DNA of 63,986 nt, filler included, from a bacterium (GTDB lineage: Bacteria; UBA9089; CG2-30-40-21; SBAY01): NCBI GenBank assembly GCA_040757115.1. It is 7 parts of 7 records of this genome, joined end to end, with 100 filler letters (N's around TTAATTAATTAA, not from the genome) between each part and the next. Parts side by side here need not be neighbours in the genome. Positions count along the whole stretch, not along the records: positions 48,987 to 58,565 come from JBFLYA010000143.1; 6 more parts are not named here. The stretch is one strand, 5' to 3'. The position numbers and the translations under genes were made by a program. The first letter of the stretch is position 1, and the number at the start of each line of letters is the position of its first letter. Positions 1-63,986 of this stretch are shown one piece after another. Under the pieces are notes generated by a model. It searched no databases. It saw only the letters and a list, made by a program, of their open reading frames with translations, and was not told where the DNA came from.

Positions 1-1
1 T

Positions 2-895
2 TTTTATCCACCTGATACCCCAGATAAGCTGTGGTAAATTAAACAGGCAGGATAAATAATAAATAATATATTTAGGATTTAGAGGTTGATAAGTTAGGGC
101 TATTTTAAATTTCTTTTTTGCATTTTGTAACTCACCTATTTCAAAATACCTGCGTCCCCATGTAAAATAAAGTTTTCCATATCTTAATTTTGATTTACCT
201 GCAATCTCAGGAAAATTCTGGATAGTCTTCTCAATAATTGCTTTTTCATCAAAAAATAACCGGTCAATTTTCTTTATCTTTTGAGTGGGATGAATCCGAT
301 ATTTGACTAATGGTTGCTCAAGATAGCCACATTTGTAATGATGTGCCAGTCGAAGCCAAAAATCATAATCTTCTGTCCGTGATAGTGCCTCATCAAACAT
401 TCCAATCATCTTAAAGCAATCTTTCTTCACCATAACCGATGAAGTAAGTACCCAATTCTCCATAAATAGTGTTTTAAAAATATTTCCAGATAAAGTATCT
501 GATACCCTTCGAACTCCGATTATATTTCCTGATTCGTCAATAAGCATTAAATTAGTATGAATCCAATCTATCTCCTGGCATTGTCGAAACAGGTTTATTT
601 GTAATTCCAATTTTTGTGGCAGCCAGATATCATCCGCATCCAAAAAGGCAATATATTCCCCTTTAGCTGATTTTATTCCCACATTCCTCGCTGAAGCAGA
701 ACCGCCATTATCTTTATAAATATAGTAAATTTTATCCATAAATGGCTCAATTATCCGTTTGGTATTATCTGTTGAGCCATCATCTACTACAATTATTTCA
801 ATATCCTGATATGTTTGTTCTACAACGCTATTAATAGCTTGCGGTAGAAAATTCTCTGCGTTATAGGTTGGAATAATAATACTTATCGTTGCCAT
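2..895 (-). CDS. Glycosyltransferase family 2 (3' end runs off the window)
   Basis: Manual translation from ATG 895: MATISIIIPTYN...IVVDDGSTD...GGSASARNVG...AFLDADD...EDYDFWLR; no stop before base 1. Confidence 0.9.
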   Translation of the reverse strand, partial: MATISIIIPTYNAENFLPQAINSVVEQTYQDIEIIVVDDGSTDNTKRIIEPFMDKIYYIYKDNGGSASARNVGIKSAKGEYIAFLDADDIWLPQKLELQINLFRQCQEIDWIHTNLMLIDESGNIIGVRRVSDTLSGNIFKTLFMENWVLTSSVMVKKDCFKMIGMFDEALSRTEDYDFWLRLAHHYKCGYLEQPLVKYRIHPTQKIKKIDRLFFDEKAIIEKTIQNFPEIAGKSKLRYGKLYFTWGRRYFEIGELQNAKKKFKIALTYQPLNPKYIIYYLSCLFNLPQLIWGIRWIK

Positions 896-911
896 AGTTT
901 TATTCGCTCTA

Positions 912-2057
912 CTAATTTGCTAAACTGACCATCTTATAAATCTTTAAAGTTTCATTAGCTGTCTTTTCCCATGAAAAAAATTTGGCTCTTTGAATGCCTT
1001 TTTCTCTTAATTCATTCGCAAGAGTGGTATTAGTTAAAACCTGTCCCATTGCTTGACTTATTTCTTCTACATTATAAGGATTAACTAAAATCCCTGCATC
1101 TTCTACTACCTCAGCAGTGGCTGTTGTAGCAGAAGCTATAATCGGTGTGCCGCAAGCCATTGCTTCTACAACAGGTAACCCAAATCCTTCTACTAATGTA
1201 GGAAAGACAAATACCTCTGCTGAGGAATATAGCCCGGGCATATCTTCCATAGGAATTTCGTTAATAAAAATTACATCTTCTTTTAGATTTAATTCCTGGA
1301 CTTTTTTTAATATTTCATCAGTTTCTAACCTCCACTTGCAACCTGCAATGACTAAATTATATGCTTCAGATACATTATTTTTTAACTCATAAAAAGCCTC
1401 GACCAATCTACCTACATTTTTTCGAGGAGTTAAATTCCCTACATAAAGTAAGTATTTTCTATTTAGATTATACTTTTTCCGTATATTATTTAAGATATTC
1501 TTATCATTAATAGGATAATATTCTTCACCAACACCAAGATAAGTTACTCCTATTTTTTCTTGAGGGATTTTTAACACCTCCCTAATATAATTTTTAATAT
1601 GATGAGAGATAGTAATAATGAAATCTGTTCTTTTTAAAGTAATTGCCCTTTCCAGTTCATATTTTTTAGCCAAAAAATTTAAACATTCTCTCATGCCTAC
1701 TCCTGAATCGTAAATGGTAACTATTGATTTACCAAATAGTTGAGGTGGAGATGGAGAGAAAGTTTGATGAAAAATATCTACCTTCCCTACGAGCAGTTCT
1801 ATTGGCAGATGAAATCTTCCCCAGACCCAATTTTCTAAGAATTGAGTTTGACATCTAAAAACCCTATTTTTAAAATTTGAGGTCTCTAAATCCCTGATAA
1901 GTTTATAATTTTTCGGTCTAACAAAGCTATGAAATAAAATATACTCATTCTCTTTATCTATTTTAGCTAAATGTTTAACTAAATTGTAAGAATAGACGGC
2001 TAAACCACCTATCATCTGTTGAAAGACAATTTTTCTAACATCAATTCCTATTCGCAT
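912..2057 (-). CDS. Glycosyltransferase family 4 (GT-B)
   Basis: MRIGID start, YVGNLTPRKN and EGFGLPVVEAMACG motifs. Confidence 0.92.
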   Translation of the reverse strand: MRIGIDVRKIVFQQMIGGLAVYSYNLVKHLAKIDKENEYILFHSFVRPKNYKLIRDLETSNFKNRVFRCQTQFLENWVWGRFHLPIELLVGKVDIFHQTFSPSPPQLFGKSIVTIYDSGVGMRECLNFLAKKYELERAITLKRTDFIITISHHIKNYIREVLKIPQEKIGVTYLGVGEEYYPINDKNILNNIRKKYNLNRKYLLYVGNLTPRKNVGRLVEAFYELKNNVSEAYNLVIAGCKWRLETDEILKKVQELNLKEDVIFINEIPMEDMPGLYSSAEVFVFPTLVEGFGLPVVEAMACGTPIIASATTATAEVVEDAGILVNPYNVEEISQAMGQVLTNTTLANELREKGIQRAKFFSWEKTANETLKIYKMVSLAN

Positions 2058-2059
2058 TT

Positions 2060-3187
2060 TCAGGCTAACTCCTTATACACTGCCAATGTTTCGCTGGCTG
2101 TTTTTTCCCATGAAAATAATTTAGCCCTTTGTAGCCCTTTCTTTCCTAATTCTATCCTGAGGTTAGTATCACTTAATAGTTGATACATAGCCCCAGCTAT
2201 ATCCTCTACCTTAAAAGGGTCAATTAAAATTCCTGCATCCCTGGCTAATTCAGGTAAAGAAGCAATATTCGAGGTAATAACTGGTGTCCCACAAGCCATT
2301 GCTTCAATTACTGGTAGTCCAAACCCTTCATATAAAGAAGGGAAAACAAAGATTTCAGCACCACTGTACAAAGCCGGTAAATCTTCATCCGAAATATAAC
2401 CTGTAAAAATAACATCTTTTTGTAGATTCAATTCATTCACCTTTTGAAATACTTTGTCAAAAGCCCAACCTCCACCTGTTATTACCAAATTATAACCGTC
2501 TATGGAATTCTTCAATTGAGAAAATGCCTCAAATAATCTGATAAGATTTTTTTTAGGTTCAACATTGCCCACAAATAAAATATATCTGTTTTTAATGCCG
2601 TATTTATGTTTAATCTTATCAATTATTACCTTATCTTCGATAGGATAGAAGCACTCATTCACGCCAGAATATATAACTTTAATTTTCTCTGCTGACATCT
2701 TCTTCCAGTTTTCCAATATCCGATTTTTTGTAAAGAGTGAGTCTGAAATAATCAAATTTGCCCTTTTGATTCCCTTATGAACTTCTTTTTCCAGTGACTT
2801 TACCCACTCTAATTTTAGAAATTCAGGGTGGTCTATAAACATCAAATCATGGATTGTTAATACTGTTTTAGCCCAAATTGAGGGAAGAAGCAGATGTCTG
2901 GGACCATGAAATACATCCAGCCTGCCCAGACAAAATTCTATGGGTAAAGAAACTTTAAATAGCCTGGTCATAATTTTTGATGGTATAGGGCAAACAGCAT
3001 TATGAAAATTATTGGAGGTGAATTGAGGAAGAAATCTTTGATATTGCGGTCTTATAAAATTGAAGAATAAAAAGTATTGATTTTCCTTATCTATTTTTTC
3101 CAGATGAGATATTAAATTAGCCAGATACTGTTCTAATCCTGCTCGTTCTTCTCTAATGAGACTCCGTGCATCTATTCCAATTTTCAT
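2060..3187 (-). CDS. Glycosyltransferase family 4 (GT-B), paralog of the adjacent gene
   Basis: MKIGIDAR, VGNVEPKKN and YEGFGLPVIEAMACG motifs. Confidence 0.92.
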   Translation of the reverse strand: MKIGIDARSLIREERAGLEQYLANLISHLEKIDKENQYFLFFNFIRPQYQRFLPQFTSNNFHNAVCPIPSKIMTRLFKVSLPIEFCLGRLDVFHGPRHLLLPSIWAKTVLTIHDLMFIDHPEFLKLEWVKSLEKEVHKGIKRANLIISDSLFTKNRILENWKKMSAEKIKVIYSGVNECFYPIEDKVIIDKIKHKYGIKNRYILFVGNVEPKKNLIRLFEAFSQLKNSIDGYNLVITGGGWAFDKVFQKVNELNLQKDVIFTGYISDEDLPALYSGAEIFVFPSLYEGFGLPVIEAMACGTPVITSNIASLPELARDAGILIDPFKVEDIAGAMYQLLSDTNLRIELGKKGLQRAKLFSWEKTASETLAVYKELA

Positions 3188-3193
3188 AATTCT

Positions 3194-3222
3194 ATTTTAT
3201 CATTCGTAGGAGATAATGTCAA
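3194..3222 (-). promoter_or_regulatory. Sigma70 promoter of the glycosyltransferase operon; predicted leaderless transcript
   Basis: TTGACA-N17-TAAAAT with TG extension; +1 falls at about the A of ATG 3187. Confidence 0.7.
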
Positions 3223-3241
3223 GGGAATTTTAAGCGGCGGC

Positions 3242-3600
3242 ATAATGGGTTAGTCATTTGGGGGTAATGTGTAATAAAACATTAGACAACCCCCTAACCC
3301 CCTTTGTTAAGGGGGAATTTTGGGGGGTGTCTGAAAATAACGCTAATAGTGAAATCTATCCAGATTTGTGTAAAAAAGGGGATAAGGAGATAAAAGGAGA
3401 TATGGAGATTATTCATTGTAATTTGCAAAATTTTAGAATGAATTTATCTCCTTATCTCCATAATCCCCATATCTCCTTTTCTTACACTATTTCAACCTTT
3501 ATGCTAGATTAAGACACCACCGAATTTTGCCTACAAACCTGCAGTTCTGCTCATCCTCCAAATCTCTAATCTCTAGTTCTCCATTTCACTAACCCATTAC
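3242..3600. mobile_element. MITE family E (GTAATGGGT(T/C)AGT termini) containing a nested family B MITE
   Basis: Termini ataatgggttagt / actaacccattac; perfect 8-bp TSD gcggcggc at 3234-3241 and 3601-3608. Confidence 0.85.
3323..3521. mobile_element. MITE family B (GGTGGTGTCT termini, ~200 bp)
   Basis: Perfect 8-bp TSD gaattttg (3315-3322, 3522-3529); near-identical copies at 19933 and 38860. Confidence 0.88.
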
Positions 3601-5570
3601 GCGGCGGCACGAATGAGTGTTTCTTCTTTTTTTCCATTAGTCATTTGAAGTCCCAATCGTTGTTCTGTGGCTCGGATGATCGTTCCAATCATCTCACTGT
3701 AAGATATTCCTTCAATCTTTGCCATTTTTGCCAGGTGTCCATCCCAGCACCAACCTGGGTTAGGATTTACCTCAAGCAATTTAGGATTACCATCTGAATC
3801 AACCCTCCAATCAAATCGGCAATAATCCCTGCACTCCAGGCGCTCATATAACTTTAAACAACATTCCACAATGGATTTTTTTGTCTCCTCTGGCAACTGG
3901 GCAGGAATGGATTTGATAACCCAATATGGCGAGTCTGGAAGCCATTTTGCTTCATAGCCGCATATTTTAGGCAGTCCTTGTGGAAGTGCTGAGTAATCCT
4001 CCTCGATAATGGGTAAGATTGTATAAAATTCTGGTGGATTTCCTATTATCCCTACACTCAAGTCTTTTCCTGTCAGGAATTCTTCAACAAGAATAGGTTT
4101 GTCATACCCAAATTTCTCACGGATTTCTGAAATAGCGTTTACCAGTTCCTCAATATTATTTGCCACACTCCGCTGTGTTATACCAAAACTGGAGTCCCCA
4201 AAGTTGGGTTTTGTAATTACCGGGAATTCAAAAGGAATCTCAAAAGTGGTATCTTCTGGTTTGATAAAGAAAGCCTCTGGAACTGGAATCTCCATCTCTT
4301 TTGCAATTCCACGCACAAGTGATTTATCATAGCAGTAAGCAAGACATTGTGGGCCGGCGCCTGTATATGGAATATCAAGCATTTCCATCAAAGAAGGGAT
4401 ATGAAGTTCTTTTCTCGGGTCGTTAGCATATCCTTCATCACACAAATTAAAAACAAAATCTATTTGAGGTTTTAGTTTTACCAACTCCTGATACAAGGTA
4501 TCGTGGTTATTAAGTGGTATAAACCGATAACCATGAAGTTCTCTTAAGGCATCTTTTAATTGGTCAATTGTATAGAAATCATCGTCATCAAAGATGCACA
4601 TTGGTTTTAATGGGTCGGGTTTTGACGGGTCACCTAAAATTACGGCTATATTTCTTAGTGATTCTTTTGGTTTTTTCTTAATGGGTGTCCATTCTTTTCT
4701 AACTATAGAGCTGACGAGGATGCGTCGTTCCATCATACCGAGGTCTTGATTTCGATGGGAATCCGTTATTATTTCTCCATGAAAGGCAATATTCGTAAAT
4801 CCTGCGGATTTGAGAAGTTCTTCCATACTTTCTCGGGTGTAAAGTCTTTCTGCATAAAATTGGTCTGTAATCACACCCTTTTCGACATGAGTTACTACCT
4901 CTCGTGAGATTAGACGCTGTTTATCTTTTGAAAGCGAACGCTCTCGACAAACAAAATGCTTTTTGTCTATCCATTCCCATGACCTTGGTTGAAATTGTTT
5001 TTTTAAATATTTTCCATCTGCCACATCGATAAGGATTCGTCCCCAGGGTTTCAGGACTCTAAAGATTTCCTTGAGCACCTGCAAATCATCCTGAATTGTT
5101 TCAAAATAGCCGAAGCTGTTACCCAGAATTACCACCACATCGAATGTATCGGGTGAAAATGGGATTTTTCTGGCATCGCCTTCTTTAAATCTGATATTCA
5201 AGCCTTCTTTTTTTGCTTGTGTTTTTGCCTTTTGAATGAGGTAATAGGAGCGGTCTAAGGCATCAATATCGGTTATACCACGGCTGGCTAATTCAAAGGT
5301 GTGTCGTCCCTGTCCGCAACATAAATCTAAAATTCTATCTTCTGGCGACAGTCTCAGGATTTTTGAAAATAAATCAACCTCCTTCGCGGTCAAGTTTTCA
5401 TCCTCAACTACATCCGCATCTGTTTTTAAATAAATTGAGTTGAATATCCGTCGCCACCAATCCGGCTGAACATACTCCTCCAAATTGTGCAAAGGACCAA
5501 ATGTCCTTTTACATCCTAATGTTACCTTTTCTTTACGAAATGGTTTGACATTAGATACTTTTATTTTCAT
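3597..5570 (-). CDS. Class I SAM methyltransferase fused to a D-Ala-D-Ala ligase-like ATP-grasp domain
   Basis: N-terminal ILDLCCGQGRH motif; C-terminal PYTG..YDK, KPNFGDSSFGI, RFDWR and LEVNPNPG motifs. Confidence 0.85.
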   Translation of the reverse strand: MKIKVSNVKPFRKEKVTLGCKRTFGPLHNLEEYVQPDWWRRIFNSIYLKTDADVVEDENLTAKEVDLFSKILRLSPEDRILDLCCGQGRHTFELASRGITDIDALDRSYYLIQKAKTQAKKEGLNIRFKEGDARKIPFSPDTFDVVVILGNSFGYFETIQDDLQVLKEIFRVLKPWGRILIDVADGKYLKKQFQPRSWEWIDKKHFVCRERSLSKDKQRLISREVVTHVEKGVITDQFYAERLYTRESMEELLKSAGFTNIAFHGEIITDSHRNQDLGMMERRILVSSIVRKEWTPIKKKPKESLRNIAVILGDPSKPDPLKPMCIFDDDDFYTIDQLKDALRELHGYRFIPLNNHDTLYQELVKLKPQIDFVFNLCDEGYANDPRKELHIPSLMEMLDIPYTGAGPQCLAYCYDKSLVRGIAKEMEIPVPEAFFIKPEDTTFEIPFEFPVITKPNFGDSSFGITQRSVANNIEELVNAISEIREKFGYDKPILVEEFLTGKDLSVGIIGNPPEFYTILPIIEEDYSALPQGLPKICGYEAKWLPDSPYWVIKSIPAQLPEETKKSIVECCLKLYERLECRDYCRFDWRVDSDGNPKLLEVNPNPGWCWDGHLAKMAKIEGISYSEMIGTIIRATEQRLGLQMTNGKKEETLIRAAA

Positions 5571-5672
5571 TTTATTCCCCCCCCCAAAAAAAAGTTTAGG
5601 ATAATAATATCATTTTTTGGATAATTTTGCAACAAAAATTTTAATAAAAAAATAAAATTTTTGGTTATCCAC

Positions 5673-5701
5673 TTGACAAAAAAAAGATATTATGATATAA
5701 T
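5673..5701 (+). promoter_or_regulatory. Sigma70 promoter upstream of the CBS/PAS gene and rho
   Basis: TTGACA-N17-TATAAT with TG extension. Confidence 0.8.
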
Positions 5702-5857
5702 TTTAATTAATGGAAAGTATGACCAACCCAAAAATCTTTCCCAATTAAAATCAATTTTTCCATAAAGTGCTTCTCTAATTCTTTTTAAATATCCTGAGGA
5801 ATAAAAAGATTACCCTGTTATTTAAGGATGGACACTAAATTTTGGGAGAAATAATAT

Positions 5858-6529
5858 ATGCCCACCAGGGAACAAGGCATAAAAAAAGACCGTGGAACAA
5901 AAATTGACATCTTGAGTTTTTTTTATAAATATCCAATAAAAAACTTACCTGTGGTAGATAAAAATAAATGTATTATTGGAATTCTGGTAAAAGAGAGTTT
6001 AATTGCATCATCTACGGTCACTTCAAATTTGACCACACCACTGACAAAAGTCATTTCAGACCATCTTGTCCCGGTGATATTAGAAAAAGATTATCAAATC
6101 TTACAAGGGTTACTTCAAAACTTTAAAAAAGTTACGACTATCCCGGTTATTGATGTTAAAGGTAGGGTGGTTGATTGGTGGAATAGATTTGATTTAATCT
6201 GTGCCTGGGAAGGATACCCGGACTTAGCTACCCAGCACTTTGAAACAATTTTCGCTAATTTCCCTTATCCTGTGGTGATTGTTGATAATAAATTAAAAAT
6301 AACTTATATGAATTTAGCCGGTATCAATCTGACAATCACCGGTCGGGGAAGAAAAGTAATCGGAAAATCTTTGAATGAAATCTTTCCTGTGGTGAAGGAT
6401 ATTAGTGATTCTTCTATTATCGATGAACGGATACTCATAGAAGGAGAAGAATTTAGATATGATAGTGTGCCTATTAAGAAAGAAGAAACAATAGTAGGTG
6501 CCATATATTTTTTAAGGAGGAAAATATAG
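5858..6529 (+). CDS. CBS-pair plus PAS-like domain protein
   Basis: LPVVD..IIGIL and [12 protein letters not shown] (CBS-like); [30 protein letters not shown] (PAS-like); stop overlaps the rho start. Confidence 0.6.
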
Positions 6530-7791
6530 TGGAAGGACAACTTAACTTATCAGATTTACAAGCAATGAGCATTTCAAAACTAAGCGACTTAACCCATCAA
6601 TTAAAGATAGAAGGGGTTAGTGGGATGAAAAAGCAGGAGCTTATTTTTGCCATTTTACAGGCTCAAGCGGCAGAAAAAGGGCTTTTGTTTGGAGAAGGAG
6701 TATTAGAGATATTACCTGATGGATATGGTTTTTTGAGGTCACCAAAATATAATTATCTTCCTTCACCAGATGATATTTATATTTCACCTTCTCAGATAAG
6801 AAAATTTAGTTTAAAAACCGGGGATACGGTTTCTGGACAAATAAGGCCACCAAAAGAAAATGAGAAATTCTTTGCCCTTTTAAAGGTAGAGGCAGTCAAT
6901 TTCGATGACCCTGACAGGGCGGCTGATAGGATATTGTTTGATAATCTTACCCCATTATACCCGGATAAAAGAATTCATTTAGAGCGAGAATCAAAAGAGG
7001 TCTCAATGCGCATTATGGATTTACTTACCCCTATTGGCAAAGGACAACGAGGATTAATTGTCGCACCGCCACGCACCGGGAAAACAGTATTATTACAAAA
7101 ACTGGCTAATTCAATTACGACTAACCATCCGGAAATTAAATTAATCGTTTTGCTTATCGACGAACGACCTGAGGAAGTTACAGATATGGAAAGGTCAGTT
7201 AAGGGTGAGGTGATAAGTTCGACATTTGACGAGCCAGCGAGTAGGCATGTTCAAGTCGCGGAAATGGTGATTGAAAAGGCAAAAAGATTAGTCGAACATA
7301 AATATGATGTTGTCATCTTGCTGGATAGTATCACGCGATTAGCCAGGGCTCATAATCAGGTAGTTCCTGCCTCTGGAAAGGTGCTTTCTGGTGGTGTTGA
7401 TTCAAATGCCCTACATCGGCCAAAACGATTCTTTGGTGCGGCACGAAATATCGAAGAAGGCGGAAGTTTAACCATTCTTGCTACGGCTTTAATTGATACA
7501 GGAAGTAGAATGGATGAGGTTATTTTTGAGGAATTTAAGGGAACGGGGAATATGGAGGTCCTTTTAGACCGCAGTTTAGTTGACCGTAGATTATTCCCTT
7601 CTATCAATATTTCCAAATCAGGAACCCGCCGAGAAGAGTTACTTTTAGAAGAAGACGACTTGAATAAGGTCTGGCTACTGCGTAAAGCCATTACCCCATT
7701 GAATCCAGTAGAAAGTATGGAATTAATCGTTGAAAAAATGCACTCCACACAAAATAATAAGGAGTTCTTAATGGCTATAAACAGGGGATAA
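6529..7791 (+). CDS. rho: Transcription termination factor Rho
   Basis: [33 protein letters not shown] and [11 protein letters not shown] motifs. Confidence 0.98.
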
Positions 7792-7806
7792 CAATGAAGA
7801 GTAAAC

Positions 7807-8008
7807 GTAATGGGTCAGTTATTTGGGGGAAACGAACATTAACCTGTGGAGGACAAAGCAATGAAAACAGTAGGCAAGTAGGTAGTAGGTAAGTAGGAAA
7901 GGGATAAAGGATGTGCACGGTATTCCTCTTCTGGGGGCAATGTCTCCCCCTTTCCTACTCTCCTACTTCCTACTTTCAGGAGAATCCCCCATTTCACTGA
8001 CCCATTAC
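7807..8008. mobile_element. MITE family E with a nested family C element (about 7825-7984)
   Basis: Termini gtaatgggtcagt / actgacccattac; perfect 8-bp TSD gagtaaac (7799-7806, 8009-8016). Confidence 0.87.
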
Positions 8009-8067
8009 GAGTAAACAGTGAACAATAGGCTACTGTTCACCATCTTCTTACAATAGGGTGTGAATAA

Positions 8068-8838
8068 ATGTTTAAATTTCCTCTTCTACCAATTAGATTC
8101 TTAGATATAATTGAGATGTTATTAATCGCCTGTGCCTTTTATTGGCTATTTATCTTGATAAAGGGAACAAGGGCGGTGCAAGGAGTAAAAGTCCTTGTCT
8201 TCCTTATTGTTGCTTCCTTTGCCGCCAATCTATTCCAATTATATACCATCGATTGGATACTGACAAGCCTATGGACTATCCTACCGTTATCGTTTGTTAT
8301 CTTATTTCAGCCAGAATTAAGACAGGTAATTGGCGAAATTGATAAAAACTATATTTTAAGAAAATTTTTTAAGAATGAAAGCCGATTGATTCCAGAAATT
8401 GTAAAAGCAATAATGTCATTATCAAAGGAACAATTAGGAGCATTAATTGTTTTAAAACAAAATATAAGCCTGAAAAATTATATCGAAACAGGGGTAAAAA
8501 TAGATGCAGAAGTAAGTTATGAACTACTTAAGACAATATTTACCCCTCATAGTCCACTTCATGATGGTGCAGTTATTATTCAAGGTGATAAAATAATTGC
8601 GGCAAGCTGTGTTTTGCCATTAACTCAAAATCCGGATGTTGTTACTCCACTTGGCACAAGACATCGCGCCGCACTTGGGCTTTCCGAAGAAACAGATGCC
8701 TTAATCCTGGTCGTGTCTGAAGAAACAGGTAATATATCCATTGCCTTAGATGGCAAGATGCGTGGTAACCTGGATGAAGAAAGCCTTACTCAAATGCTTA
8801 CCTGGTACAAAGCAAAAGAAGGACAAAAAGAAGGGTAG
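8068..8838 (+). CDS. cdaA: Diadenylate cyclase CdaA/DacA
   Basis: Three N-terminal TM helices, FQPELR, catalytic PLHDGA and GTRHRAA motifs. Confidence 0.95.
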   Translation: MFKFPLLPIRFLDIIEMLLIACAFYWLFILIKGTRAVQGVKVLVFLIVASFAANLFQLYTIDWILTSLWTILPLSFVILFQPELRQVIGEIDKNYILRKFFKNESRLIPEIVKAIMSLSKEQLGALIVLKQNISLKNYIETGVKIDAEVSYELLKTIFTPHSPLHDGAVIIQGDKIIAASCVLPLTQNPDVVTPLGTRHRAALGLSEETDALILVVSEETGNISIALDGKMRGNLDEESLTQMLTWYKAKEGQKEG

Positions 8839-8862
8839 ATACATTTAAGTAAATAGTTACTG

Positions 8863-9070
8863 CAGGAGAAACGGACATGCCCCTGTAGGGCACAAATGAC
8901 GATGAAAATTAATGGGACAGAGATTGGAGTCATTAGTCAATGGTCATTAGTCAATGACCATTGACCAATGACCATTGACCAAAAGGAGATAGGCGTAAGG
9001 AGTGATGTTTTCTTTACTTTCTACTTTCTACTTTCTACTCTCTACTTTCTACTTCCTATTTTCAGGAGAA
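8863..9070 (+). mobile_element. Family C element (GGAGAA-core, no terminal inverted repeats)
   Basis: caggagaa direct repeat at both ends; left hairpin tgccc..gggca; subterminal tgaaaat...attttca; (tttctac)n array; related copies at 44092, 47946 and 56109. Confidence 0.75.
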
Positions 9071-9075
9071 TCTAA

Positions 9076-9474
9076 ATGACACATTTACACATTTACCGTT
9101 GGATTATCAATAACCTCTGGCTAAAATTATCTTGTTTTTTATTAGCTGTGCTATTATGGTTTTCTACAAGTGGTGGAGTATCTATAATTAGAGATTTTAG
9201 TATTGCCATTACACTGGAAAATATCCCAAAAAATTTAATAGTATCCTCACTAACGACAAAAAATGTATTTATTACTGTGCAAGGGAATAGAAGTGTTATT
9301 TTGAAATGTCAGGCATCTGCTTTTTATCTCCCAATTGATTTATCAAAGAGTAATAAACCAGGAACATATTCATATAACCTGATTCCGGATGAAGTTTATA
9401 CCCCTACTGGAATTAAGGTTATTTCCATAGAACCACGAAAGGTAATACTTGCCTTAAGGGAAAAGAAGAAGTAG
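9076..9474 (+). CDS. cdaR: CdaR/YbbR-like regulator (single YbbR domain)
   Basis: NNLWLKLSCFLLAVLLWF N-terminus typical of YbbR; follows cdaA. Confidence 0.75.
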   Translation: MTHLHIYRWIINNLWLKLSCFLLAVLLWFSTSGGVSIIRDFSIAITLENIPKNLIVSSLTTKNVFITVQGNRSVILKCQASAFYLPIDLSKSNKPGTYSYNLIPDEVYTPTGIKVISIEPRKVILALREKKK

Positions 9475-9567
9475 TGCTCTGCTGTGATAGAGCAGTAGGT
9501 AGTGGTAGGGTTCTGCAAAATAGGATTTGGGGCAGACAACAAATAAATATCAAATATAAATATCAAA

Positions 9568-9741
9568 ATGCAAAATTACAAATCAAATTTCAAAAAGGAC
9601 TTCAAAAAAAAGACTGTATAACTTTACTCTGCGACTTATAGAATTCATCGATAAGTTGCCAAAGGATAGTGTTTCTCAAAGAGTTGGAGGAATTTGGTAA
9701 TATCTTTGCTTCAAGTATTTTAACGCTGAAAGGAAAGAGAT
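9568..9741 (+). pseudogene. Four-helix-bundle (23S IVS-protein-like) gene remnant, frameshifted and internally deleted
   Basis: MQNYKSNFKKDFKK / RLYNFTLRLIEFIDKLPKDSVSQR / ELEEFGNIFASSILTLKGKR; preceded by aaatatc/caaaat repeats. Confidence 0.65.
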
Positions 9742-9841
9742 NNNNNNNNNNNNNNNNNNNNNNNNNNNNNNNNNNNNNNNNNNNNTTAATTAATTAANNN
9801 NNNNNNNNNNNNNNNNNNNNNNNNNNNNNNNNNNNNNNNNN
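9742..9841. other. Artificial contig spacer
   Basis: N-run, TTAATTAATTAA, N-run; 100 nt. Confidence 0.99.
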
Positions 9842-10018
9842 GCCAGCAGTGTTTGTCACGAAGAATTGAAAACATTACTGAGATGAAAAGAGAAGTAGCG
9901 GCTTGGGAATCAGAAAGAAATGATGCAGGGGCTAAAGTGGATTGGCAATTTACGACCCCAGATGCAAGAATTAAACTGAAACGACTTTATCCATCAATTA
10001 AGTAGCGACAGAGCACTA
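9842..10018 (+). mobile_element. IS630-family transposase 3' end and right terminus
   Basis: 9844-10005 encodes QQCLSRRI..VAAWESERN..VDWQFTTPDARIKLKRLYPSIK*; ends acagagcacTA. Confidence 0.85.
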
Positions 10019-10040
10019 GCATAAAGGTTAAAATAGTGTA

Positions 10041-10332
10041 TAGGGTTCTGCAAAATAGGATTTGAGGGAGACAACAAATAAATATTAAATATCAAAATGC
10101 AAAATTACAAATCAAATTTCAAAGAGGAAGTAGCAGGGTTTCTCAAAGAGTTGGAGGAATATAGTTGATAGTAGATAGTTGATAGTTGAAGGACTATAAA
10201 CCATAAACTATAAACCATAAACTATCAACTATAAACTATAAACGAGTTTTGCATTTTGCTCTTTGGAGGAAATCCCTTTTGGACACCAAATCTGCATAGA
10301 TTTCACTATTAGAGTTATTTTTCAGACACCAC
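10041..10332. repeat. Composite element: second, more deleted four-helix-bundle remnant, inverted (atagttg)n/(aactata)n arrays and a family B end
   Basis: Shares tagggttctgcaaaataggatttg...atgcaaaattacaaatcaaatttcaaa with 9506-9600; ends ttttcagacaccacc. Confidence 0.7.
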
Positions 10333-10382
10333 CGAAATCCGAACCCCGAACCCCTATTTTCAAGAGAAAGGATAGTATCACC

Positions 10383-11639
10383 GTGTATCATAAAGAAATA
10401 CTTCCAAACGGCATCAGGATAGTTATTGAAGAAATACCTGATGTCCGTTCTGTATGTATCGGTGTGTGGGTCAGTGTTGGCTCACGGGATGAGAAAGCCG
10501 AAGAGAATGGTATTTCCCATTTTCTTGAGCATATGATTTTCAAAGGCACAAAGTCAAAAACCGCTTTACAGATTGCTCAAATAATGGATTCTATGGGTGG
10601 ACATATCGACGCCGCTACAGGCCGAGAACACACCTGTTACTATGCTAAAATCCTGGATAAACATCTTCCAAAGACAATAGACCTGCTGGCAGATATATTT
10701 TTTAATTCTCTATTTAGCCCGGTTGAGATAGAAAAAGAAAAACAGGTGATTATCGAAGAAATAAAGATGTATGAAGACACCCCGGATGATTTAATTCATG
10801 ACATATTTATTCAAACCATCTGGGATAACCATCCATTAGGACAACCCATCTGGGGCAATGTCGAGGTTATTAAAAATATAACTCAAAAAAAACTAATCAA
10901 CTTCTGGAATTCTCGTTATACCCCTGATGAAATACTTATTGCCGTCGCAGGACATATTCAGAGAGATGCGGTTATTGAGCAATTATTCAAAGCCTTTAGC
11001 CATCATCGCGGTCTAAAGTGGCGCACGAGTTTAAATAATATTCCAGAATTTCGAGCGTGTTCAGTTTGCCAATTTCGTGAATTGGAACAAGTCCACCTAT
11101 GTCTGGGAACTCGTGGACTCCCATCGACACACAAAGATAGATTTGTCCTGAGGGTTTTGAGTACTATTTTAGGCATGGGGATGAGTTCAAGGTTATTTCA
11201 AAAAATTCGGGAAGAAAATGCTTTAGCTTATAATGTTCATGCCTATCCCGCCTCTTATAAAAATGGCGGGGCTTTAGTCGTCTATGTGGGTGTCAATCCT
11301 AAAAATTATAAAGAAGCCACAAAGATAATCCTGAATGAATTCAATGAATTGAAAAACAAATTAGTTGAGGAAGAGGAATTGATTAATGCAAAGGAAAAAC
11401 TTAAAGGGGCAATTTGTTTAAACGCAGAAGATACCGCTTATCGAATGAGTCGGCTGGCAGAACAAGAAATTCATTTCAACAGATTTTTTAGTATTGATGA
11501 GACATTAGAGTTAATTGATAAAGTTCAGTTAATGGATATCCAAAGGATTGCTCAGGATTTATTTAAGAGTGAATATCTATGTCTGACGACTATTGGTCCC
11601 TTGAGTGAACGAAAGGGGAAAATAATGTTAGAATGTTAA
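10383..11639 (+). CDS. M16 family (pitrilysin-like) zinc peptidase
   Basis: HFLEH (HxxEH), LPNGIRIV, SSRLFQKIRE; start moved to GTG 10383 because the upstream in-frame part is MITE sequence. Confidence 0.93.
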   Translation: MYHKEILPNGIRIVIEEIPDVRSVCIGVWVSVGSRDEKAEENGISHFLEHMIFKGTKSKTALQIAQIMDSMGGHIDAATGREHTCYYAKILDKHLPKTIDLLADIFFNSLFSPVEIEKEKQVIIEEIKMYEDTPDDLIHDIFIQTIWDNHPLGQPIWGNVEVIKNITQKKLINFWNSRYTPDEILIAVAGHIQRDAVIEQLFKAFSHHRGLKWRTSLNNIPEFRACSVCQFRELEQVHLCLGTRGLPSTHKDRFVLRVLSTILGMGMSSRLFQKIREENALAYNVHAYPASYKNGGALVVYVGVNPKNYKEATKIILNEFNELKNKLVEEEELINAKEKLKGAICLNAEDTAYRMSRLAEQEIHFNRFFSIDETLELIDKVQLMDIQRIAQDLFKSEYLCLTTIGPLSERKGKIMLEC

Positions 11640-11651
11640 GAGAGTGAATTA

Positions 11652-13733
11652 ATGAAAGAGCAACAAACTTCTGAATTTAAAATTATTAATGAAGTCGTAG
11701 GGATAGCCATCTTAGGATTGGCTCTTTTAATTTTAGTAAGTTTAATTGCAACTGACTACGCGGGAGGTATAGGAAGTTGGATTGCTAATTCTTTACAAGA
11801 TTCCTTTGGTCTGGGGGTATATCTTTTACCAGTTATTTTATGTATCTTTGGAGTCAGGAGATTTAAAGGAAAATTAGAAGGGTCATTTATTCGGGGACTG
11901 GGTGGATTATTGTTGTTAATTTCCACCTCGACATTTGCTTCTTTCTTTTATGATATCTGGATAGAAATTAATGGCGGCTATATCGGTATTGCCATTTCTG
12001 AATTGTTAAAAGAGTGGTTTGGTCCAGGAGCAGTGGTTATCAATTTTACATTCTTTGCCTTAGGATTTATACTTCTTACGGAATCTTCACTTATTCCGCC
12101 CCTTGTTGGAATAAAAAAAGTATTTCTTTTCCCGATAAGATTTTTTACCTCAGAAAAAGCGGAATCTGTGATTAAAGAAGAACAAGAAATTCCTAAAAGA
12201 AAAACAGATATTAAAGAAAAACCACCTGCAACCCCACGAATTATTTTACCAAAGGTTATTACTCCCGCATCTATGTCGTCACAAGAGGTTAATAGGGAAG
12301 AAATTACAGCGGCATCTTCATATCAACCTCCTCCATTGGGAATACTTAATGATTCTCTGCCACCATCAGAAAAAGACTTAAAAGATGATTTATTACTTAT
12401 TTCTGGACTTCTTGAGGATACATTAGCGGATTTTGGGATTGAGGCTAAGGTTGTTCAGGTCAATCGAGGTCCTGCGGTTACCAGTTTTGAGGTTCAGCCC
12501 GCCGCGGGTGTTAAAGTAAGTAGTGTTGTTGGGCTTTCTAATGACCTGGCTCTGGCTCTGGCTGCACCAAGTATCCGCATAGAAGCACCAATACCCGGCA
12601 AACAAGTCATTGGCATCGAAGTGCCAAATCGTAAGGCAACACCTGTCTGTATAAAAGAGGTATTATCAACTGATGTCTTCATTAATTGTGCATCTCCTCT
12701 TACAATTGCTTTAGGAAAGGATATTTTTGGGAAACCTGTGATAGCCGATTTAGTCGAAATGCCACATCTGTTAATCGCTGGAGCAACTGGCTCAGGCAAA
12801 AGTGTCTGTATCAATGCCGTTATTACCAGTATTTTATATAAAACCTCTCCTTATAAAGTAAAATTTATTATGATAGATCCAAAACGAGTTGAATTAACTA
12901 TTTATAATGGTATTCCACATCTTTTATTTCCGGTTATCGTTAATGCCAAAGAATCTATTCGTGTGTTAACCTGGTTAGAAAAAGAAATGGAAACAAGATA
13001 TGAACGACTTGCCGCTGTAGGAGCAAGAGATATTGAAAGTTATAATCAAAAAATGAAATTAGACCCGGAAAATAATCTCCATTACATCATCACGGTTATA
13101 GATGAATTGGCAGATTTAATGACAGGTCCATCACAAAAAAATTGTGAAGGCTCGATAACTAAACTTTCTCAAATGGCAAGAGCAGTTGGTATTCATTTAG
13201 TTTTAGCCACACAAAGACCGTCAGTGGATATTATTACCGGTGTGATTAAGGCAAATTTTCCATCCCGAATAGCCTTTCAGGTATTTTCTAAAGTTGACTC
13301 AAGAACTATATTGGATGTAATGGGGGCGGAGAAACTTCTCGGTAAAGGAGATATGCTCTTTTTACCTGCTGGAGCACCTAAACCTACTCGTATTCAAGGG
13401 TCTTATGTTACAGATACAGAGGTAGAAAAAATTGTTGAATTTATTAAAAATCAGAAGATTCAACTCCCTACCCAACAAATTGATTTAAAAACAGAAATGG
13501 AAACAGAAGTTGAGGATGAAGAAGAAGATAATGATGATGAGTTCTACAATGAAGCACTTCAGATAATTGCTCGAGTCGGTTATGCCTCTACTTCAATGTT
13601 ACAACGTAAATTAAAGATTGGTTATAATCGGGCGGCAAGATTAATCGAGATGATGGAACAGGATGGCTATGTCGGACCACCAGATGGAAGTAAACCACGA
13701 CCGGTATATGTTACCGCCGAAGACCTGAAGTAA
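11652..13733 (+). CDS. ftsK: DNA translocase FtsK/SpoIIIE
   Basis: N-terminal TM segments, PHLLIAGATGSGKS, ATQRPS, C-terminal gamma domain LQRKLKIGYNRAAR. Confidence 0.97.
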   Translation: MKEQQTSEFKIINEVVGIAILGLALLILVSLIATDYAGGIGSWIANSLQDSFGLGVYLLPVILCIFGVRRFKGKLEGSFIRGLGGLLLLISTSTFASFFYDIWIEINGGYIGIAISELLKEWFGPGAVVINFTFFALGFILLTESSLIPPLVGIKKVFLFPIRFFTSEKAESVIKEEQEIPKRKTDIKEKPPATPRIILPKVITPASMSSQEVNREEITAASSYQPPPLGILNDSLPPSEKDLKDDLLLISGLLEDTLADFGIEAKVVQVNRGPAVTSFEVQPAAGVKVSSVVGLSNDLALALAAPSIRIEAPIPGKQVIGIEVPNRKATPVCIKEVLSTDVFINCASPLTIALGKDIFGKPVIADLVEMPHLLIAGATGSGKSVCINAVITSILYKTSPYKVKFIMIDPKRVELTIYNGIPHLLFPVIVNAKESIRVLTWLEKEMETRYERLAAVGARDIESYNQKMKLDPENNLHYIITVIDELADLMTGPSQKNCEGSITKLSQMARAVGIHLVLATQRPSVDIITGVIKANFPSRIAFQVFSKVDSRTILDVMGAEKLLGKGDMLFLPAGAPKPTRIQGSYVTDTEVEKIVEFIKNQKIQLPTQQIDLKTEMETEVEDEEEDNDDEFYNEALQIIARVGYASTSMLQRKLKIGYNRAARLIEMMEQDGYVGPPDGSKPRPVYVTAEDLK

Positions 13734-13742
13734 ACTGGTAAT

Positions 13743-13896
13743 TATAGTAGTTATTAACAAAAATTTCTCATAGAACAGATATAGCAACATGGTTGATAGT
13801 TTATAGTTTATAGTTTCATAGACTATCAACCCCATCAACTATCAACTATCAACCATCAACAATACTAATGTGAACTTTTGGTTAATACTTACTATA
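13743..13896. mobile_element. MITE with TATA ends enclosing inverted (atagttt)n/(caactat)n arrays
   Basis: Imperfect ~21-bp TIR: tatagtagttattaacaaaaa versus reverse complement tatagtaagtattaaccaaaa. Confidence 0.65.
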
Positions 13897-13932
13897 GTAA
13901 CTATTTAACCAATTACCAATAATGAGGATAAA

Positions 13933-14853
13933 ATGAGTAATAAAGTTGGTGAAATTTTAAGAAAAAGACGCGAATTAGAATCAATGCCATTAGAAGATGT
14001 TGAGACACAAACAATGATTGCCAAGAAATATATAATCGCATTAGAAACTGGTGATTACGATACCTTCCCAGGAAAAGTCTATGCGAAAGGGTTCTTGCGC
14101 AATTACGCTAATTTCATTGGATTTAGTGAAAAGGAAATAAATGATTTATCCTCACAATATGATTTAGAATGGCAAGAAGCCCATTTTGACCATTCATTAT
14201 CAGTAACAAAAACGGATGAAAAACGACCTTCGGCTTTAAAAACTAATAGGTTCCTCTATATGATTATATTTATATTAGTCATATGTTTTTCTGGATTTTT
14301 AATCTTTTATTTTATAAAACAAAAAAATCTACATCAAGAAGTAACCCTTGCCCCTGGTAAATTATTAGAAGAAAATATGTTCAAACCAGAAGATATTGTA
14401 AAAAAGATAGAAAGTGTTAAAGAAAATGAGGAAAAACAATCAATGAATAATTATAAAGAGGAAGAAGAGGTTATCTTAGAGGCATTTGCCGATGAGAAAG
14501 TTTGGTTGTATGCGACGATTGATGGTAAAAAAAAGCATGAGATTCTTTTAGCACCAGAGCAAACGGTAAAATGGCGTGCCCAAAAAGAGATATTTTTAAC
14601 GATTGGAAATGCTGGCGGAGTAGTATTCAAATTGAACGATGAATATAAAGGTGCATTAGGGAAAAAAGGAGAGGTGAAAAAAATATTAGTTACTGCTAAA
14701 GGTTTTGACTTCATAAAAACTCAGCAGGCGATTATCCCCCAAAAAGAAGAACCAATAAGCACCTCTTCTGTGACCTCCATTGGCACTACTTCACCACCAC
14801 CAGTACCACCACCAGTCCCTGAAAATCCACCGATTTTGATGCCAACAGAATAG
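13933..14853 (+). CDS. rodZ: RodZ-like protein (HTH, TM, C-terminal DUF4115-like domain)
   Basis: VGEILRKRRE..ALETGDY..PGKVYAKGFLRNYA; TM helix; IGNAGGV; follows ftsK. Confidence 0.85.
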   Translation: MSNKVGEILRKRRELESMPLEDVETQTMIAKKYIIALETGDYDTFPGKVYAKGFLRNYANFIGFSEKEINDLSSQYDLEWQEAHFDHSLSVTKTDEKRPSALKTNRFLYMIIFILVICFSGFLIFYFIKQKNLHQEVTLAPGKLLEENMFKPEDIVKKIESVKENEEKQSMNNYKEEEEVILEAFADEKVWLYATIDGKKKHEILLAPEQTVKWRAQKEIFLTIGNAGGVVFKLNDEYKGALGKKGEVKKILVTAKGFDFIKTQQAIIPQKEEPISTSSVTSIGTTSPPPVPPPVPENPPILMPTE

Positions 14854-14974
14854 ATGTAACCATTTGTTGTGCTAATACTCGTATGCATACTTTTAAGATC
14901 TAAAACTTGCCTATCCCCTTGATTATTAAAAGGTTATCCCTTCTTTATAAGCTCTTTTTGAGGGGAAGTTCCGA

Positions 14975-15883
14975 TTAAAATCTTACTAAAAGGCAGTAGC
15001 GATGGGTTTTACCTAAATCTCCATACGGAACATAGGCATAGTCTAATTGTAAGGTGCGGAGTGCAAAGCCTATGCCTAAAGTTACCCCTGAGCCTTCATC
15101 TATCCCCGAGTTGTAGCCACCTCTTAATGCAACAGTTGAGGTCAGCCAGTATTCGGTACCTAAATTTAGCCTCAAGTCATTATCAACTGGCTTATTAATG
15201 TCCAGAAGAAGAATGAGTCTATCATCCATAGCCTTATAGGCAGTACCTAACTTGACATTTAATGGTAAGTTATCTCCTTCATTAATAAACTTTACCTTTG
15301 AGCCTAAATTCTGTAATGCGCCTCCAATTAACAGATTTTCTAGCGGTGTTCTGGACAAAAAGCCAACATCTACAGCAAAGCTATTAGCCTTTTCATTATC
15401 AATCTTTAATGAAATTGCTTTTATACTTGCTCCAAGAGATAGCTCCTCCGAGAGTTTCCAGCCGTAAGCCGCAGTAACTACCATATCTTTTGCCTCAAAA
15501 TCACCTTCTTCTATCCCATTAGTGTTAAGCTTTTTCATATCTCCTGAGCCTAAATACATCATACTCAAGCCCAAAGCTCTATCATTAGCCAGTGGTTGTG
15601 CATAGCCTGCAAATCCGTAGTTTATCTCTTTGAGCCAATCAGAGTGCATAAAGCAAAACTCTTTTTCTTTTAAGTTTGCCAATCCTGCTGGATTCCAATA
15701 AATAGCAGTTACATCATCTGCTAATGCACCAAATGCCTCACTCATAGCCGCAGGTCGAGCACCAACACTTAGTTTAAGCACCTGGGCTCCTGTTGAACCT
15801 TTTTTAGCTCCTTCTACTCCCACACTGTTTAAAGCTAAAACAATCCCTAAACTTACCAATACCTTTAATACATTCTTACACAT
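14975..15883 (-). CDS. PorV/PorQ-family outer-membrane beta-barrel
   Basis: Signal peptide, GARPAAMSEAF..ADDVTAIYWNPAGL, DYAYVPYGDLG, terminal Phe. Confidence 0.85.
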   Translation of the reverse strand: MCKNVLKVLVSLGIVLALNSVGVEGAKKGSTGAQVLKLSVGARPAAMSEAFGALADDVTAIYWNPAGLANLKEKEFCFMHSDWLKEINYGFAGYAQPLANDRALGLSMMYLGSGDMKKLNTNGIEEGDFEAKDMVVTAAYGWKLSEELSLGASIKAISLKIDNEKANSFAVDVGFLSRTPLENLLIGGALQNLGSKVKFINEGDNLPLNVKLGTAYKAMDDRLILLLDINKPVDNDLRLNLGTEYWLTSTVALRGGYNSGIDEGSGVTLGIGFALRTLQLDYAYVPYGDLGKTHRYCLLVRF

Positions 15884-15997
15884 TTTAATCTACCTCCTTT
15901 AATTCGGTGATTGGTAAATGGTAATTAGCCAGTTACCAGTTATCATTGTCGTTTGTGTCTTCTTGAGGCATGTATGTGTTTCTCCTTTCCTCCACAC

Positions 15998-18900
15998 TTA
16001 TTTAATTATCGCCAATTTACCTGTCTTTTTACTTAAAGTGCTGCTATTGATTATGTAGATATACACACCACTGGCAAAGTCTTTTGCCGTAAGCCAGATA
16101 TAGTCATTATCAGTCCCATGCATCTCTGAAACTAACTCACCGGCGATATTGTATATCTTAATATTCCAGTTAGTACCAAGATTTTCAAATTTAATCCCTT
16201 GACTAATACTCGGTCGATACGGATTGGGATAGACTTTGAATATAGCTGGGTTACTGATTTTAATGAACTCACAAATTTGTTTCTCAACTTCTTTCTTACC
16301 AGGTGTGTTATCAGGTAGTCCTGTTAGTACTGCTAACATTTCTTCGTAGCACTTAATAAACTTAGAGTGGTCTATCTCATAGATACTCATAGCCCTTGCA
16401 GGTGCTGGCATCATTAATCTTCTATCAGGAGTCTTTCCCCAATTTACGGCTACGGCGATTATATCTTCTGGTTCTACTATTCCATTTCCATCGGTATCAG
16501 CGTAGCAGGCATCTGGAAATGGAGGGATGACAATGCCCCACTTAATAGCTAATTGTTTTTCCCATTTTATCCTTATCTCAAGTGGCGTCTCATCAGGCCA
16601 ACGGGCAGGTCCTGCCGCATGTAAGTACCAATAATATAGTATGGGGATTATATCCCCTAACGCTACAATCCCATCGTTGTCTGTATCCCCGGGACAGACC
16701 TCGGCTGTATCTATCCCTAAATCTACTGTTAATGTACAACTACCTGATGCAAGACCAATTCTATTTGACTCAGAACCATACGCAGATACCTGATGAACTG
16801 TAAATTTAATCTCTTCACCAATCTTAGCCTGGTCTAACACTTTAAGCCAAATATTAGTCATCGTCCCATACCCATTTACACCACCACCTTTTCGTGCCAC
16901 GCAGATACTCAGTGTTCCATTACCACCTCCAGTTAGAATGAGTGAATCTATGCCGATAAATTCACCTGCTGTGATATTTTTATAAAGTGGCTTAACCACC
17001 TGTATAATATCAGGTCTATCCCATACCAGTTCATACACTACATTAGACAATTCAGTTACCTGATTATCTTCATCTCCTCCCTGTATGGTGAGTAAAAATT
17101 CCACCCCTGCTGGTTGAGGAGAGCTAAGTTCGGGTCTTATTGTCACCCTGTTTGTTACAAATTCATCTGATTCAGGTAACAGGCTGACCCAGCTTTGAGT
17201 TCCATAAGCCTCTACTTGACTAAAACTCACACTAATCGTCCCAGGTTGAGCCTCTGCAGATAATTTAAATTTCACTAAGACCACATTCCCATAGCCTGTT
17301 ACACCCTGGTCAGTTGGTTTTCTACCAATAAATACTGTTACTGTACCTGGAGAAGAATGGTCTTCCTGAAATATAGGGTCATCTCCTAAGAAACCACCAT
17401 GTTTAACTTCAAGCACATCAAGAATCTCAAAATTGGTATAATGAAGGTTAAATTTAAGGTGATGCAGGTCCTCAACAGGCTCTCCCTCATCCCCAACCTG
17501 AATTTTGACCCAAACCTCGGACCCGGCAGATTGGGGTGAAGAGACGATAGGTTTTATTTTAGCAGAGTAGAGGATGAAGTTGACACCTGTTGTCTCAGTG
17601 CTTGCTTTAATAACTACTCCACTGGTTTCTGTAGCTAAGTAGCCTGATTTTGATGCCCTTGCAGTATAAGTCCCTTCTGGTAAGCCAGTGATAGAATAAG
17701 TTCCCGCAGCGGATGTTGTAGTAGAACCTATCACCGTCCCCGTTCCATCCAAAGCCAGCACCGTCGCCCCTTCGATAGCCGTCATCCCATCAGATTCAGT
17801 GACTTTGCCTGATATAGAGGCTACTCCAAGGGAATTGATTATATCGTCTATATTAACCTCAGCATCATCATATAAGCTAACTCCTGTACTTACAGCCCCA
17901 GTATGAAAGGCTATCAGTCCTCGATAAGTGGCCGTTCCTCCTGGATTCAAGGTGAATTCTCTTACCATTGAGTCCAAACAAGTTGAAGGAGGGATGTAAC
18001 CTGTTGGACCACCAGTGACAAATTGATTAGGATTAGTTGTCCAAGGTTGGATGAAACCAAATGTCATCCCTTCAGTATTATCATATATAGAGACGAATGG
18101 TTTTGTAGGCGAAGGGGAGTAGACTGACCACACATTAACAGAATCAAAGATTTGCTCAGAATATCCATATACAGTGAATTTATCAGGATTTACTGGTATT
18201 AAAGACCCAAATGCTGCACCATCATGGATGTGTGTTGGGTACTCATCATAGGTAAAGGTCGAGCTACCAATATTCCTGAAAGTAGTCTGAAAGACTGCAT
18301 ACTCCTTATCTTTGGGAAGTATGATTGTTGCAGTAACCATTATTTGCTTATCTGGTGTAGTTCCCTGTATATGGGTAACCCGATAAGCGGCTACTTCAGG
18401 TGTATTCTTAATCAACTCAACTGTATTTGGAATCACACCACTTATATATTCATCAACAAACATCCCCCAATTTCCATTTGGCTTGGTATAAGAACTCTGA
18501 CCAGATCTACCCCCGGCTGAATAGTAATTATAACCATTCTCGCTATCTCCATTTATCTGGATCCATACCTTGCCATTGTCCATCTTAATATCGATTGTAC
18601 CATCATGGGTCAAATCTTGTTGGATGACTGTAACCTCACTACCTGTATCAAAAACTGATATATCTCTTGTGGTTGTATCTGTTGCTCCATCGGTATCTTT
18701 AACTTCAAGTCTGATAATTTTAGTTCCAGCAGTTGGGTATTGGTGAGAGGCTGTCTTAACAGTGGTATAAGGTGTATCCCAACTACCATCATTCTCCCAG
18801 TCCCATCTTACTTGCAAAGCAGAGGTGGGGTCTTCCTTATCAGTAGATGAAGAGGCATCTACGGTATAGGTAGTGCCTACTGGACCTGAGGAAGGACTGA

Positions 18901-19443
18901 CCGTGAAAGAGGCAATAGGAGGGGTGTTGGTGCCCGTTAAAGATTGGGCGATAGCATAGAGTTTATTATCCCAGGAACCAACATAGATGGTTCCATCAGA
19001 GTTTATTGCTGGGGAAGAGGTAATAATACCTTCGGTAGCAAACTCCCATTTCTTCGTGCCATCAGGGTTTATGGCATAGAGTTTTTTATCGTATGATCCT
19101 ACATAAATTGTCCCATCAAACCCTATGGCTGCTGAAGAACTGGCAAGATCTCCTGTAGCAAACTCCCATTTCTTCGTGCCATCAGGGTTTATGGCGTAGA
19201 ATTTATTGGCATACAAGGATCCCACATAAACTGTTCCATCAACTTCTATGGCTGGGGAGGAACCCACATGACTTTCTGTAGCAAACTCCCATTTCTTCGT
19301 GCCATCGGGATTTATAGCATAGAGTTTATGATCGTGTGAGCCAACATAGATAGTCCCATCAACTCCAATTGCAGGGGAAGATTCTACACTATCACCGGTT
19401 TCAAACTCCCATTTCTTTGTCCCATCAGGGTTTATGGCATAGA
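15998..19443 (-). CDS. Large secreted modular protein: PQQ-type propeller repeats, PKD, carboxypeptidase-regulatory-like, two cohesin-like and one dockerin-like domain, T9SS-like C-terminal domain; 5' end interrupted
   Basis: YAINPDGTKKWEF..SSPAIG.DGTIYVGS repeats; GDTDNDG/DTDGNG loops; VYPNPY..IKIYNIAGELV..ASGVYIY..TGKLAIIK; repeat register breaks at 19444. Confidence 0.8.
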
Positions 19444-19570
19444 TGCTACATAGCATAACATCGTGCACCCTATTTTAATACAAATTTATAGCAGGACATC
19501 GTGCACTCTCACCCCATGGGGTGAGCGAAATTCTAATCCTCAAAAATAGCAGGACATCGTGCACCTTACA
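19444..19570. mobile_element. Probable IS terminus (IS21-like) inserted in the gene above
   Basis: Begins TG; three 19-bp direct repeats atagca(gg/ta)acatcgtgcac at 19450, 19488 and 19546; perfect 18-bp palindrome at 19508-19525. Confidence 0.55.
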
Positions 19571-19670
19571 NNNNNNNNNNNNNNNNNNNNNNNNNNNNNN
19601 NNNNNNNNNNNNNNTTAATTAATTAANNNNNNNNNNNNNNNNNNNNNNNNNNNNNNNNNNNNNNNNNNNN
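19571..19670. other. Artificial contig spacer
   Basis: N-run, TTAATTAATTAA, N-run. Confidence 0.99.
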
Positions 19671-19767
19671 GAGTTTTAGTTTTTCGTAAACTTCCTTATC
19701 TTTTTCTGATAGTTGGAGATTTTTTATATGTTTTTTGACAAATTTTTTATATTTTTTATGTAAGCGA

Positions 19768-19890
19768 AGGGCTGGCAACATAAAAATACACCTCCCAAGT
19801 TTTTTAATTTTGTTTAGCTGTTAATAGCTAATATACAAATAAGCAAAACAAAAAATGGGAGAAAGTCAAGAAAAAAATGTTGCCAGCCCT
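19768..19890. mobile_element. Miniature inverted-repeat element or internally deleted IS
   Basis: Perfect 14-bp IR agggctggcaacat / atgttgccagccct; contains an orphan GGAGGT..ATG on the minus strand. Confidence 0.55.
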
Positions 19891-19932
19891 GGAATAAATC
19901 AGGAATTAGTGATGTTGTGATGGTAAAAATTG

Positions 19933-20132
19933 GGGGGTGTCTTAATCTAGCATAAAAGTTGAAATAGTGTAAGAAAAGGAGATATGGGGATTATGGAGAT
20001 AAGGAGATAAATTCATTCTGAAATTTTGCAAATTACAATGAATAATCTCCATATCTCCCTTTATCTCCTTATCCCCTTTTGGACACCAAATCTGAATAGA
20101 TTTCACTATTAGCGTTATTTTCAGACACCACC
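19933..20132. mobile_element. MITE family B (opposite orientation to the 3323 copy)
   Basis: Termini gggggtgtct / agacaccacc; perfect 8-bp TSD aaaaattg (19925-19932, 20133-20140). Confidence 0.88.
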
Positions 20133-20234
20133 AAAAATTGGGGGGAAGATAAAAAACGGTTGGTTTTAAACTTCAGTCAAATCCGAGCTCTGGAGATATT
20201 GAGAGAGCTCAGGTTACAAAGGAGGGAACTAAAT

Positions 20235-21467
20235 ATGAAGTTTATAGCTGATTTTCATATCCATTCTAAATATTCACGTGCCACAAGCCCACAAATGGAG
20301 ATACCGACTTTAAGTAAATATGCCAGACGAAAAGGGATAGCCTTAATGGGCACTGGTGATTGGACACACCCTGTCTGGCTATATGAATTAAAAAAGGTAT
20401 TAGAACCAGTTAGTTATGGGTTATTTAAGTATGAGGATACTTTTTTTATGCTCACCGCGGAGGTGTCTAATCTATTTAACCGGAAAGGTAAAGGGAAGAA
20501 GGTTCATAATATTATCTTTGCCCCATCTTTTGAGAGCGTTGAAAAAATAAACAGCCAGCTTGAAAAATATGGTGATTTAAGTGCTGATGGCAGACCAATG
20601 CTTTCCTTAGATGCAAAGAATTTGGTTAAAATAATCCTTGATATTGACCCTGATTGCTTTGTTGTTCCAGCACATGCCTGGACTCCCTGGTTTTCTGTAT
20701 TTGGCTCTAATTCTGGATTTGACTCGGTAGAAGAGTGTTTTGAAGAAGAGGCACGAAATATCTATGCCTTAGAGACCGGCCTTTCATCTGACCCACCAAT
20801 GAATTGGCGATTATCTGAATTAGACCAATATACACTTATCTCTAATTCTGATAGCCACTCTCCGGCTAAAATAGGTCGAGAGGCAAATGCCTTTGATTGT
20901 GAGATAAATTACAAAGAAATAATTGATATTCTGAAAAGAAAGGATAGAAATAAATTTCTGTTCACCATTGAGTTCTTCCCGGAAGAAGGAAAGTATCATT
21001 ATGATGGACACCGACCGTGTAATCTTAGATTTACACCTGCCCAAACGAAGACACATAATGGTATCTGCCCTTCCTGTGGTAAAAAAATAACGGTTGGTGT
21101 CGTCAATCGTGTCGAAAGATTAGCTGATAGACCCGAAGGATTCGTCCCGGAAAATCATATCCCGTGTAAGCACCTTATTCCATTAGAAGAAATAATAAGT
21201 AAGGTGACTAAAAAAGGCGTTGGCACAGCCGCAGTAGAAAATGAGTATTTGAAACTCACACAATCCCGACATACGGAATTTGATATTCTTCTCTATCTTT
21301 CTAAAGAAGAACTAATGCAATTTGTATCTAAAGAAATTCTTAGAGGCATACTAAATGTGCGAGAAAAAAAGGTGAATATCCTACCCGGCTATGATGGCGT
21401 TTATGGTGAAATAGATATACCATTAGAAGAAGAAAAAGAAGAAATAGTTCAATTAAGTCTATTTTAG
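20235..21467 (+). CDS. Endonuclease Q family (PHP domain plus Zn finger)
   Basis: ADFHIHSKYSRATS, PAHAWTPWFS, ETGLSSD, SNSDSHS, GKYHYDGHR.C..CP.CG; GGAGG RBS before ATG 20235. Confidence 0.85.
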   Translation: MKFIADFHIHSKYSRATSPQMEIPTLSKYARRKGIALMGTGDWTHPVWLYELKKVLEPVSYGLFKYEDTFFMLTAEVSNLFNRKGKGKKVHNIIFAPSFESVEKINSQLEKYGDLSADGRPMLSLDAKNLVKIILDIDPDCFVVPAHAWTPWFSVFGSNSGFDSVEECFEEEARNIYALETGLSSDPPMNWRLSELDQYTLISNSDSHSPAKIGREANAFDCEINYKEIIDILKRKDRNKFLFTIEFFPEEGKYHYDGHRPCNLRFTPAQTKTHNGICPSCGKKITVGVVNRVERLADRPEGFVPENHIPCKHLIPLEEIISKVTKKGVGTAAVENEYLKLTQSRHTEFDILLYLSKEELMQFVSKEILRGILNVREKKVNILPGYDGVYGEIDIPLEEEKEEIVQLSLF

Positions 21468-22262
21468 TTAAAGGGAAAAAAGGAAATAATAATAAATTAT
21501 TGGTGCATTAAAAATCACACTATCAAAAACATCTAATACCCCACCATGCCCGGGTATCCAGGTTGCTGAGTCTTTAACCCCGGTCAACCGTTTTATCTTA
21601 GATTCTAATAAGTCACCTACCTGCCCGCAAAAACTTAATAACAATCCAATAATTATTGCCTGAATTATTGAGATATATCCTGTGATTAAACTGGCAATGA
21701 TAGAAGTCAAAATTCCACCTATTAATCCAGCCACAGTTCCTTCTACGGATTTTTTGGGGCTAATCTGTGGGATTAATTTGTGTTTGCCAAACTTCAATCC
21801 GATGCCAAAGGCAAAAGTATCGGTTAACCAGGTGATTAAGAATAATAACACGATGTAGAAACTACCATTTTGCAAGTGTTTTAATAAAAGAATATGACTG
21901 AGTAAATAACTAATATAGAACACACCGGCTAATGTTACCCCAATTTCTAAAAAATACCTTTTGATAAAAAAGGTTAATAGATAACCGATTAATAATGGGG
22001 AGATTAAAATAGAGGTTAGTAAATAAAATTGTGATGGGATAAAATGGGCAACTAAGGCAAAAAGAAGGCTAATGATTACGCCAATAATTTTAAATGGTTT
22101 TATCTGGACTTTTGAGGATAAGGAATAAAATTCCATTAGTCCTAAAAATATGACGAGGCAGATTAATAATAATAAGAAAAGGGTATTTTTTGAGATGATA
22201 CAATAAATTAATATCGGAACAAATATAACTGAAGTAATTATTCTTTTAAATGTAGAACTCAC
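21468..22262 (-). CDS. cdsA: Phosphatidate cytidylyltransferase
   Basis: ISPKKSVEG, GDLLESKIKR..KDS..IPGHGGVLD; follows uppS. Confidence 0.95.
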   Translation of the reverse strand: MSSTFKRIITSVIFVPILIYCIISKNTLFLLLLICLVIFLGLMEFYSLSSKVQIKPFKIIGVIISLLFALVAHFIPSQFYLLTSILISPLLIGYLLTFFIKRYFLEIGVTLAGVFYISYLLSHILLLKHLQNGSFYIVLLFLITWLTDTFAFGIGLKFGKHKLIPQISPKKSVEGTVAGLIGGILTSIIASLITGYISIIQAIIIGLLLSFCGQVGDLLESKIKRLTGVKDSATWIPGHGGVLDVFDSVIFNAPIIYYYFLFSL

Positions 22263-23020
22263 TTTTTCATCTCCAATATCCCACCAAATCTTCTTTCTCT
22301 TTTTTGGTAATCGACAATGGCAGACAGAAAATGTTTTCTTGAAAAATCAGGCCAGTAAGCAGGGGTAATATAAATTTCGGTATATGCAATTTGCCACAAT
22401 AAAAAGTTACTAATTCTCATCTCGCCACTTGTTCGAATAAGTAAATCTGGTTCTGGTAAATTTGCTGTAGAGAGATATTTTTCAAACAATGGTTCATTGA
22501 TGTCTTCTGAACTGCATTTTTTGTTTTCAATATCTGCAGTTAATTTTTTAATAGCATCAATAATATCTGCCCGACCACTATAATTGAGGGCAATATTTAA
22601 TATTAAACCGGTGTTATTAGCCGTTTTTTCCGTTGCCCATTTTAAATCTTTAATTATCAAATCTGATAACTGCTCGATTCTCCCAATGAAATTCAATTTA
22701 ACATTATCTCGGTTTAATTCTCCAGTCTCTTTGCGTAAATATTCTCGTAAAAGATTCATTAAGGTATTAACCTCTTTTTGAGGTCTGGTCCAATTTTCTG
22801 TCGAAAAAGCATAAAGAGTTAAAACCTTAATTCCTAATTCACCGCATAACTTAACAATCCTTTTAACCGTTTTCATTCCCGCACGGTGGCCAGCAACTCG
22901 CGGTAGTTTTTTCCCTTTTGCCCATCTTCCATTCCCATCCATAATAATCGCAATATGTCCTGGTAATTTATCTTTATCTATGAGAGACAATAATTGAAAT
23001 TCATCATTTGGGATGGACAT
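22259..23020 (-). CDS. uppS: Undecaprenyl diphosphate synthase
   Basis: HIAIIMDGNGRWA, YAFSTENW, IRTSGEMRISNFLLWQ. Confidence 0.97.
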   Translation of the reverse strand: MSIPNDEFQLLSLIDKDKLPGHIAIIMDGNGRWAKGKKLPRVAGHRAGMKTVKRIVKLCGELGIKVLTLYAFSTENWTRPQKEVNTLMNLLREYLRKETGELNRDNVKLNFIGRIEQLSDLIIKDLKWATEKTANNTGLILNIALNYSGRADIIDAIKKLTADIENKKCSSEDINEPLFEKYLSTANLPEPDLLIRTSGEMRISNFLLWQIAYTEIYITPAYWPDFSRKHFLSAIVDYQKRERRFGGILEMKK

Positions 23021-23571
23021 TATCCTTCTAAAATCTCCTTTTCTTTACTCGCCAGCAATTGGTCTATTTTCTCTATGAATCTATTGGTTATTTTTTGGAT
23101 TTCATCATGGGCATGTCTTGATTCATCTTCGGATATTTCTTTTTCCTTTTCTTTAATCTGGGAATTAATTTTGTGTCTGATATTGCGTATTCCAATTCTT
23201 CCTTCTTCCGCTTTTTTCTTAATCACTCGGTCTAACTCTTTTCTTCGTTCCTGGGTCAATGAAGGGATGGAGATTCTAATTACATTTCCATCAGTATTTG
23301 GCATAAGGCTTAAATCGGACTTAATAATTGCCTTACAAATAGACTCCGTAACAGATTTATCCCAGGGGGAAATAAGAAGGAGTCGTGGTTCTGGGACAGA
23401 GATAGTGGCAAGTTGATGAATGGGCATCTGACTACCATAACATTCTACCCGAATATGTTCAACAAGAGAAGGTGAGGCTTTACCTGTTCGGATTGTGGCA
23501 AATTCATTTTTTGTTGCCTCCACAACCTTTGTCATTTTCTCTTCTGCTTCTTTATAAATATTTTTTAGCAT
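23020..23571 (-). CDS. frr: Ribosome recycling factor
   Basis: IRTGKASP, LTQERRKEL; pyrH-frr-uppS order. Confidence 0.97.
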   Translation of the reverse strand: MLKNIYKEAEEKMTKVVEATKNEFATIRTGKASPSLVEHIRVECYGSQMPIHQLATISVPEPRLLLISPWDKSVTESICKAIIKSDLSLMPNTDGNVIRISIPSLTQERRKELDRVIKKKAEEGRIGIRNIRHKINSQIKEKEKEISEDESRHAHDEIQKITNRFIEKIDQLLASKEKEILEG

Positions 23572-23624
23572 AAATTTTATCCCCTCCTTTTTAGTTGGTA
23601 ATTAGTTAAATGGTAGCTGGTAAT

Positions 23625-23803
23625 TATACTCCAGTGGGGTATAAATTGTGATTATTTAAAGTAATCGGTAATCAGGTAATCAGTAATCGGTAATTTGAGA
23701 TAGCAGGCTACTGCTTGCTCTTTACCGATAACCTGATAACCGATAACCGATAACCTGAGTTGATAGTAACAGGAAATCACAAAATATGCCTCTCTAAAGT
23801 ATA
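23625..23803. mobile_element. TA-ended MITE enclosing inverted (ggtaatc)n/(gataacc)n arrays, between pyrH and frr
   Basis: Imperfect ~29-bp TIR: tatactccagtggggtataaattgtgatt versus reverse complement tatactttagagaggcatattttgtgatt. Confidence 0.65.
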
Positions 23804-23813
23804 GTTACCAGTT

Positions 23814-24536
23814 TTATGAAACAATAGTTCCAATCTTTTCTCCTAAAATAATATTAAGCAGGTTATTGGGTTTTAATAGATTAAAGACAATTATGGGGAT
23901 GTTATTTTCCATACATAAAGATATTGCGGTGAAATCCATTATTCTCAATCTTTCGTTAATGACCTGCATATAAGATATTTTATCATATTTAACCGCATCG
24001 GGATATTTAACCGGGTCTTTAGAAAAGATACCATCTACTTTAGTTGCTTTCAGGATAACCTCAGCCCCAATTTCTGCGGCTCGAAGTGCCGCGGCTGTAT
24101 CTGTGGAAAAAAAGGGATTACCTGTTCCTGCGGCAAAAATCACTACCCGTCCTTTTTCCAAATGCCTGATTGCCCTTCTGCGAATATACGGTTCAGCAAT
24201 TCTTTGCATCTCAATGGCACTCTGGACCCGGCAAAAAACCTGCCGTGTCTCCAGGGCATCTTGCAAGGCAATGGCATTTATCACAGTGGCTAACATACCC
24301 ATATGGTCAGCTGAGGTTCTATCCATTTGTGAACCATAAATACTCACGCCACGAAAGATATTCCCGCCGCCGATACTGATGGCTATTTCTACCCCCAGAT
24401 TGTGAATGTCTTTAATTTGTTCGGCAATGGAGGCAATAACTTCTGGTTCAATTCCATAACCTTTTTTACCTTGAAGCACTTCGCCACTGAGTTTGAACAA
24501 AACTCGTTTAAAGACAGGTTTTTTATTATCAGTCAC
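23814..24536 (-). CDS. pyrH: UMP kinase
   Basis: [23 protein letters not shown]. Confidence 0.97.
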
Positions 24537-24550
24537 CTTTTGTGTTTCCT

Positions 24551-24850
24551 TTATTTAAAAATCATAGTTAACACTGCTCCAGTTACAGATAAGATTAGCG
24601 GGACAAATAAACCAATTACCCAATAAAAGAGATGGTCAATTTTACCTGAAATTCCCTCTATTCGTTTTTCGAATCCATCCATTCGTACTTCAAGGGTATC
24701 AATCCGTTGATTTATTTGTTGATTCCCACTTTTTATTAAATCTTCTAATCGTTGAATTTCTGCAACAAACCTTTTCTCGCGTTCATCTATAAATCTATCA
24801 TAATAAGGTGGAAGTGTATATTCTTTATAAGCTACTGATTCTCCTGGCAT
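24551..24850 (-). CDS. Small coiled-coil protein with a C-terminal TM anchor
   Basis: Heptad-like repeats followed by a hydrophobic tail; RBS in the end of tsf. Confidence 0.65.
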
Positions 24851-24853
24851 TGC

Positions 24854-25462
24854 CTATCCCTCCTTAATTTTCTCACCAAGTGCATAGCGAACAAACCTGC
24901 GAATGGTTATGTTTTCTCTTAATTTGGCAATCACACTCGCCACATAGTCAGAAACAGTTATAGTGGGGTCTTTAATATAAGGTTGTTCCAACAGACAGAT
25001 TTCCTTATAATATTTTTCCAATCTACCTTCAACAATTTTATCCCAGAATTTTTCTGGCTTACCTGATTTTTTCGCCTGTTCTATGTAAATTTCCCTTTCA
25101 TTGGCAACCATTTCTTCTCTAACCTGGTCTTTGGAGACAACATAAGGATTAGAGGCGGCGATTTGCATGGCAATATTTTTCACTAATTCTTGAAATTCAG
25201 AATTTTTAGCCACAAAATCTGTTTCACAATTAATTTCAACCAACACCCCAAGTTTTGCACCAGGATGGATATAAGAAAAAATTGTTCCTTCTTTGGTTTC
25301 GCGGAGTTGTTTTTTCTTTGCTTCGGCTAATCCCTGTGTGCGTAAAATTTTCAATGCCTCTTCAACAACTCCATTAGCCTTTTGTAATGCCTCTTTGCAT
25401 TCCATCATTGGTGCTCCGGTAATTTCGCGGAGCTGTTTTACTTGTTCTGCACTAATAACCAT
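24854..25462 (-). CDS. tsf: Elongation factor Ts (short form)
   Basis: VKQLREITGAPMMECK, EINCETDFVA. Confidence 0.97.
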   Translation of the reverse strand: MVISAEQVKQLREITGAPMMECKEALQKANGVVEEALKILRTQGLAEAKKKQLRETKEGTIFSYIHPGAKLGVLVEINCETDFVAKNSEFQELVKNIAMQIAASNPYVVSKDQVREEMVANEREIYIEQAKKSGKPEKFWDKIVEGRLEKYYKEICLLEQPYIKDPTITVSDYVASVIAKLRENITIRRFVRYALGEKIKEG

Positions 25463-25477
25463 AATTTTTCTCCTTTC

Positions 25478-26329
25478 TTAATCTTCCACTATTTCTTCTT
25501 TTTCCTTGAGTGTTTCTTCCATAATACCTTTGTCTAATTCCTCATAGAATTGTGGGAGTAATTCTTCCTCTTCTTCTAACTTCAGAAATATTTTTTCCTC
25601 TTCTTCTTCTACTTGAGCCGCCTCTTCTTCAACTGGTAGCTTATCGGCTAATCTTTTACCTTCCATTATACCATCGGCAATCACCGAGGCAATTAACTTC
25701 ACCGAACGAATCGCATCATCATTACCAGGGATGCAATAATCTACTTCATCCGGGTCGCCATTGGTATCAACAACGCCCACAATTGGAATGTTTAATCTTC
25801 TCGCTTCTAAAATAGCTATTTTTTCTTTTTTCGTATCCACAATAAATAGTGCCCCTGGCAAGGTTTTTATCTCTTTAATCCCACCCAATAGAATTTCCAA
25901 TCTATTCATTTCCTTTTTTAAAAGAGCCACTTCCTTTTTGGGTAATTTTTCAAATACCCCTCCTTCCTCCATTTTCTTAATTTCATTAAGTCTTTTAATA
26001 CTTTTCTTTACTGTCTCAAAATTAGTCAGAGTTCCTCCTAACCAGCGTTGAGTCACATACGGCATCTGACATCGAATTGCTTCTTCCATAACTACGGTTT
26101 GAATTTGTTTCTTTGTCCCAACAAATAAGACAGGCTTTTTTGTCTTAGCCGTTTCCTGAACAAAGCTATATGCCTCTTTTAACCCTTTCATTGCCTTTTG
26201 AAGATTAATGATATGAATATCATTCCTCTCTGAAAAGATATAAGGTGCCATCTTTGGATTCCATCGTTGGGTTTGATGACCAAAGTGCACCCCTGCTTCT
26301 AAAAGTTGTTTCATTGTAATCGTCGTCAC
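25478..26329 (-). CDS. rpsB: 30S ribosomal protein S2
   Basis: [30 protein letters not shown]. Confidence 0.98.
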
Positions 26330-26493
26330 TTATTTTATAACCTCCTTAAATTTGGTAAATGGTAATTGGTAATTAGGTACCTGTTACCACTTAAATTTTG
26401 CAAAACCCTATTTTAAATTTTTTATAATATATCATATTTTTAAATTTTTTGCAAGAAAAAAATTTTAAATTAACAAAATTCTCGGTTAGCCTC

Positions 26494-26522
26494 TTGACAA
26501 CTCTTAAAAATTATGCTATAAA
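26494..26522 (+). promoter_or_regulatory. Sigma70 promoter for pcm-tgt
   Basis: TTGACA-N17-TATAAA with TG extension. Confidence 0.65.
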
Positions 26523-26537
26523 CTTATTAAATAATTG

Positions 26538-26773
26538 GTAAGCGTTCAGGTGGTGTAAGAAAAGGAGATATGGAGATAAAGGAGATAAGGGGATATTATT
26601 AAAAAAATTGAAATTAGTAGAACTAATAGAAATTTATGGAAATTTGTTGTTTCCCACAATCAATTTCTACCTATTTCTATAAATTTCAATCTATTTCTAT
26701 TATCTTATCTCCATATCGTCCTTATCTCCTTATCCCCTTTCTTACACTTTTGATATATAGCCTGAACGGTTAC
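26538..26773. mobile_element. MITE family A (GTAA(C/G)CGTTCAGG termini, ~237 bp)
   Basis: Perfect 8-bp TSD aataattg (26530-26537, 26774-26781); inverted (ggagata)n and (atagaaat)n arms. Confidence 0.9.
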
Positions 26774-26829
26774 AATAATTGGTAATCGTTCAACCCTGCC
26801 CATCAGACTGTACAAGGAGATTTTGTAAG

Positions 26830-27546
26830 ATGAACAAATATATTCTTTTCATAATTTTGCTTATGAGTTTAAACTTAATTTCCTGCCAGAAATCTACATT
26901 ACCACCGAGTAAATACACATCTCTACGAGAACAAATGATTCAGGAACAGATTATCGCCAGAGGTGTATCTGACCAATTAGTCTTAAAGGCAATGCTAAAG
27001 GTAGAAAGGCATAAGTTTGTTCCAGATGAAGTAAAAGAAATGGCTTATATTGATAGCCCACTTCCAATAGGGGAAGACCAAACTATTTCTCAACCATATA
27101 TTGTTGCCTTGATGACCGAGTTATTAGGGTTAAAAGGGGATGAGAAGGTGCTTGAAATAGGCACTGGTTCTGGCTATCAGGCGGCAATATTAGCCGAGAT
27201 AGTCAAAGAAGTCTATACCATTGAAATCCTCAAACCTTTAGCTGATACTGCCCGCCAAAAACTACAAAAATTAGGCTATAAGAACATCAAAGTTAAATGC
27301 GGAGATGGATATAAAGGTTGGGAAGAATATGCACCCTATGATGGGATAATAGTTACCTGCGCCCCAGACCATATCCCACAACCACTAACAGAACAATTAA
27401 AAATAGGTGGCAGAATGGTTATCCCGGTTGGAGAATCATATCAAGTGCTTTTACTACTGACTAAAATATCAAATACACAATTTAGTCGTAAACCTATTAT
27501 CCCTGTGAGATTTGTGCCTATGACTGGCGAGGGACAAAAAAGATAG
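26830..27546 (+). CDS. pcm: Protein-L-isoaspartate O-methyltransferase with a lipoprotein-like signal peptide
   Basis: QTISQPYIVA, VLEIGTGSGYQAA, VRFVPMTG; N-terminus MNKYILFIILLMSLNLISC. Confidence 0.93.
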   Translation: MNKYILFIILLMSLNLISCQKSTLPPSKYTSLREQMIQEQIIARGVSDQLVLKAMLKVERHKFVPDEVKEMAYIDSPLPIGEDQTISQPYIVALMTELLGLKGDEKVLEIGTGSGYQAAILAEIVKEVYTIEILKPLADTARQKLQKLGYKNIKVKCGDGYKGWEEYAPYDGIIVTCAPDHIPQPLTEQLKIGGRMVIPVGESYQVLLLLTKISNTQFSRKPIIPVRFVPMTGEGQKR

Positions 27547-27549
27547 AGG

Positions 27550-27959
27550 GTAACTATTCAGCCACTGATTAACACGGATTAGCACGGATAAATAGCAGAG
27601 GGCAGAGGACAACAGAAGGAAAAACCTTCAGCCTAATTACGGACACGGCTCCCGGACACGATTCACGAATTTTCCGTGTTTCATCCGTGGTAACCGTTCA
27701 GGCTATATATCAAAAGTGTAAGAAAGGGGATAAGGAGATAAGGGTGATATGGAGATAAGATAATAGAAATAGATTGAAATTTATAGAAATAGGTAGAAAT
27801 TGATTGTGGGAAACAACAAATTTCTATAAATTTCTATTATAGTTTCTACTAATTTCAATTTTTTTAATAATATCTCCCTATCTCCTTAATCTCCACATCT
27901 CCTTTTGTTACACTACCTGAACGCTTACCATCCGTGTTCATCTGTGGCTGAACAGTTAC
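27550..27959. mobile_element. GTAACTATTCAG-ended element with a nested family A MITE at 27690-27928
   Basis: Outer termini gtaactattcagcca / tggctgaacagttac; inner copy has a perfect 8-bp TSD catccgtg; related outer element without this insert at 37602-37845. Confidence 0.88.
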
Positions 27960-27964
27960 AGTGA

Positions 27965-29378
<1,414 letters not shown>

Positions 29379-29478
29379 NNNNNNNNNNNNNNNNNNNNNN
29401 NNNNNNNNNNNNNNNNNNNNNNTTAATTAATTAANNNNNNNNNNNNNNNNNNNNNNNNNNNNNNNNNNNNNNNNNNNN
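29379..29478. other. Artificial contig spacer
   Basis: N-run, TTAATTAATTAA, N-run. Confidence 0.99.
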
Positions 29479-32400
29479 CTTGATCGGGCAAGCCCAAGCG
29501 GCAGAGTGCTTATCAATAATGATGATACCTATGTGGCAACCAGAACAGTAACCCTTAGCTTTACTTATGCAGACCAGATGAGTGGAGTAGATAAGATAAG
29601 GTATGGGACTTCAAGTGCCGGGTTAATATTAGTGTCCTGGGGGACACCGACACAAACAGCGACTATCGAATTATCCGCAGACGGCACACAGACTATTTAT
29701 TATCAGATAAAGGACATCGTAGGCTGGATAAGTGGGACGATTACGGATAGTATCATCGTTGATACTCGGCGACCAGTTGTAGGAACAATAACCATTATCT
29801 ATCCTACTATTATAATCTATCCTCAAGGAACTCAGACACGGGCAAAAGAAGGTGATGCAGTTACTATTAAAGCAGAGATTACTGATGCAGGGACAGGAAT
29901 TATTGAGGTTACTCTTGATGCCACACTTTTGTGTGGACAGAAGAATATACCGATGAATTATGACGGAGCTGGAGTTTATACCACTCAAGTTATACTTTCT
30001 GGAACTCCAGCAGGGACAGAAACTTTGGCATTATTTACTATTACTGCTCAGGATAAAGCATTAAATACAGGAACAAATACCAGTGTGGTATTCATAGATA
30101 ATAAATACCCTGAATTTGGCACTATCACTTCTAATAAACCTACTTATATGAATACAGATGAGATAAGATTGACAGTAACTATGGATTCGGCTGCATATAC
30201 ATTAACGGCTGATTTTTCTCCTATTGATAGTACTTATCGGATAGGAATGGAACAGGTTACTTTAGACGGAGCAACATATACGATTAGATATACTATTGGA
30301 AGTTTAAATACTCATCCTGATGGTGCGTATTCTATCTGGATAAGTGCAAGAGACCAAGCGGCAAATATTGATAAATTAAGTATAAGTCTTGAGTTAAAGA
30401 ATGAGACTCCAGTTCAGCGTTTAACTGCAGAACCGAATGTAGTAAGAGATGGAGATACAATAACCTTTACATACTTAGGTGTTAAAGCAGGATTAGTAGC
30501 AATTATTCCTCTCTATAGAATTCAGGTGCTTGATAATCAGGCAGTTGCCACTATTACTTTACATGATGATGCTATCCCACCGGATGAAGTAGCCAATGAT
30601 GGTGTATATACAGGAACTCATACAATTTCTGGTTCAAATACGGTTGCTGATGGGTCATATAAGATATTTGGATATGTATACGACCCATCAACTCCTGCAA
30701 TAGTATTAGAGCCGTGGACTACAGTTACTTTAGATAAGGGGACTCCTACAGTTTTTCTTGGGACTATTGTTCCTCGATTAACAGTGAATTACTTAACTAT
30801 AATGGGAACAGCCACAGACCAACTTTCAGTAATTCATGTAGAGTATGATTTAGATGATAGTAATATCTGGCTTCCTGCGGAGTCAAACGATGGATTATTT
30901 GATGAAGGTACAGAATCATTTACTATAAAATTGTCCAATCTTGAAGAAGGGACTCATACAATAAAAGTAAGGGCTATAGATGCAGTAGGTAATGAGAGTG
31001 AGTTAGCTATTGGAACATTCAGTGTTGATACTCATGGACCTGTGGTAACTAATGTTCAGATTACACCACCAATTACTAATATTTCACCAATGATTACAGG
31101 GACAGTAACAGATGAATACAATGCACCGGTATTGGTTAATTTCTATCTTGATAAATATTATGGTACTAATACACCAGTTTGGGGGACAATGACAATTGGT
31201 TCTCCAGGTTCATTAACATCAGATATATATGGGACAATAAATGTAGAAAGTTTAACAGATGGGATACATATAGTTTATCTTCAGGCAAAGGATGATTTTG
31301 GTAACTGGGGACCTGTGACAGAGGTATCATTTAGATATTCGAGGACAGAATTATTAGTCTATATATCTAATATAGTTCCAGACCCAAGGGCGACTAAGTC
31401 AGTTACTATTACTGGTTATGTGCTATCTACAGCGGCTAAGATAGAAGGAATATCATATAAAGTTAATGCAGGGAGTTGGGTATTGATAGGGACACCTACC
31501 GATGGGATGTATGATGAATTAAAGGAGGAGTTTGAGATAATTAATCCTCCTGGTGTTGACGAAGGGACAAATACGATTATAGTAGCAGGTTCAGACACTA
31601 CAACTAATGTTGGTTATGGAAGTAAGACTTTTGTAGTTGATTTGACTGTACCTTATGGGAGATTTACGATTAACTACGATGCCACCTATACCACCACGAG
31701 GAATGTAACCTTAACCGGGTTTGAGTATGACGATGGTGCAGGTAGTGGCATAGACCAGATACGATTCAGGAATGAGGTAGATACCTTCTGGACGGTGTGG
31801 CAGGATATAATCGATATGCGGACATGGATGTTATCGGCAGAAGGTAGTGGCGAGACACGGACAGTGCATATGCAGGTTAAAGATAAGGCAGGCAATATGG
31901 CAACTTACACCGATACCATATTGTATGATAAGACAGCACCATCAGGCACAATCACGATACTTGGACAGGATAGGAGAGAAGAATATGCCACAGCAACTAC
32001 GGTTGCTCTGGTGATAAGTGGGTTGCCAATAGATATAGACCAGATGCGGTTCACTAATAATGGAGATATATGGAGTGAATGGGGCACAGCGACTATGGGG
32101 ACATTAACCTGGCAACTTGATTTTGGATTAAAGCCAACAGAGGTATTAACAGATGGGACACGGACAGTCTGGATGGAGGTAAAGGATATATCAGGGAAGA
32201 CAGCGATATACTATGATTCCATCATTCTTGACACAACAGCACCAGCTGGGGCAATTACCATCAAGGCAGGAGATATTTACAGCACAGGGACAGGCGTGAG
32301 TATCCTATTGGAGTATAGTGATAATATGAGTGGGGTAGTGAGATTGTTGTATCGAGAGGATGGGACAGAGACCTGGAGTCAGATAAATATTGGCACATTG

Positions 32401-35400
32401 ACCAGTGGAGCGACAACTACCACTGTTACTTTAACTGGAGGAGATGGGATACGGACGGTTTATTATCAGATAGTGGATGTTGTCAGATGGAATTCCGGGA
32501 CGATAAGCGATAGCATTATTTTAGATACAACTTTACCTGTTACTACTCTCAATGGGATAATCAGTGTTCAAGTAAAGAATGATATAATCATTACTGGGAC
32601 AGCAACCGATATCCTAAGTCAAATAGTTAGAGTAGAGTATCGTATAGATTCTGGCAGTTGGATTCAGGCAGAGTCTAACGATGGCAAATTTGATTCTGGG
32701 ACAGAGGCATTTAGTATCATATTAGTAGAATTACCAGAAGGGACACATACCATTACCGCCCACGCAATAGATGCCGCTGGCAATATTGGTCTATCGACTT
32801 CTACTACATTTTTAGTTGATACACAAGGACCTATGCTTTCTAATATTCAAATTACACCTCAGATAACCAATAAATCGCCAGTAATTACGGGGACAGTAAC
32901 AGATGAATACAATGCACCAATAGAGGTAAGATATTGGATAGATACATACTATGGCACAAATACACCCAATTATGCGACAATGACAATTTTATCACGAGGA
33001 CGGTTACAGTCAGATATTACAGGGACGATTAATGTCTCTGGATTGGAAGAAGGGGAACATACAGTCTTTATTCAATCTATGGATTCAGTTGGCAACTGGG
33101 GAGAGGTAGCAATATCCAAATTTATTTATTCCAGAACAGGGTTAATTGTTGAGATTACACAAGCCCCAGCTGAAATTACCAATCAAGGCACTGTTAGTAT
33201 TAGTGGACTTGCATATAATATTACAGGGGTTAAGATTATAGAAATTAGGTGTATGTTAGATGATAAGAATATAGGCACTTATACCTATGATACTATTGTT
33301 GCCAAATATGTTTTTGGGACAATTACTGGCTTTGTTGACGGAACACATACCATATCTATTATTGCTAAAGATGCGGCGCTAAATCAGGCCACTGCCACTA
33401 CAAAATTCTTTGTTGACCGCACAAAACCAACTATTGGGACTATTAATGTTATATATCCAACTGGACAAACACGGGTTAAAGAAGGAGATGTTGTGACCAT
33501 CAAAGTAGAAGTTACTGAGACAGGGACACCGTCAGGTATTTCTCAGGTGCTATTAGATGCAAGCAATATAGGAGGAGAGGCTAATCAGGTAATGAGTCAT
33601 AATGGCGATACTTATACCGCACAAGTAACCCTATCTGATACTTCCCCTAATATAGAAATAGAAAGATTGATTACAATAAAGACTACAGACCGGGCTAATA
33701 ATTATAACGAGGGCACTCAAACTGTATTTATAGACAATAAACCACCTGTATTCTACTCTATTGATAGTAACAAGGATATTTATAAAGATGGAGAGACTAT
33801 CATTCTAACGATTAAATTAGATTCTGGTTCTTATACCTTACGGGCAGATTTTTCAGATATAGATAGTACCTATCAGGTTGGCTCTGAAACAAGGGCTTAT
33901 AATGATGGAACTTATACAATAACCTATACAATTAGTCTGAATAATACCATTCGTGATGGTAAATATTCCATTCCAGTTTTTGCCACAGACCAGGCGAATA
34001 ATATTACAGAAAGGCATATTAGCATTGACCTCAACAATCTTGCTACAGGTGTATTTACTGCTCAACCAGATGAAGTAAAGAATGGGGATACAATAATATT
34101 TACCTATACTCTTCCACAAAATGGTAGTTTTACTGCCTGTATAATTAATCTATTCAACCTTGATAGCACAGTTTCTGGTACGGTAACGATGAGTGATATG
34201 GGTAATGGAATTTATAAGCTTATACACCTAATAAGTTTAGCCAATACCTGTACCAGTGGGACTAAGATAATCCACGCAAATATTTATGATACTAAAGGTA
34301 ATCTATTTGGTTCAGATACAGTGGCAGTTGTTTTAGATAATCAACCGCCGGAAGTTTTAGGTACAATTTCACAAAATATCCGACCAAAACCAGTAGAAAA
34401 GGATGGTAGATTAGAGATTTATGTGGCAGAGATAGAAATATTTGGGTCTATTACAGGGGAGGCAAGATTAGTCTGGTGGAAGAGTGGGAATATAATAAGC
34501 AATAAAGTTATTATGGTAGATAGTGGGTTTTACTTTAATCATGTGCCGGTAGAAATGGGAACAAATCCTGTAACTATTTTTGTTGAGGATGAAATTGGCA
34601 ATGTCGGTAGTAAGACAGTTGTCCTTTATCGGATAGAAGGTAAGGTATCTAAACCAGTTGGTGAGGCAGGTGGTGTCGTCGAAAATCCTGATGGCACTAA
34701 GGTAGAAATTCCATCTAATGCATTACTGGTTGTTATAAATATTAGTATTAATACCTTACCAGCAGAGATAGAGGCAGAAAAGAAACCAGTGAACGATAAT
34801 ATCCAATTATTAGGTATTCCGCATGAATTTGGTCCTTCAGGGATAGTATTTTATCAGCCAGTTAAGATGGTTTTTGTTTATACTGATGTTGACCTTGAAC
34901 GATTTGCCGCCAAAGTAGGAAGACCGATTGATGAGAGTGAATTAAAGATATTTTTCTGGGATGAAGAAAGGCATGATTGGATTAAAGTAGGTGGTGTTGT
35001 AGATGCCAATAATAATACAATTTGGGTTTATGTTAATCACTTCACGATTTATGACCTTGGGATAGATACTGCTCCGCCACCTACACAACCAGCAGTTTAT
35101 ATCAATAGAAATCCATTTAAGTTTGGTGAAGTAACAGAATTTATGGCTGATTTACCAAATAATACAAGCAAAGTTACTGTCCGCATATTTGACCTTTCAG
35201 GGGACTTAGTGCGGGTAATAACAGAAGACCAGTCTTTAAGGGATAAGAAAGGACAATCGAGTGTTAATTTAGGTAGTTGGGATGGAATGAATGATTTTGG
35301 GAATTATGTCGGTAGTGGGATTTATATCTATCAGGTAATTATAACTTTCACAGATGGTAGCACTTATGTGAAAACTAAACCAATTGGAGTGGTGAAGTAA
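29479..35400 (+). CDS. Giant Ig-like-repeat surface protein with a ZU5-like region and FlgD/T9SS-like C-terminal domain (5' truncated by the contig start)
   Basis: Open from the contig edge; repeated GTHTI.V.A.D.AGN..VDT..P modules; HEFGPSG..VNHFTIY; NPF..VRIFDLSGDLVR..WDG..GSGIYIY..IGVVK. Confidence 0.85.
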   Translation, partial: LDRASPSGRVLINNDDTYVATRTVTLSFTYADQMSGVDKIRYGTSSAGLILVSWGTPTQTATIELSADGTQTIYYQIKDIVGWISGTITDSIIVDTRRPVVGTITIIYPTIIIYPQGTQTRAKEGDAVTIKAEITDAGTGIIEVTLDATLLCGQKNIPMNYDGAGVYTTQVILSGTPAGTETLALFTITAQDKALNTGTNTSVVFIDNKYPEFGTITSNKPTYMNTDEIRLTVTMDSAAYTLTADFSPIDSTYRIGMEQVTLDGATYTIRYTIGSLNTHPDGAYSIWISARDQAANIDKLSISLELKNETPVQRLTAEPNVVRDGDTITFTYLGVKAGLVAIIPLYRIQVLDNQAVATITLHDDAIPPDEVANDGVYTGTHTISGSNTVADGSYKIFGYVYDPSTPAIVLEPWTTVTLDKGTPTVFLGTIVPRLTVNYLTIMGTATDQLSVIHVEYDLDDSNIWLPAESNDGLFDEGTESFTIKLSNLEEGTHTIKVRAIDAVGNESELAIGTFSVDTHGPVVTNVQITPPITNISPMITGTVTDEYNAPVLVNFYLDKYYGTNTPVWGTMTIGSPGSLTSDIYGTINVESLTDGIHIVYLQAKDDFGNWGPVTEVSFRYSRTELLVYISNIVPDPRATKSVTITGYVLSTAAKIEGISYKVNAGSWVLIGTPTDGMYDELKEEFEIINPPGVDEGTNTIIVAGSDTTTNVGYGSKTFVVDLTVPYGRFTINYDATYTTTRNVTLTGFEYDDGAGSGIDQIRFRNEVDTFWTVWQDIIDMRTWMLSAEGSGETRTVHMQVKDKAGNMATYTDTILYDKTAPSGTITILGQDRREEYATATTVALVISGLPIDIDQMRFTNNGDIWSEWGTATMGTLTWQLDFGLKPTEVLTDGTRTVWMEVKDISGKTAIYYDSIILDTTAPAGAITIKAGDIYSTGTGVSILLEYSDNMSGVVRLLYREDGTETWSQINIGTLTSGATTTTVTLTGGDGIRTVYYQIVDVVRWNSGTISDSIILDTTLPVTTLNGIISVQVKNDIIITGTATDILSQIVRVEYRIDSGSWIQAESNDGKFDSGTEAFSIILVELPEGTHTITAHAIDAAGNIGLSTSTTFLVDTQGPMLSNIQITPQITNKSPVITGTVTDEYNAPIEVRYWIDTYYGTNTPNYATMTILSRGRLQSDITGTINVSGLEEGEHTVFIQSMDSVGNWGEVAISKFIYSRTGLIVEITQAPAEITNQGTVSISGLAYNITGVKIIEIRCMLDDKNIGTYTYDTIVAKYVFGTITGFVDGTHTISIIAKDAALNQATATTKFFVDRTKPTIGTINVIYPTGQTRVKEGDVVTIKVEVTETGTPSGISQVLLDASNIGGEANQVMSHNGDTYTAQVTLSDTSPNIEIERLITIKTTDRANNYNEGTQTVFIDNKPPVFYSIDSNKDIYKDGETIILTIKLDSGSYTLRADFSDIDSTYQVGSETRAYNDGTYTITYTISLNNTIRDGKYSIPVFATDQANNITERHISIDLNNLATGVFTAQPDEVKNGDTIIFTYTLPQNGSFTACIINLFNLDSTVSGTVTMSDMGNGIYKLIHLISLANTCTSGTKIIHANIYDTKGNLFGSDTVAVVLDNQPPEVLGTISQNIRPKPVEKDGRLEIYVAEIEIFGSITGEARLVWWKSGNIISNKVIMVDSGFYFNHVPVEMGTNPVTIFVEDEIGNVGSKTVVLYRIEGKVSKPVGEAGGVVENPDGTKVEIPSNALLVVINISINTLPAEIEAEKKPVNDNIQLLGIPHEFGPSGIVFYQPVKMVFVYTDVDLERFAAKVGRPIDESELKIFFWDEERHDWIKVGGVVDANNNTIWVYVNHFTIYDLGIDTAPPPTQPAVYINRNPFKFGEVTEFMADLPNNTSKVTVRIFDLSGDLVRVITEDQSLRDKKGQSSVNLGSWDGMNDFGNYVGSGIYIYQVIITFTDGSTYVKTKPIGVVK

Positions 35401-35410
35401 AGTTCCTTTT

Positions 35411-35721
35411 AAGAATTTCACGCAAAGGACGCAAAGAAGCGCAAAAGGACGCAAAAAAGGTTGAACGAACTTATGACAGAGAATGAGATATCATATAAAA
35501 TCATCGGTGTTGCTTTAGAAATCCATAAAAAATTAGGACCAGGTTTTGTTAGAGTCAGTATATGAGAATGTTTTAGCCTATGACCTTATAAAAATAGGAA
35601 TGAATGTTAAAACACAAGTTCCAATACCTTTACTTTACGAAGAAGTCAAGGAATTGTAAATAAGTTGTGAACCTTTGCGATTCTTTGCGTGAGGTCTTTG
35701 CGATTCTTTGCGTGAAATCTT
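35411..35721 (+). pseudogene. GxxExxY gene remnant (35473-35670) enclosed by inverted (cgcaaag)n/(ctttgcg)n arrays
   Basis: MTENEISYKIIGVALEIHKKLGPGF, frameshift, LESVYENVLAYDL..QVPIPLLYEEVK, deletion, IVNKL*. Confidence 0.85.
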
Positions 35722-35785
35722 TAACAACAAGGAATTATCTGTGATTTCCTGCAAAGATTCGTAGAAAAAAAGGAGGTAGGAGTAA

Positions 35786-36193
35786 ATGTTTATTTTAGAA
35801 TTATTTAAGAAGATGGGGATAGCGGTAACCGATACTATTCTTCTCCCAATCAATTTTACCCGAGATACAGTGACAAAGTTTAATCTTCAGACTATCAGAC
35901 GAACTTTACAAATTGTATCAGCCGCAGAGTATGCTACCGCAAGTAGGGCATTCCCTGAGAATTTAGATGTGCCGGCGTTTAAAAGATACCTATCCCCAAT
36001 TCCAAAGGTAATGCTTAAACTATCTATTAAGGAAGGTAATGACAGTAATCAGGTAACGGTTGTGGAATCAGGCGACCTTAAACCAACAGGAGATGGCAAA
36101 GTAGGTGGATATGTTTATAATTCTCTGACAGGTGATATAAAGATAAACCATACAGAAAAAGATATAGCCGGTACACCGTATAATGAATATTAA
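35786..36193 (+). CDS. Hypothetical protein resembling a pilin/pseudopilin globular domain without the N-methylation leader
   Basis: Good RBS; TKFNLQTIRRTL..FPENL..YLSPIP..GGYVYN..G.IKINHT pattern. Confidence 0.5.
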   Translation: MFILELFKKMGIAVTDTILLPINFTRDTVTKFNLQTIRRTLQIVSAAEYATASRAFPENLDVPAFKRYLSPIPKVMLKLSIKEGNDSNQVTVVESGDLKPTGDGKVGGYVYNSLTGDIKINHTEKDIAGTPYNEY

Positions 36194-36221
36194 TCTGAAG
36201 CCTCTTGGGTTTAAAAAATTG

Positions 36222-36405
36222 CCACCTGTGCGGTTAAATGTAAAATGGATAATGTAAAATGAGAAATGTAAAATGAAAATGTATAACTGAAAGGTAATGA
36301 GTCTTGCGAAGTACTAAAATTTCCCATTTTTCATTTCCTATTTTACATTTTACATTTATTTTTCCTTTGCGTCTCTGCGATGAATTAGTCTAATCGCACA
36401 GGTGG
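36222..36405. mobile_element. MITE family D (CCACCTGTGCG termini)
   Basis: Perfect 8-bp TSD aaaaattg (36214-36221, 36406-36413); inverted (aatgtaa)n/(ttacatt)n arms; copies at 48987 and 51737. Confidence 0.88.
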
Positions 36406-36476
36406 AAAAATTGTAGTAACTATTTACCCAAATGAAGTGCAAGGTAACCGAAATTGAAATAAGTGAGGTGATTCCG

Positions 36477-37349
36477 ATGACAAAATGGTTAGTGACTCTC
36501 ATTATTTTCTTAAGTTTTGTAGAAGAGGGTCTTAGTCTGCCAATAGACTTACAGTTAGGTGCCAGACCGCAAGGTATAGGTGGGGCTTTTGTGGCTATGG
36601 TAGATGATGTCAATGCCGTTTACTGGAATCCAGCCGGATTAACTCAAATTAAAACCTTCGAAGCGGCATTTATGCATGTGAACCCTTTTAGTATAGAGGA
36701 AGCAAGTATTGATTTCTCATCATTAGCCATACCAACAGGTCAGACAGGTGCGTTTGGTGTTAGCTGGATACACCAGGGAGCAGAATTAGAAGAGGGTAGG
36801 GGACAAACATATAAAAAATCTGATATGTCAGAAAATATCTTTGTGTTGTCTCTTGCCCGTAAGATTATGCCTGAACTTTCCTGTGGGGTAAATATTAAAA
36901 GATTAAGAATAGACTCTGAGATAGGTGGTGGCGGTGGATTTGGGTATGATCTGGGATTACTTTATACAACACAACATATTGCCTTTCTGAATAACCTTTC
37001 TTTTGGAATGATGGCTCGAAATGTGTTTACTGATTTAAAAGATGAATCTGTCCCTGCGACTTTGAGAATGGGTGCAGCAACAAAGGTGTATTATGACCGA
37101 GTAGGCATAGCGGCTGATATGGAAAAGAAAAAAGAAGTCAACAAAGAGAAAAATTCATATCAATTCCATTTTGGTGGTGAATATGCCATAACCCGCACTA
37201 TGTTAGTTCGCTTAGGTAATGATGATGGGGATTGGACTTATGGAGTAGGATTTCTGCTTTACAACTGGGAATTAGATTATGCCTTCTATCGCATCAAAGA
37301 ATATGACCTCGATTATTCCCACCGTATCTCTGCAACAATAAAGTTTTAA
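36477..37349 (+). CDS. PorV/PorQ-family outer-membrane beta-barrel
   Basis: GARPQGIGGAFVAMVDDVNAVYWNPAGL, LDYAF..HRISATIKF; GAGGTG RBS before ATG 36477. Confidence 0.8.
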   Translation: MTKWLVTLIIFLSFVEEGLSLPIDLQLGARPQGIGGAFVAMVDDVNAVYWNPAGLTQIKTFEAAFMHVNPFSIEEASIDFSSLAIPTGQTGAFGVSWIHQGAELEEGRGQTYKKSDMSENIFVLSLARKIMPELSCGVNIKRLRIDSEIGGGGGFGYDLGLLYTTQHIAFLNNLSFGMMARNVFTDLKDESVPATLRMGAATKVYYDRVGIAADMEKKKEVNKEKNSYQFHFGGEYAITRTMLVRLGNDDGDWTYGVGFLLYNWELDYAFYRIKEYDLDYSHRISATIKF

Positions 37350-37437
37350 TTATTGTGTAGATGAAGAAAAGAAGACAAAAGTCAGAAGACAGAGGACAGA
37401 GGAGGAAACAGAGAAGGTGAAGAAAGGAATGAATTAA

Positions 37438-37602
37438 ATGTCCATAAAGGTAGATGAGTTTATAAAAAAGAAGCTTAAAAGACTTAAAGGTGTAGGGAAA
37501 GAAATATTTCCCATCCTTGTTACCCATATGATATCAGAACCAGATGCAGAGGAATATGTAAAGGAAAAGGGCATTACCCTTTATTATTCCTATGATTTTT
37601 AG
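37438..37602 (+). pseudogene. Probable C-terminal fragment of a coiled-coil/PD-(D/E)XK-like protein
   Basis: VDEFIKKKLKRLKG..EIFPILVTHMISEPDAEEYVKEKGITLYYSYDF*; N-terminal part absent; family recalled from memory only. Confidence 0.45.
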
Positions 37603-37845
37603 TAACTATTCAGCCACTGATTCACACGGATTAGCACGGATAAATACAGAGGGCAGAGGACAGAGGGCAGAAGGCAGAGGATAGAAGACAGAGGTCAGAA
37701 GCAAGTTGTCCCCTGCTGGCGGGGGATTAAGGGGGTGGAAGTTAGGAGGAGAAAAGCCCTTCAGCCTGATTACAAACACGGAAAACGGACACGGATTACG
37801 AATTTTCAGTGTTTCATCTGTGTCCATCTGTGGCTGAATAATTGC
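37602..37845. mobile_element. GTAACTATTCAG-ended element with (cacggat)n and (cagagg)n arrays
   Basis: Both arms match the outer element at 27550; no TSD retained. Confidence 0.75.
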
Positions 37846-37939
37846 CTTTTCCTATGCATCATAATTTATCCAGAGCCTTCTTTGAAGAGAAAAAGAGAGA
37901 ATAACTGGCTATACTTTTAATTTCGTGCAAAAGTTTTAG

Positions 37940-37968
37940 TTGACAAATTCAAAAAAGATTATTATAAT
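37940..37968 (+). promoter_or_regulatory. Consensus sigma70 promoter
   Basis: TTGACA-N17-TATAAT. Confidence 0.8.
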
Positions 37969-38037
37969 AACTTCAACAGGGTTTAAAAGATTTGAAAATA
38001 AAAGGGAGGGAAGTAAATAAAAGGAGATGTGTTGCTG

Positions 38038-38496
38038 ATGGTTAATTGCCCTTATCCTAAATGTGGTAGAGAAGTTGAACCTGCACCAAATTTTTGCCCC
38101 TCTTGCTATGAAAAGATTATTCTCTGTCCAATCTGTAGAACTACAAACAGGAATTTAGCTACATTCTGCCATAAGTGTGGCAGGGAATTACAAGAAAGCC
38201 CGGATTATAAGATGTACAAAGCTAATCCTCAACTTACTGGTTTCTCTCCGGTGAATTCCCCCCCAGAAATTGAAGAACTAAACCTACAATGGCAGACAAA
38301 CATAAATGCCGAAGTCTTCTCCTCTTTAACTACTGCCTATGGCTATATCTTTGTCTGTTCAAAAGATGGTATAGTGCATATCCTTAGACAATCTAATGGG
38401 CAAGAAATTTGCCGCCTTTCGATTCAAGAGCCTCATGAAACAAATTTGACTCCTGCTATCTTTAACTGGAGTTTCGTTAATTTAAGGAGCCATTGA
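38038..38496 (+). CDS. Double zinc-ribbon protein followed by the start of a PQQ-like propeller; probably truncated
   Basis: Four CxxC-type pairs, then MYKANPQLTG..LQWQ..VFSSLTTAYGYIFV; ends abruptly shortly before an element cluster. Confidence 0.6.
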   Translation: MVNCPYPKCGREVEPAPNFCPSCYEKIILCPICRTTNRNLATFCHKCGRELQESPDYKMYKANPQLTGFSPVNSPPEIEELNLQWQTNINAEVFSSLTTAYGYIFVCSKDGIVHILRQSNGQEICRLSIQEPHETNLTPAIFNWSFVNLRSH

Positions 38497-38666
38497 GGCT
38501 ATCTGAATCCTTATCAATCTGTTTATTTTGCTCAAAGATGGCAAAATTAGGCTCAAAAGTCTGATGATTTTCGACCTGTGAAATAAGTTGACCTGGGAAA
38601 ACAAAATTATACTCCACTGCTTGGTGTAAGAAAAGGAGATAAGGAGATTAAGGAGATAAGGGGATA

Positions 38667-38858
38667 TTATTCTAATTCCACTCTTCTAAAATCTGCCTTT
38701 TCTTTAGCAAAGTTTACAAGAATAGCCACCTTTACACCTGTAGCTTTTAAATAAGAGCGAACCTGAGCATAATGAGCTTTGCTTAATTCCTCCACCGTTT
38801 TTAGTTCTACTATTACCTTGCTTTCTACAAGAATATCCAATCTGTGTTTCCCAATTTC
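38667..38858 (-). pseudogene. C-terminal half of a GxxExxY gene, cut by a family B MITE
   Basis: EIGKHRLDILVESKVIVELKTVEELSKAHYAQVRSYLKATGVKVAILVNFAKEKADFRRVELE*; followed by a (atctcctt)n array. Confidence 0.85.
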
Positions 38859-38859
38859 T

Positions 38860-39044
38860 GGTGGTGTCTGAAGATAACGCTAATAGTGAAATCTATGCAG
38901 ATTTGGTGTAAAAAAGGGGATAAGGAGATAAAGGGAGATATGGAGATTATTCATAGTCCTTTCCAAAATTTTAGAATGAATTTATCTCCTTATCTCCATA
39001 ATCCCCATATCTCCTTTTCTTACACTATTTCAACCTTTATGCTA
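38860..39044. mobile_element. MITE family B, right end interrupted at CTAG
   Basis: Matches the 3323 copy up to ttatgctag. Confidence 0.82.
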
Positions 39045-39158
39045 GTACTGTGTTAAGTAAATTTTTTCACAGTTTTTTCTAAAGTTTTGCTGATAAAATG
39101 ACGATAATTCCACGTGGGCATAGAAATTTTAAGGAGGAAAGAATTATGCAAAAAAGAT
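39043..39158 (+). mobile_element. Probable IS630-like left end and transposase start
   Basis: TA target; tagtactgtgt resembles the other IS630-like ends (tagtgctctgt, tagtgtcgtgt); AAGGAGG then ATG 39146 (MQKR...) at the contig end. Confidence 0.5.
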
Positions 39159-39258
39159 NNNNNNNNNNNNNNNNNNNNNNNNNNNNNNNNNNNNNNNNNN
39201 NNTTAATTAATTAANNNNNNNNNNNNNNNNNNNNNNNNNNNNNNNNNNNNNNNNNNNN
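39159..39258. other. Artificial contig spacer
   Basis: N-run, TTAATTAATTAA, N-run. Confidence 0.99.
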
Positions 39259-39409
39259 GAAATTTATAGAAATAGGTAGAAATTGATTGTGGAAAACAAC
39301 AAATTTCCATAAATTTCTATTAGTTTCTATTAATTTCAATTTTTTTAATAATATCTCCCTATCTCCTTAATCTCCATATCTCCTTCTGTTACACCACCTG
39401 AACGCTTAC
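39259..39409. mobile_element. MITE family A (partial), overlapping the 3' end of lnt
   Basis: Matches the right part of the 27690-27928 copy; ends cctgaacgcttac. Confidence 0.85.
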
Positions 39410-40787
39410 CAATAATGTTAGTAATAATCAACCAGCTTATAATAATCTGGCATAAAAAAGGAAATAACCATCCAAATTTTGTATAGAAAGATAAATATCT
39501 TTGTGGTGAGACTTTGCCAATTACTACTCCTTCTTCCATAACTCCAAGACTGTTGAGAACATTTCCATAGGGATCAATAATCTGGGATATTCCAGAACTT
39601 GCTATTCTTACTACAAATCTTCTATTTTCTATTGCTCTAAATACTGTCATAGCTGAATGTTGTAAATGTTGTATTCTTCCCCATCTCTTTGCATCATAAG
39701 TAGGAATAACAAGAATTTCTGCATCATGCTTTACTAAATTTCTGCTTACATAAGTATAGTCCATATCATAACAAATTTCTACTCCTATTTTTCCTAATGT
39801 AGTAGGAAAAACAGAATAAGTCTTTCCAGGTAATCCATCACTAAATAACTGAATAGGATTCATCTTATAGTACTTTCCAACCACTTTATGTTTAGGAGAT
39901 ATGATTATTGCTGTATTGTAAAATTCTGAAGGATCTTGAGCAACATCTGTACATCCAAGGATTAAATACGAATTAATCTCTGCTGCCAGCGAGAAAAGTA
40001 TATCCAAAATCTCAGGTTCAGATAAAACATTTTCTAAAAGTGCATACTCTGGCCACACTACTAAACTTGGCTTTTTGTTACTTATTCCTTTCGTCTTTTT
40101 CAAATATCTGTCTAAGCAACTAGACTCATCTTGAATTCCAACTACAGTATATTCTCCTTCGATATTCTCAGGGATTACTGCTTTCCCATAAAGTAAAATT
40201 AAAAGAATTCCTATTGCCATTATACCCCATAAAGTAATTATTTTTCCTTTCAATCTCCAATTTTCAATAGTAAAGTAAATAACTACATTAACAATTACAA
40301 TGAGAAATGATATTCCATATACTCCAAGTATACTTACTAATTGAAGAAGTAGTAAATGTTGAGTTTGAGAATACCCTAAAGTCATCCAGGAAAACTTTAG
40401 AGTCCAACATTCTGATCTAAAGAATTCTATAGCGATCCAAAGAATGGATGTTATAGCGATTGTTAAAATAGGATTATACCTTCGTATAAAAAAGGAATGT
40501 CCTGCTCCAAAAAGCCCAATGAAGAATGATAATATAGCAATTAAAGTTACTGAAGCAACCCCAAAAATCTCATATAACCAATGAAGAGTTCCTCCAAACC
40601 ACACCATTCCCCATAAAAATCCTATATAAAATGCTATTCTACCGCTGACATTTTTTATTGCAAAGAAAAATGGAACTAACGCTATCCAGGCAAATATTCC
40701 TTTATTAAAAGGCGGAAAAGCCAAAATTAAAAAAATACCAGAAACTATTATTAAAAAAATTTTAATAATTATTTTCTTCATTTTCAT
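39345..40787 (-). CDS. lnt: Apolipoprotein N-acyltransferase
   Basis: LAFPPF, TM domain, VVWPE, YYK and ICYD nitrilase triad, FRAIENRR; last ~20 codons derive from the MITE. Confidence 0.9.
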   Translation of the reverse strand: MKMKKIIIKIFLIIVSGIFLILAFPPFNKGIFAWIALVPFFFAIKNVSGRIAFYIGFLWGMVWFGGTLHWLYEIFGVASVTLIAILSFFIGLFGAGHSFFIRRYNPILTIAITSILWIAIEFFRSECWTLKFSWMTLGYSQTQHLLLLQLVSILGVYGISFLIVIVNVVIYFTIENWRLKGKIITLWGIMAIGILLILLYGKAVIPENIEGEYTVVGIQDESSCLDRYLKKTKGISNKKPSLVVWPEYALLENVLSEPEILDILFSLAAEINSYLILGCTDVAQDPSEFYNTAIIISPKHKVVGKYYKMNPIQLFSDGLPGKTYSVFPTTLGKIGVEICYDMDYTYVSRNLVKHDAEILVIPTYDAKRWGRIQHLQHSAMTVFRAIENRRFVVRIASSGISQIIDPYGNVLNSLGVMEEGVVIGKVSPQRYLSFYTKFGWLFPFLCQIIISWLIITNIIGKRSGGVTEGDMEIKEIGRYY

Positions 40788-40889
40788 TTTTTCTCCGTAC
40801 GCAATTCCAATTCCGAGGAAGATATAGGGGATTAGGGGCAGACCTTTTGTCATTCAGGTTTGTTGCCCCCAATAGTTCCCAAAGAGATT

Positions 40890-41558
40890 TGTAGTGCGAG
40901 GCGTTAGCTTCGCTTCTGGCAAGCCAAAAGGCGAACTTAAAGGTTCGCACTATATTTATGGGATGTCAGAGGTTAATTCGTATCCATTTGTGGCTAATTT
41001 CCTTGTAACCGTTCAGGGCTATACATTAGAAATGTAAACAAGGAGAAATGGGGAAAAGGGAGAATTGGCTCAAACTTTTCCTTGCTCCACCCTTCGGACA
41101 TCAATCCTGGAGTCTGCAAAATTTGTAACCGTTCACCGCAGAGACACAGAGACGCAGAGAAGAAAATTAAAATTTATGGACAATAGGCTTAACATCCCTG
41201 ATTTTCATCAATGCAAGCTCTTGAGTCCAACAACATTAAACTTGCCCTGATGAAAATCAGGGATGGATTAACAAATCTGGCTTGCCGGCTGAACATTCGG
41301 CAAGCAGGTCCTATGTATTTCAATGGCTACACCAATAATCTTTTCTGTTATCTGATTTATTTCCATATCTTCTCTGTTGCTCTGCGTCTCTGCGGTAAAT
41401 TACCACCTGAACGGTTACTCTTTTCTGTTATCTGATTTATTTCCATGTCTTCTCTGTTCCTCTGCGTCTGTGCGGTGAATTACCACCTGAACGGTTACCC
41501 TGAACGATTACGATAATTTATCAAATTTCACTTCGTGTCCTTCGTGGTGAATAGTTAC
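40890..41558. mobile_element. Stack of elements: REP doublet, GTAAC-ended MITEs, a GxxExxY remnant (minus strand, about 41167-41366) and an 80-bp tandem duplication
   Basis: Termini at 41005, 41125, 41418, 41498, 41511 and 41558; MEINQITEKIIGVAIEIHRT..IVHKF* between accgcagagac arms; 41339-41418 repeated at 41419-41498. Confidence 0.78.
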
Positions 41559-41588
41559 AAACTATTTTTATATTCGGTCGAAAACTTT

Positions 41589-44087
41589 CTATCTCATCGA
41601 GTCAACTATTTGTCTAATCCCAGTATCTTCCGGGTGGTATCTTAAATAGAGTTCAAATTCACTTTTTGCCTTCTGATATGAGGCAATTGCTTCATTAATT
41701 GGTCCTTTTACTCTTTTTGTTTCAGCATCTCTAAAATAAGCCGCGCCTAAATCCCGATGGACATCAATATTTTTAGGGTCTATTTTGACTATTTCTTCAA
41801 ATGCCTTTGCCGATTCCTCAAATTTTCCATAGTTAAAATAGACCTCACCTAATCTATGATGGGCATTAATTAATGTTGGGTCAATGGCTAGGGCAGATTT
41901 TAACCACTTAATTGCATTTTCATTGTCTTTTTTCCGGAAGTAAATATCGCCAATTGTTACTTGACATTGTCCCTCATTTGGTCTCATCTTCGCCACTGTT
42001 TTATATACCTCAATCGCCTTATCATACTCGTTATCTTTAGAATATAATGCACCTAAATTATTAAGCGGTTCAGCAAAGACAATATTATATTTTAATGCGG
42101 TTAGATAGGCATCAATCGCCTTTTGTTTGGCTGTTTTAGAACCGACATCGTATTCTAAGGCATAGGTAGCACCTAAAATATTATAAAAATAACCATCTTT
42201 GGGATTAACCTTAAAGGCATCTTTTATCCGATTATGTGTCTTATAAATCCATTCCTTTTTTAATTCTATTTGATTCATCGGAATAGAGGCGGCTTTTTTA
42301 TAATAGGTGTAGGTCAACTCACCATAGTAATGTCTTTCTCTGAAATTGAGTTGGGTGGCTTTTTCATACATCTTTAAAGCGGTATCTAAATCCTGGTCAT
42401 GGATTGCCTTCTCCCCTTTATTAAAATAACAATCTGCTCGATATGGGAAAAGAGAAAGGTAGGCTAATAAACATACCATAAATACAACTAAAGTAGATAG
42501 AGCGATTTGAGCAGGTGTAAATTGAATAGAGGCAGAAGTTTTTTTAGGTGTTTCCTGTTCTATTTTTTCCTGGCTAAGATTGGTATAGCCGCAAATGACC
42601 ATCGTCAACCCCATTAATGTCCAGAAAAAGGGTGTAAAAGAAATCACGGCAAAGGCAAATTGATTTTGAATAATATAGGAGACAAAGGCAGAGAAAAACC
42701 CAGCAATTAAGACTTTATCTGCTGGTGAGGGACTTTGTCTATATCCTTTAATTGCCAGATAACTAAAGGCAAGTATTAACCAGAAATAAATGGCTAATCC
42801 AACTAAACCTTTTGTCACGCCAGTATCGAATACTTCATTATGAGCCCTATCGTAATCAACATTTGCTCCTTCTAATTTTTCCATCCCCGGCAGTTCAAAA
42901 GCCGGATATACCCATTTCATCGTATCTACTCCTACCCCAAATACCAATCCACAAAAAGGAAAGGTGAGTGGGCCACGAATTGGGCCATCTTGAGGATAGC
43001 GTGCCATAATTATTGCTGAATTTCGCCAGATAAAATATCGAGAGCCAAGTGCTCCGACAAGTTTATTGGTTAACCAGCCTTCTTTTATCTGATTAGCCTT
43101 TTCTGGAGATGCGTCTTTGTCAATAAGTATTGTTTTGAGCTGTTCACCTTTTTCTTGCTGAGCTGATTTAAAAACATTAACTATTCGTTCGCCTAATGAA
43201 TTTGGTTGAAGGCAAAGATAAGTAGTCAGGATAAAAAATGATAGACCAAAAACAATTATCCTTTTTCGAGTATAAACAAGTGCCTTTTTAGCCCACAAAA
43301 TAGCAAAAATAATCATTCCGGCTACTAAACCAGTCAGAGGACCACGACTTTTGGCTATGAATAAGGATGCATACATTGTTATCAAGGCTATCCCAAATAT
43401 CCAGATTTTTATTGTTTCAATCCCTATTTTTTGCTCTCTAACGATTTTTTTCTTCTTATCTTTTTTCTTAGTAATGACTTTTTTAACCTCTTCTTTCAAG
43501 AAGAAGTATCCTAATGCCACCGGGATAAGCATTCCTAAATATGCCCCCAGAAATATAGGATTACCGAAAGTAGATACGGCTCTTTCTGAAACATCTGCGG
43601 CCCAGGAAATAGGGTCAAGTCCTGCCCGTTGAATGAATGTGTAAAAAGAGACAATAAATCCTATACCTATGTTGAGATAAACAGTTAGATGAAGTAATTT
43701 GCGATTATTATGTAATAAATTAGTCGCAGTGAAAAATAGCAGGACATAACTAATTGTTGTTGTCAACCCTTCATGTCTTTTGTAGGCACCGACTAAACTT
43801 GTAAATGGGTCAACAGAGCATATAGTTGAGGCAATACTGCTTAAAAGAAAGGCTAATACGGGTATATCTAATGGACTTCGCACAAAGTTAGATTCTCTGG
43901 TAAGAATTATTCGTAAAAGCCAGGCGCCAATTATCACTAAAGAAAATAGACGCAATAAAGTCATCTTTGGAACATCAAATACACCTCGACAATGAGTATC
44001 AAAATAAAGAGGAACCAGAGTGAGGAGTCCCAGGAAACTCCATTTGATTATTTTATTGCAAATATCGTCTATTTTTCTCTTATTCAT
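41589..44087 (-). CDS. O-antigen ligase (Wzy_C)-family membrane protein with C-terminal TPRs
   Basis: STFGNPIFLG, KSRG, R..IW, DRAHNE; TPR repeats; start placed at ATG 44087. Confidence 0.88.
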   Translation of the reverse strand: MNKRKIDDICNKIIKWSFLGLLTLVPLYFDTHCRGVFDVPKMTLLRLFSLVIIGAWLLRIILTRESNFVRSPLDIPVLAFLLSSIASTICSVDPFTSLVGAYKRHEGLTTTISYVLLFFTATNLLHNNRKLLHLTVYLNIGIGFIVSFYTFIQRAGLDPISWAADVSERAVSTFGNPIFLGAYLGMLIPVALGYFFLKEEVKKVITKKKDKKKKIVREQKIGIETIKIWIFGIALITMYASLFIAKSRGPLTGLVAGMIIFAILWAKKALVYTRKRIIVFGLSFFILTTYLCLQPNSLGERIVNVFKSAQQEKGEQLKTILIDKDASPEKANQIKEGWLTNKLVGALGSRYFIWRNSAIIMARYPQDGPIRGPLTFPFCGLVFGVGVDTMKWVYPAFELPGMEKLEGANVDYDRAHNEVFDTGVTKGLVGLAIYFWLILAFSYLAIKGYRQSPSPADKVLIAGFFSAFVSYIIQNQFAFAVISFTPFFWTLMGLTMVICGYTNLSQEKIEQETPKKTSASIQFTPAQIALSTLVVFMVCLLAYLSLFPYRADCYFNKGEKAIHDQDLDTALKMYEKATQLNFRERHYYGELTYTYYKKAASIPMNQIELKKEWIYKTHNRIKDAFKVNPKDGYFYNILGATYALEYDVGSKTAKQKAIDAYLTALKYNIVFAEPLNNLGALYSKDNEYDKAIEVYKTVAKMRPNEGQCQVTIGDIYFRKKDNENAIKWLKSALAIDPTLINAHHRLGEVYFNYGKFEESAKAFEEIVKIDPKNIDVHRDLGAAYFRDAETKRVKGPINEAIASYQKAKSEFELYLRYHPEDTGIRQIVDSMR

Positions 44088-44091
44088 CTTT

Positions 44092-44262
44092 TTCACCTGA
44101 AAATAGGAAGTAGAAAGTAGAGAGTAGAGAGTAGAAAGTAGAAAGTAAAAAAAACATCACTCCTCACGCCTATCTCCTTACCTCCCACCTTCTATCTCCT
44201 ACCTACTATCTATTTTCATCCTCCTTTGTGCCCACTCCCTGTGGGCATGCTCGTTTTTCCTG
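44092..44262 (-). mobile_element. Family C element
   Basis: Reverse complement reads caggaaaaacgagcatgcccac..gtgggcac..gatgaaaat...attttcaggtgaa. Confidence 0.75.
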
Positions 44263-44287
44263 CTGATACCTGATGGCTGAATGCTTA

Positions 44288-44611
44288 CTAAAGAAAACTA
44301 TCTATTTTCTTCTTCAACTCATTTTCTGAAATTAATCCTATTGTTTTATTAATTTCTTTGCCATCTTTAAAAAATATTAATGTCGGAATACTCATAATCA
44401 TATATTTTGTAGCAATGTTTGTGTTTTCATCGACATTCAATTTAGCGACTATTATTCTTCCTGCATATTCGTTAGCTACCTTTTCAATTATGGGTGTAAG
44501 TCTTTGGCAGGGACCACACCACTCTGCCCAAAAATCTATGACTAATAGTTCTCTGGACTTAAGCAATTCATCGAAATTACTATCCGTTGCGGTGACTAAA
44601 CCTTTTCCCAT
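44288..44611 (-). CDS. trxA: Thioredoxin
   Basis: DFWAEWCGPC, IMSIPT. Confidence 0.96.
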   Translation of the reverse strand: MGKGLVTATDSNFDELLKSRELLVIDFWAEWCGPCQRLTPIIEKVANEYAGRIIVAKLNVDENTNIATKYMIMSIPTLIFFKDGKEINKTIGLISENELKKKIDSFL

Positions 44612-44632
44612 TGTTTTTTACCTCCTGTTTTT

Positions 44633-45121
44633 TTATTTCCCACACTCTTCTACTTTGCCCTTTAAAACCTCAATTCCATGAGGGATGGCGGGTAAGATAA
44701 GTTCTAAACATTCCCGGACAGCTTTTGGGCTGCCTGGTAGATTAATAATCAAACTTTGTTTTCGGACACCCGCAATAGCCCTTGATAGAAGTGCGTGAGG
44801 ATTATATTTGAATCCTATCGTCCGCATTATTTCCCCAAAACCTAACACTTCTTTTTCAATTACCTCGCTGGTAGCCTCTGGAGTTACATCTCGTGGAGAT
44901 AATCCAGTTCCACCCGTAGTCAATACCATTTCACAACCTGCCTGGTCTATCAAACTTTTTAAACTATCAATAATCACCTCTTTTTCATCCGGGATGATTT
45001 TATATTCAATTACCTCTCCATTTAATCTTGCGATAATTTCAGCAATTACTTTTCCGCTTTTATCTTTCCGTTCTCCTTTAGCCCCTTTATCGCTAATAGT
45101 CAAAATGCCAACTTTAATCAT
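44633..45121 (-). CDS. mog: Molybdopterin adenylyltransferase (MogA/MoaB family)
   Basis: ILTISD, TTGGTGLSPRDVTPEAT, NLPGSPKAV. Confidence 0.92.
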   Translation of the reverse strand: MIKVGILTISDKGAKGERKDKSGKVIAEIIARLNGEVIEYKIIPDEKEVIIDSLKSLIDQAGCEMVLTTGGTGLSPRDVTPEATSEVIEKEVLGFGEIMRTIGFKYNPHALLSRAIAGVRKQSLIINLPGSPKAVRECLELILPAIPHGIEVLKGKVEECGK

Positions 45122-45145
45122 TTTTTTGTCCTCAATTTAACCACG

Positions 45146-45371
45146 CAGGTGGTAATTTACCGCAGAGACGCAGAGGAACAGAGAAATAAATTAGATAACA
45201 GAAAAGATTATTGAGGCAATCATTCTCCTACATCGGACATCAAAATCAAATTGTTAATCAATTATGATATGTCGGTTCTCAAAAGCTTGCACTGATGAAA
45301 ATCCGTGATGGAATTCTGCGTCTCGTCCATAGTTTTAATTTTTTCTCTGCGTCTCTGCGGTGAACGATTAC
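45146..45371 (+). mobile_element. Element with a deleted GxxExxY remnant between accgcagagacgcagag inverted arms
   Basis: EIN*ITEKIIEA...LLINYDMSVLK..DGILRLVHSF*; same family as 41125-41418. Confidence 0.7.
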
Positions 45372-45719
45372 TAATTGTTCATCCTTTTCTTTTATGATTG
45401 AGCATAAATAATCAAAAATATTCTGAAGATCTTGACTCAATCTTTCTCCTTTAAAGTCATAATAAAGGTCAACGATTGCCATTCTAATATCTTCAACAGC
45501 TTCATATTCACTTTCTCCACAGCCATAAACATCTAAATCTGGGGTATAGGTAATAAACTGATAGCCATCATACTCTAAAGATACGGGAATGGAAGCACAT
45601 AGGTGGAGAGCGGGATGATGAAGGCTGTTTATAAACAATACCTTTTTCTTTTCTATATTTTTGATAATCTCCTTTAACCCTTTAATCTCTAAACTAACCT
45701 CTTTTTCTAAAATAGCCAT
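45279..45719 (-). CDS. Hypothetical protein, possible HicB-like fold; C-terminus reads into the element
   Basis: FITYTPDLDVYGCGESEYEAVEDI pattern; GGAG RBS. Confidence 0.5.
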   Translation of the reverse strand: MAILEKEVSLEIKGLKEIIKNIEKKKVLFINSLHHPALHLCASIPVSLEYDGYQFITYTPDLDVYGCGESEYEAVEDIRMAIVDLYYDFKGERLSQDLQNIFDYLCSIIKEKDEQLVIVHRRDAEKKLKLWTRRRIPSRIFISASF

Positions 45720-45757
45720 TTTTATATCTCCTATGAATTAATCTGTGACTACATAAT

Positions 45758-47062
45758 TCATTCCATTGCTCTCAATTTATCCAATCTTTCCTTAATCTTT
45801 GCCTCATATCCTTGATTTGTAGGTTGATAATAGGTTTTGTTTTTATCAGGGATATACTTTTGTTGAACAAAGTGGTCTTTAAAGTTATGTGGATATTTAT
45901 AATCTATGCCATAGCCTAATTTTTTCGCCCCTTTGTAATGTGTATCACGGAGGGGTTTTGGGACTTCCTTTGTTTTTTCTGTGGTTACATCCTTCATTGC
46001 TGCCTCAATGCCAAGATAAGCGGCATTGCTTTTCGGGGCAGAGGCAATGTAAGTAACCGCCTGGGCTAAAGGGATTTTAGCCTCTGGCATTCCAATAAAT
46101 TCTAATGCTTGAAATGCGGCTGTTGCCACGACCAATGCCTGTGGGTCGGCATTCCCCACATCTTCAGCCGCACAAATCAGTATTCTCCGGGCAATAAATC
46201 GTGGGTCTTCTCCAGCATAAATCATCTTCGCTAACCAATACAAAGCCGCATCCGGGTCACTACCACGCATACTCTTAATAAAAGCTGAGATAGTATCGTA
46301 ATGTGCATCACCATCCTGGTCATAAACAACAGATTTTTGTTGAATAGACTCCTCAGATACCTTCAAGGTAAAATAAATCTTACTGTTTTTAGGTGGTGTA
46401 GTTAAAACGCCAATTTCTAAGGCATTTAGTGCCCGTCTGGCATCTCCATCTGAAATTTTTATCAAGTGCTCTAATGCTTTCTTATCCATTATCACTTCAT
46501 ACTTCCCTAATCCTCTTTCTTTATCTTTAAGGCTATTGATTAAAATCGTTTCTATTTCTTGTGAATTTAGTGGATTAAGTTGAAAAATCTGAGCTCGAGA
46601 TAAAATTGGTGAACTAATCGTAAAAAATGGATTTTGTGTTGTGGTGCCAATTAATGAAATATTCCCTTCTTCTACATCTGGTAATAGGGCATCTTGTTGA
46701 GGCTTATTAAATCGGTGAATTTCTTCGATGAGCAAGATGGTCTTTTTTGCCTCAAATCTTTTGCGGTCTTGTGCTTGTTGAAGAAATTGACGGACCTCAA
46801 CCACACCAGAAGTAACCGCATTTAATCTCTCAAAGTAAGAATTAGTCGTATTGGCTATAACTTGAGCCAGGGCTGTTTTCCCACAACCAGGTGGTCCATA
46901 AAGTATGATCGAGGTTATGCGGTCAGATTCAATTGCCCGTCTGAGTAATTTCCCTTCGCCTATGATATGTTGTTGTCCGACAAATTCAGTTAAATTTCTC
47001 GGTCGCATCCGCACCGCTAACGGTTGGTTAATTTTTTGTCTTTGTTCATCAAATAATTCCAT
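45758..47062 (-). CDS. rarA: Replication-associated recombination protein A
   Basis: PLAVRMRP, GPPGCGKT, HRFNKPQQD, SAFIKSMRGSDPDA. Confidence 0.96.
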   Translation of the reverse strand: MELFDEQRQKINQPLAVRMRPRNLTEFVGQQHIIGEGKLLRRAIESDRITSIILYGPPGCGKTALAQVIANTTNSYFERLNAVTSGVVEVRQFLQQAQDRKRFEAKKTILLIEEIHRFNKPQQDALLPDVEEGNISLIGTTTQNPFFTISSPILSRAQIFQLNPLNSQEIETILINSLKDKERGLGKYEVIMDKKALEHLIKISDGDARRALNALEIGVLTTPPKNSKIYFTLKVSEESIQQKSVVYDQDGDAHYDTISAFIKSMRGSDPDAALYWLAKMIYAGEDPRFIARRILICAAEDVGNADPQALVVATAAFQALEFIGMPEAKIPLAQAVTYIASAPKSNAAYLGIEAAMKDVTTEKTKEVPKPLRDTHYKGAKKLGYGIDYKYPHNFKDHFVQQKYIPDKNKTYYQPTNQGYEAKIKERLDKLRAME

Positions 47063-47142
47063 CTTTTACCCAATTTTCTACTTTTAACCCTGCTATCCGT
47101 CCAAAGTGATTTATATTATTGGTGATTTTCACTCTTTCAATT

Positions 47143-47514
47143 TTATTCCACAAGTCTGATTTTACCTATTAGAATCTTTTTTGCCTTTCTTTTGCCATAA
47201 ATAAATTCTTTCTCTTTACCAGCTATCTCTACTTTTTTTCCAACAAATTCCTGTAAGTCTATCTCATTATTCACTGGTGAGTGAAGTTGATAGCGTGTGT
47301 ACCATAGTTCTAAGAAATAGCGATGGTATTCTTCTTTTGACTTACTCCATTTTTTCTTCCCTTTGTCATAGATAGTCCCGATATAGTTTTTTTCCAGTGC
47401 ATTGTATTTTTGATAAGACGCCTCTTCATTCAATATATTCATCCACTCGCTTTTCGGTTTAATCGCACAAGATGATAATAAACCTATAAGCACAATAGGT
47501 AGCAAATATTTCAT
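47143..47514 (-). CDS. Hypothetical lipoprotein
   Basis: Lipobox LSSC after a hydrophobic leader. Confidence 0.65.
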   Translation of the reverse strand: MKYLLPIVLIGLLSSCAIKPKSEWMNILNEEASYQKYNALEKNYIGTIYDKGKKKWSKSKEEYHRYFLELWYTRYQLHSPVNNEIDLQEFVGKKVEIAGKEKEFIYGKRKAKKILIGKIRLVE

Positions 47515-47524
47515 TTTTTATACC

Positions 47525-47941
47525 TTATAGTTCTTTTAGTTTTTTAGGCTCAGTCGCGATAGCGATTTTTTCTGCACCCGCAATTTTGGCTAAATCCATT
47601 ATCTTCACTGCGTTGCCTAATAGAACATCCTGGTCTCCATTAATGATGACGAATTTATCTTTTTCTGTCTCAAGTTTTTCTTTAAGGTAGTTAAGTAAAT
47701 TTTCAGCGGAGATTTCTTCTTTACCGACATATATTTTATTTTCTTTTGTGACGGTGATGATAATTCCTTCAGATTGAGCCTCAGTAACGGTTGATGAAGG
47801 CAATTTAACCTTTACACCCGATTGAATAAGTAGAGGTGTTGCAATCATAAAGATAACCAGAAGAACTAAAAACACATCTGTTAGTGGGGTAATATTTATC
47901 TCCCACATCACATCGTCTCTTTTAATATCCCCTTCATGCAT
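47525..47941 (-). CDS. exbD: Biopolymer transport protein ExbD/TolR
   Basis: EINITPLTDVFLVLLVIFMI, INGD..IMD; upstream 29 codons of the listed ORF are repeat-derived. Confidence 0.9.
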   Translation of the reverse strand: MHEGDIKRDDVMWEINITPLTDVFLVLLVIFMIATPLLIQSGVKVKLPSSTVTEAQSEGIIITVTKENKIYVGKEEISAENLLNYLKEKLETEKDKFVIINGDQDVLLGNAVKIMDLAKIAGAEKIAIATEPKKLKEL

Positions 47942-47945
47942 TGTT

Positions 47946-48216
<271 letters not shown>

Positions 48217-48361
48217 TAGTTTTGGTAATTGGTAACTGATAATAAAGGGTAATTAGTTATTAATTACCAGTTACCTGCTTTTAATTTCGTCAAACCTTAT
48301 ATAGAATACAATAATCTGGTTTAAAAGTCAATGTTTTTTTACAAAAAAATAAAAAAAGTTA

Positions 48362-48389
48362 TTGACATTTTTGCGGGGGAGGGTATAAT
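48362..48389 (+). promoter_or_regulatory. Sigma70 promoter pointing to the contig end
   Basis: TTGACA-N16-TATAAT. Confidence 0.6.
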
Positions 48390-48563
48390 TAAATGCAGGA
48401 TGGTAAGAAAAGCGACCTTTGCGACCTTGCGAGAGAAAGATGATGGGGTCAGACCTAAACGGTAACTAATTATTCACCATTCACCATTCACAATTTCTTC
48501 CCTAAATTTCCTTAATAATGGTGAATTGTCAATTGTGAATTGTGAATTATCACTCTTCACGGT

Positions 48564-48680
48564 GTCAAGCAAACCTGGCCCAAGAGTTCGATGCACCGCT
48601 ATAGCGCATCCAATGACTCTATTCGATAATTCATCAAATTTCACTTCGTGCTCTCCGTACCCTTCGTGGTGAATAGTTAC
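48564..48680 (-). pseudogene. GxxExxY N-terminal remnant with a GTAACTATTCA terminus
   Basis: GTG 48644: MKFDELSNRVIGCAIAVHRTLGPGLL; preceded by gtaactattcaccacgaag..cacgaag. Confidence 0.8.
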
Positions 48681-48696
48681 AATGGTAAAATATTTA

Positions 48697-48886
48697 GTAA
48701 GCGTTCAGGTGGTGTAACAAAAGGAGATGTGGAGATTAAGGAGATAGGGAGATATTATTAAAAAAAATTGAAATTAATAGAAACTAATAGAAATTTATGG
48801 AAATTTGTTGTTTTCCACAATCAATTTCTACCTATTTCTATAAATTTCAATCTATTTCTATTATCTTATCTCCATATCACTCTTAT
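48697..48886. mobile_element. MITE family A (cut by the gap)
   Basis: Matches the 26538 copy. Confidence 0.85.
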
Positions 48887-48986
48887 NNNNNNNNNNNNNN
48901 NNNNNNNNNNNNNNNNNNNNNNNNNNNNNNTTAATTAATTAANNNNNNNNNNNNNNNNNNNNNNNNNNNNNNNNNNNNNNNNNNNN
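48887..48986. other. Artificial contig spacer
   Basis: N-run, TTAATTAATTAA, N-run. Confidence 0.99.
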
Positions 48987-49470
48987 GTGCGGTTAAATGT
49001 AAAATGAAAAATGTAAAATGTATAACTGAAAGGTAATGAGTCTTGCGAAGGAGTGAAATTTCCCATTTTTCATTTCCTATTTTACATTTTACATTTATTT
49101 TTCCTTTGCGTCTTGGCGATGAATTAGTCTAATCGCACAGGTGGGGATTTTTCCGTGTTTCATCCGTGTCCATCTGTGGCTGAACGGTTACCGATTTGGT
49201 TTATAATTCTTCGTGCCCTTCGTGTTCTTCGTGGTTTTTAAAGATGTGAGGAAGGTTAATCTAACCGCACAGGTGGAAATTTTTTCCCTTATTTCCCTTT
49301 GCGTTCTTTGCGTGCTTGGCGTGAAACTTCCTTTCTCCTGAAAATAGGCTGAAGGCGAAAGGTTTAAGGCTGAAGATTTTTTATCCTATATCCTTCAGCC
49401 TATAGCCTATTTTTCATCGCTCTGTCCTCCGCAGGTTAATGTTCATTCCCCCAAATGATTGAACCATTAC
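48987..49470. mobile_element. Stack of element ends (families D, A-like, D, C, E)
   Basis: Family D body to 49144, ctgaacggttac at about 49191, cgcacaggtgg at about 49276, family C at about 49333-49452, family E end at 49470. Confidence 0.75.
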
Positions 49471-49886
49471 TAAAATAGTATTTCTACTGCTTGATAAGGA
49501 CATGCCTTCAGGCAGAGCCCACACAGGATACAGTGTTCAGCCTCAAATGAGACTTCCATCTTTTCCCGGTTAACTCTTAAAGCCTCAGAAGGACACAAAG
49601 GAATACAGGCAGTACAATGAGTACATTTCCCCTCATTCCATCGAACATCCTGAGCTAAGGGTTGGATAGTTACTCCTAATTCTTTAAGATAGTCCATTCC
49701 TTTATGAAATTCGTCTTTTTGCCCGCTTATTTCCATGACTAATCTTCCTTCTTCATCAGGATTAACCTTAGCACTAAGAATATTAACCATCAAATCATAG
49801 TTTTTGATTAATCGGTAAGTAATTGGTTGTTCAACAGTTTGTTTGGGAAAGGTTAACACAATTCGCTTTTTAATCATACTTTTCAC
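49470..49886 (-). CDS. NIL domain plus 2x[4Fe-4S] ferredoxin protein
   Basis: QPITYRLIKNYDLMVNILSA (NIL); two CxxCxxCxxxCP motifs. Confidence 0.88.
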   Translation of the reverse strand: MKSMIKKRIVLTFPKQTVEQPITYRLIKNYDLMVNILSAKVNPDEEGRLVMEISGQKDEFHKGMDYLKELGVTIQPLAQDVRWNEGKCTHCTACIPLCPSEALRVNREKMEVSFEAEHCILCGLCLKACPYQAVEILF

Positions 49887-49918
49887 CTCCTATTCCATTT
49901 CCTGCTATTCCATTTCCT

Positions 49919-50157
49919 GTAACTGTTCAGGATATAGCCACAGAGTCACAGAGAACACAGAGGGAATATATAACTACGAATGAACACAAATACAAAAAAA
50001 TTGTAGTACGAGGCTTTAGCCTCGCTTCTGGCAAGCCAAAAGGCGAACCTAAAGATTCGCACTACATTTATGGGATGTCAGAGGTTAATTCGTGTGCATT
50101 TGTGGTTAATTTCCTTAATTCTCTGTGAACTCTGTGCCTCTGTGGCTGAACGGTTAC
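49919..50157. mobile_element. Composite GTAAC-ended MITE: (cacagag)n arms, then (cacgaa)n arms, then a central REP doublet
   Basis: Termini gtaactgttcag / ctgaacggttac; homologous to 51651-52043. Confidence 0.8.
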
Positions 50158-50245
50158 GATTTCTCCTATTTTTTACTTTCTCCTCCGTTTTATCCATACT
50201 AATCCGTGTTAATCAGTGGCTGAATAGTTACTAAAACTTATGAAT

Positions 50246-50773
50246 TTATCTGGGTAAATAATCGCTATTTCTTTTAATAACGCTTTTTAAAGTAGCTATC
50301 TTTAATCTTAAATCCGAACTATCTATCTGGTGATTAGCTATCATCTTTTTTACTTCACTAATAGCATCTTCGATTAAACTAACTGGCATAAAATTACAAA
50401 CCAGGCAATAAAAATTTATTGAGTAACCATCATCATAATTATCTAATAGATATTTTAAGAGTGAGTGTTTTCCCTTTTGTTCTTTAAGCATAAATTCTAT
50501 CCCAATCTCTTTAATTCTATCCAGATTAGGTCTTCTTAGTTTATGAAACCTTTGACCTGGTAATGGTAATAATCTTTCACAGGGATATTCTTCACAATCA
50601 GCACAGGTTACAAGATACTTTTGTAGAACGCAACATTGAAATATTCCACACCAGGTATTCGTCTCAATCAATTTACAACCGGGGCATTTATTCCTATCTT
50701 TAGTGTGAAATCTTGGGCAAAGATAACAATCTAATCCACAGGCACCAATAAGTTTTTGTTCTTCTCTATCCAT
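50246..50773 (-). CDS. DUF3795-like cysteine-rich protein
   Basis: GACGLDCYLCP..CPGC..C...CC......CADCEEYPC. Confidence 0.75.
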   Translation of the reverse strand: MDREEQKLIGACGLDCYLCPRFHTKDRNKCPGCKLIETNTWCGIFQCCVLQKYLVTCADCEEYPCERLLPLPGQRFHKLRRPNLDRIKEIGIEFMLKEQKGKHSLLKYLLDNYDDGYSINFYCLVCNFMPVSLIEDAISEVKKMIANHQIDSSDLRLKIATLKSVIKRNSDYLPR

Positions 50774-50801
50774 AATTATCGCCTTTGCATCAAGTTAATA
50801 G

Positions 50802-51048
50802 GGACGCAGATTTGCGCAGATTATCAGGATAATAAAAACTAAATAATCTGCGAATATCTTTATAAAATCTGGAGTTATGCCTTTTGTTTAACTTTGGGAT
50901 TATGTCCGAAATTAAATAATTGTGCAAGTTCAATCTATCGCTTTAAGATAATTTAGAAGTTGTACCTCAAGTTCATCAGCAAGGCATTTTATGATTCTTG
51001 GTCAAATTTTATGTTTAAAATCTTAAAAATCTGCGTTCATCTGCGTCC
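50802..51048 (-). pseudogene. GxxExxY C-terminal remnant between inverted (acgcagat)n/(atctgcgt)n arrays
   Basis: About 50875-50992: IKCLADELEVQLLNYLKA, frameshift, ELAQLFNFGHNPKVKQKA*. Confidence 0.75.
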
Positions 51049-51079
51049 AACAAAAAGGAAATTCCTATACGATTAAATC

Positions 51080-51634
51080 TTACGGCTGATACCCGAATGC
51101 TGACAGTTGTAGCTGTTTATTCAGATAAATAACTACTACGCCATTGAAAAAACCAGTGACTAACGAAGACAAAAGGAATAGAGGCACAAGATAAAAACAA
51201 CCCGAATGTTTGATTAAAATAAAATAGGCAACGACAATTTGAGTTAAATTATTAGCCACAGCACCAATAATACTTATCCCAATGAAACTAAATATCTTTT
51301 TACCGACCTTGTAAAATATCGCCATCACTATGGCTGAAATCACTCCACCGCTAAATCCTAAAATAAACGCTGGAGAAAATAAACTGCCTCTTAACAAACT
51401 GCTTAAAACACTTCGTAGTCCTGCTACAACCACGCCTCCTTTGATGCCAAATAAGATTATGGCGATTAAAGTTACGATATTAGCTAATCCAATCCTTAGC
51501 CAGGGGAACATCGGTGGCAGGTAGGTATTTTCTAAAGTATTTAATACCGTAGCCAATGAGACTAAAACGGCTATTTGGGCTAATTTTTTGGTTCTGGATA
51601 TAAGGTATAGTTGTTCGTTGTTCAATCTCTTCAT
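51080..51634 (-). CDS. Gx transporter / heptaprenyl diphosphate synthase component I family
   Basis: P.FPWLRIGLANIV, GISIIGAVANNLTQ; downstream of apbE. Confidence 0.85.
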   Translation of the reverse strand: MKRLNNEQLYLISRTKKLAQIAVLVSLATVLNTLENTYLPPMFPWLRIGLANIVTLIAIILFGIKGGVVVAGLRSVLSSLLRGSLFSPAFILGFSGGVISAIVMAIFYKVGKKIFSFIGISIIGAVANNLTQIVVAYFILIKHSGCFYLVPLFLLSSLVTGFFNGVVVIYLNKQLQLSAFGYQP

Positions 51635-51650
51635 TCTTCACTCCTTAGTT

Positions 51651-52043
51651 GTAACCGTTCAGGGATATAACCACAGAGTCACAGAGAACACAGAGGGAAT
51701 ATATAACCACGAATGAACACGGATAATAAAAAGATTCGACCTGTGCGGTTAAATGTAAAATGGATAACTGAAAGGTAATGAGTTTTGCGAAGTCCTAAAA
51801 TTTCCCATTTTTCATTTCCTATTTTACATTTTACATTTATTTTTCCTTTGCGTCTCTGCGATGAATTAGTCTAATCGCACAGGTGGGAAAGATTTGTAGT
51901 GCGAGGCTTTAGCCTCGCTTCTGGCAAGCAGGAAAGCGAACCTAAAGGTTCGCACTACATTTATCGAATGGCACAGGTTAATTCGTGTCCATTTGTGGCT
52001 AATTTCTCTAATTCTCTGTGAACTCTGTGCCTCTGTGGCTGAA
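51651..52043. mobile_element. Composite MITE with a nested family D copy at 51737-51886
   Basis: Same as 49919-50157 plus a family D insert flanked by aaaagatt / gaaagatt. Confidence 0.82.
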
Positions 52044-53066
52044 TTAAGGAAATTTACTTAATTTTATTTTATTTTTAATCCCTGGCGAAACCATTATTCC
52101 AGAATCTGAGACAATAATGCCTTCCACTGTGTCTAATTTTTCAATCAATTCCATTCCTGCTTTCTCACCTAAGACAAATACTGCGGTAGAAAGAATATCC
52201 GCAATCATTGCCGACGGCGTGATTATCGTCACACTTATGCATAGATTTGCTGGATAGCCGCTTTTGGGGTCAATGATATGATGGTATCTTCTGCCCTTGT
52301 CGATAAAGAAGTGTTCGTAATCACCTGATGTCGCCACAGCCATATTTTTTAGAGGAAAAGCACCTAAAATTTCATTTGCTTTGCGTGGATGCTGAATTCC
52401 AATCTGCCAGAGTTTTCCATAAGGATTTTTACCAATAGCCTTAATGTTTCTCCCAATATCCACCAAGGCATCTTTAATTCCAGCCGATTCAATAATGTCA
52501 ATTGCTTCTTCTACGGCATAGCCTTTGGCTACACCGCCTAAATCTATTTTCATCCCTTCAAGTCCTAAAACAACCTCCCGATTTCGCGGGTTTAATTTCA
52601 CCTGCCGATAATCAACCAATATTGCCTTTTGGGCAATTTTATCTCGTGTCGGAACTATCCCTTTATCTTCTCTGAATCCCCATAATTCTGTAACCGGTCC
52701 AATCGTTACATCAAACGCACCAGTGCTTAAATTAGAATAGGCTACGGACTTTTCCAGAACATAAAAAAGGTCTTTACTAACCTTCATCTTTTTATTACGG
52801 TTAAGAATGGATAACTCACTCTCAGGATTGTGACTTGACATTTTATCTTCAATCTCTTTAATCCGTTCAAAACATCTTTTAATCGTTCCTTCTGCACGGA
52901 GCGGGTCATCATCTATTACCTTAATTTCAGCGATTGTGCCCATTACCACTTGAGTTTTAGAGAAAAGTTGCTTTTTCTCCCCACAACCTGAACTGAAAGT
53001 AAGAAGTAAAATAAATCCAATATTCAACAGCCAAAATCCAAAATTTTTTTTACAATCCCACGCCAT
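52044..53066 (-). CDS. apbE: FAD:protein FMN transferase ApbE (lipoprotein)
   Basis: MGT, GAFDVTIGP, DLGGVAKGY, ATSGDYE, HHIIDP. Confidence 0.95.
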   Translation of the reverse strand: MAWDCKKNFGFWLLNIGFILLLTFSSGCGEKKQLFSKTQVVMGTIAEIKVIDDDPLRAEGTIKRCFERIKEIEDKMSSHNPESELSILNRNKKMKVSKDLFYVLEKSVAYSNLSTGAFDVTIGPVTELWGFREDKGIVPTRDKIAQKAILVDYRQVKLNPRNREVVLGLEGMKIDLGGVAKGYAVEEAIDIIESAGIKDALVDIGRNIKAIGKNPYGKLWQIGIQHPRKANEILGAFPLKNMAVATSGDYEHFFIDKGRRYHHIIDPKSGYPANLCISVTIITPSAMIADILSTAVFVLGEKAGMELIEKLDTVEGIIVSDSGIMVSPGIKNKIKLSKFP

Positions 53067-54048
53067 AAATCACCTCCTGACAATATTCACATTTACCATT
53101 TTTTATCTTATACTCGGTCAATGAATATCCCTCTCGAATAATCAGTTTTTTCTTACAATTAGGACAAAAGGTAGTGTTTGTATCTATATCCCAGATATTT
53201 CCCAGATAGACATATTTTAATTTTAAAATAGCAATCTCGTAAGCCTTTTTCAGGGTTGATACTGGTGTAGGCGGAAGAGTCATTTTATATTGTGGGTAAT
53301 ATTTTGAAAAATGAGTCGGCGTATCATCCCCTAATTCATTTGCTATCCAGTTCACTAATTCCTGTAATATTTCTTCGTTATCATTTAAAGTAGGAATAAT
53401 CAAGTTGGTGACTTCGACCAATTTACCTTTTTCTCTCGATAATTTAGCGGTATTTAGAACAGGGGATAGTTCTCCTTTGGAATATTTCGTATAAAACTTT
53501 GGTTCAAAAGATTTTATATCAATATTAAGGGCATCAATATAAGGTAATAATTCTAACAACGGTTCAGGATTAACAGAGCCGTTAGTGACCAGAACATTGG
53601 TTAATTCCTGTTCTTTAGCTAATTTAGCTGTTTCTAAGACATATTCGAACCAGATGAATGGTTCAGTATAGGTATAGGAAATGCCACTGGACTTTTCTTC
53701 TTTTGCCAGTATAACTGCCTGGTGAGGGCTAAGTTTTTGAGTTTTTGCATCTATGTTTTGTGAGATATGCCAATTCTGGCAAAAATCACAGGCAAAATTA
53801 CATCCAACTGTGCCTAATGAAAGGATTTCACTGCCTGGATAAAAATGGTAGAGTGGTTTTTTTTCAATCGGGTCCATTGCAATTGCAGAGCATTCTTCGT
53901 AGATTTTAGAATAAAGCGTGCCCTCAAGATTTATCCTGACCCGACAAAAACCTACCTTGCCTTGCCCAATAATGCACATTTTGGGACATAAAAGGCATTT
54001 AACCTTGTTATTCTCCTCTAATTTTTCGTAGTATAAAGCTTGTTTCAT
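53050..54048 (-). CDS. amrS: AmmeMemoRadiSam system radical SAM enzyme
   Basis: DPIEKKPLYHFYPG, GCNFACDFCQNW, YTYTEP, YVYLGN. Confidence 0.92.
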   Translation of the reverse strand: MKQALYYEKLEENNKVKCLLCPKMCIIGQGKVGFCRVRINLEGTLYSKIYEECSAIAMDPIEKKPLYHFYPGSEILSLGTVGCNFACDFCQNWHISQNIDAKTQKLSPHQAVILAKEEKSSGISYTYTEPFIWFEYVLETAKLAKEQELTNVLVTNGSVNPEPLLELLPYIDALNIDIKSFEPKFYTKYSKGELSPVLNTAKLSREKGKLVEVTNLIIPTLNDNEEILQELVNWIANELGDDTPTHFSKYYPQYKMTLPPTPVSTLKKAYEIAILKLKYVYLGNIWDIDTNTTFCPNCKKKLIIREGYSLTEYKIKNGKCEYCQEVIYGVGL

Positions 54049-54050
54049 AA

Positions 54051-55898
54051 TTACATTTCACCAGGAAGTTTTTCTTTTAATTCTAACTGAACCAGATACT
54101 CACCTTTTATCTTCTCAAAGTTAACTCCGTCGTTTGAAAAATAACTTCGACCAAAATTATAATAATTATCAATCAATATTTGAACATTGGCTAATTCAGT
54201 TACTTTAAAGATAATTGTATTTTTGCCATTTTTTAAAAGGGAAGGTTTTATGTCAATACTTGCCGTTCTTGTAAAATTACCATAGGTAATATAGGCACAA
54301 CTAATTTTAGGTAGGTCATAGCCATTGACATTTATTAGCAACTCTCCTTTATCATTTGCCGAGTAATAAATTCCTAATCCAGCGGTTTTAACCTTAGATA
54401 AATCGCAATTAACCACAAGTTCCTTTTTAATAGTCTTATTCGGAGAATCGAGTATTCCTGTTTTATCTCCATGCCAATCGCCGCTGTTATCACGAATGAC
54501 ATATCCATATCGTTTCTCAATACAAAATCCATCTGGATGAGTTAGCGGATATGTCCAACCTAAAAAGGTATTAAAATTAACCAGCGAGTAAATGAGACAA
54601 AAGATGATAAAAGAGATAATTACTGGTTTATATTTTTTCTGCTGAATATGATGATACCAAAAATAAAGAGTATAACCAGAAAAAATAATCAAATAAGGAA
54701 CGAATGGCACACGAAACCTTGCCATAACAAAAAATAACAAAATAGCACTCATATATCCAATCATTACTAAAACTAAAAGCAAGATATTTTTATTTAACCT
54801 CCGTAGAGACAGACAAATTCCCATTATTCCCAGTGAGGCAACAAGTCCGAATTGTAACATCAATTTTAATAGCGGGACAGATTTTTCAAATCGTGAATAA
54901 ACAATATCATTATCAGGAATCTCATATCCACTCCAGAATATTGTCCATTTTTTATATAAAAGCCAGAGGTATTTATGGGGTTTTTCTTTTATAAACCTGA
55001 CCGCATCCCGCATCCAGAAGCCCTCATCATCTTTACCCTTTAGATTATCCGCATACGGCGGAATGTAATATATCCCTTCTGAATCCTCATTATTCCCAGC
55101 CCAGAAGGTTACCGGTCCTGACTGAGTTAAAAGGATAAATTTGCCACTATAAATATAATTACGGATAGTCACCGGCGAAATGGCAAGTGCGGTTCCTAAG
55201 AGAATAAAGAAAGAGGCGATTAAAAATCTCTTTTTTAAGCCAAAAACAACCAATACCCATAACAATAAAAAAGGTAAGACGAAAAGTGTTGTTGCCCTTG
55301 ATAAAGCAGAAAGGCCTATCACGATTCCTGTTATCAGATACCATTTTATCGAATTCTTTTCCACACTCTTTAAAAGGAGAAATGAACTCAAGAACAGGGT
55401 AAATGTATCTAATACCGGTGTCAGGATAGTGGTTTCATAGACCATAAAGATACCATAAAATGTACATAACAAAAGGGCAATTAATCCAACCGTTTGATTA
55501 AAGATGCGTGTCCCCACTAAATACACCAGGAAATAACTCCCGCAACCAACAAATATCTGGAATATTACTGCTCTAAAAGGCTCAGTGCCAACAATCAAAT
55601 ATACCAGGGCTAAGAAATAATAATATAAAGGGTTAAATGAATAAGGGGATTTAGGCAATTCACCATTTAATAGCAGTCTGGCTAATCCGTCATACGAACC
55701 TGCATCTGTGCCTTCAAAATGTAAAAAATTTGGGTCATTACTCTTTACCTGAAAAAGATAAATCAATCTTAAAATAATAGCCGCCACAAGGAGACAGATA
55801 AGAATAATTTTATCCTTCGAGATGGAGAGTGGGAAAGATGAAGGCTTGCGGTAATTTTTAGACGGATGTTCTTTTTTCTTTTTAGACTTTTTTTTCAT
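54051..55898 (-). CDS. GT-C (ArnT/PMT-like, family 39) membrane glycosyltransferase
   Basis: D...Y, PLYYYFLA, multiple TM helices, P.TIRNY, ARFRVP. Confidence 0.8.
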   Translation of the reverse strand: MKKKSKKKKEHPSKNYRKPSSFPLSISKDKIILICLLVAAIILRLIYLFQVKSNDPNFLHFEGTDAGSYDGLARLLLNGELPKSPYSFNPLYYYFLALVYLIVGTEPFRAVIFQIFVGCGSYFLVYLVGTRIFNQTVGLIALLLCTFYGIFMVYETTILTPVLDTFTLFLSSFLLLKSVEKNSIKWYLITGIVIGLSALSRATTLFVLPFLLLWVLVVFGLKKRFLIASFFILLGTALAISPVTIRNYIYSGKFILLTQSGPVTFWAGNNEDSEGIYYIPPYADNLKGKDDEGFWMRDAVRFIKEKPHKYLWLLYKKWTIFWSGYEIPDNDIVYSRFEKSVPLLKLMLQFGLVASLGIMGICLSLRRLNKNILLLVLVMIGYMSAILLFFVMARFRVPFVPYLIIFSGYTLYFWYHHIQQKKYKPVIISFIIFCLIYSLVNFNTFLGWTYPLTHPDGFCIEKRYGYVIRDNSGDWHGDKTGILDSPNKTIKKELVVNCDLSKVKTAGLGIYYSANDKGELLINVNGYDLPKISCAYITYGNFTRTASIDIKPSLLKNGKNTIIFKVTELANVQILIDNYYNFGRSYFSNDGVNFEKIKGEYLVQLELKEKLPGEM

Positions 55899-55904
55899 AT
55901 TGAC

Positions 55905-55933
55905 ATTATAGCATCTCTGAATAGTTATGTCAA
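55905..55933 (-). promoter_or_regulatory. Consensus promoter; predicted leaderless transcript
   Basis: TTGACA-N17-TATAAT with TG extension; +1 falls at about the A of ATG 55898. Confidence 0.75.
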
Positions 55934-56108
55934 TAAAAATAAAGGTAAGCGTTCAGCCAAAGACCAGAGAGCATAGACTATAGACTATAGACCATAGACT
56001 ATAGACCAAGGAACCGATGAAAAGCAAGTTTATTCCCCCTTAAATTCGGGACTCGGGACTGGGGGTTCGAGATTCGGGAAGGCTGGTAGCCACAGACTTC
56101 AGCCTGAT

Positions 56109-56216
56109 TTCTCCTGAAAATAGGAAGTAGAAAGTAGAAAGTAAAGAAAACATCACTCCTCACGCCTATCTCCTTACCTCCCACCTTCTATCTCCTACCC
56201 CTATTTTCATCCTCCT
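56109..56216 (-). mobile_element. Family C element (left hairpin missing), truncating the MNT gene
   Basis: Near-identical to 47946-48060. Confidence 0.75.
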
Positions 56217-56467
56217 CGTATATTTTTAATGCCTTCTTTCGTTAGTACATCAACCTTTTTTCCAAATAAGTTTTCAAGATATTCCACAAATCTAATAAAT
56301 TTGAACCCTATTGGTTGCTTGAATTCAACAACTATATCTAAATCACTATCCTTTGTCAGAGTCCCAGTTACCACTGAGCCAAAAATACCGATTTTGGAAA
56401 CACCATATTCAGTCGCTAAAACATTATAATATTTCCTTATTAAATGTGTCACTTCTTTTTTATCCAT
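56207..56467 (-). CDS. Minimal nucleotidyltransferase (MNT antitoxin-like), C-terminus truncated; cassette gene
   Basis: IGIFGS..DSDLDIVVEF..LENLFGKKVDV; begins just after an attC R' site. Confidence 0.85.
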   Translation of the reverse strand: MDKKEVTHLIRKYYNVLATEYGVSKIGIFGSVVTGTLTKDSDLDIVVEFKQPIGFKFIRFVEYLENLFGKKVDVLTKEGIKNIRGG

Positions 56468-56493
56468 TGTCCTTTACCTAAATCATATTTTAC

Positions 56494-56624
56494 GGCTAAC
56501 GATAAAGTTCAGGTGCGGCGGGGAGAATTACCACAAAAGTTTGATAGCAAGATAAAACTTTGAGAGACCACAAAACTCTAATTACGGCACAGCCCCCACC
56601 GTCAACTGCAACGCAGGGTTAGAC
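56494..56624 (-). other. Integron attC site
   Basis: Minus strand: R'' GTCTAAC, 5 nt, L'' GTTGCAG ... L' CTGAAC, 6 nt, R' GTTAGCC. Confidence 0.8.
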
Positions 56625-56730
56625 AAAAGCTCTCATTCGCTGTCTTTTCCTTTTCCTCTGCCTCACCGAATTATTGTGCATTCCACATTCACGGTTTGCC
56701 CCTAAAATATCTCCCTCCTTTTTATATTTT

Positions 56731-56749
56731 GCCTAACAATTTGTTAGAC
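56731..56749 (-). other. Collapsed attC-like remnant (R'' and R' 5 nt apart)
   Basis: GTCTAAC-aaatt-GTTAGGC. Confidence 0.4.
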
Positions 56750-56819
56750 ATCAAATAGGGGAAATGTCCCTCTATTTCCCCTTTATTTCCACTCTATTTC
56801 CTCAGTCAGGCAAAAGATT

Positions 56820-57200
56820 TTAATCTTTGCTTGCCACATAAGCACCAAAGATTATGGCTCCAATTACGAGGATGTCCAAACCGATCAAGAGTAACAAGTA
56901 AGTTGTGTCAAGATCAGAAGGATACAGAAGCCAGCCAGTGAGAGAAAGGCCGCCAATAAGAATAGCCAAAGTTGTAAGAGCAAAAAAAAGGACAGTCTTA
57001 TTGACTTCTTTAAACATCTTGCTTGTAAGGTAGACAGACAAGCATGCGGCGATAAAGCTGCCTATGGCTCTGCCTATATTAGGCCCTGCAGCTACCCATT
57101 CCCCGTGTATTGACTCTCTTGCCTCAAAAATATTTGCCAACAAGAACCACGAAGGCAAGAAGAAGATATATAGCACTATAACAGCGAAAACATTCTTCAT
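56820..57200 (-). CDS. Hypothetical four-TM membrane protein, cassette gene
   Basis: Hydrophobic; GTTAGGA just upstream of the ATG; visibly higher GC than the host. Confidence 0.6.
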   Translation of the reverse strand: MKNVFAVIVLYIFFLPSWFLLANIFEARESIHGEWVAAGPNIGRAIGSFIAACLSVYLTSKMFKEVNKTVLFFALTTLAILIGGLSLTGWLLYPSDLDTTYLLLLIGLDILVIGAIIFGAYVASKD

Positions 57201-57236
57201 GTTTTGTTACTCCTAACGGTGCGGAGCAGGAACGAG

Positions 57237-57590
57237 TTATTGCGATTGCGAGTTGTCTACATCCGTCTTGTTTGCCGAATCTTTCCTTGCATGCTTCACT
57301 TTCAGAACGAAAATAGATACCATCGCCACTACGATTGTGGCAACATTGACAACTGACCATATTTCCCTTGTGAGGTGAACTCGGATGATTGGGTTATATA
57401 TCACCGCAGTAACGCCAAGAACCCACACCACACCTTGCTTCTCTTGGGCAAGTGACTGAATGGCGAGGTAAGCAAAGATGGCACAACACACCCACCGCAG
57501 AAGGATGTAGTATCCGTAGGGGTTCTCTGGGTTGAGCGCCCACAGCAGCATTGCGCTTGAAATGACTTGGGGTATCCAGATTCGTTTCAT
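57237..57590 (-). CDS. Small membrane protein (DUF6804-like), cassette gene
   Basis: PYGYYILLRWVCC..IYNPIIRVHLTREIW; GTTAGAC plus GAGGA RBS before ATG 57590. Confidence 0.7.
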   Translation of the reverse strand: MKRIWIPQVISSAMLLWALNPENPYGYYILLRWVCCAIFAYLAIQSLAQEKQGVVWVLGVTAVIYNPIIRVHLTREIWSVVNVATIVVAMVSIFVLKVKHARKDSANKTDVDNSQSQ

Positions 57591-57599
57591 GTTTTCCTC

Positions 57600-57693
57600 G
57601 TCTAACGTTTTGCGTAACCGGCTCTGCAAAAAGCAGAGTGAGGAACGAACGCCAACGCCACTTTTGCCGTCCGTGTGGACGCAATTGATAATA
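57600..57693 (-). other. attC site with a degenerate R'' box
   Basis: Minus strand: tattatc aattgc gtccac acggacggcaaaag...ctttttgc..ccg gttac gcaaaac GTTAGAC. Confidence 0.65.
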
Positions 57694-57705
57694 ATTAAAA
57701 GGCAC

Positions 57706-57734
57706 TTGAAATCGATCGTACAGTATGATATAAT
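57706..57734 (+). promoter_or_regulatory. Sigma70 promoter toward the structured segment and IS110 gene
   Basis: TTGAAA-N17-TATAAT with TG extension. Confidence 0.75.
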
Positions 57735-57740
57735 ACCAAT

Positions 57741-57931
57741 GAGTTTATCGCTTTAACCACACCTGGATATATATGGGAAACATTAATGGCTTAACCTTCT
57801 CCTCTGAGAGGCTAAATAACCTTCAGAGGCATACATATCCAGTATGTGGCCTGGAAGGCGCTCGGGTTGCTCTCCAGCATTGCCCTATCCTCCTCCCAGG
57901 GGAGAAAGTTAAGAGTGTAACCATAGATTCT
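57741..57931. ncRNA. Candidate structured ncRNA (possible IS110 bridge/seek RNA)
   Basis: Stems ccaca..tggatat..tatg / cata..atatcca..tgtgg, cctctga / tcagagg and cctgg / ccagg; 57791-57802 is complementary to 57901-57912 at 11/12; bracketed by convergent promoters. Confidence 0.5.
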
Positions 57932-57937
57932 ATTTAT

Positions 57938-57966
57938 ATTATAGCCTTTTCTTTAGCTTGCGTCAA
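57938..57966 (-). promoter_or_regulatory. Sigma70 promoter toward the structured segment and cassette array
   Basis: TTGACG-N17-TATAAT on the minus strand. Confidence 0.75.
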
Positions 57967-58108
57967 GAATTATTTTCATAGGCATCAGACTTATTTACCT
58001 TTTCTAACACAAAAATTGTGGAGGAACATATCTCTTATGTCCCTCTTTAAGGTCGATTTAGAAAATTGACCAATAAATCAAAATTTATTAGTATTAAGGA
58101 GGCCCATC

Positions 58109-58309
58109 ATGAAATATCTTGCTTTAGACGCTCATAGCAACTTTTGTTCATTTGGTGTCCTTTCTGAGGACAATAAGATTCTTACCTGCATCGATATTGA
58201 AACAAGTGAGATGAATCTGATTAATGCAATCCAAAGTGTTTCTGGAACCAAAACACTCGTAGTAGAAGAATCACCATTAGCCCATTGGAGGTATGTGCGA
58301 ATTTTATGA
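58109..58309 (+). pseudogene. IS110-family recombinase N-terminal (DEDD) fragment
   Basis: MKYLALDAHS..C.FGV....KIL....TSE..LI......KTLVVEE..LAHW; AAGGAGG RBS; only 66 aa. Confidence 0.75.
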
Positions 58310-58565
58310 AGATAAAAAAGAAGTAAAGAAAAACGGCTAACATTCCGAAATACAATATGAGAAGTAAAAATTATATTGTATTAAAAGGAGGATATGTTAG
58401 CTATGTATATTATCGGCAATTTGGTGGAAGAAATTAAAGTTCAAGATGAAGTTAAGGTAGCATATTGTACTAAATGTGGATCGACTTTTGTTGGAGAGAA
58501 CAGAATCTATACACGGAATGTCAAACAAGGCAAATTCCAGGGTGGAGAAATAGCAAAAGAGGAGG

Positions 58566-58665
58566 NNNNNNNNNNNNNNNNNNNNNNNNNNNNNNNNNNN
58601 NNNNNNNNNTTAATTAATTAANNNNNNNNNNNNNNNNNNNNNNNNNNNNNNNNNNNNNNNNNNNN
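58566..58665. other. Artificial contig spacer
   Basis: N-run, TTAATTAATTAA, N-run. Confidence 0.99.
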
Positions 58666-60366
58666 TACCAAAATGATGGCCAGAGTGCACAAACCTACAC
58701 CATTACTACCAGCCTGATACCCGACCCGGACCCAGATAGATTCGAACCAAATGATAATTTTGATAAGGCGGTAAAGATAGAATTAGGCCAGATAATTACC
58801 GCTACTATTGCCCCTCAAAAGGATAATGATTATTTCAAGCTTAACATTCCGAAAAAAGGGACATTTAGTGCTGTTGTTTCTGAGGTGCCGAAGGAAATTA
58901 ATCCCTTTTTTGCGATGTATGATTCAAATAAAGAGTGGATGAGGAGTGCTCGTGGAGATTATGGTCAGGGTGTAAGTATCCAGTTTACCTCACTTCCGGC
59001 AGGGGATTATTACTTACGGCTATGTGCCCAGGATGATGGGCAGAGTGCTCAGGCATACAAACTTACGACTAATTTTGGTTCCCCTGAAATAACACTACCT
59101 ATGGCTAAAATTACCTCTCCTCAACCCAATTCTCTTCTCTCAGATACAATAACTATATTGGGCACGGCAACGGCTGAGAATTTCTTGAATTATGTATTCC
59201 AATACGGCACTGGCAGCACACCTACCTCCTGGCTAACGATTGCTACTTCCACCACACCAGTTATAAATGGCACTTTAGCTACCTGGAATACTACCCTGTT
59301 AGAAGATGGGACTTATACCTTATGCCTGACAGTAAAAGACAAATTAAACAATATCGCTACAGATACGGTAGTGATAGGTATAGACAATACACCACCAGTA
59401 CTTCAGATTACTTATCCGGTGAATAATTCTATCATTATGCAAGCGACTATTCCCGTTACCGGCACTGCTGATGATGAACATCTATTAAATTGGACACTTG
59501 AATATGGGGCAGGCTATACCCCTCAAACCTATACATTAGTTGCCAGTTCCACTATTTCTGTTATTTCTGGTACTTTAGGGTCAATCTTCTTACCTACAGG
59601 TTCATACACATTAAAATTAACTGCAAAGGACATAACCAATAAAATAGCTACCCATACCGTATCATTTATAATTATTCAAGCTATGCCTACCCCCGCAGAA
59701 ATTCTACAAAAGGTAGCCGATAATCTTAATAAGATTAATGATATGAAGGCGGAGATTACGAATTGGGGAACGAGTACTATTACCGGATGGGGGACAGTGA
59801 CAATTAAAACATTTGGTCCTACTCAAAAGACATATCTTGAGAAAAAACCAGATAAGATAAAAATTGAATCCCCTACTGAGAATATGGCTTATATCATAGA
59901 TGGAGATGTGATGTATGTAAAATTATTTGGTGTTTGGAATCCCTGGACAAAGATATCAGAAACTTTTGGAATAAATCCATCAGAATTGAATATATTGTCT
60001 CCTGAATATCTTCAGGCAAATGAAGTTATTATTAAAGAGTATCTGAATACCTCCGAAGGCAACATTTATATATTAGAAACCACTCCCAAAGGAACAGAAA
60101 CTGGAAAATGGAAAATGATTTCGTATATTAACTATGATAAAGGCATAGTGACTAAAAGTGAAACTTATGATGTTGAAAATAATCTTATAGGTAGTGTAGA
60201 GTATTCAGAGTTTATTTTAGATTCTTCCAGTAGTGCCTGGCTGGCGACTAAATGTATTAATAGAGATATGTGGGAAGGATTTAGCAAAGTTACAGAGACT
60301 ATTTATAGTAATATTCAGATAAATACAGGTATCCCTGATAGTGAATTTGAGCCGGTATTTGAATAG
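58666..60366 (+). CDS. Secreted modular protein: PPC-like repeats, Ig-like domains and a LolA-like C-terminal domain (5' truncated)
   Basis: Open from the contig edge; FEPND..D.DYF; DGTYTL.LTV.D; KKPDKIKIE..YSNIQINTGIPDSEF. Confidence 0.75.
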   Translation, partial: YQNDGQSAQTYTITTSLIPDPDPDRFEPNDNFDKAVKIELGQIITATIAPQKDNDYFKLNIPKKGTFSAVVSEVPKEINPFFAMYDSNKEWMRSARGDYGQGVSIQFTSLPAGDYYLRLCAQDDGQSAQAYKLTTNFGSPEITLPMAKITSPQPNSLLSDTITILGTATAENFLNYVFQYGTGSTPTSWLTIATSTTPVINGTLATWNTTLLEDGTYTLCLTVKDKLNNIATDTVVIGIDNTPPVLQITYPVNNSIIMQATIPVTGTADDEHLLNWTLEYGAGYTPQTYTLVASSTISVISGTLGSIFLPTGSYTLKLTAKDITNKIATHTVSFIIIQAMPTPAEILQKVADNLNKINDMKAEITNWGTSTITGWGTVTIKTFGPTQKTYLEKKPDKIKIESPTENMAYIIDGDVMYVKLFGVWNPWTKISETFGINPSELNILSPEYLQANEVIIKEYLNTSEGNIYILETTPKGTETGKWKMISYINYDKGIVTKSETYDVENNLIGSVEYSEFILDSSSSAWLATKCINRDMWEGFSKVTETIYSNIQINTGIPDSEFEPVFE

Positions 60367-60399
60367 GGGGTAAAATCAAAAGGCAAAGGAGGACTTTTC

Positions 60400-60810
60400 G
60401 TAAGAGTTCAGGTAGGATAAAAATAAGGAGAAAGGGAGAAGATGGAGAAGTGGAGAAAAGAAGAGTTAGGTGATAGGATTATTAATGTCTGTATTAATGT
60501 CCATAAAAAGTTAGTGTCGTGTTGAACAAATAACGCACGGAATTTGATTCTGGTAACTGGTGATTGGTAACTGGTAATTAAATACCGTTGGGCTGAGCTC
60601 AGGGCGAAACTATTTAACCAATTACCAGTTACCAATTATCCGTTTGCAGGTTACGAAACCTGATGATGCCCCGTGCAAAAGTTACTCAACACGACACTAG
60701 GATTGATGTCCAAAGGGTGGAGCAAGGAAAAGTTTGAGCCATTTCTCCAATTCTCCCTTTTCCCCATTTCTCCTTGTTTACACTTCTAATGTATAGCCCT
60801 GAACGGTTAC
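60400..60810. mobile_element. GTAA-ended MITE with a GxxExxY N-terminal remnant and a nested TA-targeting MITE at 60512-60699
   Basis: Perfect 8-bp TSD gacttttc (60392-60399, 60811-60818); MEKWRKEELGDRIINVCINVHKKL|G; inner TIR tagtgtcgtgttga. Confidence 0.88.
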
Positions 60811-60820
60811 GACTTTTCAA

Positions 60821-61813
60821 ATGAGTAGTAAGAAGGTAGTGTTATCAGGATTAGGGATTGTGGGTATTCTTCTTTTTGGATATGCAATATATTATGCCAT
60901 TTTCCCTGTTACTACAGAGTCAGATTTAGTTTCCTATCATGCACCTTGCTGGGGAGAGAAAAACAAGATTTATTTTATAAAGAAGGTGAGTTTTGCCAGG
61001 AAGATATTAAATCCTATGTCGCTATTAAGCATAGGTTTTTTTGGGGGCGGAGATTATTTACCAGATCATACTGAGGTATATCTGTGTTCGATGAATTATG
61101 ATGGGACAGATAAGAAGGAGATAGTAAAGATTGGGGATACAGATGATAACACTTACTGGCTGCCAATGTATCTTGATTATTGTAAGGCAAATAATTTACT
61201 ACTTTTGTCAGGTGGAATGCATCCTGCAAGGGGAGAAGTTTACCAGGGTATATATACAATAAAATCAGATGGGAGAGATAAAAGGAAGATTTCAGAGGTA
61301 GGTTTGCATGCCACATGGTCACCTGATGGGAGACAAATAGTACATAGTGGAGGTTTTATAATGAATGCAGATGGAAGTAATAACCATCCTATTTTTAGTA
61401 AAAATTCAGAATGTTGGGGAAAAAGCCGAGACTTTATCTGGTCACCCAGAGGCGACTTGATTGCCTTTGTTTGCCACGGCTGGATATATACCATGAAACC
61501 AGATGGAAGCGAGAGGAGGAAGGTGTGTAAGGGGGATCGTCTCAAGGGATGGACATTGGATGGTAAGGAGATTATTGGGGATGGATATACGGTTAGATTA
61601 GATAGCAAAGAAGAAAAATTATTGTATGACGCAGAAGCAGGAACATATTGGGGAGGAAGATATTCGTTGGACGGAAGGTTTATGCTCGGGGAAATAGGTT
61701 TTGTTGTCCGTGATATAGAAACGATGAAAACTATAAATCTTTTTGCTGATATTGAAATTAAAGGTAAACATCGAGAGCATTTTGTCTATAAGAGACCGAA
61801 TAATATTTGGTAG
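60821..61813 (+). CDS. Membrane-anchored TolB-like (PD40) beta-propeller protein
   Basis: N-terminal TM; WSPDG/WSPRG and M..DG repeats. Confidence 0.8.
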   Translation: MSSKKVVLSGLGIVGILLFGYAIYYAIFPVTTESDLVSYHAPCWGEKNKIYFIKKVSFARKILNPMSLLSIGFFGGGDYLPDHTEVYLCSMNYDGTDKKEIVKIGDTDDNTYWLPMYLDYCKANNLLLLSGGMHPARGEVYQGIYTIKSDGRDKRKISEVGLHATWSPDGRQIVHSGGFIMNADGSNNHPIFSKNSECWGKSRDFIWSPRGDLIAFVCHGWIYTMKPDGSERRKVCKGDRLKGWTLDGKEIIGDGYTVRLDSKEEKLLYDAEAGTYWGGRYSLDGRFMLGEIGFVVRDIETMKTINLFADIEIKGKHREHFVYKRPNNIW

Positions 61814-61829
61814 AGGAGGTGGCTGTTAA

Positions 61830-62828
61830 ATGAAAAAAATTTGTATCTATAGTCTATTAATAGTATGTTTGTTGAATAGTAAGGTATCTGCTGAGGATTT
61901 TACCTGGGGTAGTTGTACTACCTATGCACCTATGCCTGTATTGTTTATCCATGGGATTAACTCTAATATGCTAACATGGGAAAAGGCTATTGGTAGTTTA
62001 ACACAATACTTTGATGAGTATAGGTTAGTAAGATTTAATGAACCATCACCAAAGGGTTATATATCCCTTCACGAAACTGATAAAACTAAAGGAGTCACTT
62101 ACTTCAAAGACGAACAGACAGGTTATGAGTCCCCCGCCAAACTCTATTTAGAGGCGTTTGATTATGGTGGAGAGGATTATTCACAGAGTTTTAAGCCAAC
62201 TGGTTCTTATCAGCCAGAGCTTAAAAAAATTATTGAAGGAGATGATAAGTCTCCAGGGATATTAAAATCATACTATGGGGAGAACTATAGTACTGCTACA
62301 GATAAACTCATTATTGTAGGCTATTCACAGGGTGGATTAATCGCAAGAGAATATGTGCAGAGTAACCCAGACCAGGCTAAACATGTAAAACGCCTGATTA
62401 CTATTGATACACCACATTATGGGACTGATGTTATAGCTAATTTAGTTGCTATTACCATGACAAACCCATCTCTTTCGCCTGGAACAACACGTAACTTCTG
62501 GGGGTATATATTATATCCCTTCCTCCCTTCAGATCTTAAGAATGCTGTAAAAGCAATTGAACGAGGTGATGTTGGACTCGGTGACTTACTACCTCATAGC
62601 AATTATCTAAATAATCTTAATAAACTCTCTGTCCCTGAGAATATTGAATATATTTGTTTGGTAGGTAAGGTTATAATTCCAGAATTTCCATATATAGCTG
62701 ATACTGATAATGTCGTTATGGGTTATAGTCAAAGGGCAGAAAAAATACAACCTCAACTATTTCCACTAAAACCAAAAATAATTGAGCAAAAAATTCCCTG
62801 GGATTATATAATTAACTTACCGGGATAG
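61830..62828 (+). CDS. Secreted alpha/beta hydrolase (PGAP1/lipase-like), probably truncated
   Basis: Signal peptide; PVLFIHG, GYSQGG, TIDTPHYG, D.VV; no His in the sequence after the putative catalytic Asp. Confidence 0.8.
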   Translation: MKKICIYSLLIVCLLNSKVSAEDFTWGSCTTYAPMPVLFIHGINSNMLTWEKAIGSLTQYFDEYRLVRFNEPSPKGYISLHETDKTKGVTYFKDEQTGYESPAKLYLEAFDYGGEDYSQSFKPTGSYQPELKKIIEGDDKSPGILKSYYGENYSTATDKLIIVGYSQGGLIAREYVQSNPDQAKHVKRLITIDTPHYGTDVIANLVAITMTNPSLSPGTTRNFWGYILYPFLPSDLKNAVKAIERGDVGLGDLLPHSNYLNNLNKLSVPENIEYICLVGKVIIPEFPYIADTDNVVMGYSQRAEKIQPQLFPLKPKIIEQKIPWDYIINLPG

Positions 62829-62974
62829 AGCATACAAATAATGCGTGGATTGCTACTAAATGTGTTGATGAAGATATGTGGGAGGGATATAGTAAAGTTA
62901 CTGAGACTATCTATACGAAGAGCCAAATTAATACTGGTCTTGCTGATAGTGAATTTGAGCCAACATTTGAATAG
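62828..62974 (+). pseudogene. Orphan C-terminal tail paralogous to the end of 58666-60366
   Basis: AWIATKCVDEDMWEGYSKVTETIYTKSQINTGLADSEFEPTFE* versus AWLATKCINRDMWEGFSKVTETIYSNIQINTGIPDSEFEPVFE*. Confidence 0.85.
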
Positions 62975-62984
62975 GAGGGAACAG

Positions 62985-63986
62985 ATGAATATGGACAAGG
63001 TGGTAAGGATTTCAGCATTAACAGGATTAGGAGTAGTAGTTTTTTTGTTGGGATATACATTATATTATGCAGTTTTTTCTATTACTAAGGAATCAGATTT
63101 AATCTCCTACCATGCACCTTGCTGGGGCGAGAAAAACAAGATTTATTTTATCAAGAAGGTGACTTTTGGGAAGGCAATAATAAATCCTTCTTCATTATTA
63201 AACAAGATTCTTTATCTTGAGGGGGATTATTTACCGGAGAAAACTGAGGTATATGTATGTTCGATGAATTACGATGGAAGCAATAAGAAAGAGATAGTAA
63301 AACTTTGTGATACAGACATTGGTAATAGAGAATATGGTGAGACAAAAGAAGGGAGTTATTGGTTACCGAGATATATGGACTGGTGTTCTGCTAATAATTT
63401 ACTGCTTATTTCAGGAGGAGATATTCCAGGAAGAGGAGAAACTTCACAAGGGATATATACAATGAAGATAAATGGGCAGGATAAGAGGAGACTGTCAGAG
63501 ACAGGGGTGCATGCCTCCTGGTCACCGGATGGGAAGAAAATAGCATATGAAGTAATCACAAAAGAATCAAGGAGTGAAAAAATGTATGGTTATAAGGAGC
63601 CTGTAGAATATTATGATAAGGAGAATACTATCTGGGTAATGAATAGTGATGGCAGTGATAAACATCAGATATCAAGAGAGAAAATACTAACGCGAACAGG
63701 CAGATGGGTGCGTGATGAACAAGGGAAACCAGTTATGGAAAATGGAAAAGAGAAGTATAAATGGGAGAAAAAGTATATGGATGAATCCCCCATCTGGTCA
63801 CCCAGAGGTGATTTGATTGCCTTTGTCTGTAAAGGATGGATTTGGGTGATGAAACCAGATGGAAGCGAGAGGAGGAAGGTGATTGACACTTGCCATCTTT
63901 CTGATTGGTCTCCGGATGGAACAAAACTTATGACTTCAGCACTTTTAGGAATCGTTGATTTAAATGGTAATGTGGTTAAAAAATTT
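62985..63986 (+). CDS. Second TolB-like propeller protein, paralog of 60821 (runs off the window; absent from the ORF track)
   Basis: GGAGG RBS; shares ESDL.SYHAPCWGEKNKIYFIKKV, CSMNYDG..KKEIVK and IWSPRGDLIAFVC; no stop to the window end. Confidence 0.88.
   Translation, partial: MNMDKVVRISALTGLGVVVFLLGYTLYYAVFSITKESDLISYHAPCWGEKNKIYFIKKVTFGKAIINPSSLLNKILYLEGDYLPEKTEVYVCSMNYDGSNKKEIVKLCDTDIGNREYGETKEGSYWLPRYMDWCSANNLLLISGGDIPGRGETSQGIYTMKINGQDKRRLSETGVHASWSPDGKKIAYEVITKESRSEKMYGYKEPVEYYDKENTIWVMNSDGSDKHQISREKILTRTGRWVRDEQGKPVMENGKEKYKWEKKYMDESPIWSPRGDLIAFVCKGWIWVMKPDGSERRKVIDTCHLSDWSPDGTKLMTSALLGIVDLNGNVVKKF

Follow-up and report, generated by a model that had tools for sequence, protein, structure and literature searches.

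The window analysed here is a stretch of 63,986 nucleotides, filler included, made up of seven parts of the genome GCA_040757115.1 joined end to end, and the locus of interest lies at the end of the part derived from JBFLYA010000143.1 (positions 48,987 to 58,565). All positions are those of the window, and the genome closest to the source, G001, was used for comparison. At this locus, an attC site is interrupted by the left end of an insertion sequence (IS), within which two promoters face each other across a structured module, and this end is followed by a truncated recombinase gene and a nested IS. The features are as follows.

57600-57685, no strand assigned: interrupted attC site of the cassette array; the arm ends ...GGACGCAAT at 57685
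57686-58102, plus strand: non-coding left end (LE) of a 'type B' IS110/IS1111-family element, starting TG-ATAATAATTAAAAGG
57706-57734, plus strand: near-consensus sigma-70 promoter TTGAAA-17-TATAAT with an extended -10 (TG), 11/12 match
57741-57916, plus strand: conserved structured RNA module of 176 nt, identified by covariance model and covariation
57757-57849, plus strand: helix 'a', 57757-57770 with 57835-57849, enclosing a local hairpin
57801-57811 / 57820-57829, plus strand: local hairpin inside helix 'a', extended in the G006 copies
57790-57913, plus strand: long-range helix of 21 pairs, 57790-57811 with 57892-57913
57851-57877, plus strand: second hairpin; the nearly invariant GCCCUAUCCUCC comes after it (57882-57893)
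57938-57966, minus strand: near-consensus outward/antisense promoter TTGACG-17-TATAAT, 11/12 match
58021-58045, minus strand: conserved hairpin lying just upstream of the antisense promoter and resembling a terminator on this strand
58096-58288, plus strand: ribosome-binding site (RBS) AAGGAGG at 58096-58102, then the first 60 codons of an IS110-family recombinase of 'type A', 94% identical in nucleotides to L012/L013
58292-58565, plus strand: left end of a nested DDE-type IS, with the terminal repeat TATGTGCGAATTTTATG at 58292-58308
58566-58665, no strand: artificial N44-TTAATTAATTAA-N44 linker joining contigs

Positions 57686-58102 are the left non-coding end of an IS110/IS1111-family IS located inside an attC site, antisense to the cassettes. 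The first-pass annotation had described this segment as lying upstream of an IS110 fragment and abutting an attC, and it proved to be an IS110-family non-coding end inserted in that attC. The R box GTCTAAC (57600-57606; GTTAGAC on the minus strand) adjoins the DUF6804 cassette gene at 57590-57237. A complete attC at 56494-56625 terminates in ...GCAACGCAGG-GTTAGAC; the interrupted site is therefore without its far-end box, and this comparison bears out the earlier statement that the adjoining attC had lost one R box (R''). A strict attC pattern gave 0 matches over the contig, as the R boxes are each off by one letter. The LE was inserted about 2-3 nt ahead of the expected start of the R box, near one end of the attC and antisense to the cassettes, as described for the IS1111-attC group.

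Six LE copies began with the same first base (TGATAATAATT) after different flanks. Four of these flanks were attC arms ending in GCAGCGAT or GGACGCAAT; among the left flanks elsewhere, ...GCAGCGAT was present in L002 and L017, and ...GCAGCGATT in L016. The left end was identical in all six copies, in agreement with site-specific insertion at a fixed end without long terminal inverted repeats. The TG at the LE start is probably the core. The LE copies in G002, G010, G009, G008 and G001 were 76-82% identical, and in contig C169 of G002 the LE was followed by an intact recombinase ORF of 341 aa matching PF01548 (53.6 bits) and PF02371 (65.6 bits). No match was obtained when the LE was queried against plasmid DNA, and the type B protein was not found in viral contigs. 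A probable right end of the type B element could be placed from L015/L044 and the plasmid relatives. By eye, the two type B ends shared a match of only 5-6 nt, against the 11-13-bp subterminal inverted repeats with 7-bp/3-bp extensions of the IS1111-attC group; the Vibrio and Alteromonas relatives carried, also by eye, TATTGAGCC / GGCTCATA at 7 nt and 2-4 nt from their ends.

The recombinase fragment is encoded by an ORF of 66 aa (58109-58309, with the stop at 58309), which diverged from its relatives after codon 60; the 94% nucleotide identity to L012/L013 spans 58073 to 58289. A Pfam scan of the 66-aa ORF by itself gave no PF01548 match at E<=1. Its full-length relatives, 73-78% identical over residues 1-60, contained both PF01548 and PF02371 in 5 of 6 matches. 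P0001, P0003 and P0004 are among the relatives with both domains; P0003 reached 28.6 bits against PF01548, with a cut-off of 29. The IS110 DEDD N-terminus assigned earlier was thus supported through these relatives and not by a PF01548 match of the fragment itself. The PF02371 domain (Transposase_20, with the catalytic serine), present in the relatives, was absent from the window, which also had no coding sequence of type B and none of type A beyond the fragment. The closest annotated plasmid matches were labelled 'IS110 family transposase' (43-48% identity).

The lineage of the fragment (type A) was only 23% identical to the partner of the LE (type B) in the single intact copy, L015. The joint between LE and gene lies at the ribosome-binding site and was bridged by a contig of run X1 covering 57864-58125; this contig and a second one (58260-58452) showed 0 differences from the window, at a depth of 330-398 compared with 341 in the unique flank. 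The nested IS cuts the recombinase gene at codon 60, and the contig ends within it. It was 95% identical to sequence in G001:C423, where a 1.4-kb element carries DUF6431 / DDE_Tnp_ISL3-like ORFs and is bounded by 17-bp terminal inverted repeats. The window thus holds a dead element, consisting of a type B LE fused to the first 60 codons of type A and then the nested IS. The anatomy of the locus as described here is considered highly probable.

The structured module was matched by the covariance model R1 with 175.2 bits (E 1.3e-32), and the unit of insertion and deletion around it is 57739-57935. Positions 57741-57916 folded at -57.9 kcal/mol on the plus strand (z -2.5; 1 of 200 shuffles as good) and at -69.7 kcal/mol on the minus strand (z -4.7; 0 of 200). 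The minus strand is the better fold, and the counts of G-U against A-C pairs favoured neither strand as the RNA. The long-range helix, present in the minimum free energy fold, was changed on both sides at 8 of its 21 pairs, with 84.9% of cells paired (16 copies); it crosses helix 'a', either as a pseudoknot or as an alternative fold. An 11/12 complementarity noted earlier between 57791-57802 and 57901-57912 is real and forms part of this covarying helix. Changes on both sides were also found, among 24 copies, at 5 of 13 pairs of helix 'a' and 4 of 10 pairs of the local hairpin. The region of the second hairpin contained inserted small hairpins in other copies, one of them with a UUCG loop, and one pair was G-U in all 15 copies with letters at that position.

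In the 16-copy alignment, 80.1% of 664 cells were paired, compared with 75.3 +/- 0.6 in shuffles (0/500 reached this), and 53 cells were changed on both sides, compared with 23.2 +/- 4.3 (0/500); kin sequences without structure can also exceed such shuffled values. Sliding the partners by 1-3 columns reduced pairing to 41-50%. For helices absent from the search model, 77.6% of cells were paired in 24 copies (shuffles 72.1 +/- 0.7, 0/500; slid controls 28-46%). The fold z-scores and the covariation in both alignments uphold the description of a large structured non-coding segment. It had no Rfam match at E<=10 over 57600-58566, nor did L047, L044, L050, L012 or L005 at E<=0.01. Some miRNA-like Rfam matches at 56109-56208 were below the cut-offs and were read as chance.

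The two facing promoters reported in the first pass (57706 on the plus strand, 57966 on the minus strand) were both recovered by the scan and were conserved among the LE copies. The plus-strand promoter, with a predicted transcription start at about 57741, was kept in the alignment of all five other LE copies, and a TATAAT lay equally far ahead of the module in the G006 and L012 copies. The minus-strand promoter is directed across the module toward the cassette genes outside the element; it was kept in all four LE copies long enough to reach it and was also present by itself on other contigs. A total of 4 promoter-like sites was found in 57500-58400, compared with 2.9 +/- 2.0 in shuffles, so the count by itself is not unusual. 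The same scan detected no terminator-like site on the plus strand between module and gene. A compensatory variant of the hairpin at 58021-58045 was read from the alignment of L015.

A covariance-model search of 24 genomes from the phylum gave 33 matches at E<=0.001, 8 of them opposite-strand echoes, distributed over 9 genomes; a Nitrospirota MAG also contained the module. Several copies were found per genome, often at contig ends. Full-form copies were bounded by an inverted copy of the 5' handle, and around such copies neither a type A nor a type B gene was present within about 1.5 kb; in G006 the flanks diverged 4 nt past the inverted repeat. In L012, the module lay inside a type A element, downstream of the gene and on the opposite strand. 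A contig in runs X3/X4 joined 57738 directly to 57936, which represents an LE lacking the module unit; AT stands on either side of this joint. The module core was 87% identical beside recombinases that were just 23% identical to each other. These inverted-handle closures, stand-alone copies, two recombinase lineages and differing positions suggest that the module is a portable unit. An invertible switch was considered for L012, L005, L020 and L036, where the core appeared inverted relative to the handle; these were whole modules on the other strand, and the appearance arose because the 3' inverted handle copy had been matched as the handle.

Of the 24 aligned module copies, 5 had an IS110-family ORF, or the first codons of one, as a neighbour. 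PF02371 was matched in 6 of 9 genomes with the module and in 6 of 15 without it, in a set where related genomes do not count as independent and assemblies often leave out repeats, and the link between module and recombinases at genome level is weak. The first-pass annotation had expected its RNA to be conserved upstream of full-length homologs of the fragment and had named the lack of such conservation as grounds for rejection. Upstream of those homologs (L012, L013, L053 and G001:C412) there was an end of about 105 nt without the module, so for the type A lineage this expectation failed.

The same annotation had raised the possibility that the loops of the module match the element junctions or attC. 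When module k-mers were compared with the 30-nt flank plus 20-nt LE of six copies, only stray 6-7-mers were found, none of which followed the flank; this search covered the left half only, the right flank and right end being absent from the window. No donor-guide match was found in the module. Three matches picked by eye (AUCGCU with AGCGAT, UAUGUGG with the inferred right junction, and CCUAUC with the type A end GATAGG) were discarded as single 6-7-mers obtained after many looks. The variable loop at 57774-57790 was unlike among copies located in similar attC arms, and L015 had a differing flank with no matching change in its module.

Downstream of its recombinase gene, L015 contained an exact 19-nt copy of its flank plus LE start, which was the only short repeat in its 3.3-kb contig. 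This region folds as a stem, an 8-nt strand AGCCUAAC, a hairpin and a strand UUUUUCU-UG-A; the 5' strand complements the R box, and the 3' strand equals the last 7 nt of the flank followed by TG and AT. In the copy at G001:C578, 6 of the 7 loop letters differed (CUGCGAU, like the attC arm GCAGCGAT) and the rest was near-identical. Judged from these two copies, of which one has its own left flank, the loop is likely a 7-nt programmable loop for attC, separate from the module. A donor-binding loop was not identified in the downstream non-coding region of L015. A group II intron was considered for the repeat downstream of L015 and was dropped for want of Rfam support.

The first-pass proposal of a bridge-RNA-like locus is supported in its plus-strand promoter, structured RNA and antisense promoter; guide-like matches and the RNA upstream of the full-length homologs were not found. 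The explanation proposed here, to which a probability of about 0.42 is given as a whole, is that the module is an IS-associated accessory RNA with a bridge-RNA-like scaffold; this role, as read from sequence comparison, is put forward tentatively, at somewhat short of even odds. Transcribed from the LE promoter, the module RNA would act together with the recombinase, as a scaffold serving either the donor or excision side or the propagation of the module itself. Target recognition would not fall to this RNA; in the intact relative, attC would be read by a separate loop that lies downstream of the recombinase gene. An extension to a split modular system is quite unlikely: the downstream loop would read the R box and the 7 nt before the core, and a portable, exchangeable module would serve recognition on the donor or excision side, or its own propagation, multiplying as recombinase-less mini-elements in integron-rich genomes.

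A rather unlikely alternative is an expression-control leader with an antisense partner, similar to ISPpu9. Transcription from the plus-strand promoter would give the recombinase mRNA a long structured 5' leader, and an antisense RNA from the convergent minus-strand promoter would run across it; the pair would set the recombinase level, and the outward promoter would also drive the cassettes. The two near-consensus, conserved promoters and the lack of a plus-strand terminator-like site from module to gene are in its favour. In Vibrio and Alteromonas plasmid relatives (45% identical), the LE leader of about 95 nt pairs CUUCUCC with the Shine-Dalgarno sequence GGAGAAG and also pairs the AUG (z -6.9 and -4.1); the module has the same motif order (CCUUCUCC ... 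CUGGAAGGCG ... GGAGAA), and R1 gave weak, non-significant matches exactly on these plasmid leaders (10.1/9.0 bits, E 2.1/3.3). ISPpu9 itself combines a structured 5' UTR with an antisense sRNA, Asr9, and an sRNA module that is movable (PMC12288879). However, whole-leader folds of the window and L015 left the module self-closed and the RBS unpaired, and trapping of the RBS by the module's CCUCC was not predicted in them. Many copies have no downstream gene, the L012 module lies after its gene on the other strand, and the nearly invariant single-stranded motifs across contexts exceed what an RBS trap needs.

It is very unlikely that the module is a MITE-like, non-autonomous mini-element without a functional RNA, in which the pairings would stem from inverted repeats in the DNA and from recombination boxes on which a recombinase acts in trans. 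The inverted handle repeats with the divergence just beyond them in G006, the multiple copies often at contig ends, the AT-flanked LE variant minus the unit, and the about equal numbers of G-U and A-C departures, as expected for DNA, would all agree with it. The compensatory changes, however, are in internal helices outside the terminal repeats, the insertions form hairpins (including the UUCG loop), the pair mentioned above is invariably G-U, and the -10 box is at a fixed distance in three contexts.

The earlier proposal of a complete bridge/seek RNA, in which 57741-57916 would carry both target- and donor-binding guides, is highly improbable. The location upstream on the gene strand, the own promoter, the two-domain fold and the length of about 176 nt agree with it, an upstream non-coding region being the usual location in IS110-type elements (PMC11187229; PMC13626964), and GCUUAAC in the 5' strand of the long helix is the complement of an R-box-like GTTAAGC. 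Against this are the guide search over six copies, the variation of the loop at 57774-57790 among copies in similar arms, the unchanged module of L015 with its exact 19-nt copy downstream of the gene, and the conservation of a single module beside such dissimilar recombinases. It is extremely unlikely that the module serves the integron integrase as an attC-like decoy or substrate, its long helix mimicking R''-spacer-L'' ... L'-spacer-R': GCTTAAC-CTTCT-CCTCTGA ... CAGGGG-AGAAA-GTTAAGA does follow the attC box layout and several copies sit directly after R boxes, but the boxes are lost in other copies (CCAAAC, CCTAAT, TTTAAT) and genuine attC sites in these genomes look different.

RNA-guided IS110/IS1111 recombinases are under development as programmable genome-editing tools, and the attC-targeting members shape integron cassette arrays. 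The present lineage, from uncultured bacteria, has long non-coding sequence at both element ends, together with a conserved structured RNA, not in Rfam, that moves with and without recombinase genes. Should the module turn out to be a separable cofactor, it would be relevant both to the recognition of element ends by the elements themselves and to their parasitism by non-autonomous RNA modules. Should it be only a leader, the locus would be a commonplace degraded IS copy whose outward promoter faces the cassettes.

Among known systems, group IIC-attC introns also target attC in antisense and have outward promoters able to drive cassettes (PMC3001079). The locus resembles them in its antisense position in an attC and its outward promoter, but is a different kind of element from these ribozymes with a reverse transcriptase. 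No group II intron Rfam match was obtained at the locus or in the copies scanned. Compared by published descriptions with the IS621 bridge RNA and the ISEc21 seekRNA, the module has a similar position upstream on the gene strand, size and multi-domain fold; it is encoded on the recombinase strand of the long non-coding region in the window and L015, but not in L012. It differs in lacking detectable target or donor guides and in occurring alone and with unrelated recombinase lineages. The IS621 promoter is rebuilt across the circle junction (PMC13626964), whereas that of the module is complete within the LE. With ISPpu9 of Pseudomonas putida, an IS110-family element, the locus shares a structured leader and an antisense promoter upstream of the gene; ISPpu9 has the antisense sRNA Asr9, and its movable ssr9 module, like the module here, exists both together with the gene and apart from it, in several arrangements. 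The two are not related in sequence, and the ISPpu9 sRNA was reported not to be needed for transposition (PMC12288879).

The IS1111-attC group (ISPa21, ISPst6, ISKpn4, ISPa25) shares the DEDD-type recombinase family with this locus. Its members insert near one attC end, antisense to the cassettes, with a suggested outward promoter (PMC3001079), and the LE likewise lies near one end of an attC, antisense to the cassettes, with an outward promoter. Unlike in that group, the upstream non-coding region is also long here (about 420 nt), with an extra structured RNA and its own promoter, no clear 11-13-bp subterminal inverted repeats were seen by eye at the type B ends, and the hosts are uncultured groundwater bacteria. 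In ISKpn4 and ISPst6, the seekRNA is derived from the non-coding region downstream of the gene (PMC11187229), and the intact relative L015 also has its target-matching loop downstream of the gene.

The region upstream of the element is a short cassette array, in which attC-like palindromes lie between three small minus-strand genes (56207-57590). The window consists of seven contigs of about 9.7 kb each, ordered by falling length (~9.74 to 9.58 kb), and is not a single molecule; sequences either side of a linker are not genomic neighbours. The left non-coding end (LE, 57686-58102) of the IS110/IS1111-family element and its structured RNA (the module, 57741-57916) are at the 3' end of contig 48987-58565. 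The nearest genome compared, G001, had 48% of sampled 31-mers in common with the window.

9742-9841, 19571-19670, 29379-29478, 39159-39258, 48887-48986, 58566-58665: linkers, N44-TTAATTAATTAA-N44
56207-56467, minus strand: nucleotidyltransferase-domain gene, upstream of the element
56494-56625: complete attC, GGCTAAC ... GCAACGCAGG-GTTAGAC
56820-57200, minus strand: membrane protein gene, upstream of the element
57237-57590, minus strand: DUF6804 gene, upstream of the element
58292-58565: nested DDE-type IS in the IS110-family gene, the contig end falling inside it

A minimal palindrome of two R boxes with almost no spacer (GCCTAAC-AATTT-GTTAGAC, 56731-56749) was observed between the complete attC and the cassette gene that follows. 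Tandem ATAGACT-like and GAAAGTA repeats (55975-56010 and 56120-56145) lie between a glycosyltransferase-like gene and the first cassette, and weak Rfam miRNA matches (56109-56208) fall on a hairpin built by their purine/pyrimidine runs.

In a DNA search of the phylum genomes, 57686-58108 was matched in 11 of 24, and the whole stretch or its start was present at five places with 76-82% identity (G002:C169, G010:C363, G009:C95, G008:C38 and G001:C103, the last truncated by its contig end). The LE copies share their first base, TGATAATAATTAAAAGG (TGACAAT in G008), behind different flanks. Among the six flanks, four are arms of an attC with the endings GCAGCGAT, GCAGCGATT or GGACGCAAT; the G002 flank forms the 3' arm of a short hairpin that is attC-like and begins GTCTAAC. 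Uninterrupted attCs run on for 2-3 nt and then have GTTAGAC or GTTAGCC, which places the insertion just before the R box; TG is likely the shared core. The neighbouring attC (57600-57685) is without its far box, as the first-pass annotation had stated. In G002:C169, an intact 341-aa ORF carrying PF01548 and PF02371 (type B) comes after the LE stretch; it belongs to a very large clade, with at least 8000 candidates at E<=1e-30 (all that were scored). The anatomy of the element is secure.

The 66-aa ORF of the window, previously read as an IS110 N-terminus, fell below PF01548 on its own, but that assignment is supported by its longer relatives (73-78% identity over residues 1-60), five of six of which have PF01548 and PF02371. 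Window 58073-58289 is 94% identical to L012, from a Nitrospirota MAG, and L013, whose genes of a second lineage (type A, 336-337 aa) have 23% identity to type B. The ~105-nt left end proper to type A, CTGATAGGAAWTTGATAATATG..., was not in the window. As far as about AATAAA (58079) the sequence is that of the type B LE; from the RBS onward it is that of type A. Assembly error by k-mers is disfavoured at this joint because too few letters are shared there. A contig of sequencing run X1 (57864-58125) crosses it with 0 differences, at a depth of 330 versus 341 for the unique flank; X1 is perhaps the sample of origin, so this contig adds another assembler but not another sample. The frame departs from its relatives after W60 (58288), and TATGTGCGAATTTTATG, from 58292, is the terminal repeat of another IS. 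A 1.4-kb copy of that IS (G001:C423, 336-1774) has 17-bp terminal inverted repeats (CATGTGCGAATTTTATG) and encodes a zinc-ribbon ORF (DUF6431) as well as split ORFs resembling DDE_Tnp_ISL3/Mutator. Neither further coding sequence of the two types nor a right end of type B was found in the window. The recombinase gene is a broken hybrid, and the window's copy of the element is a decayed, nested remnant.

Loose ends in X1 indicate that the same community has type A genes that are intact, as well as a type A derivative with an internal deletion. This derivative (G009:C271, ~1440-1690, reverse strand; L013, 1084-1235) retains ~30 nt of left end, codons ~21-65 and then ~100 nt of right end. It is situated upstream of a full type A copy, at a distance of 1.2 kb, and the X1 loose end has the same joint.

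When the module was compared with flank (30 nt) and LE (20 nt) sequence in six LE copies, only 6-7-mers emerged, none varying with the flank. In G002:C169, 19 nt (CCAGTTCATTTTTCTTGAT) occur twice: once at the left junction, where they comprise 15 nt of flank plus TGAT, and again 80 nt past the stop codon. The downstream non-coding region (L015, 2690-2800) folds into a 13+5-bp stem with an 8-nt 5' strand (AGCCUAAC), a hairpin and a 3' strand UUUUUCU-UG-A. The 5' strand is the complement of GTTAGGCT, GTTAGGC being an R box seen in this contig. The other loop strand, taken together with the stem beside it and the LE start, matches the flank at 19/19 nt. In the only other copy (G001:C578; L044, reverse strand), the fold is identical and the 5' strand is GGUCUAAC; six of seven letters of the 3' strand are changed (CUGCGAU, near the attC arm GCAGCGAT), with ~50 nt on either side nearly identical between the two copies. 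From these two copies, the loop is shaped, and varies, as a target-binding loop would be expected to. We infer a type B right end of ...CGAATATG-TG-(G/T)TTGGTGC.

A ~320-nt repeat adjoining cassette-like DNA was observed in three genomes (G002:C169, 60-280 and 2992-3312; G001:C515; G021:C301). It is bounded by ...CTCTTGACAAATTGCCTTTAATATGTG and ends GTTAGGC; no ORF of >=60 aa and no Rfam match were detected in it.

The module was aligned in 16 copies from 10 genomes, and its parts are as follows.

Module start: 5' handle, GAGUUUAUCGCUUUAA
57757-57770: strand a, pairs with a', variable loop after it
57790-57811: strand P-A1, P with A1 pairs long-range with A3-P'
57820-57829: A2, local-hairpin partner of A1
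57835-57849: a', partner of strand a
57851-57877: second hairpin, then nearly invariant GCCCUAUCCUCC
57892-57913: A3-P', 3' strand of the long helix

A1 can pair with A2 as a local hairpin or, with P, onto A3-P', crossing a/a'. The 11/12 complementarity reported earlier was recovered within this 21-pair helix, and the segment folds better than shuffles on both strands (plus, -57.9 kcal/mol, z -2.5; minus, -69.7, z -4.7). For a/a', the long helix and the second hairpin, 80.1% of 664 cells were paired versus 75.3 +/- 0.6 in shuffles (0/500), 53 cells were changed on both sides versus 23.2 +/- 4.3 (0/500), and 15 of 44 pairs were changed on both sides (reached by 12/500 shuffles); slid partners gave 41-50%. 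The helices left out of covariance model R1, which was built from the long helix and second hairpin, were scored in 24 R1-aligned copies: a/a' and A1/A2 were 77.6% paired versus 72.1 +/- 0.7 (0/500 shuffles), with 38 cells changed on both sides versus 17.1 +/- 3.4 and slid controls of 28-46%. The local hairpin shows compensation (window, CUGAGAGG/CCUUCAG; G014, CUGGAAGU/ACUUCCAG; G010, CUGGGAGU/ACUCCCAG) and in G006 is an extended 13-bp stem; insertions in the second hairpin self-fold (e.g. ACCCAC-UUCG-GUGGGU). Related sequences may beat shuffles without structure; the slid controls and hairpin-forming insertions speak against kinship as the sole explanation.

Both predicted convergent promoters are present, with 11/12 consensus positions and 17-nt spacers, the plus one with a TG-extended -10. 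Promoter-like sites are not in excess in the region (4 versus 2.9 +/- 2.0 in shuffles); among related copies covering each site, the plus promoter is kept in 5/5 and the minus in 4/4. Wobble counts do not decide the RNA strand of the module. Promoter position and a TATAAT at equal distance in three contexts favour the plus strand.

R1 scored 175.2 bits on the window copy and detected no second copy in the window. Across the phylum it gave 33 matches at E<=0.001 in nine of 24 genomes, eight being opposite-strand echoes. No Rfam family or plasmid sequence matched the module. Copies in G014, G011, G010, G006, G015 and within L012 end in an inverted handle and strand a, so the whole unit can close as one long hairpin; this explains the appearance of a core inversion in some copies, which was ruled out. 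Two G006 copies have >100 nt of common upstream sequence and diverge 4 nt past the inverted handle. By tblastn with both proteins, type A/B genes were not found within ~+/-1.5 kb of most copies. The module adjoins an IS110-family start or gene in the window, L015, L016 (five type B codons), L022 (six codons of a type-A-like start) and L012 (type A gene, module downstream on the other strand). Runs X3 and X4, apparently a single data set deposited under two entries, have a contig in which 57738 is joined to 57936 and AT stands on either side, weakly indicating an LE without module (90% likeness, 32-nt side). PF02371 was present in 6/9 module-positive and 6/15 module-negative genomes, with repeats often unassembled, and there was no clear association at genome level. 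In G014:C830 (1100-1950), two inverted ~85-nt repeats (CATAGCGCGGC...GGTTGTTTAGGG plus module handle) surround ~550 nt in which another module lies on the opposite strand; the arrangement is nested or composite.

In plasmid relatives of type B, from Alteromonas macleodii and Vibrio campbellii (45% identity), the first letters are TGATACT... and the last are ...CTCATATG-TG-TTAGGTG or -TTATGTG; GAACG(C/T)CTAAC-TGG occurs shortly past the stop codon. In their ~95-nt left leaders (NC_022271.1 locus, 1102-1190; NZ_OX359242.1 locus, 1088-1180), CUUCUCC pairs with the SD and the AUG is also paired, the partner in both cases lying in the first 20 nt of the element (z -4.1 and -6.9); the predicted fold is likely a translational trap. 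R1 matches on these leaders were not significant. Since the motif order CCUUCUCC ... CUGGAAGGCG ... GGAGAA is common to leaders and module, the module may derive from such a leader by expansion.

The module is tentatively read as a portable accessory RNA of the IS family (probability about 0.4, from comparative sequence data). Its RNA would be a partner of the recombinase, either on the donor or excision side or in spreading the module itself, leaving target reading to the loop downstream of the recombinase gene. A leader that only controls expression, together with an antisense partner as described for ISPpu9 (PMC12288879), is a less probable alternative: the convergent promoters and plasmid leaders fit it, but stand-alone module copies and an RBS unpaired in whole-leader folds do not. 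A mini-element without functional RNA is improbable: the terminal repeats agree with it, but the compensating changes in internal helices and the fixed promoter do not. Least probable of these four is a complete bridge RNA in 57741-57916, where the first-pass annotation proposed a bridge-RNA-like locus, since the sequence matching the target is found elsewhere and distant recombinases have this module in common.

In its cassette-antisense orientation, insertion near an attC end and outward promoter, the window element resembles the IS1111-attC group, described as antisense to cassettes near one attC end with a suggested outward promoter (PMC3001079). The downstream loop resembles IS1111-type seekRNAs, in which the top-strand match is 5' of the bottom-strand match, and a downstream seekRNA is in use in ISKpn4, ISPst6 and ISPa25 of that group (PMC11187229). 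The cited portions of these papers already cover attC-targeting IS1111-type elements, seek/bridge RNAs and movable IS110 sRNA modules (PMC3001079, PMC11187229, PMC12288879). Relative to these, Rfam and plasmid sequences, the lineage is new, as is the long left end whose structured RNA has its own promoter; relative to the same portions, so is the module's occurrence in at least four contexts, and the separation of the module RNA from the target-matching loop appears to be.
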